From assembly GCA_963693365.1 (NCBI GenBank), contig CAVNZM010000005.1:8660334-8724333 (forward strand): a DNA stretch of 64,000 bases. Reading direction: 5' to 3'. The position numbers were made by a program, and so were the translations under genes. The notes beneath the pieces are model-generated. The model did not search any database, was not told the DNA's origin, and saw only the letters and a program-made list of their open reading frames with translations. The DNA comes from Amoebidium appalachense. Its lineage: Eukaryota; Protista; Ichthyosporea. Below, in pieces: positions 1 through 64,000 of this stretch; within the stretch, counting starts at the first letter, position 1; each line of letters begins with the position of its first letter.

Positions 1-386
1 GGCGGGTGGGTGGGTGGTGGTGGTGGTGGTGGGCCGGGGGGGGGGGGGGGGGGGGGGAGGGGGGGGGGGAGGAAGGGGGGGGGCAGGTTATTGCTATTAA
101 CTACTTTTGGGGGGTGGGGGGTGTTGGAGGGGGGAGAGGGGGGTAAAATGAATCACATAGCAGGAATTTCAAAACCAGATACCGGTGCAGAAACCAAAAG
201 GAAACCAAAGTATAACCAAAAGACAAAGCAGAAAATGGCGCAACGCTAGCCATAATCATGCAATGAGTATGCAAGATAAGTTGAGCCCATTCCCCCGCCC
301 CGGGGGGAGGGGGAGGGGAAGGGGGGGGAGGGCAGGAGAGGAGGGGGGGGGCAGGGGGGGGGGGGGGGGGGGGACGGGGGTCGTAC

Positions 387-17668
<17,282 letters not shown>

Positions 17669-19579
17669 TTCTTGAACTAAAAGAGCATAACACACGAGGT
17701 TTCAACTTCACTATTTACGCGTGTGTTTTCCTGTTCACCTGTGGCAGGTAAAAATGTAGGAGAAGGGGTATATGGGTGGTTATGTGTGTGCATAGATCAT
17801 GTTGCGAAGTCTAGATCTATCTCCATTTCCCGAGTGAGGTGCAACTATTTTCCGAAAACATAAACCAACAGTTTGGGTTGGCTAGGGTTGACCCTTCTAC
17901 CTAAATAGAGTGGCTCGGTATATATACGTAAACAGCTACCAAACACCAGATTTACAATACAACAACTATAGGCTAAACAATGAATGCACTCACACAGAAG
18001 ACTTGTCAAAAGTTCCGACGGGTTCAGTTTACCTCAAGTGTACCAAGGCCGCTTGCGTCGGATCAACACCGTCTGACCGTAGCCCTGGAGAGTAAACCAG
18101 GGGGTATCGGGTGATTTTTTCTAGTGGATACACCAATTTGCAGATAGGTAAATGTATATAATTATGATATATGTGTTGATAACTCGCGTGAATGACTCGA
18201 GAAAAACCAATTGACCTAGAGCCTCTAGGTAACTCCTGTGTTTCAATAACAGAGGTGGATAATATTTCAACTAGATGTTCCTGCATTACTGTAAAACAGA
18301 ATAAAAGTTCATAAATCTTGATGACCACAATAAATCAATAATCAACCACTCTACTGAATATCTTTTTTTTTTTATAATGACTTTATTGATAAGCTCATCA
18401 AGAAAAGCATGCGAGATATCACAGATATCTCAGAGAAGAGAATACAAAAATGCTTTACTCACGGATACGGGGGAGATAACGACTAAGATAATCATATACC
18501 CGAGAAATATCTATTGTACCTTTGCCCGCTGGTGTCCTTTGGTCACTTGTTGTTTTATTTTTTATTTCATCGCTGTGGCTCTTTCGAAGTCGGTTATTTT
18601 GGTGGTCATGTAGCCTGTGGCTGCACGTTGCCTTCACATCCACTGGACCACTGATCAATAAATCCCAGTCAAGAGAAAAAAAATATCTATCAAGTTATCT
18701 GTTTGTCAGCGATCTTTGGAGTCTAGGGATATCCAGGTTGTTAGCGTGAACCAATCAACGCGCAGTATCGTCATGAACCACTTCCATATTCGGACAACAA
18801 AACCCTAGACATTTCACACATTGAAATGTCACTGAGATTTAAAACACGCAGAGAAACATGAATATACACTGTTGTATATAGAGGCAATTGCATGAAAGCG
18901 TAATGAAAGTCCTGTAAATAGCCACACAAAGGCCCGATCGCAACTCCAACATGCATAAGGTCTCAGGGCATAAAACATAATGCATTTTTGTGCACCCAAT
19001 AGAAACGCCTCGTGAAGGTAACCAATCAAATTACTTTATGCAAAGTATATAAAACGCATCGGTAGGTCGCAGACTGCACCAGTCGTGACATGCAAGCGAG
19101 ATGCAAGGACTGCAGTAACAGGGTTAAATGTCGTACGTATGTGTGTGTATGCTGTACTTATGTGTGTCTCTGAACAAAAACTGCACCGGGAAAAAAAGCT
19201 CATTTTTTTCGCATGTGTAATTGAGATAATTTGAGACTCTTGCAATTGATATCTGCATGTGCGCACATGTACATGTGGATAAATGTGCAATATATGCGTG
19301 GCCATTATGATGGCGCATCTGTCACCTGCCATTTCGATAACAAAGAAGAGGCTCACGTCTCTCAGGCTCTCCGAGCGAGGCTCTCTCTCTCTCTCGCTCG
19401 CTCTTTCTCGCTCTCTCTCTCTCTCTCTCTCTCTCAAGATCTCTCTCCTTCCCCCCCCCCCCCCCCCCCTCCCTCTAGAGATCTCCCTCCCTCTTTCTCT
19501 CCCTCTCCCTCCGGGCCCCCAGCTCTCTCCATCTACCTCTTTCTCTCAGACTCTCTCTCTCTACCTCTTCCTATCTCTG

Positions 19580-19683
<104 letters not shown>

Positions 19684-21104
19684 CCCTCCCACCCACCCTC
19701 CCGAACCCTCCCTCCCTCCTTGTGCTCCTCCCTCCCTCCTTCCCTCCTCCTCCACCTCCCCCCCGGCCGTGCTCACCTCGCAGGGGCCGTAATTATCAAA
19801 CCGTCCGTTTGTTCATTCCTTTCCGCACTCCCACCAAACACACAAAGCACCTTTGTACGGCAGCTAGCGTCAGAGGGGAAAAGGCAGGGGGGGAAGGGGG
19901 AGGGGGGTAGAAGGGGAGGGAAGGGGGGGAGGGGGCGGGAGGGGGGGGAGGAGGGAGGAGGGGAGGGGCATGGGGCTCCCAACAGCCCTGAGGAGAAGGC
20001 CTCGTTACTTTTGGCAGTGCTTTTTAACCACAGACACAGTAAAATGTGAAATAGCCTAATAAGGACGAAATTGCTTGAAATCTTTCAATTTGGTCAGTGT
20101 TCTTACATTTTGCAAATTATATAAGATGAACGTTCACATTTTCCTTTTCTCACCGTTAATCAATGCATATGACACATACACTAGAATGCTACGGCCTTGA
20201 CACAACTATCTTTTCCGGGAGGCTTTTGTTTGCCACATCTGTCCTTCTCCCGTACAGTATTTAAGTGCCCTTTTTTGTCACTTTTGTCAAAGATGCCGTA
20301 AAGGAGTCAGACATGACACCGTGACTTTATGTACTCTAACTACAAAGTAATGCACATGTAACTTCTCGTGATTAAAAAAAAATAAAAAATCAAAAAATTC
20401 AGACTGGCAGCCGTTGATCAAAACACACAATTGCAAGTTACTGACCTTGCTCCGAATCAGTCTATCACATAGTATATGTGTGGTCTAAGAATATTTTTTT
20501 TTACAGTTGTACAATAGTACCGTCCTTGATCGATAGAAGAAACAGGTGACGTCACTTCTTTCACGCCAATTCAGACAAAAGTGTGATCGTGAGCCTTCTG
20601 TTACACTACTGTCCACTGCTAATGTCACACTAAGCCCCAAAGTTTGATCGGCCCGATAGATATGTCATGGCACGGTGTCAACTGTATTTTCGTGGAGATT
20701 TTTGTTGGGGTGTTCAGGTCACTGGGCAGTGAGTTGGGGCTACCCCAGGGCCACAACTATAAATAACATGCAACTCCCGGATTCTTTTAGCAGTCGTGTG
20801 ATGCTGCAAAGATTGAACCATTTCTTGTGTGCTTGAAGCTCAAACTCAAAAGACAACTTGCTTCTTCTCTGACGGCTGAAAACCAAACTGTGTGCTCAAA
20901 CCCGATTGCAGACAAAGGTGTTTGTTTAACGAGCACAACCGGTGTACACCCTGCTAAATAAGGCACGCGCAAGCATCACCAAACATATGGGCACATGTTG
21001 TGTGACGGAGAGTCTCTGTGAGTTGAAATCATAGGCTAAGAGTTACAGTGAAACACTTTGGGCTTTAACATCTTCCTAATATCATTTAGGGCACACCCGT
21101 CACC

Positions 21105-23392
21105 ATGTCTCAATCCATACTCCTAACCACTCTTGCTGCGTGCCGCGCGTCACTCTCCGTAACCCACATTCCACGCATTCCACGCCTTCCACGCATTCCC
21201 CTAAACCCACGCACATTCCTACCCACCTCCACGTCTCTCCGTGTCCCCGCCACCATTTCTTCACCAATCCGTTCGTCACTTCCGGCTCACTCCCCGGTTT
21301 TTGTTGCTACTACTCGAACCCAGCCCCGCAGACTCTACTCTACCGCCGCCGCTGCCACCACCAACCACAACAATGACGTCACATTTGGGAGCAGCATTCC
21401 CTTACCGCCCTCTCGCCCTGAACCCTCCGAACCCATGAAAAACCCCGCTGGTACCAACGAAAAAAAACCCCGCACTTTGGAGGTGCTTTCTTCCGCCGAG
21501 GCGCCATTGGAGCCCGGTATCTCTGCCGCCGACGCCGAAAACCAGATCAAGGAAACCGAAGTTCCCGATTCGAAAAAAACAGCAGGAGGGTAACACCTTA
21601 ACCGGCCAGTCAACAACAGAGCACGTCGAGCCCCCCCTTAACCACCAATCCTCTGATCAGGAGAACAACACAGACTTCGAGGAGGGCGAATGGGAGGAAA
21701 TAAGTGACTCGCCCGCCGATGACGGAAACGAAAATGACGAAAAAGACGGGGGAGAAACAAATGATTCAGCCGAAACCACGCCTGCCCCCAAGAAAAAAAC
21801 CGGTGCAACGAAGATGAGCCTATCAGCACAAGTGGCAGCCGCGACCGCCGAAAACCACACCGCGTTCATCCGTTTTGCGTCTTACAGGCGTCGGCACCTT
21901 CTCGAAGAAATGGTTGGAGAGTTGGGAGGGAGTGAGAGTGCTCATGAGAAGCCGAGCCCAAGGGAGGTGGATGAACGGCTGATGGAAGAATGGAGCAAAA
22001 TGGGTCCTGAAGAAGGAAAGGTAGGTGCAATTTTCATGGCAAAACCCCCGTTTTTAACCCCAACCCCCCATCCTCGACACCGTGCAAAGAAGCCCCCCCC
22101 CCCCCCCCCCCCCCCCCCCTTTTTCCACGTCTAATCCCCCTCCCCCCTCCTCCCCTCCCCCTGCCCACTCTTTCCTCTGTGCCTTAGAACCCTTCTTCTC
22201 TTTCTTTTCTCTCTCCTCTCCCCTCTCTCACACACTAGCTCTCTTGCTCCCCCCTCTGGCCACTCCCACCCCCAGGTCTCCCTCCCTTCGTTTTCCTCCC
22301 TTTTCCTTCCTCCCCTTCCCTTATGCCCCTTTCATGTCAGCAAAAAGAAACTAAACCTCAAAAACCTCAAGATAACCAGATGTTGCAGTTCAAGTTTTTT
22401 TTCGTCCAAAAAATGGGGGGGGGAGCGGGGTTGGTGGACCGGGGTGGTTGAGGGGGTTGGTGTGTGTGTGTTTGGGGGGGGGGAGGGGGGAGGGGGGAGG
22501 GGGAGGGGGGAACTGTAAACCTTTACAGAAAAGGGAGGGGAGGGGGGGGAACTGTAAACCTTTACAGAAAAGTGCGACGGGTTATCTTTTTCTCCTGGGC
22601 ATCTTTCCGGGCTAATCACCGTACCAATTATCTCCCCCCTCCATCGCCCCCTCTTCACCCACCCCCTCCCCCCCCAAACCCGCCCCCCCAACCCCTCACT
22701 TCCTCCACCACGCCCGCCCCCCTCCTCCCCCCCCCCCCCCCACACACACACACACACACACCCACACCCCCCCCCCCCCCCCCCCCCCCCCCTTCACACA
22801 CACAAACACACACACGCCCACACACAATGACCTAAAGGCATACGAGCTAAAAGAAAAACCTACCCGCAAGCCCATCAAGACCAAGCACTTCAGCGAAATT
22901 TTAAATTCCACCAGCGCAAAAAACCCCACTCCGCATCCGGACGCCCCGCCAAAGCGCCCCCTCACGTCATTTTTCCGCTACGTTCAAGAGAGACGCCCAC
23001 ACATTGTCGAGATGCTTTCATATGCGGACGGAAATAAGCCGGGGGGTAAAAAACCCCCCTCCCCACAGGTTGTGAAAATGGCTGCAGACGAATGGTGGGC
23101 CCTGTCTGAGGAAGAAAGACAGGTATAACCCCCCCCCCCCCCCCCCCTCCCCGCCCGCCCACCGTTCTCTCTCGTTCCTTCTCTTTTCTTTTAACATTCT
23201 GTCTCTTTCTCTTTCTCACTGATTTTCTCCCTCCTTCTTCCTCACCCTCCTTCTTTACCATCACCATCACCACCACCACCAACCCCCCCCCCCCCCCCCC
23301 CCCCCCCTCCCCCAAAGTTTTGACATTTCAACTCACTGGGACTCGCTCTCCTGACCCACCACAAGAACGAAAATTTTCTCTCCTGGAACTCG

Positions 23393-23423
<31 letters not shown>

Positions 23424-23533
23424 TTCCTCCCCTTCCTAAAAAAAAAATGAAAAAAACACCACCACACACACACACAAACTTGCCCTTCCATTCACTACCT
23501 TTTATTCGAGCTTTTTCACCTCAGGGAATGCCC

Positions 23534-23564
<31 letters not shown>

Positions 23565-23622
23565 GGCAAATGAACCTTCTTCGATTTCTTGCTCCCCCTT
23601 CCGTCCTTCCCACCCCCCCCCC

Positions 23623-23653
<31 letters not shown>

Positions 23654-24166
23654 CTCCCGGTGACCTAACCCCCCCCCCACTCACCCTTACCCTGTCGGGG
23701 TTTGCAAGGCCCGGCAGCTAATGTTCACAGCTGCAACCCATTCCAACTTAAACCTTTCATGTTCTATTTTGGGCAGACCTCCCATCCCCCACTTCCCCTC
23801 CCCACCACCACCCCTCCACATCCCCTCCTCCCCCCCCCCCCCGGACCCACCCATCTCCCCGTTGTTTCAAGTCCCTCTTTTTCCGAAAGTTTATTCCTTA
23901 ACCCACCCACAAGGCCTCACTCCGGCCACCTTTCCAACCACCCGACCACGTCCCAATATCGATCCCCCCCTAACTGTCAACAGCCCACTGTACACATTCT
24001 AACGTATGCCCCTCCTCTCCAATCCCCCATCCCCTACCTGCCCCTTCGGAAGCGTTAAATTTTACACACCCCCCCCCCCCCCCCCCCCCTCCGTGCAACC
24101 TCCGCCCCCCCTTCCCCCACCCCCCTCCCTCCTCCTCCTCCCCCCTCCTTCTGCCCCCCTCCCCCA

Positions 24167-24240
<74 letters not shown>

Positions 24241-24328
24241 GCAGGTGTACACGGATGCCTTCCATGAGGACATGAAGGTCTACCGTGAGCACATGCAAGA
24301 GTACGAGTCTAGTCACAAGAACAACTGA
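21105..24328 (+). CDS. Mitochondrially targeted two-HMG-box protein (TFAM/Abf2-like), with an apparent +1 frameshift in an A7 run
   Basis: Exons 21105-22020 (frame break at A7 21573-21579), 22838-23122, 24245-24328. Arg/Ser/Thr-rich acid-free N-terminus ending RRLYST; degenerate box TAFIRFASYRRRHL...EEWSKMGPEEGK; canonical box PPKRPLTSFFRYVQERR...ADEWWALSEEERQVYTDAFHEDMKVYREHMQEY. Confidence 0.8.
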
Positions 24329-24517
24329 TAACAAGAAGGCAGCAAAAGAGTATGTCCTATGCATGTGGGGTGAAGGTCATATCCCAATACCTCATATCTC
24401 AAGATATCTCTATGTGCATTATTAGAATTAGGTATTAGAACGCCTTGTACTCAGTGATATTGGATATCTTCTGGATTTGCACGGGGCTTTTGATATTTTT
24501 ACTTTTTCTTTTTCTTT

Positions 24518-24555
<38 letters not shown>

Positions 24556-24934
24556 TTTTTGGTGGGAGGAGGGTTGGGGGGGAGGGGAGGGGGTGTGTGG
24601 AGGAAAAGGAGGGAGAGAGGAGAGGAGGGGGGGAGGGGCGGAGCGGAGGGAGAGGGGGAAGGGGAAGGGAGGAAGGAATGGAGGAAGGGATGGATTTTTC
24701 TTTTTTTCTTTTTTTTTTTTGACATACCCCACACTTAAATACCCGCCCGATACTCCAATCATTGTTCCCTGCCTTGTCTATCCCTCTGCTATCCCAACAA
24801 CCCTCCCCCCCCCCCCCCTCCCCCCTCTACCACACACACACACCCCTTTTTTCTTTTTTCCTCCTCAAACCCTAACCTTGGAGTCCCTTTTCCTAAGGTA
24901 CCCTTCATCCTGTAGCCACAATCTTACACTTACA

Positions 24935-24965
<31 letters not shown>

Positions 24966-26707
24966 CTCCCCTCTCCCTCCCCCCCCCCCCCCCCGGGGCC
25001 CGTCCCGCCAAAAGCTCCACCACCGTACAAACCTGCACGTCCGCGCACACGCACGCACGTGCACACACACACACACACACACACACACACCGTGATCACA
25101 CCAGGCCTACAAACTCCGGGGCACAAATTACGGACTCCTACATATGTCAGCCATTTGTGTGACAGTGCAGAAGCCGCCTATCCTACTTCATGAACACAGC
25201 CAGAGACGGGACTGGTACAGAGATATACTTTTAGTTTCCAAATATCATCTGAGAAAAGGACCGAGAAAAAAAGACAGTGAGGGGACAAAAATGGAATACA
25301 TTTTTTGTTAGCATGGTTGTCTTCTTTGAAAAAAAAAAGTCGATTCTTCTTTCTTTCTTTTTTTTTTTTTTTTTTTTTTTGTTAGGCACCGTTGGCGAAC
25401 CTCTAAGATTAATAGTATATCCTTTTTTGAAAATGGTAGCCTGCAGACATATTGCTTGATTCCTGTGACACAACCGTGCCCCTCAGTAAGAAGCGATGTG
25501 TTTAGAAAAGAAGGGGGGGGGGGGGGTGTGCCTGAGTAAGAAGCAATGTGTTTAGAAAGAGGTGGGGAGGGGGGAAGAGAGGGAGGGATAGTATAGTATA
25601 GTAAAGTTGTACTTTATTAGTTAGGTAAGAGGCTATGTGTTTAGAAAGAGGGGGGAAAGGTACCCGGGGGGGTGGGGGGGAGAAGGGGGGGGGGGGATGC
25701 AGTGCTTCATTAGCTAGGTATAGTAGCCGCGTTACAGTTACACCTTTTTTTTTGGAATATACTGTAGTATTCCGTATTCCGGTATTACCTGAGTATTACA
25801 TGGATATATACTGCTGTTACAACTGCTCCTCAACGTGAACAGGAATCCGGCACATAGCCTCGGGTGTAATTCAAATATGTCGACCCGAGTCACTAGGTTG
25901 ACGCTTTCGGGTTGATTTTCTTTCCTTTTTTTCTTTTTTGGGGGCATTAAAGTTTGCACATGTTCTAGTTCAAAAATGAAACAGTGTGCGAGACAAAATG
26001 CGGAAGTGTATACATACACACACATGCAATCTCAAACAGCAAATTTTGTGCCTCAATGGTGTGCTGTAACAGATTATGGTCAAAGGTTTGTGCAAGCTGT
26101 TCATATATGCTCTGTGGTGTAATAAAGGATTATGATTTAGACACGAACATCATATGACGAATCATTTAATGATTTCAGTTACTCGGAGTTGCATGTCACG
26201 ATCATGATGTACATATGTTTTTGAGTAATCCATAAGTTATCTTTTCGGTGTCCCGAGCGGGGGGAAGAGGGGGGGGGGGGGGGGGGGGGTGGGGGAGAGA
26301 CTCTTGGAGAGAGAGAGAGAAGAGAGAGATCATCATCAGGTGGCAGCTCCCTGCCTGTGACTTCGAAGTACATAGATATTGTTGCAATTGTGTCACACTT
26401 TCTGAATTTTCTGAGCTACTCATTTTCGTCTTCGTCTTTCTCTCTCTTCTTTTTTCAAAGGAAGAATGGGGGAGGAGGGGGTGACTGAGGGGGGGGAAGG
26501 GGAGGGGGGAGAGGGGGGAGTGGAGGGGGCCGGGGGAGAGGGTCCGGTGGGGGAGAGGGTCCGGAGGGGGGAGGGGGGGAAAGGTGGGGAAAGAGAGCAA
26601 ATGGGGTCTCAGGTTACTGGTTTGGATGTAGGGCAAGGGGGGAGGGGGAGCGGGGGGGTAGAGAGAGAGAAAGAGGAGGGGAGGGGGGAGAGGGGGGGGG
26701 GGGGGGG

Positions 26708-26756
<49 letters not shown>

Positions 26757-27139
26757 CAAGAACACACACAAACATGATTGCCCCGCACACAGACACCTTC
26801 AAACACGTGCATTTAGTATGCAAGTTCATGACTGCGGGCGTCCACACATAGACCCCAAACACCTGCCCGTCACCTCAAACGGACCACTGGGCCACAAACA
26901 GTGCAATACTGCGTGAGTGTGTCTCGCATCTACGTGTGGGGATGGATTTGCTTATATGTATGGGTTTTTTTGAGAAGTTACTTGAAAACTTTGATACCCT
27001 CTTCGAGGTCATAGGACATGGTTTATGAGGTGTTGTTGTTTGTCTGGGTTTGTGACGAGTGTTTCTTACGTAAGGTGAAGTTTGGGCCAAACCACCATGG
27101 GAACCAAGTACAGTGGTGTGTGGTGGGTACCTGTTCGTG

Positions 27140-27213
<74 letters not shown>

Positions 27214-27269
27214 CTTTTCTTTTTTTATATAATTTTTTCTAATTTTTCACGGCATGAGTCATGAGTGTG

Positions 27270-27334
<65 letters not shown>

Positions 27335-27482
27335 CGCGCGTGCGCGTGTGTTTGTGTGCCTCTGTGTGTGCGTGTGTGCGTGCGTGTGTTGTGTGTGTGT
27401 GTGTGTGCGCGCGCGCGCACGCACGCGTGTGTGTGTGTGCAACACTGTCTCTGTGTGTGTGTGACTGTGGGTGGGTGTGTGA

Positions 27483-27600
<118 letters not shown>

Positions 27601-28148
27601 GTGCCCGCGTGTGTGTGTGTTTGCATGCAACACTGTCGCTTTCTGTGTGTGAGTGTGGGTGGGTGTGTGAGTTTGTGTGTGTGTGTGTGTGTGTGCAGTG
27701 TGTGTGTGCGTGTGTGTATGTGTGTGTGCACGCGTGCGTGCGTGCGTGCATGCGTGCGTGCGGGCGTGCGGGCGGGCGGGCGGGGCGGGCGGGCGGGCGT
27801 GTGTATGTATGCAAAAAACACGTGCGTGCGTATGCTGGAAGGTGTGCGGTGTGCGCATTTGCAATCGCGCAGGAGAAATCGAAAACAACCAGGGGTGTAG
27901 ACAGGTCAAAAGCCCGGTGATTCAGGGGCTAATAAACATCCTGTCTATGCAATACTTTCTTTTTGTTTGTTCTGTACATCTTTCACCTCACAGAGGCTAC
28001 CGTCTAAAATATGATTGCCCCCCCCCCCCCCCCCCCCCCCCTCCCCCCCACAAAAAAACACACACACACACACACACACAAGAGGGCATGCGCGCACGTG
28101 CACACACACACATACACACACACACACAGACACACACACACACACACG

Positions 28149-28211
<63 letters not shown>

Positions 28212-28731
28212 CGGCAACTCCTACTATCACAACCACCACCAACAGGCCACTAGCCACACCAACTTGCCGTCAATCCCTCTCCCTCCCTCCCCCCCCCCCC
28301 CCCCCCCCCTTTTCCCCCTCTCTCCCTACAAGCCTCCCGCTTTGACTAAATGAGGACGGCCCAATGTGACCAGGTGCCATAATAGCATTCGACAAACAGA
28401 GTCCAAATCGTTAGCAATCTGTCGTGGGAGAACCGACTGAGTTGTATCATTGCACAGTACTAGGAAATGTGCACTAGATTCGACCTATAGTTTTTTCCGC
28501 ACCCTAAAACGCGTATGTATTCTTTTAAGCTTCTTTATTGTTTGCATGGCAACTCAGATCAGAGCCCCACGAACAATTGCAAAATTTGAAAATGAAACGA
28601 AACTTGTTATTTATTCAAACCACCCAGACACTGTGCCAGACAGTGTCCAGTCATTTCTTTACGTTTTCCACCTATAGAGTCGTGTACTGTCTGGTAAGCA
28701 AATACATAAACATAAATCACCTCATTCAAAT

Positions 28732-29840
<1,109 letters not shown>

Positions 29841-30456
29841 GCCAGAAGCTCGTGTTCAGATCCTTTGTCGACCAATCATAAATCGTTCTGGAACAATCTT
29901 CAAAGGAGGGATTTAGCAAACTGTGATTTAGAACGAATTGATAACAGGTGTTTCGAAGCGTGATGCCTGGCTTGAGTGGGAATTCCTGAAACATACATCA
30001 ACATGCTGGCACAAGCGCTATGCTGTATAAATCAAAAGAACAATTGTAGTTTCTTATAAAGGGAACAATGTCGAAAAAACCTTCAGTAATATGTTTTACC
30101 CTCTTCCTTTTGGTTTCCTACACACCTGTTTCCAGCCACGAATGTGTGCACCTGACACGCGTAACGTGAGCTTCAGCCTCGGGGAATGATAATTACCATC
30201 TTTGGATATTTTTCCTTTTCCAATTGGGAAAAAACAGGTACGAAATCGTGCACAATGCCGCTAAAACAAAACCGCACACAAGTCACCATATAGGTAGGCT
30301 ACCAGCAGACATTTGGTCAACTTTTTAATTTAAGTATTGAAAATGATATGCAATGCAGGTGGGATTTATTTATGTGTCCAGTCATTTAAAATGCTCACTA
30401 CAAATAACCATCCAAGTGGATAAATTTCTTTTACCAAACCAGGCTAAGTAACACAG

Positions 30457-30517
30457 CCAATCATTACCCCGTATTTAAAGCTCAGCCAATCAAAAGCTCA
30501 TGTGTGACTACCAATCA
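30457..30517 (+). promoter_or_regulatory. Three CCAATCA (NF-Y-type) boxes of the GAPDH/FBA intergenic promoter
   Basis: CCAATCA at 30457, 30486 and 30511; a fourth native box is at 36225 on the far side of the insertion. Confidence 0.55.
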
Positions 30518-30518
30518 G

Positions 30519-30821
30519 ATGCCGGAGGAAAGACTTCCCCTCACTCCCGTCGTGGCTCCCCGAGGTGACCGAGACAAAGAGAAGCAGAAATGCAAGTCAG
30601 TGAGGAATTTTATTATTGATTTTAGCCCTAATAAATAATATCAGTATCTGATCAGAAAACCCCCAAAACCCCCGGATAAACCCCCTAAACCCCAGAACAC
30701 TGTGTGTGTGTGCACACGTGTGTGTGTGTGTATGTGTGTGTGTTTGTGTGTGTATGATAGGCTATTGAAGGAACAGCACTTCCAGCACACAATGGCCGAA
30801 AGAACCCCTTCATCTATCCAA
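30519..30821 (-). repeat. Split direct repeat B2
   Basis: Matches 31298-31601. Confidence 0.95.
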
Positions 30822-30836
30822 GGGTGGGAGGGAGGG

Positions 30837-31300
30837 AAGAGAAAGCAAGAGCAAACCGTAAGGCACCAACTAATCAGACTGAGGTCTCAGCTTCTGCCCC
30901 TTTACACAAGGTGCCACCAAACCAAGAAAACACCCAAACAGCCTAATTATTACCTTATCACGTTGCTCCCTCCCCTTTTTTCTTTTCACCTACACACTAG
31001 CTCTAAAAACAAGAACTGAACGAACGACGCCCACAGCCAGCTCTACAAAGCTGGTGCGCGGCTCACTCACATTTTTAGAACAGTGGAAAAGCCACCAATC
31101 ATATCACCTATCTACTGATAACTACGGATCACTTCATAACTATACCTGATCTATATCCAATCACTAAAGATACATACGACTGAGCTTAACATTCTACCCG
31201 TTAGGGCCAATCAGCTTGCACCGCTATGTAGCCGTTACCGCCGACTGACCGAACACGTGTCATCTCTCACCGCTGCCTCCTCCCGCTCGAGAACAACATG
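30837..31300 (-). repeat. Split direct repeat A2
   Basis: Matches 35745-36208. Confidence 0.95.
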
Positions 31301-31601
31301 CCGGAGGCAAGACTTCCCCTCACTCCCGTCGTGGCTCCCCGAGGTGACCGAGACAAAGAGAAGCAGAAATGCAAGTCAGTGAGGAATTTTATTATTGATT
31401 TTAGCCCTAATAAATAATATCAGTATCTGATCAGAAAACCCCCAAAACCCCCGGATAAACCCCCCTCAACCCCAGAACACTGTGTGTGTGTGCACACGTG
31501 TGTGTGTGTGTATGTGTGTGTGTTTGTGTGTGTATGATAGGCTATTGAAGGAACAGCACTTCCAGCACACAATGGCCGAAAGAACCCCTTCATCTATCCA
31601 A
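31298..31601 (-). repeat. Split direct repeat B1
   Basis: Matches 30519-30821. Confidence 0.95.
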
Positions 31602-31682
31602 ACCTACCCTACTTGTTTTTATTTTGTGATTGTGTCTTTTAAATAATGTGTGTTGGGTGTGTGTAGTAGAAGCCTGTAGCTG

Positions 31683-34600
31683 CTAATCGTGCGTAATCAT
31701 GTGTGGCCTACGGGCCAAGGATTTTGCCTGGGCTGACAGATGAGCGGGCATTGAAATTGCCAGGAGCATGGCCTTGTTCGTGTCAATGTAGTGGTTGAAA
31801 GGCGTCGTGAAATTACGCCACCGACCATTGATACGAATTTGCTCATAGTCCTCCCCTCTGAGTGCTGCTGTGGAGGCTGCCCCGTGCCGTGTGCTGTACA
31901 ATGAGAAGTCGCTATCCAGGCCCACAGCCGTCAGACTCTGTTGCATACGAGTTGCTACCAGCGATGGTGTGTACCCAGGATGAAACAGAGGGTCGGATGG
32001 GCGGGAGCCATGGGGAAATGCACCCACTGCCATGAGCTTCTGCAGCAAATGCAAGCACACTGGATCACGGATCACCACCATCTGATGATTGCCCGTTTTG
32101 GACCGTGGAAGAAGCAACACTGCACTGCCCGCTGGAGCATTGATTTCAATCAACCGTGGATCATTCGGAGGAATGAAGTCTGCCACCGTGCGCCGCGAGA
32201 GCTCCCCCGGCCGGGTGTAGGTTGCGAATGACATACACAGATAGAGTGCTACGTGCGGCATCTTGTATTCCCACAGAGCCGACACTGCCAAAATCATGTA
32301 GTCGTAGGGGAGTGGTCTGTGGTGATTGGTCGGGTTAGCATGGTCCCACCCCCTTAGGACCCTGGCCGACAGGACCAAGGAGTCCTTGCACTGGGGATAG
32401 AAATGGTGGATGGCTGACAGCACCGTCTTGCAGTGGGCGAGCCCGCTGCGGGTCTCTCCCAACTCTTCGTACATGTCAGCTGCATAGCTCGCAAGCATGT
32501 TATCCACCTGCTCTACCGACTGGAAGGTGCTCACCCCATCTTCCACACACCACGCTACGAATTTGTTCAAGGCGTTGTCGTATTTCGCCACTGTGGGAGC
32601 CGTGACATTGAGATTGAGCATATGCGTGATTTTTGCAGAGGGGACGACGTCACGTGACGGCATGTCTGCTGGATTGTGGGCAGAAGGGACCCACACCCAC
32701 GCCGGTCGAAGTGCGGCTGCACACACAAGTGCTGCCACCCGCCGGCACAGATGGTTTAGCCGTCGTGAACTCGATCTACCCTTGGCCACCGCAAACAATA
32801 AAGATGTGTTGTCGATGAGATGAGCTACTCTGGTGCTGTGATTTTGTGGTGCTCGCGTGAAACGTCGTAGTGATAATAGCAGCGCGTGCCCCTCGAGGAT
32901 GGTGATGTGATCTTCGTGCCGCCACGGAGTAGATATCGGATGGTGCCACTGCAGACCGTCAACTACTTTCAGAAAAGAGTCGTCGGTCGTGGGGTGGTTC
33001 GTGCTGTCGTTACATTCATCGGCTGAAAGGGCGTTAATCACGAGCTCACCGGTGTCGTCCACAGGCCCCAAGAAGGAATAACCGGGTCTGGACACCGACT
33101 GTGCTAATGCCGTCAACGATTGCTCAGCCGTAACGGACGCAATAGAAACACCTGCTCCCTTGGTGGACGCATCTGATGCCAACAGAAGAGAGGCGGGAGC
33201 AGCCGTCAAATCACACACAATGAGAGGTGCCAAATCCACCAACAGGGCCAACTCCCCCTTGACTGCAGAGGGGATTGGGCATGCCGTTAGTGGACATTGG
33301 CCGGCTGACAACGCAAACTGATAACTCGCCTCTAACACAGAAAATAAAGCTCTATTCAAAAGCAACAACCACGCCCAGCCCCCAAGCAAACGAGATAACG
33401 CCCGTGGAGCCACCTCCCGCATGAACAGAACCGCCTTTGTGTCGGCTAGTAGCCGCGCCAACCGTGATGCATCCGGTCGAATAACACCGTCCCGTCCTAT
33501 AGCCAACCCAAGTGCTACGGTCTCCGGGTGGTCTCGTGACGCCGTGACCGTTTTGGACGGTTTTATTTCGAATCCGTGTGTCTCTCCAGCGCGCCCGGCT
33601 GCCGTCATCTCGGAATTTACAGTAGATTCCTCCAACCCAACCCCCACCCAATCATCCACGTAGATCAAATGTGCCGTATCCGATTGGTCGGTAATGGAAT
33701 GTGCCGGTGAAGAATTCGATTGGATGCATCGTTCGATACGTAAAGGCGGGTGCGTGATGTGCTGGTGAGAACGTTGGGCGACAAACGGTGCCCATTTCCA
33801 GCCCATCGGCATAGACAACACCCGCGGATACACCAACCTATCGACACCCGGCAGTCCCACTGCTGAAGACGAAACCGGCGGAAGCCCTTGGTACCAAGAC
33901 AGCCAGTCTGGCACCCGAAAACGGTGGTAGAAATTCGAAAAATCGTACTTGGCCACCACCACCGCTGCGTCCTTCGGAACAATGATACTACACAAATCTG
34001 CCGGACTGGGAAAATTCGGATTGGGCGGGTCTATCATGACTGCATTCATGGGGCGAGCATCCATGATAAGACGGTCTTCCTTCTCATCTTTCTCCACCGC
34101 AAATAAACCATTGATAATCTTTGGGGGCTCCGAAATTTCTGAAAAAGCAACCATACCACAAACATACATACGCTTAGCCAATATAGGCCACTCCGCAGGC
34201 GACGCAAATGCATGGACAGGACGCCCGGGCAAAGGGTGGGCTCCTTCAGCACCCTCAGTGGTGCTCTCAGTTGCCAACACGCCCCCAAGCCCGCAAACTC
34301 CGTGACCGTTCGGCTGTCCGACCGCGTCACCCGTGCGATTTGACGCCACCACCAACACGTTTGGCTTCTCCATCATCTCCTTGAGGTCAGGTGGAAGGAC
34401 CTCTAGGAGCGGACCTGTTGCCCCAAACCCCTCAGGAGGAAGGGCAATACGCTCAGCAACTATGGGGGTGAAAGCTTTTGAGTGATTGAAATATGGGAAA
34501 GATTCAGACACAGCCGCTAAGGGGACATTGCTGATCCTGCGGCGCATATCCGCGCAAAAAACGAAAATTCGCTGAATGGATTGTGTCTGTGCCGGTGAGG

Positions 34601-35213
34601 GTGCATGAGAAAAGTGCGTGGATTTAGGAAAAGGCGTGGGGAAAAAATGTGTGCTGGTAGGAGGGGAAAATGTTGAAAAGTGTGTGTGATTCTGGGAAGA
34701 GGTGTCGTGCATGTTGTGCCAAACATCGTTCCTAGGAGATTCTACCGAGCCAGGTGGCCCATTATACAACGTGTTGATTGCAGCTATGGTTCTATTAACC
34801 AACTTTAACACAGCAAATCTCTTGTTGAACCTCCCACGTCTTCTTGGAGAGGACAACCTAACACCATCAAGCAACAGCGGGACTACAAAAAGGGGAAGTG
34901 GAAGTAAATCATTAGACACATGGGGAAACAAGCCTGGCTCAGCCGCGCCCGTGACGCCCTCACCAGGGGTACTAACATGGGGGGCTACGGGCTCACCGGT
35001 GTACCACTTCCGAGGGAAAGAACCAAACTCAGCTGGTTCCGTGGCAGCTGTGTTCGGGAACGAAGGCTGTGGACCGTGGCCTCCCCCTGCCTCAGCTGGG
35101 CAGCTGCGGGAGGCGCAGGGGGGTACGAATCTGTGGAAGCTGGGCCTAGGCATCCTTGTTGCCATCGAACGGTCCATCCACACACACGCGCGCCACCGTG
35201 ACACCCCCCGCAC
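31683..35213 (-). CDS. Retrotransposon polyprotein: reverse transcriptase + RNase H + tyrosine recombinase in one frame
   Basis: RT: DRLIMDARPMN, YDFSNFYHRF, MPMGWKWAP, YVDD. RNase H: ASDASTKGAG, HITILE, IDNTS, WVPSAHNPADMPSR. YR: TYTRPGEL, PRSKT, LYSTRHGAAS, GRW, HYID. The track starts at GTG 35213; first ATG is at 35177. Confidence 0.93.
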   Translation of the reverse strand: MRGVSRWRACVWMDRSMATRMPRPSFHRFVPPCASRSCPAEAGGGHGPQPSFPNTAATEPAEFGSFPRKWYTGEPVAPHVSTPGEGVTGAAEPGLFPHVSNDLLPLPLFVVPLLLDGVRLSSPRRRGRFNKRFAVLKLVNRTIAAINTLYNGPPGSVESPRNDVWHNMHDTSSQNHTHFSTFSPPTSTHFFPTPFPKSTHFSHAPSPAQTQSIQRIFVFCADMRRRISNVPLAAVSESFPYFNHSKAFTPIVAERIALPPEGFGATGPLLEVLPPDLKEMMEKPNVLVVASNRTGDAVGQPNGHGVCGLGGVLATESTTEGAEGAHPLPGRPVHAFASPAEWPILAKRMYVCGMVAFSEISEPPKIINGLFAVEKDEKEDRLIMDARPMNAVMIDPPNPNFPSPADLCSIIVPKDAAVVVAKYDFSNFYHRFRVPDWLSWYQGLPPVSSSAVGLPGVDRLVYPRVLSMPMGWKWAPFVAQRSHQHITHPPLRIERCIQSNSSPAHSITDQSDTAHLIYVDDWVGVGLEESTVNSEMTAAGRAGETHGFEIKPSKTVTASRDHPETVALGLAIGRDGVIRPDASRLARLLADTKAVLFMREVAPRALSRLLGGWAWLLLLNRALFSVLEASYQFALSAGQCPLTACPIPSAVKGELALLVDLAPLIVCDLTAAPASLLLASDASTKGAGVSIASVTAEQSLTALAQSVSRPGYSFLGPVDDTGELVINALSADECNDSTNHPTTDDSFLKVVDGLQWHHPISTPWRHEDHITILEGHALLLSLRRFTRAPQNHSTRVAHLIDNTSLLFAVAKGRSSSRRLNHLCRRVAALVCAAALRPAWVWVPSAHNPADMPSRDVVPSAKITHMLNLNVTAPTVAKYDNALNKFVAWCVEDGVSTFQSVEQVDNMLASYAADMYEELGETRSGLAHCKTVLSAIHHFYPQCKDSLVLSARVLRGWDHANPTNHHRPLPYDYMILAVSALWEYKMPHVALYLCMSFATYTRPGELSRRTVADFIPPNDPRLIEINAPAGSAVLLLPRSKTGNHQMVVIRDPVCLHLLQKLMAVGAFPHGSRPSDPLFHPGYTPSLVATRMQQSLTAVGLDSDFSLYSTRHGAASTAALRGEDYEQIRINGRWRNFTTPFNHYIDTNKAMLLAISMPAHLSAQAKSLARRPHMITHD

Positions 35214-35744
35214 CTCCCCACAGGGGGAGGCCGTGTGTTTACACCGAGCTCGACTACCTAGTAGAGACCGTGCATTGACTCACAATGTCGTATATAAGAG
35301 AGTTCTGCTCGGGAAGAAGAGAGGCTCACTTGCCCATGTCAAGGAAAGCAGAGCACGTATTTGTAATGCTTGGAGTTCAGAAAGTTCACTGTGACTGTAT
35401 AGGCAGAGAGACAGACAAAATTTACGTAGTTTTTCACTCTACAAGACTCCTCAGCGCTAGCGAGCTAAACAACATACTGAAGGGAAAAGACAAATGTAAA
35501 AGTCGTATTAATATCTAGAGCGAAAAAAGGAACCTTGAAAATGAGGAGAACGAGCTGGTTAACGTTGAGTTGCCAGAATTCGTGTGACAATTGCAGAAGT
35601 CAACAGAAAAAAGGACAGCTAGCTAAGGCAACTAGTTTGTGCGCTTTTACAGTAGCACCACCAAACTTAGTTCAACCAACTAACTCTACAAATCCCTTTT
35701 ACCTCTGATGCCAGACACTCACACAAACGCTAAAACGAAAACCA

Positions 35745-36208
35745 AAGAGAAAGCAAGAGCAAACCGTAAGGCACCAACTAATCAGACTGAGGTCTCAGCT
35801 TCTGCCCCTTTACACAAGGTGCCACCAAACCAAGAAAACACCCAAACAGCCTAATTATTACCTTATCACGTTGCTCCCTCCCCTTTTTTCTTTTCACCTA
35901 CACACTAGCTCTAAAAACAAGAACTGAACGAACGACGCCCACAGCCAGCTCTACAAAGCTGGTGCGCGGCTCACTCACATTTTTAGAACAGTGGAAAAGC
36001 CACCAATCATATCACCTATCTACTGATAACTACGGATCACTTCATAACTATACCTGATCTATATCCAATCACTAAAGATACATACGACTGAGCTTAACAT
36101 TCTACCCGTTAGGGCCAATCAGCTTGCACCGCTATGTAGCCGTTACCGCCGACTGACCGAACACGTGTCATCTCTCACCGCTGCCTCCTCCCGCTCGAGA
36201 ACAACATG
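35745..36208 (-). repeat. Split direct repeat A1
   Basis: Matches 30837-31300. Confidence 0.95.
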
Positions 36209-36224
36209 GAGACCGAAACCTGCA

Positions 36225-36266
36225 CCAATCAACGTCGACTCAATTGAAGTAAGCCAGGTATATAAA
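36225..36266 (+). promoter_or_regulatory. CCAAT box and TATA box of aldolase gene
   Basis: CCAAT 36225-36229, TATATAAA 36259-36266, ATG at 36363. Confidence 0.6.
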
Positions 36267-36362
36267 CCTATCCCCATCAGATTTCTCCCCACAAACTTTT
36301 CAATCCAACAAAAACAACACTGAGTCGCTTGTTCAGGGTAGCTACGCAAACAAAACACAAAC

Positions 36363-37442
36363 ATGTCTGGCGTTCTGTCCTTTGTCAAGCCTGGCGTGCT
36401 TACCGGCGAGGACGTAACCAAGGTGTACCAGTACGCCAAGGAGCACCACTTTGCCATCCCGGCCGTCAACTGCACCTCCTCCTCCACCATCAACGCCGCC
36501 CTCGAGGCCGCCCGCAGCAACAACTCGCCCATCATCATCCAGTTCTCCAACGGCGGGGCCGCCTACATGGCCGGCAAGGGCATCGACAACAAGAACCAGC
36601 AGGCCTCCATCCTGGGCGCCATTGCCGGTGCGCACCACGTGCACGCCATGGCCGAGCACTACGGGGTGCCCGTGATCCTGCACACGGACCACTGCGCTAA
36701 GAAACTGCTGCCGTGGGTTGAGGGGGTCATTGCCGCGGGAGAGGAGCACTTCAAGAAGACCGGCAAGCCCCTATTCTCCTCGCACATGCTCGACATGAGC
36801 GAGGAGCCGCACGCGGAAAATGTGGCCAAGGCCAAGGAGCTGCTTGAGCGCATCAGCAAGATGGACATGACGCTGGAGATGGAGATTGGCATCACGGGCG
36901 GCGAGGAGGACGGCGTGGACAACAGCGACGTCGACAAGAGCAAACTCTACACACAGCGCGAGGACATCGACCTCGTCTACTCCACCCTCATGCCCGTCTC
37001 CCCGCGCTTCTGCATCGCCGCGGCGTTTGGTAACGTGCACGGAGTGTACAAGCCGGGCAACGTGCAGCTCAAGCCGTCCATCCTTGGCGACTGCCAAAAA
37101 TACATCAAAGAGAAGTACAGCACAAAGGAGGACAACCCATGTTTCTTTGTCTTCCACGGTGGCAGCGGTTCGGCCAAGCACGAGATTGAGGAGGCGCTCA
37201 GGCACGGTGTTGTCAAGTTCAACATCGACACGGACACGCAGTGGGGCTACTGGTCCGGGCTGCTTGAGTTCTACAAGAAGAACGAGGCCTATCTGCAGGG
37301 CCAGATTGGCAACCCCAAGGGCGAGGATGCACCAAACAAGAAGTACTACGACCCAAGGGTGTGGGTGCGCGCAGCTGAGACGGGCATGATTGCTCGCCTG
37401 AACGAGGCATTCAAGGACCTCAACTGCGTCAACCGCAACTAA
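36363..37442 (+). CDS. FBA1: Fructose-1,6-bisphosphate aldolase class II, type A (FbaA/Fba1 family), intronless, 359 aa
   Basis: [67 protein letters not shown]. Confidence 0.98.
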
Positions 37443-37814
37443 AAAGTAGTGACTTCGTTTTTTTTTTGTTTTTTTTTGGCACTTTTACAGCATTTTTATC
37501 GTCGTCTATGATGGCGCTGCAACTGGTAGAGGTGAAAAAGAAGGGGATGAGACCTGGGAGCTGGCCTTCCAGGCACTCCAGATAAGTTAATTTTAAAGAG
37601 CCTTTTTTTGAAGAAATAAAAATTTTTATTTGGAATTTTAAAATATTGAAGAAAGGGGTTTTCGAAGCTAGCCTAGGCTCAAATACTGCCCCTCCCAGCT
37701 TCCAGTCCTCTGGCTTTTTCTCCCCCCCCCCCCCCCCCCCCCTCCTGTGTCTTCTTTCTCTGTTGCACGTAGCAGCCTCAAAGGGTAATAGATTTATCTT
37801 GAAGTCTCCTTCCC

Positions 37815-37845
<31 letters not shown>

Positions 37846-37920
37846 AAAAATAAGAGAACATGAACACACACACACACTCACGCACACACACACACGCACA
37901 CACTGACACACTGACACACA

Positions 37921-37969
<49 letters not shown>

Positions 37970-37971
<2 letters not shown>

Positions 37972-38449
37972 TAAACAGTTGGACTAGTTAGGATAAGGCA
38001 GAGTACAACTGAATCAAAATAAAGACAGAGAACGGGTAGAAAGGCACACGCGGCCAGGTTGCTTTTACTATGGGCCGACTCAGTCTGTCTCAGACTTCAC
38101 TGATGTGATCCCCGTACTGGGACGGCTTTCTTATATAGCCCCCAGGTTTCGGATCAAGGCCCAGGATTGGTTCATCCGCGGCCAGCGCGGGTGGCAACAT
38201 GCCATTCGTGATTCTGGTGCGGTCCGAGCCAGTCAGACCTTTGTCCTATTTATGCAAACCTCTTATTGGTTCACTTCGTTTATGTGGTATGCAGCGGAAG
38301 AACCATATATGGTTCAATTCTTAGGTCAGAGTGAGTCCTATTGGTGCGGACATAATATTTATGTGATATTCATGACAAAGCACGAATCGTGTGCTAGTAG
38401 ATCACATTCTTTAGTAAACATGTACAGTTCATGTGTACAGTTGTTTACA
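37970..38449 (-). repeat. 3' LTR
   Basis: Direct repeat of 41033-41512, preceded on the minus strand by the PPT; carries minus-strand CCAAT boxes and TATATAAG. Confidence 0.95.
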
Positions 38450-40934
38450 CTCCCCCCCTTGTTGGGAGCCTGGTGGTGTCGTTAGACAAGCAAACCACCA
38501 GGCTGAGAGGCGATAAACAACCTTCAGCGAGAATTCTCGTGCGCCGACCTGCTGGGCAGAACAGAGCAAGGACGGTTGAATAGAGTTGTGCACGTCTATG
38601 AGCACTTCTTCATTTGCCAAAACGTAAATTCATGCAGCATTCTTCTGTGATTTCATTTTCGTGGCGAAGATTATTGCAGAGTGTGTGCGAATTGTTCGCT
38701 TCGTCTCTGTGCTTGGCTTTTCTGTAGAAGTAGTATTTTTCTTTTTGGGAATTTTTCCTTTTTAGGATACTCCCGCAGATTCGTTTTCAATTGCGAGTAA
38801 TTTGGTTGTGTGGATGAATGATCATACCAAACATTCGATAATGAATATAACTCAAGCCTTAGGTCACTTCGTAGCTCAGGTAGTGGTGGATAGCTTCAAG
38901 GCTTAGCCGCTGCTCCTTATCCCGGTTCTACCTTAAGACTGTAAGGCGAGTCACCATGGCCGGAAAAGCCACTTCTTTCATGAACAAAGAGCACTTCTTT
39001 CCTTTCAGCTTTAACCCTGCATCATCGGAGCTGGGAAAAACAGAATAAAAATGCCCAAGTGTTCTTCGTTGGGCGACATAAAGAAATATATCACCCGTCA
39101 GAACCAGTAAAAGCCCGGTTCATAATTCATAAGAAGAGGGTAGGCAAAGCAAGCCTCCTTCAGAAAACACATGCTTCCATTCGTGAGCAGTTTTCGTATC
39201 CCATTTGCCAGCCATTTTCGTTGAGCAGGGGGATTCCAGGCATAATACATTCTTCTGGAGGCTTGGCCTAAAAAGAAAAGTCGTCGCAGTCGCCCTTTCT
39301 TTTGTAAGCAACTTCGTGAGCGCGCTTCGTGTTTTCATATCCTCCAGTGCAGGTCTGGATGGTGCCCCATCCTCTGCTTCATTTGTAGGTGGCCCTACTG
39401 TAGGTTCTGTTCGTTGTGTGGAATACCAAAACCATTCGTATTCGTGGAACTGCTTTGTGCTGTGCTTTCTTTCGTGTTGGTGTTCATGAAGTTACCCCGT
39501 TCACACACCCTACTTCTTACATACATTAGATGTAAGTAGCTGCCTGGTGAGTGTGTGGTTCGTGTTCGTGGCATTCTTCTGTTCCTTCGTGAGAAGAATA
39601 TTCGTTTTAGCAGAGGTGCCCAATAAGGCAGCTTGTGGGGTTGTCTCCCGCATGTGCCCATTGGTGGGGTATGCACGTGCTAAATTGTTACAGTGTCATC
39701 ATATTGCAAGGGAATAACATGGTCACCTCCGTACCAGGGCCTAGTAGGTACACATGATGGTCCGATGTGTTAGTCAACAACACCTTGCATTCGTATTCGT
39801 ATTTGTCTTCCACGTCACTTTCTTCAGTAGTGAAGGAGGGTATTCGTAATTCGAAACTGAAAGGCTTCCAGCCAAAATACTGACACTGTATGATGGGGTT
39901 GTGAGGGAGCGGTGCCCATACCACATTCTTTTGTTCTGGTGGGGGTGTGCCGGCAGCTAGTGCAAGGCTTGACAGTGTAATTGGTATGTTACACCGTATT
40001 GCCACAGACGGGCATTCACCTTAAAATTCGTACCCAACACCTTCTTTGTTTTTCACATGCATGAACAAAAGTTCTGCATCGACTTTATTACATGCCTTTT
40101 GTGCACCAAGAGTGCAAATTCGTTAGGGCGTGGCACCAGGAAGGGCCGCCATACATGAGTCAGGCATATGTTCGTAATGTGTTTAGGCATGCCAGCATAC
40201 ATTCATGCGCATGTTGTGCATCCTGGGCGCTAAACTATGGGGCATGCTGTATTCGAGAACAGCAAGGGATTCGAAGCATGCATGCAACACTACTTTCATA
40301 AGATCTTAGGTCCTACATGCTATAGCAACAGCGACTATCTTCTTCGTTAAGTGCATTTGTGCTGAAAGTGGCCGTGCATCTGGCTTGCGAGTGTGGACGT
40401 GCATGCGGTGGCATGGACACGATGGCAGTGTGCAATAGGGCAATGCACGCAAGGGCAACGGTTTTATTTTCTTCCTAACATAGAGGGGGCTGTGTGCATT
40501 GCAACCCAAGCAGTGTTGTGCATTCGTCCTTTCATTTTCGTATTTCCAGTTCATTTTGCTTTCGTTTTTCGTTTTTTGTCGTTTGATAACTTCGTTACTT
40601 CGTTTTGTTTTCGTGTTGCATTCATTTCGTATTCCCTCTATGCAATCGTTTGTCGTTAATTCTTTATTTCATTGCGTATTCGTGATGGTTCGTTTTTCGT
40701 TGGTTCATTGCTTCGTTAGCAATTCTTTATTCGTTTGTTCGTGTATTCGTTGTTTCGTTGTGTATTCGTTTTTCTTCACATTTTTGATGTGTCGTAGCAA
40801 AAGAAGTTTTACATGCTTTCAATTCTTTCCGTGTAGGTGGGCTGGCCACTTCAAACTTGTAGGTGTATATATTCTAAGCCGGACAAGGAAAGATGTGCCT
40901 ATCATCGGGGTAAAAAGGATTGTGATCGGCCATG

Positions 40935-41020
40935 GGAGATTCTTGAGCTGATTGAAAGATGTGAGATTCTTGAACTGATTGAAAGATGTGAGATTCGAAG
41001 GATGCGAGATTCTTGAACTG
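40935..41020. repeat. 27-bp tandem repeats just downstream of the PBS
   Basis: gagattcttga(g/a)ctgattgaaagatgt twice plus partial copies. Confidence 0.8.
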
Positions 41021-41032
41021 CGCGGTCGCCAA

Positions 41033-41512
41033 TGTAGACAGTTGGACTAGTTAGGATAAGGCAGAGTACAACTGAATCAAAATAAAGACAGAGAACGGGT
41101 AGAAAGGCACACGCGGCCAGGTTGCTTTTACTATGGGCCGACTCAGTCTGTCTCAGACTTCACTGATGTGATCCCCGTACTGGGACGGCTTTCTTATATA
41201 GCCCCCAGGTTTCGGATCAAGGCCCAGGATTGGTTCATCCGCGGCCAGCGCGGGTGGCAACATGCCATTCGTGATTCTGGTGCGGTCCGAGCCAGTCAGA
41301 CCTTTGTCCTATTTATGCAAACCTCTTATTGGTTCACTTCGTTTATGTGGTATGCAGCGGAAGAACCATGTATGGTTCAATTCTTAGGTCAGAGTGAGTC
41401 CTATTGGTGCGGACATAATATTTATGTGATATTCATGACAAAGCACGAATCGTGTGCTAGTAGATCACATTCTTTAGTAAACATGTACAGTTCATGTGTA
41501 CAGTTGTTTACA
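41033..41512 (-). repeat. 5' LTR
   Basis: Direct repeat of 37970-38449, followed on the minus strand by the PBS. Confidence 0.95.
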
Positions 41513-41587
41513 CACACACACACACACACGTGTGCGCGCACACACACAAACACACACACATGTGCGCGCGCGCACACACACATACAC

Positions 41588-41672
<85 letters not shown>

Positions 41673-41760
41673 CACACACACACACGCCACACGCGCCCTC
41701 AGGCGCACCCACACGCACACTCAGATACACACACACACACACAAACACACACACACGCAC

Positions 41761-41911
<151 letters not shown>

Positions 41912-42217
41912 GTGACACACACACGAAAACACACACACACACACACAAACCGTATCAAATGATTTTCTTTCAATCAGGTCTTCCAAATGCTTATATATGG
42001 TTCATGCAAACTACACAACAACTCTACAATTTCAAACAGTAACTGCAGGCCTGTGTGCGAAATAGGTGGTAACTGCACCAACGGTTTGCATATCCGGCAA
42101 AACTTCTACACCTTGCAATTGTCCCATCCCATCAATGTTCATGTCTTCCCAAATTTGAGTTCCTATTCGCCCCCTCCTTTCCAGTTCGAACATCCCCCGG
42201 GACCCCCCCCCCCCCCC

Positions 42218-42253
<36 letters not shown>

Positions 42254-42643
42254 CCCCCCCCCCCCCCCCTCTCCTCCCCCTGCCACTCCCCCACTCTCCT
42301 CTATATTTTACCCGATCTTTAATCTGAAAGAACTTGGAAAAAACACAATGCATGTCACTCGTAGTAAAGTGTTTCCCTGTCTGCATAACGGGCACAATCT
42401 TCAGTATTGGTGTAGCAAAATTCTATTGCGGACAAACCCAGAAACGGTTTTGGGCAAGAGGTCACCAGAACGGTAGAAAAAAGAAAGACCTTGAGTTAGA
42501 GCTATCTACCCGTATGGATTTTTCGTTCAACGAATCACCTCCTCCCCTTCCTCCCACTCCGAAACATGTACACGACTACATAAAAAGTGTGTGTGCACTT
42601 GTATGTGGTGGTGACCGTGTTGGTAGTTGAGAGGGAGCCTCCA

Positions 42644-42681
<38 letters not shown>

Positions 42682-42943
42682 GGGGGGGGGGGGGGGGGGT
42701 CAAACTCGAAAGTGGATAAGATGTGTATCTTTCATGATTTAGCAGGTTATTGTATCCTCTCCAACCCCCCCCCCCCCCCCCTCCCCCCTCCCCATTGCCC
42801 CCTTCCCCTCAACACACACAAACACACACAACCAACACGATCACCACCACCACTACCAGCACCACCACACAGACACAAGCACACACTCACACACACACAC
42901 ACCAAGAAAAAAAAGAAAAAAAAAGGGTGTGTGTTTGTGTGTG

Positions 42944-42981
<38 letters not shown>

Positions 42982-43965
42982 GTTGTAAAGAAAAGCTGTG
43001 TGACCTACCTGCAGGCTTAAAAGCTAAAAGCATAAAAAGACTTAGAAGCATACAGATCATCTCTCTACCTCCCACCCCCCCCCCCCCCCTCTCCTCACTC
43101 CCCCCCCCCTTCCCCTCCCCCCTCCCCTTTCCTCCCCTCCCCTCCTCCCCCCCCCCCCCCCCTTCCCCAGGGCAGGAAAAAATATTTGCGCTAGAGTAGA
43201 CACACACTCCATCTCCCTCTTGGAAACCCCCAGCGCCAGTTCATCAGGGGTCTGTAAATCTCTGTGATTATCTTCCCACTCTGTCAAAAACCTCCCCCTA
43301 CTCCCTCCTCTACCCCCTCTCCCATCCCTCCCCCCTCCTCCCCCCTTCCTATCTCTCCCTCCTCCCACCCTCCCCCTCCCTTTCTTTGCTCTCCCCCGAG
43401 ACACCCACATACGTCCAGGGGTAAAAACAAAGCCCCCGTGAATATCGCGCATCCATCGGGGCCGGAATATTAAACTTAGTCAATATAATAATTGAAATGG
43501 TTGAACGTTGGAACGAGCACCGTGTTATAATTGTCGTGTGTTCAGTCAAGGCACCTTTCCCATTATCGAGATTAGGGCAAAAACCCTGGGCTATGTTGTG
43601 TGTTAGTTGTTAGGATTGGTAAATGTGTGTTAGTTTAGCCGATTGCACAATTAGCACCCTATTAGGGTAGAGTCAGTGCTTAGTGGAAGACGGTAGTTTT
43701 TTTGAGGGACCTCTAAGAGGCTCTTCCGGGGTTAAAAAACGTAAACCTAAACACTCGATAAAAATAAATAGTTCAAACAAGGCACACAATCTTTACAAAC
43801 CTGGACTTAGTTTAGAATTTGCACACAAATTCACGGCTTAGTCTCGGTTCCTAACTTAGAGAATTTCACTGCCATCAAAGAAACCCCTCCCCCCCCTCCC
43901 TTCCCCTCCCCCCCTCCGCTCCCCTTCCCCCTCCCCCCCCTTGACCCCCCCTGACCCCCTTGCCC

Positions 43966-44004
<39 letters not shown>

Positions 44005-44386
44005 ACACACACACCTCTCCTGGTTAGCTTTTTACTCGTTCCGTGTGTTCAGAGCTACGTTCAGTGTTTCTCTCTCTCCCCCCCCCCCCCCCCCCCTCCT
44101 TCCTCCCCCCCGTTTGCCCTCCCTCACTCCTGCCCCCCACTCCCTTCTCTAGTCCTTGCACTTGTCTCCTTCTTCATTCAGGCCTCCCGGCCCCCCCCTT
44201 CTGCCTGCCCGCCCCTTGCCGGACTTCTGATATTTGGCAATATCTCTGCACCTCCCCCACCTCCCCCTTCCCCCCCGTTTCAGCGTGCCCCATGCACCCG
44301 CACACCAACCCATCCACCAACACCACGTTTTCACATCCCCCCCCCCCTCGCTCCTCCCCCCCTCCCCCCCCCCCCTCTCCCCCCCC

Positions 44387-44420
<34 letters not shown>

Positions 44421-44499
44421 TCACACATACACCCCCCTCGCGCCCTGTTTTTCTCAATCTAAAATCCCAAATAATAGAGCAATCAACCTAGGAAAAGCC

Positions 44500-44556
<57 letters not shown>

Positions 44557-45131
44557 ACAAAAAAAAAAAAAAACCAAAAAAAAAAAACCAGAAAAGCTGG
44601 GAAAGCGTTCCGACACATTGACAACAAGGACCACACGTTTTTTTAAATAAGACGAGGGAAACCACCGCGCAGAAAGCAACTGCACCGCCAGCACTGAGCT
44701 GCACCCATTGGCCAAATATCATGCAGGCCTATGGTGGTAACCCCCTCCCTGCCCCGGGGGAAGGGGGAGAAGGTGGGGGGGGGGGGGGGGAGGGGGGGAG
44801 GGGGAGGGGGGCGGAAGGGAGGACAAGCTAATGGTTAACCCTCATGGGTGGGTGTGACTACCCTCCCTCTCCCCCACTCCCCTCCTCCCCCCCCCTCCCC
44901 CCCTTTCCCTTGCGCACTTTGGCCAAACATTTCTCTCTCTCCTTTAACGCTGCCGGCCAACCTATGTGAAGTCAACGCATGTGTATGTGGTGCGCAATGT
45001 GTGTGTTTTTTTCCGTGTGTGTGCTTGTGGAACGGTACCACGTTTTCCAGCATGTGCCAACGTGTGTAAACACTGTGTTGTTGGACGAATGCAGCTGTGT
45101 GCCGGATGTGTGTGTGTGTGTGTGTGTAATG

Positions 45132-45200
<69 letters not shown>

Positions 45201-45327
45201 TGTGGGTGTGTGCACGCGCGAGCGCGCCACAGTGCCACGTTGTTCATCCACAGTGCATAAGGTACCGTGAGTGTCTATAGCTACTGTGTCGGTGCACATT
45301 GCCCACGCACACACGTGTGTTTTTGTG

Positions 45328-45373
<46 letters not shown>

Positions 45374-45863
45374 AAAACCACACCCATATCCATCGTAAGC
45401 TCCACCACAAATTTGGCAAGAAAATTTTCACACTGGTAGTTAAACCAATGAAATCGTGTGCTTATAATCATTAGTATTGGAAGGGTTTGAATGGAGGGGA
45501 GGGCTGGCCCTGGCACCGATGAGGATGTAGCAAAAGCCCCGGATTAATAATTGTGTAGGTACTGCCGTTTAGATTGGTAACTGTGTGTGAGTTCAGCTGA
45601 TTGCACCATTTGATTTAGTTAAGCAATCTAAATAGTACAAGGGCAAAGTCGGCGGAAGATTGAGTTTATATATCATCATGAGGGGGCTACTTCGGGGAGC
45701 ACGTGTATTCGCTAAGAGAATGGGGGTCAGGGTGGGGGTAGGGGGAGACAGAGGTAGAGAGAGGGATCTAGAGGGAGGGAGAGAGGGAGGGAGGGGGGTA
45801 GGGAGGGGGGGGGGGGGGATGAGAAAGAGAGAGAGAGAGAGGGGGGGGGGGTTGGAGAGCGGG

Positions 45864-45898
<35 letters not shown>

Positions 45899-45913
45899 CC
45901 TAGAGAGAGGGCC

Positions 45914-45982
<69 letters not shown>

Positions 45983-46016
45983 GAGAGGGACGGAGAGGGA
46001 GAGGGCGGGGGGGAGA

Positions 46017-46105
<89 letters not shown>

Positions 46106-48066
46106 GGAGAGAGGGATGGAGCCTGGACGGAGGGAGGGAGGGAGGGAACGGGGGGCGAAGAGGGGATGGGGAGGGGGGAGGGAGAGAGATGGAGAAGGAG
46201 GGGGTGAGGGGGATCATGATATGATAAGAATAGTCGTGGCATCCTGTCACGGGGGGTGGGTGGCCTTAGGTCCCCCCCCCCCCCCCCCCTCCCCCCCAAA
46301 AGGACCCCCACCCCGGCCACCTCCTCCCTTATTATCCCCGGGCAAAGCTGCATGCAGGCCTGCTAGCCACCCTTCCAAAACCCCTCCCTTCTCCCCCTCC
46401 CCACCCCCCCCCCTCCCCCCTCCACTTGAAGTTGCTATCCCCCCACCCCCCCCATCCCCCCTCCCTGCGCGCCCTCCGTTTCAGGGAAATCAAGCTTCCT
46501 TCGCTGCAAACACACAACTTAACAAGTATCTGACAACACACGTGCACACAGTCAACATAAAACATTTACATCACGCGTACACAGGCAGAAATACGCACGC
46601 ACACGTACTGAGCTGATACCGGGGGGCGGGGGGGGGGGGGGGGGGGGGGGGGGGGGAGGGGGGGGGGGAGGGGGGGGGGGAGGGGGGAGGGGGGGGGGGG
46701 GGGAGTCTGAGGGGGATGGAGCCGGGGAGGGGAGTCTCCGGGAGGAAAGGGCCTGCACCGGTACCCTATTGGCGGGTTCAAACTCGAGCCGGCCCCCCCC
46801 CCCTCTCTCCTCTCCCTCGCGCAACCTCTCTAGCTTTTTGTTGGTTATAGTGCACAAATGATGTGGGTTGGAAGTACTTGGCCGTTTGATAACCTTGTGA
46901 TGACACTACATAGGCAAACAACTATAAACTACGTGATTCATGCATCATGTGGGCTCGCGAGGCCTGCACAAGACCTGCCAGAGAGGCTGGGGCCTCGGTG
47001 GAAACAGGGAAACATCGAATGTACATGAACGGACCCGATGCACGCCGATTTTAATTGGGTTCTTTTACTTCTGGCGGTAGCCAATCATTAATCTACACGA
47101 ATCAAAATAAGGCGGACTAAACCCAAAACAGGCGATTTTTATGCTGAAAACAATGATTGGGTGGTTTCGACGGATACATATCATAAAGTAAGAGTGGGAA
47201 CATCAGAACAAATTGCAGGGCATAAGTAAAAGTTCACTAACTAGCGCAAATAAGAATATATAGAATTTAATATTTTGTACCTATGTAATAACATAGCGTG
47301 CTAATCGACAATGGGTTTCAAGTTGTATGCAACAAATTTCTTCAGCTATGCGTTACGCCCAATCACATCATTGCAAGTGTTACACTATAGCCGGTTACAT
47401 TCCTTTTGAATCCTTTTTTTATGTGCCAATGAACGATTTTACATAACAATTTAATGTGCATTTCAAAAGACCTGCGGGCAGAACAAGTCACGAACAGATT
47501 TGACCACAGTTCTTGCCTTGCCTACTCTTCCATGCCCGCGGTCGACGTTCTTCAAGCGAGGCCACAGCTTTTCTCGCCCTCAGAAAGCAAATCAACCATC
47601 AAACGAACAAACGGTGGGTGTACAGATTTCATTTAGTGCTAGCTGTATATTGATAAAAGAATAGTAATAGGATTCTGTTCTCTGTGGAGATACTTATCAA
47701 TCTTTTCTCTCCTTAGTCGATGTTTGTCCCACGCTCCCAAAGTGAACGTCTGACTAAAGCCGCGTGGCCAAAGCACTTGGCTGCTCCATTTTTTCCCTCC
47801 TGTCGGCATCATACAATCATCAAAGTAATCCACACCCCCTGAGAACACACACATACTCTACACACGCACACACACACGCAAATACTCACACGCACACACA
47901 CGAAAGTTCTTAGACGTACTTTCACACGTACACACGCACACACACACGCTCACGGAAAGACAAGCCACAACACTCCTCTACAGTCTATCTAAAACAAAGG
48001 GACCCCTTTCTCCCTCCTCCTCCCCCATCACAACCCTCCCCACCCCGTAGAAAACAGAAGTAGAAA

Positions 48067-49095
48067 ATGAGGTGGGTTGCACCGCATACTGCCGTTGTGT
48101 GCCTTTGGGCCGCCAACATGGCCAAGGCTCAGTCATTCTCCAACTTCGACACAGCCGCCCCCACCCCAAGCAACAACATATTCAACACCGACGTTTTCAA
48201 CACCGACATTTTCAACACAGGAATCGCTCAACCGACTACAGACAGCTTCGCGACGCCGTCAGACACCAACGCGGGTTTCCCGACCGACCCGAACAGCGGT
48301 GGTGTGGTTAATACGGACGCGACCGGAGGACGGTTAAATCCTACGGACGCGACCGGAGGAGGGTTAAATCCTACGGACGCGACCGGAGGAGGGTTAAATC
48401 CTACGGACGCGACCGGAGGAGGGTTAAATCCTACGGACGCGACCGGAGGAGGGTTAAATCCTACGGACGCGACCGGAGGAGGGTTAAATCCTACGGACAC
48501 CGGGATAACGGGGACTGGTGGGGCTACAGAGACCCAGGAGCCGTTCCCCCCTACTTTTACCACCCCGTCATATGGTATCCCGGATCTCACTCCCACAAAC
48601 CCCCCCAACGACCCGAATTTGTGGCCGCAGGTTCCCGCGACGTTTGACATGTGGTGCGAGGATTACGTCAACTACAAAGGTATTGATTTTCTCCTTTGCA
48701 TTTTCACATTTTGTTTTTATTTTTTCCCGTTTCACCCTCACAGAGGCTTATCGTCATCCACTTAGCGCTGATCATACTGTGCCCCTGATTGGGCTACATG
48801 CATCCGATTCACATTACATCAGTTATTGCAAATAATTTTTCTCTCATGCATCAGCCTGCAAAACAGATATTCAGGCCCGACGTAATGGTTAGGGAAGAGT
48901 ATGATTGCACATGTTTTGATCTTCTTAAAGTTTACCCCTGTGCAAGTGGTTGTGTATGGTTTTTGGAAGACAAGGAAGTATCTGCTGAAAGGGCATGGGT
49001 GCATTTGAAGACAATGGTGGTGGTGTAGTGAGGGAGGAAGGGATGGGCGTTGTTGTTGTGGGATCTGGTATTCGAAAATTATCTATTCATGACGG

Positions 49096-49127
<32 letters not shown>

Positions 49128-50006
49128 ACCACACACACACACACACACACCACCCACCCACCCACCCACCCACCCACCCACCCACGCTGCTTTCCTCAAA
49201 AAGATCCAAAAAAAAAAGAAGAAGAAGAAAAAGAAAAAAAAGAAGAAAGCAAAAAGGCACCACTTCCATCGCTGCCGCTACCACGCCAGAAACACACAGA
49301 CACACCCGCGCTATCATCACCGCCATCATGAATACCTCACCCCACCACCGAAAAGGCACTGTAAAAAACGCAAAGGAACTCACGATGCATACGAGTTTCA
49401 CTCACCTATAATGCTAATCAACACACTTCCTCACACACAGCCTACACATTACCTGTAACATATTTTAACATATTTCTACCTGTAACATATTTTAACACAC
49501 GTCTACCTTTAACATATTTTAACATACTTCTACCTTTAACATATGTTTAACTTAACATACTTCTACCCCCTTTTTAACACAGGTATCAACTGCTATAACG
49601 GCCCTCGTCCCAACACAAAATGCAACATTCTCTACGGGAACCAAAACACCGACAACCCCACCCCGGGTTGCACTCCCGACCGCTGCTGCCGCAGTGCAAA
49701 AGTCAAAATCCCGTGCAAGGATTCGCCCTACGTTACGTGCACCGGCAAGGACCTGAAAGCCAATAGAAAGTGTGTGAAAACGGCCCAGCCAATCAACAAC
49801 AAGGAAGCCTGCGGAAACCTCCGGTGCTGCTCCAATCGTCCGCGCCCTACCGACTGCTATACATACATCACCAAGAATCAGCTTGAGTGCGGTATTATTA
49901 GCCCCGGGGTGGGCTGGCAGGGTACTCTTCAAAATAAGGCCTGCTGGGAGTCCCCCCGTGGCACTGTTTGCAGTCTGGACTACTGCTGCGGGTGAGCTCC
50001 TCCTCC

Positions 50007-50055
<49 letters not shown>

Positions 50056-50270
50056 CCTCCCCCCCCCTCCCGCGGGGACCTGCTGCCTGCCCTCACTGAC
50101 ACGTCGCCCTTTTTCAAGCCTGTCTGTTTTTTGCCCCACACTCTCCTGCTTCCTTTGTTCTCTCCGACTCTCCCGTTTGCTCCGTTTCCCTTTCTGCGAC
50201 CAATGCGCCGACACAACCACCATCACAAGTCCCCCCCCCCCCCCCCCCCCCCCCTCCCCATTCCCCCCCT

Positions 50271-50316
<46 letters not shown>

Positions 50317-50960
50317 ACCCTCCCCCCACCCTCCCCCGGGGACCTGCTGCCTGGCCTCACTGACACGTCGCCCTTTTTCAAGCCTGTCTGTTTTTTTGCC
50401 CCACACTCTCCTGCTTCCTTTGTTCTCTCCGACTCTCCCGTTGGCTCCGTTTCCCTTTCTGGGACCAATGTGCCGACACAACCACCATCACAAGTCCCCC
50501 CCCCTCCCCTCCCCATTCCCCCCATTCCCCCCCCCCTCCCCTCCCCCCCGCATATAAATAAATAAAAATACTAAAAATCAAAATCTTGGAAAAAAGGAAC
50601 TTTCCATGTTGTGACTTCACATCCTGCCCACACCAACAATCACACCCAATCACACATGTACACAGTAGTGCCTATGCTATCTCAAAACTACCCCCCCCCC
50701 CCCCCTCCCCCTCCCCCCCGATTTGAGTTACCTTCTTTTCGCACCCTATCAGATCCCCCCGTCACCTCAGGACATGCAGGCATCAACGTATACATGTCCC
50801 CTTCCCCCCCCCCCCCCCCCCCCCCCCTCCTCCCCCCCACCCCCAAACACACACACACAAACCACCTCCCCTTTGTCGTGCTTGCTGCTCTTTCTGACGA
50901 CATGCATTACACAGAGAGCTCCAGAATGCAATTGACAGCATGATTGGAGGTCAGCGCTAG
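48067..50960 (+). CDS. Putative secreted protein: signal peptide, Thr/Gly/Pro-rich repeat stalk, three 6-cysteine modules
   Basis: Exons 48067-48679, 49583-49991 and 50915-50960 are phase-consistent (ends ...YCCGELQNAIDSMIGGQR*); hydrophobic N-terminus ending AKA-Q; branch-like CTGAC before the last acceptor. Confidence 0.75.
48312..48498 (+). repeat. Coding 30-bp tandem repeat x6 (TDATGGGLNP)
   Basis: tacggacgcgaccggaggagggttaaatcc six times, nearly identical. Confidence 0.95.
49450..49568 (+). repeat. ~27-bp intronic tandem repeat x4 directly before an acceptor
   Basis: acct(g/t)taacatattttaaca...ct units. Confidence 0.8.
50041..50500. repeat. ~260-bp-period intronic tandem duplication
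   Basis: ggggacctgctgcctg...tcactgacacgtcgccctttttcaagcctgtctg...gccgacacaaccaccatcacaagt occurs twice. Confidence 0.85.
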
Positions 50961-51614
50961 TCATAGAACACGGCATACACCCAGCAAATCTCTTGGTTTC
51001 TTTCCGTTTTTCGCCTGCGTTTTCCATGTTTTCCGATGTCTTTCTTGTTTCCCGCGTCCTCACATCACACCATGAGAAAAGAGCACACATAGCACACATC
51101 GGTAAGCACCCTTTTCTGTTTATTCCCTTGTTGCAATGCTTACTTTAATTGGCCCCGGGGGCGTTAGAACATGTTTCAAGCATGCTTTTGACCTTTTTCT
51201 ACTTTCAGTCTTGCAAGTAATAGCATTCCTGGTGGATGTTGTGATCGGCAACGATCGGAGATTGTACCGATTTGAAATTATGTAAATTAAAGCTGCAGTG
51301 CAGTATTTAGGCTGGCCCTTATGGCATTTTCATTCAAAGAAATAGAAACGAAAAAACGAAAAACAGAAAAAAGGAAAGATGTCTGTAACTATTTTACGAA
51401 CATATGAAGACGGATGCCTGTACCTTTTGTTAGCATATCATTTTGACAAATTTACAATAAAATCATTTACAGTCACGGTTTCATGTCATGTGCTGTGTTT
51501 GTTTCCGCACTTAAAACGCTGTTCGACTTACATTATGATGATAGCAGGAGGCAAAGCAACTTAACACCCCCCCCCCCCCCCCCCCCCCCCCCTTCTCCCC
51601 CCCCCCCACCTTCC

Positions 51615-51655
<41 letters not shown>

Positions 51656-51758
51656 AAAAAACAAAAAACACCACCACCAACACCACCACCAGTCCCTCGC
51701 TATTTCCGTCCACGAATATAAACCATACTGTAACACAGTGACCCTCACGGACCCCCAC

Positions 51759-51803
<45 letters not shown>

Positions 51804-51812
51804 GAGAGGGGG

Positions 51813-51982
<170 letters not shown>

Positions 51983-52303
51983 ATGATTGACACAGATGCA
52001 CGTTTACCCGCCTGGTGCACATGTCAACGTTTGCTCAGCCGGCAGATGGTGCCTGCATCATTTGTGCACGACGTGTTCGTGTCTCAAGTTCTCCTTCATC
52101 CATGTAAACTGTGTTGTCATTTGCTTGGGCTACTTAAGGTTGGGACCAGGCCCCCTCCCCTTCCCCCCCCCCCCCCCCCCCCTCCCCCCCCCCCCCCCTC
52201 CCCCCCCCCTTGCTCTGTGTCGTGCATCTGTAAGCACATGCGCATTTTTGCTGCATTGCTTTAGTTTGCATACACATCTTCACCGTTTTGCTCACCTTGC
52301 TTG

Positions 52304-52456
52304 CATAAGCAACCCTGCTCGTCTTTGATCAAGACGGGTCGACCCTCCCAAGTTCAGTTGATGCTGCTGTCTGAGTTGGAGAGTCGTATGTACGCGGGCT
52401 AAGGGGTCGAAACTCAGACGGACTTGGGCCCTCCCTGAGGATGGGCTCTGCTTATG
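52304..52456 (+). ncRNA. Structured RNA motif copy B1 (ribozyme-like)
   Basis: Closing stem CAUAAGC/GCUUAUG; hairpin CUCGUCUU/AAGACGGG; GACCC/GGGUC; AGUC/GGCU; GUCUGAGUU/AACUCAGAC; conserved GAAA and CUGAGGA; covaries with copy A. Confidence 0.65.
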
Positions 52457-52747
52457 ACGCATACTGTGCGCATGGCTGATGTTGCATACTTGAATGTTTG
52501 CCTTTGCATGTGTCCTGCACCATGCTTCTCATCGTGTATGCGTACTTCGTACCGTGTTCCGCATTCAAACCCCCCCAGTCTTCTTTCAGAGGTGTCCATT
52601 CAGGACAGCCCACTGTGTGGAGACCCCTTTACTTCCATGCAACCGGGCATGGTTGCTCTGTGTCGTGCATCTGTAAGCACATACACATTTTTCGCTGCAC
52701 TGCTTTAGTTTGCACACACATCTTCACCGTTTTGCTCACCTTGCTTG

Positions 52748-52908
52748 CATAAGCAGCCCTGCTCGTCTTTGATCAAGACGGGTTGACCCTCCCAAGTTCA
52801 GTTGATGCTGCTGTCTGAGTGGGAGAGTCGTATATACGCGGGCTAAGGGGTCGAAACTCAGACGCAATTGATGACTTGGGCCCTCCCTGAGGATTGGCTC
52901 TGCTTATG
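52748..52908 (+). ncRNA. Structured RNA motif copy B2
   Basis: Near-identical to B1; its 8-nt insertion falls in a predicted loop/linker. Confidence 0.6.
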
Positions 52909-53500
52909 ACGCATACTGTGCGCATGGCTGATGTTGCATACTTGAATGTTTGCCTTTGCATGTGTCCTGCACCATGCTTCTCATGCGTGTATGCGTACTT
53001 CGTACCGTGTTCCGCATTCAACCCCCCCCCCCTCCTTCCCCCCGTTGTCTCTTTAAATTTGGTACTTTTGGTAGAGGGGGTTCGCTCCAGGTGTATTCTG
53101 AGAGCCGGGAGACTGTCCGGTTGAAGAAGTTGACTCATGGTCAGGCATATGTATAGCCTTATAAAAGTTTATGACTTCAAGTGACTGCTTATAACCTTTT
53201 TTCTTACAATAAACAAATTCAACGATATAAAAAATATATGCATAGCGTATGCCTACTGCTTTATAAAAATTTCAGCTCCGTCTGACGACTGAACACTCAG
53301 TAATAACATAAACAATTACACATTGTCAAGCCTGTAACTTTTCACCGTGTTGGCGGACTGCAGGCTACCATCCTATATATATATCCCCTCCCTTCTCCCC
53401 CCAAAAAAAACAAAACACCCACGGCCGGCCATGGACCTAACACGTACTGACGTGTTGCCGCACGTGCGACGTTTAACATCTACTCAGGCGGCTTTAAGTA

Positions 53501-53532
<32 letters not shown>

Positions 53533-54504
53533 GAGACACCGCCTCAGTAGGTGGTAGGCCATGGACCCACCCACCCGCACACACGTGCGTTTCATTAACA
53601 GGGGCGGCCCGAGCTCCCCCGGCCCCTACTGTAATAACAGCGAACCAAAATTCCCACGGTGAACGCTTTAGCCCCATCCTCCGAGGTACCACTGCCCCCC
53701 CCCCCCCTTTTTTTTTTGAAGGTGTAGGTTTTTGTTCTAAGGCCTTTTTGCAAACATGCAATGCATATGCACCAAAAAAAAAAGGGGGGGGGGGCAGCGG
53801 TGTTGACAATTGTAATGGGAACGGCTCTCGTAGGCCCAGTGGATGGGAATTGTACATGTTACATGTACCAGTGGGCTTGGGGTTCAAGTTGGGGAGCCAC
53901 GGATGGGCAGGCGGGCGGGGCGGGTACGATAGACATGTGCAAAGACTCCTTGCCTGTGTAATGTGTTAGAGTGTTTACCATGAAACGACCGCAAAACGAA
54001 CAGTATAATATACATATATGGCTATGTTTTGCCTTACATATTCAACTTCTCTAATCATTGTGACCGGTCAGCCTATCCCGGATATATATATATATATATA
54101 TCAAAATACACCCCGTGTGAACGTTTGAAAGTCATCAACTTGCATACATGTATATATGCACGCATGATTGTCCCCTTGCGAGGGAAAAGCGTCACCGTGA
54201 TTTGCAGCCAGAAGCACGGCATTTCTGCACGTTACTCTTGCAGAATCCAAGAAATATTGGATAATCCAAGAAAAAAAAGGATATCCCCACAGGTTTACGC
54301 CTATACCACCTGTCTACTCAGGGACTAACCTAACGGTTCTGCCCCATTGATGATACACAACACGTACCCCCCCCCCCCCCCCCCAAAACAAAAAAAAGGA
54401 GCAAAGACAGAATTTGTTGGATGCAAGAAAAAAGGTACACGTAGAAAAGGCTAAAAATGTGCACTAAAGGAAACCATTGGAGTGGGGTAGTGAAAAAGGG
54501 GAGG

Positions 54505-54542
<38 letters not shown>

Positions 54543-55508
54543 AAAGAAATGAAAAAGAGAGACAATAGGGAAGGAAGAAAGAAAGGGGAAAAAAACAAAA
54601 AGGACAAGGGGAGAAGAGGCAGGGAGGACACTAGATACGAGAACAATATTCGAAGTTGGCAACACCAAAGCATCTAGGAAAACACCGAGGGGGGCCATAA
54701 AAACAACAAACCACAAAAACAAAAAACGTCAATGGAAAGACCACTTCCTTCGTAAAGGGGTCTCAATACCTATTGTAGAACTAAATGCCTACAACATACA
54801 CAAACCAACCAAACACACCATATCATACATGCTGCGCACGTAAATATATACCAATACCCACACACAAACACACATTCTCTCACACCGTGATTAACACCAT
54901 CTATAACCTATAGAGTCTAAGAGCCAAGTACAAACACCCCTTGACTCCAACCCCTCCTGCCTTTACCATGGCCGGTTTTGACCATTCGCTTGTGGGCTCT
55001 TACAGATCTCTACCGCCTGGGTGCCTGCTTTCTGGGTGTGTGGAAGACGAAGAAGAAGGGAGAAAGGAAGGAGGAGGAGGAAGAGACAGAGGGGGGGAAG
55101 GGTGGCATTGTCAGCAAAAATCCGTGTGTTGAAATGGTTGGCTGGGTGTGGGTGCCATTTTGTCCTCGACCCCCCCCCCCCCCCCCCCCCCTCTCTCTTT
55201 TTAATAGGGCAAAAGGAAGGACGGAAGGAAGGACGGAAGGAAGGAAGGAAGGAAGGAAGGAAGGAGGGGGGGGGGGGGGGGGGGGGGGGGGAGGAGGGCA
55301 GGTAGAACAGAGTGAAATCCATTCAAACCAGGTCCCTTGTTTCACTTCGAAAAAAATTAAACCCCTGCACTAGCACTTCCCAATTTCAAAAGAGATCTAA
55401 AGGTCCCAATGCCCCCCACACAGTGCAAGGTTTTCAAACACGAACTTGGCATCGATACAATAACATACAGGAACACAACAAACCACCCCAAACAAAACGA
55501 GGAAAGAG

Positions 55509-55542
<34 letters not shown>

Positions 55543-55630
55543 CCCCACACACACACAACAGAGACACCACCGCCGACACAAAAAAAAAAAAAAAAAAAAA
55601 AAAAAGGACAAGGAGTCACGCCGGGGCACC

Positions 55631-55673
<43 letters not shown>

Positions 55674-55947
55674 GGGGGGGAGATCAGGTAAGGGCGGCAG
55701 TCGTCAAATCAATCTGCAGTGAAGTGAAGGCGAGGAGATAGCACTCAAGTCTCAAAATCAATAAGGCTGCATGCATCCCAGACACAACAAAAATCTGAAA
55801 CAAAGTACAAAGTACAAAGTACAAAGCCAACCCCCCCCCCCTTCTCACCAGTTTTTTTTTTGCCCCAAAACAAACTCAAGGGAGCTAAAAACCACACAAA
55901 AAAGGAAAACCATACCTTCAAACATCTTTGCCCCCCCGGTTGAAACA

Positions 55948-57131
55948 CTACTCATCCTTCTTCGTGCTCTTCACCGTCTTGGTCGCCTGCTTGTCCCCAC
56001 CCTTCTTACCCCCCGCCGCCGCCACTTTTTTCTTTCCCTCCGCCGTCGTTTTTTTCGCTGCGCCCTTCGCACCCACTGCCTTTTTCTTCGTTCCTGCCCC
56101 CGTTGCCAAAGTTGTTTTCTTCTTATTTGGTTTCTCCACCTTGGTGGCCGCCGCCGCCGCTTTCTTAGCCTCCCTCTTCAACTTTGCCTGTCTAGCCTTC
56201 TCCTTTTCAACCTCCCGTTTCGCCTTCTCTTTCTCTTTCTCCTTCTCCTTCTGCAGTTTCGCCTTTGCCGCCTCCTTTTCCTTCTTCAGTTTCTCCTTGT
56301 CCTGTTTCAGCTTCTCCTTCTTCTTCTCTGCTTGCGCCTTCAACTTTTCCTTTTCCTTTTTTAGTTTTTCCTTTTCAACTGCCCTCTGTTCCTTGACTTT
56401 TTCGAGTGCGGGGTTCTTCTTCTTTGGGTGGGTCTTCCTCCATTCCTCCATCTCTTGCTTGTAGCGGGCCTTGTCGTCGGCGGCTAGATCCTCGTATTTC
56501 TGTGTGTGTGTGTGTGTGTGTGTGTGCATGTTGGTACAGGTGTGTGTTTATGAGCACATGAGCGCGCGCACGGCATGTAGCTGTGTGTGCTGGCGTGGGT
56601 GTACATGTCATGCATTAGTAATGTGCGCATGGTGTACGTGAACGCCTGCCACAATCACTCCCCTTCCCTGCAAAGGCCCCCAATCTGTACACCCACCCAC
56701 CACCTCCACCTACACGTGTACACACCCACACCCACACCCGCACCCACAGGCCAAAAGAGAGAGAGAGAGAGAGAGAGAGAAAAGAACAAAGAAAATTAAA
56801 ACAAACCTCACCTGGCGTTCTGCTGGAGACAAGCTCTTGTACTTTTCAGTGCCAATCTTTGTGATCTCGGTCACCTTGGCTCCGGGGTTTGCCTGCTTGA
56901 TGGCCTCCCTGTTCTCTTTAAGGTAGAAGAAGAGGGCCGACGTGAGAGACTTGGGCTTCCCTTCCTCCTTCTCCTTTAACTTGATGGCCCGCTTCTCCTT
57001 TGCCTCTTTGGCCTTCTGAGCGTCTTTCTTCGTCTTTTCTTTCTGCGGTGGTGAAAAGAATACAAGGGAGAAAAAAAAGAAAAAAAGAAAAAAAAAAAAA
57101 AAAGAGTCAGGAGGAGGAGGAGGAGGAGGAG

Positions 57132-57169
<38 letters not shown>

Positions 57170-57373
57170 AGGGAAGGCATGGAAAAGGCCAAGGGTAGGA
57201 AAGGAGGAGAAGCGGTAAGATAGAAGCAGAGAGAGAGAGAGAGAGAGAGAAATAGAGAGAGTGTGTGTGTGTGTTGGGGGAAGCGAAAAGGTGGAGTGGT
57301 CAGTGCTGAAGAACATGACATTGGACCAAAAAAAAGAAAACGGCCTGTCAGCATGCGAACACGGTGACGGGAA

Positions 57374-57409
<36 letters not shown>

Positions 57410-59473
57410 GGGGGGGGGGGGGGGGGGGGGGGGATGTCCAGGAGACACCAAAATTGGAAAAGGGCGGGGTGGACATGAAGGTGAGGCAGAATGTGCATGT
57501 GCATGTGTTTGAGGAGGAGGAGGAGGAGAGGGGGGGGGGGGGGGGGGGGGGAGGAGGGGGGACATTTCCGCCAGGCCGTGCTTCATAGAGATACAGTGTA
57601 GCAAACATTTTGCACAAAACAGTGCACGAGAAAGTCCTATTATTGTAATGTTAGGGGTAACCCTACATTGAGAGCACCCGAAATATATTCTGTTCTCCCC
57701 CCCCCCCCCCCCCCCCCCTTCCCTTACCCGAGGAAAGGCCCTAAACGACCAACAGTGTTACATCCCTGTCTCTGCCTGTGTGTGTGTGTCTGCTTATGCA
57801 CGTGTGGGCGTTAAGCTATGTACTGTCCCGTCTTTAACTCGTCATCCATTCTCCTTGGTAGCAAGAACGATGGGGAAGAGGGGGGGGGGGGGGGGGGGGT
57901 TGCCCAGGCATCCACTTTTGCTTTGCAAGCAAGCGAGTAAGCAAGCAAGCATGGGTGGGAAGATGAGGGAGGGGGGAGGGAGGGAGAGGGGGGAAGGGAT
58001 ACTGACCAGGGCATCGAGTGCTGCCTTCTGCTCGGGGGTGAGACTGTCGTGGTAGGCCTTGAGGGCACTGTCGTAGCTGCTCTTGGCCTCATTGGCTCGG
58101 TCAACGTACGGCTGTACGTGTACGTGTGTGTTGGGGAGGGGTGTGTGTGTGTGGGTGTTGGATTGGGGGGGGGGGGGGGGGGGGGGGGGGGTTGAGCAAA
58201 GAAAGTTAGGGGGATGTTGCGGAGTGACGGTGGAAAGATGAAAGAAAAAAGGGCAGGAAGCAAGAGCTGGAAAACGAAATGTTTTTCTTTTTCATTCCTT
58301 TTCGGAGGAAGGTAGGAGGGGGGAAAGGTCAAAGGGGAAGAGGGGGGGGGGGGGGGGGTTGTTGTTGTTGTGAAATAATACAAAGGAACACACGTGGTAC
58401 GTTGGTAGAAAAAGGGCTGAGGGGTACGATATGTTGCTGTGTGCAGAAAAAACATACAACATGTTAGGCAGGTGTGCAGCATTGCCTTTGCAAGCGCTTT
58501 ACATTAAATAAATAACCACACCACTTCAGGAAGTGTTGTGCGCATATAGGGGAGGGGATGAGAACAGGTAAAGGGAGAGTCGGGGCAAATAAAAGGGATG
58601 TGCAGTGACGATAGGTGTGACGAATGGTCTAATTAACAAGAACTGTAAACACAGGATGTGTTTGCCGTACTCCCTAGTTTCCCCCCCTTTTCGTTTCATT
58701 CTTTCCCTTTTTACTGCTTTCTAACAAAAACTGTTTTGGCGGTAACTGGGGGCGTTAATCCGCTCAACATAATATATTGCGGCACAGACCGTTTCAGTGT
58801 GCCCAACCCTGACCCGGGTGTGGTGAAAAGGAAAAGTGAAAACACGAAAGGGGGAAGGAAACAACACTCCCGTTTGGAGTAGAGAAAAACTCCCAAGAGG
58901 AAAACCAGCTGTTGTTTCGTGAGATAATAATAAAAGCCGGATGGGTAGAGCGCCCGGAAGAGCAACAAGACCTGAAGCACTAAAGTGAGGGTTGGGGTTG
59001 GAGAGTGAGGGCAAAGAACGGATTAGTGGTTGACAAGGGAGCGCGGGGGAGAAGAAAGAAGAAGGATTATAGCAAGCTATTCAATATTAACTTCAAAAAC
59101 ACATGAGCAAGAACAAGAAACAAAGGAAGCAAGGTGGAAGAAGAGCAAGGTGGAAGAAGACACCAACAGAGACAGATGTATTGAAATCAAGAAGCCAAAA
59201 ACAAGCAAGATTATCAAGCACATGTACCTTCTTGTCAGCATCTGACATAGTCCTCCACGTAGACCCGAGCGTCTTTGTGATGTCGGTCAGCTTGGCGGTG
59301 GGGTTCACCCTCTGAGCCATCTCTTTGTTCTCCTTAACGTAAAGGAAAAAGGCTCCCATGGGCCGCTTGGGAGGTGCAGCTGTCGAGAGGAAACGCGTCA
59401 CGCCCGGGCGCAAAAGCGACCGGGGGAGGGCGAGAGAGGCCGCCGAAAGGCGCACGGAGATGAGGGAGAACAT
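55948..59473 (-). CDS. Mitochondrially targeted two-HMG-box protein (TFAM/Abf2-like) with long Lys/Glu/Ala-rich C-terminal tail, ~377 aa
   Basis: Phase-0 exons 59473-59228, 58111-58007, 57042-56812, 56499-55948. Presequence MFSLISVRLS...VTRFLST; box 1 PPKRPMGAFFLYVKE...LGSTWRTMSDADKKPYVDRA; box 2 KPKSLTSALFFYLKE...KYKSLSPAERQKYEDLAADDKARYKQEMEEW. Confidence 0.92.
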
Positions 59474-61099
59474 CCTTACTTGCTCTGCCTACAGTAGGGG
59501 CGAGGTGATGAATATATGCGGGGCTCAAGGGGGAAAAAAAGGTGCCAAAAGACCCACAAAAGACCTTCTGGTGACGGAGAATGAGGGGCTTTGGAACTGA
59601 GGAGTCGCTGAAAACTGTGCTGTCTTCAAAAAGAGAAAGAGAAAAAAAAAAACCGAGAAGAAAACGAGACAGCTGACAGCGGCCTCCGGACGTTTTGAAC
59701 CCGGGCTTGTCCGTTACCGAAGTTCACATATGCGAGCTTAGAGCGCAATGATTGGGTTTACAGTGGAGGAGGGCAAAAACAAATTGGTTGAGCCCATCCG
59801 GGGATTGATATTGTTTTTCCCTCCCAAGAATGCGCAGACAATGATATTTGATTTATGTAAATTTGTGGGGTTAGTCTAGATTCTTACTATCCAAGTTAAC
59901 GTTTTCTCTTTAGCTGTCATAAATTGTCTATGCAAATCAACCTCTACTGAAGTGTTGGGGTATTCATGTGAGACAAAATTCCCGCCGAATTTCCCGGTGC
60001 CAGGCCCGGGTTCCTGTTTTCCGTCTGCCAATAGGAAGAGGCCAATTATTTCGCGCGCAAAATACAAATATTGAGGCTTGAGCGTCTTGGGCCTCTTGGC
60101 GGCCAACTGCCGCACGACGTCACTCGGAAGTCCCCGCGGCCACGCTGCACTTCGGCAACATAAAGGCATCACAGACAAAAAACATCACATCAGAAAGTTT
60201 TATTTGTGCTATATTTGGATGGCCGGCTGAGTAGTATCAAGATTGTGGTTTGTCACTTTGTTTCTTTGGAACTATCTTTCTTGTACATGCGCGTGGTCTA
60301 AGGTTAGCCTATATTTCTGCACAAGTATGTTCCGCAACTTTCGAGCTGGAAGCCACTGGACTTAACACTATATTACAGTACCGCCTGGGATAGAACAACC
60401 CTATGTTGAAACTACCCTGAGATAGAACAACCCCCTGCCCCTCCCCCTCCCCCCCCTCCCCCCCCCCCCCCCCCCCCCCCCCCCACCCACCCACCCACCC
60501 ACCCACCCCATCCTTTTTTTTCTTTTTTTTTTTCCCAGTCACAAAACACCGTCTTGATTTCAGCCGGTGGTACTTGTGCAGTGTAGTGGCAGCCCAGGCC
60601 ATGCGTGGCAGACGTGCTGGCGCAGGCACATAAACGAGCGCAATTCCTTTAAGATGCTAGCTATATGCAGTGTGTCCCTTGGTGCTCATGGGGTTTCCCT
60701 CCCTTTTTTTTCCTTTCAAAAAGATTTGTGTCCCTCTTGATCTCTCTATATCTCCATCTTGCAGCTGCTAGCCGCTACCATGGTGGCTTACCAACTATCA
60801 TGTCTACTACGTTTGCGCAATCACTATGTTTGCGCCATCATCTATGATAGACCTACCTTTAGATAGAACAACTCCCGAGGGGGGAAATGAAGGGTTGTTT
60901 TAGCCCAGGCGTGACTGTAGTAGGCGCCTTTACAATGATAATATTTTTTTTTCTTTTGACTGGATTTATTCGACGGAAAGATATGCAAGTATATGGACGG
61001 CATACTGAGAAGACAATAAAAACTTCACGAGGTATCCAGTAACAAGTGCATACTGAGATACCTGAGCACTGTGTGAAAACAATATATACATCAGCAATC

Positions 61100-62350
61100 T
61101 TGCGCGAACATCCAAAACATATCATGAGTCAAACCCATCTAGGATATGCAACTGTATATTAAATCGGATACCTTTTGGATATACAAACGATATGTAGGAT
61201 GGTTTCGGTCGAACATATCAATACCATCCACTGGATATATACAACATGTCTATTTCCTCCTGACCTCCAACCGATGTCCAATACATATGTAGTTGCATGC
61301 TTAGATAGTGATCAAGATATTGCACCCCCAATAGATATCACATATGGATATCCATGCTGTACCTCCATTGGGCATCGTTGTGATATCACATATCTGGATA
61401 TGCAATCAATGCTTATATGGATACATAAGTGCATCAGCAAACTTCCCCGTGGTATTGCCAATATTGTGAGGCTATTATCTATTGCCAATATTAATATCGT
61501 AAAAACACCAGATTAATACTGAAGTAATATCAATAATCCATTGCCAATGTATTGCGAGTAGAGATTTTCTGTGGTAGAGACGCTATAGAAGTGTAATAGA
61601 ACTGTAATATTGACGTAATATCGGCATAATATTTTTATATTATTGTCATACCACGTCAGGTCTACCACCAATAACTATCAGTATACCGTATGAGTAATGT
61701 ACTGGCAATATCCCAAAATGCGTGTACGTGTGCCTATTAACAATACAATTTCGATATTGTCAATGTACTTATTCGGTATTATACTATTGCTTGCGGAGTA
61801 TTGTCAATACGTTATGAATATCATAAAATGTAGGACAATTTTGTGTCAAATTAGGGTATTGTCCAACGTGGCAAGACTATTGCCAATATATTATGAATGT
61901 ATTCTTCCTGACCATTTCGGGATATTGGCAATATACCCAACCCATATGTCCCATATGGCCGATACAAACATAATGTCGCTATTGGTTATAGGGTTATGAT
62001 ATGATTATAATAGGATCATCTCAATTCGGTCGAAATGTATTGCCAATGTATCCGTCACAATATCAAGACTATTATGCACCTATTATCAATAGCCTAAAAG
62101 CAACCGAAAATATGGGGCGTGTATTTTATTGCCAATATATTGGTAAAATATTGGGGATGAAAGATCAGGTCACTTTACCTATGTAGTTGCAATATTGTGA
62201 ATGTATTGCCAACACATGTTCAACAAACATGTTCGGAGTGTAGTCCTTGTATGCGCAGTACATTGCTAATACCGTGGTATTAGGGTGGACATATACTGAC
62301 ATTATGTAGATCATATCATGGCATATCACATCCATATTATGATATATATT
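61100..62350. repeat. Low-GC region dense in GATAT/ATATC and CCAATA/TATTG short motifs; possible nested non-autonomous DNA transposons
   Basis: No microsatellites; motif content switches from GATAT (61100-61440) to CCAATA/TATTG (61445-62280) and back; imperfect inverted ends gtggtattgccaat / attgctaataccgt. Confidence 0.35.
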
Positions 62351-62357
62351 TATATAC

Positions 62358-62695
62358 CGTCATCTTCCGAGTCTTCAGAGGCAACCGTCGTTGTGTGCTT
62401 CTTCCGTTTTGGTTTTCTTCCCCGGCTTGCACCTTCAAGTCTTCTCCAATTGTCTTCTCGAGTGGGGAAACTTGACTGTGACTCCACGGCACCTGCTCCT
62501 ACATGTGTGAGAGTCTTAACATCAACGTCACATCAACAAACTTCACGAGAACCCAACTTCCAACCCTTGAGTGGGGATGTCATCTTCACTTGATTCTCAG
62601 CAAGACTTAGAAGTTGAGTTTTGTATTTGTTTATTAGTTGTTGTAGTTTGTTTCCTTTTCCTTTCTCCATTTCTTTCTTTCCTTTCTGTTTCCGT
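62358..62695 (-). pseudogene. Coding-like segment with one in-frame TGA
   Basis: Reads RKQKGKKEMEKGKGNKLQQLINKYKTQLL...REVC*CDVDVK...KPKRKKHTTTVASEDSEDD, then a GT donor. Confidence 0.3.
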
Positions 62696-63322
62696 GTACA
62701 CGACATCTTAGATCTGTGTACGTATCGACATACTTAGCTCGCGCACACACACGTATTGTCGTTTGTGTCAAAATCTATATATGTCATCCAATCATATTTC
62801 GTTTGTATTTTCCCAAATATAGTAACTTACATTCCTTTCTCATTCCTTTCGAACGACGTAGCATTGTGCTATGTTCTCCAACTATTAGGAATAATTATAT
62901 TTAGACGTGTTATGATAAGAACATGTATAAATGTATGTTATGAATTAATAGTTACATAAGTGGTTTCATTTTGTTAAATGTTTCCGTGCTTTTATTAGAA
63001 GTTTCTTTCATTAGAGGATTGAGTTTTATATTCTATGTGCCGGCGCTGGCGCCGGAGGCGGCGTCATCAGTGCAGATCGATCGCGCCTATTGGTTGAAGC
63101 TGTTAGTCGCACATTCCATTTCACGTTCCATTTATACGATAGAATACGGTGATACCAGGCTCTGCCAGATGTGTTCGATTTGGGCTTCGTCTCACCAGCC
63201 ACATTTCAGATTTTGTCGTTCCGCATCGCAAAAAGCCATATCACTTCATATTTGAACTTTTCAAAATCACCTGGGTAGGCATATGAATAACCCCCACTCT
63301 CCTCCTCCCCCCCCCCCCCCCC

Positions 63323-63359
<37 letters not shown>

Positions 63360-63499
63360 TTGCCCCCCCCTCTCGCTGAGGCTCAGGCTCGCTCTCTTCC
63401 CTCAGAAGTTTTGTCGAGGGTGTGCATGGTTGTGGGTGGAATGGTGAGTGTGTGCTAATGAGTGTATGTGTGTGCGCGCGTCACGCATGTTGTTGTTGC

Positions 63500-63530
<31 letters not shown>

Positions 63531-63550
63531 GGGGGGGGGGGGGGGGGCAC

Positions 63551-64000
63551 CTTCACATGTCCGTAATCCTCTTCATTCCACACAAATATTGCCTCGCTGA
63601 GTGCGCGTGCGTACTCAGCCCTGCGGGGGTGTGACTTGTATGTGCCGTCCGCCGTGTTTGCAATGGAGTGGAAGGCGTCATTCAGCACAGTCTGCCACAC
63701 CACCTCCCCAGGTGGTGCCTGGCCCAACATGCCCTCTCTGGGAGCTGCCTCGGGTCCCCCTGGGGCTGCCTCAAGGCCCCCCGGGGCTGCCTGGGGGTCC
63801 TGGGGGGGTGCCTGTGGGCCGGCAAGGGGTTGCTGCTGCTCGGCAGGGGGAGGACTGGCAGGGGGAGGGGCTGGGTCAGGGACCACCGGCACCTCGGCAC
63901 CTGGGTCCGGTGGGGGCTGAATGGGCCGTAGCCGCTGCAGGTGCACCATCAGCTCAAAGGGCGGCGGGCCCAGCTCGCCCAGGGTCTTGCCCTTGTCGGG
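63551..64000 (-). CDS. Partial exon of a probable transposase-like protein (DxxH motif); extends beyond the window
   Basis: GC-rich open frame ending VLNDAFHSIANTADGTYKSHPRRAEYARALSEAIFVWNEEDYGHVK, then GT donor at 63550. Confidence 0.5.

Follow-up and report, generated by a model that had tools for sequence, protein, structure and literature searches.

A pseudoknotted hammerhead fold in strand order S-G-C, with a probably split CUGANGA block, in repeat units of an ichthyosporean genome

Cleavage by hammerhead ribozymes leaves 2′,3′-cyclic phosphate and 5′-OH ends. Types I, II and III present their core in the order C-G-S, where C is the strand with CUGANGA, G the strand with GAAA and S the strand with the cleavage site. 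Variants with additional helices reportedly exist, a point for which Weinberg et al. 2015 is cited elsewhere. The closest described system is the type-SGC hammerhead (HRIMA-1 and the SGC variant), which cleaves in vitro and, in the available text of Eckert et al. 2023, depends on a bracing helix for stems I and II and is found only in metatranscriptomes (PMC10085705). The same text assumes that the CUGANGA block is uninterruptible, finds it puzzling that stem III can reach the bracing helix with its far end, and describes a search pattern with linkers of at most 8 and at most 15 nt and with CUGAUGA(U)G followed by stem II (PMC10085705). A second point of comparison is offered by the Penelope-like elements Naiad and Chlamys, for which Craig et al. 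2021 report, in Chlamys, a preference for (C)n, partial tandems and non-autonomous head-to-tail copies. In the accessible part of that paper most Naiad and Chlamys elements have no canonical hammerhead, partial cores being flagged, and ichthyosporeans are absent from its named hosts, which are animals, slime molds and members of the green lineage (PMC8557442).

The stretch of DNA analysed here (the window) comprises 64,000 nucleotides of microsatellite-rich eukaryotic DNA from the ichthyosporean Amoebidium appalachense, and harbours three copies of a ribozyme-fold element of about 155–165 nt each. Copies B1 (52304–52456) and B2 (52748–52908) lie on the plus strand in a repeat with a 444-nt period and 94.7% identity. 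Copy A (1959–1804, minus strand) is diverged and complete, with GUU from 1892, GAAA from 1860 and CUGAUGA from 1825. The GUU is intact in B1, which has an 8-nt deletion that removes the bulged strand of a putative kink-turn; B2 carries GUG at the cut site (52819–52821), as had been cautioned when the motif was first proposed. A covariance model built from A, B1 and B2 recognised no further copy within the window (the next match had E 0.29), and Rfam gave no match in the window at gathering score, with three weak and irrelevant matches by E-value around B. Each copy sits in a larger repeat unit. The upstream unit holding B1 (52210–52576, plus strand) lies between C-runs; the longer unit holding B2 (52577–53032, plus strand) is formed by a 77-nt head, found nowhere else in the window, a body and a C-run tail; and the unit holding copy A (1673–2100, minus strand) also lies between C-runs, its 5′ end being uncertain.

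All nucleotides of the hammerhead core (CUGANGA, GAAA and NUH) are present in A and B1, and B2 fails at its GUG. Stems I, II and III flank the core, with the A15.1-U16.1 and G10.1-C11.1 pairs. Read along B1 on the plus strand, the fold opens with an outer stem, P0, whose 5′ strand (52304–52310) pairs with 52450–52456 and has changed on both sides in A at three of its seven pairs. The 5′ strand of helix J (52313–52315) pairs with 52443–52445, one U after A9, and hairpin H0 (52316–52340) comes next; the two helices are two of the arms in a proposed four-way junction. Helix J is invariant in A and B1, as is the stem of H0, so neither draws covariation support from the window. In every copy the loop region of H0 reads as a palindrome of 8 nt (52325–52332 in B1, about 1938–1931 on the minus strand in A). 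Two of its bases differ between A and B with the palindrome kept, as would be expected of a dimer contact, the change being a single event. Then follow the upstream 5′ strand of stem II, GACCC (52341–52345, with G10.1 at 52341), which pairs with GGGUC (52404–52408), and the 5′ strand of helix P (52347–52354), which pairs with 52421–52428; this helix has 8 bp in both B copies and 5 bp in A. Block S (52367–52381) holds one strand of stem III, GUU (52375–52377) and the stem I strand GGAG (52378–52381). Hairpin H1 (52382–52400), with one two-sided and one one-sided change, separates the stem I and stem II strands. Block G (52404–52421) contains the 3′ strand of stem II, GAAA (52409–52412) and the other strand of stem III. 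The block C region (52431–52449) contains CUCC (52431–52434), CUGAGGA (52435–52441), an extra U, the J strand and CUCU, and within it lies a rival strand for stem II, GGCUCU (52444–52449).

The positions originally assigned in B1 to GUU, GGAG, GAAA, CUCC, CUGAGGA, GACCC and GGGUC were all correct on re-examination, and the GUU and CUGAUGA announced for copy A were located, along with GAAA, on the minus strand. Stem III had been given too short a length: it runs to 10 bp in B1 and 9 bp in A, with three two-sided changes, and stem I has only 3–4 bp and no covariation. The strand order is S, G, C in all copies, which is that of type SGC; no GAAA was found within 250 nt after CUGANGA in any copy, so the C-G-S order of types I, II and III is not present here. 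By analogy with the published ribozymes, as far as their description was accessible, helix P would be the equivalent of the helix bracing stems I and II (PMC10085705). Spacings agree with the published alignments that could be compared, one nucleotide between stem II and P and 2 to 4 between P and stem I (PMC10085705).

That these copies preserve a fold is indicated by three kinds of evidence. In an alignment of the copies, a pseudoknotted structure of 41 pairs is paired in 121 of 122 cells, and 8 of the 41 pairs have changed on both sides (three in P0, three in stem III, one each in stem II and H1), although the three rows represent only two independent lineages. None of 500 shuffles scored as high, and control structures slid along the alignment reached at most 2; helix P stands outside this count, the automatic alignment being out of register there. 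Similarity between A and B is concentrated in the core (z 11.8); it is weak in the 3′ flank (z 2.4, 5 of 300 shuffles) and absent from the 5′ flank (z 1.3). Lastly, a descriptor of the S-G-C arrangement, composed after the motif had been seen, picked out copies A and B1 in the window and had a single match in order-2 simulated sequence totalling 52.5 Mb, an expectation of 0.0024 per window, and no simulated match had a stem III of 9 bp or longer. A conserved fold of hammerhead derivation is almost certain on these grounds. The structured RNA is real and well supported, and it is a variant of the hammerhead rather than a new class. The original prediction of a pseudoknotted hammerhead core whose strand order is no circular permutation is supported. 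Of the two ways in which it suggested that such an order could work, a pseudoknot or assembly in trans between copies, the assembly is not required, because copy A is solitary and complete; pairing of B1 with B2 in trans is possible on paper and unnecessary.

Two strands are able to pair with the stem II strand before GAAA. With the upstream strand (52341–52345) all five pairs are Watson-Crick, and one of them has changed on both sides. With the downstream strand (52444–52449) all six pairs form in each of the three copies, two or three of them being G-U and none changed on both sides, and a 2-nt insertion follows A9. The upstream pairing is favoured, and with it the CUGANGA block is split between A9 and G10.1. 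In rough energies the split fold is lower in B1 (−61.4 against −56.6) and in B2 (−62.6 against −56.2), and the two folds are nearly equal in A (−52.2 against −52.5). On the window alone the split fold would be a tentative reading, somewhat short of even odds. The alternative is an ordinary type-SGC ribozyme with a 2-nt insertion after A9, in which GGCUCU forms stem II and the leader acts as an off-switch or competing strand in a two-state switch. In its favour are the complete downstream pairing, an invariance that the split fold leaves unexplained, and the energy tie in A. Insertions of 1–2 nt at the A9 site are within the limits documented in the accessible part of Eckert et al. (PMC10085705), a G-to-U change in B2 at the second inserted base would be harmless in the downstream fold, and in A and B1 a helix of 4–5 bp, in which bases preceding stem I pair with bases that follow GGCUCU, could take the place of the bracing helix. 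A short alternative helix (52426–52429 with 52450–52453, and the matching bases of A) could complete a leader-free fold of the ordinary SGC kind; the leader can pair with each strand of that fold, which hints at a switch. Set against the ordinary fold are the missing two-sided change and the G-U pairs, a cost of 5–6 kcal/mol in B1 and B2, and a covarying upstream strand that it does not explain.

The tails of Naiad elements bear on the same question. They were compared by eye from the displayed portion of the supplement of PMC8557442, with names taken from the order of the file. Three Acropora and two octopus tails share the helix order found here: J and H0 come first, then an upstream stem II of 6 bp and P, and last stem III, GUA and stem I, one Acropora copy having one mismatch in the upstream stem II. 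The bases after CUGAUGA are unable to form stem II in the Acropora and octopus tails inspected, so that, as far as these can be judged by eye, the ordinary SGC fold is impossible in all five and only the split fold fits there (PMC8557442). The base of H0 carries the letters UGCUC/GGGU in Acropora, as in the present copies, and a kink-turn is seen in the octopus tails and not in those of Acropora (PMC8557442). Among six more tails, chosen because the authors flag half a core in them, one from a squid matches the split form but for an imperfect stem II, the ordinary C-then-G order is seen in three, and the displayed part of the other two shows no core. In total, the split fold is seen in 6 of the 11 Naiad tails viewed, out of 54 in the list, and in two or three lineages, a proportion that is not an estimate of frequency because five were picked up by a motif search (PMC8557442). 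The three half-core Naiads of ordinary order have CUGANGA followed by GAAA and a long loop on stem II (PMC8557442), and Naiads seem, from this sample, to carry more than one hammerhead form. As for Chlamys, four of the five tails shown end in an AAC-run like that of B1 and B2, and none of the five shows this core by eye (PMC8557442). With the Naiad tails considered, the split fold is probably the one that works in the RNA, and the ordinary type-SGC alternative is unlikely.

Compared with the type-SGC ribozymes, as documented in the text at hand, the split fold shares the S-G-C order, all core nucleotides, the extra U after A9, the pseudoknotted stems I and II and the short links from stems II and I into the bracing helix. 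It differs in bringing the 5′ strand of stem II to the 5′ end together with a bracing strand, which divides the CUGANGA block; in the added P0, J, H0, H1 and likely kink-turn; in size (about 155 nt, compared with at most 104 nt); and in its host, a eukaryotic genome rather than metatranscriptomes alone. The published descriptor, in the form available, would miss such a fold because of its linker limits and its stem II placed directly after CUGAUGA(U)G. The PK hammerhead (Zhan et al. 2024), as accessible, is likewise natural and keeps the core with an added helix and a pseudoknot; there the pseudoknot replaces most of stem II past G10.1-C11.1, and the A9-G10.1 link is intact (PMC11300833). Non-LTR retrozymes, in the portions seen of PMC7229834 and bioRxiv 10.64898/2026.07.22.740005, are alike in being small non-coding tandems with one hammerhead per unit, cut to unit length, and differ in that they carry type I hammerheads in animals, while the order here is non-circular and split. 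The architecture that was first proposed as new is so only in part: the order had been published as type SGC (PMC10085705), and what would be new is the probable split core, with GACCC/GGGUC upstream favoured of the two stem II options that the original prediction listed. The split form is not described in the literature searched on hammerhead variants and Penelope-like elements, which covered few subscription papers, so that an earlier report is possible; no split-core variant appears in the accessible portions of PMC3088659, PMC6765202, PMC13725137, PMC10162972 and PMC4209133.

A mechanism can be proposed for the split fold. The 5′ leader would supply the 5′ strand of stem II plus one strand of P, and P0 and J would hold it close to A9; J could then stack on H0, and stem II would keep its stacking on the core. 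Strands would then exchange between A9-U and G10.1 as in a stacked four-way junction, with the extra U as a spacer. Between stem III and P, the kink-turn consensus (a canonical stem, then a 3-nt bulge with tandem G.A/A.G, then a continuing helix) is found in A (GA at 1904–1903 and 1842–1841, minus strand) and in B2 (GA at 52804–52805 and 52870–52871, plus strand, with the 3-nt bulge); in B1 the bulged strand is gone with the 8-nt deletion. A likely kink-turn would bend stem III into the bracing helix, with modest support given that the test is loose and that shuffled loop strands pass it at 0.20 in A and 0.07 in B2. In A and B2 it would fold P back against stems I and II so as to clamp their ends, which is the job of the bracing helix. 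Cleavage is predicted after 52377 in B1 and after 1890 in A, by the usual hammerhead chemistry. Cutting of tandem read-through RNA after GUU would release unit-length RNA for the reverse transcriptase of a helper element, a role for such RNA that has been proposed for Penelope-like elements and retrozymes in the sources available, PMC4209133 among them.

Judging from sequence, at least one copy is likely to cut unaided. Only A is complete, since B1 lacks the kink-turn strand and B2 has GUG; A is therefore the best candidate for activity, and cleavage by B1 may be impaired. The contrary explanation accepts a real, hammerhead-derived fold and holds that it does not cut on its own, either because the copies are decayed or because a kink-turn protein or a dimer through the H0 loop is needed. 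The damage to B1 and B2 speaks for it, as do the two changed bases of an H0 loop that remained palindromic and the report, in the part of PMC4209133 available, that many Penelope hammerheads are poor or dimeric. So does the stability of competing structures, another caution of the original prediction that was confirmed: when B1 is folded without pseudoknots to minimum energy, CUGAGGA becomes buried in a hairpin, and the nested misfolds of the three copies (−60.5, −58.6 and −51.9) are about equal to the fold sums, which omit pseudoknot penalties; with these penalties neither the split nor the downstream fold beats the misfolds. On the other side, A retains all core bases and helices, the published SGC ribozymes cleave as monomers in the text available (PMC10085705), and the H0 loops of the Naiad tails inspected are not palindromic. 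This contrary explanation is unlikely.

The carrier of the ribozyme is, with high probability, a Penelope-like element. Downstream of C3, a C-run starts at a distance of 135, 135 and 136 nt in the respective copies, and 0.9% of positions lie 130–140 nt before such a run; C-runs stand at both ends of both loci, and are frequent in the window (115 and 107 by strand). The unit of B1 followed by the longer unit of B2 forms a partial tandem with a pseudo-LTR layout, at one locus only, in which unit 52210–52576 would be, by analogy with the elements described in the accessible part of PMC8557442, a 5′-truncated copy ending in a C-run. Neither of the two insertions starts at the predicted cut, the C-run lying 168 and 209 nt upstream. 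A tail with a truncated-plus-full tandem and poly-C ends is consistent with a non-autonomous element of the Naiad/Chlamys type. Targeting of microsatellites, truncated-plus-full tandems and non-autonomous copies are the likenesses to those elements as published; the difference is that the window has no coding partner, with no autonomous Penelope-like element (GIY-YIG plus reverse transcriptase) seen in its 64 kb. An exact-pattern scan for relatives, which recovers A and B1, found the helices in 0 of 95 loci (viral contigs 2, 0 and 9, the two hits of the first scan being one coding sequence; metagenome contigs 66; prokaryote genomes 18), a weak negative because these collections hold little eukaryotic DNA.

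Another carrier for the same ribozyme is improbable, be it a tandem of the retrozyme type, a viroid-like circle that became integrated, or a tyrosine-recombinase element that has the ribozyme as a passenger. Hammerhead tandem units of 150–450 bp are, in the literature consulted in part, typical of non-LTR retrozymes, the known SGC ribozymes come, in the available text, from metatranscriptome RNAs (PMC10085705), and C-runs are common in the window by the counts above. Yet animal retrozymes have themselves been argued, in the sources available, to stem from Penelope-like elements, and the Naiad tails inspected show the same fold by eye. A viroid-like rod was rejected, the circular monomer having an unexceptional structure (z −1.2) and the unit no antisense CUGANGA. 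A link between the ribozyme units and the tyrosine-recombinase element of the window was also rejected, with zero shared sequence and no hammerhead core seen in the repeats of that element. The last and weakest explanation, a chance juxtaposition of motifs that are indeed short, with just 3–4 bp in stem I, is refuted by the covariation, the contrast between core and flanks and the single match in 52.5 Mb of simulated DNA, and its probability is negligible.

Other features of the window deserve mention in their own right. The tyrosine-recombinase retrotransposon (30519–36208, minus strand) is young and has one frame of 1198 codons with the only reverse transcriptase in the window. Its split direct repeats comprise 35745–36208, identical to 30837–31300, and 31298–31601, about 94% like 30519–30821, and a phage-integrase domain is present in relatives at about 30% identity. 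It is flanked by two uninterrupted and divergent frames for GAPDH and class II aldolase, 28735–29832 (minus strand) and 36342–37439 (plus strand), the aldolase having its best named matches in Sphaeroforma arctica (79%) and CFRG (Creolimax; 78%), which on this one gene agrees with an ichthyosporean host. A duplication of 477 bp (37970–38446 and 41033–41509) is 99.6% identical, and the frame inside it has no Pfam match. Frames between 48067 and 49995 lack any Pfam match and have a start predicted to be leader-like, a short TGG/LNP tandem repeat and a piece rich in cysteine, and coding pieces of an HMG-box are split by repeat-rich introns at 55948–59473 (minus strand).

Taken together, a conserved fold with a full core in S-G-C order, likely split between A9 and G10.1, and carried in the tail of a non-autonomous element of the Naiad/Chlamys type, is a fairly probable reading of these sequences. 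The fuller proposal stands at about even odds: an active natural hammerhead would be opened at A9/G10.1 by a four-way junction, braced by a kink-turn and inherited in Naiad/Chlamys tails from animals to a unicellular holozoan, with the second stem II strand serving here as a switch. If the active reading holds, the split form is a permutation of four blocks that does not belong to the six hitherto considered possible. Should it be true, the CUGANGA block would prove separable from stem II, against what has been assumed, and the range of hammerhead topologies would widen. The kink-turn would offer a testable answer to the question of Eckert et al., as posed in the text available, of how stem III meets the bracing helix (PMC10085705), and the helix port at A9/G10.1 would be a new engineering site for switchable ribozymes. 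A true split fold would also explain how hammerheads in Naiad and Chlamys escaped descriptor searches, and would mean that a hammerhead of SGC order is encoded in the nucleus of a single-celled relative of animals.
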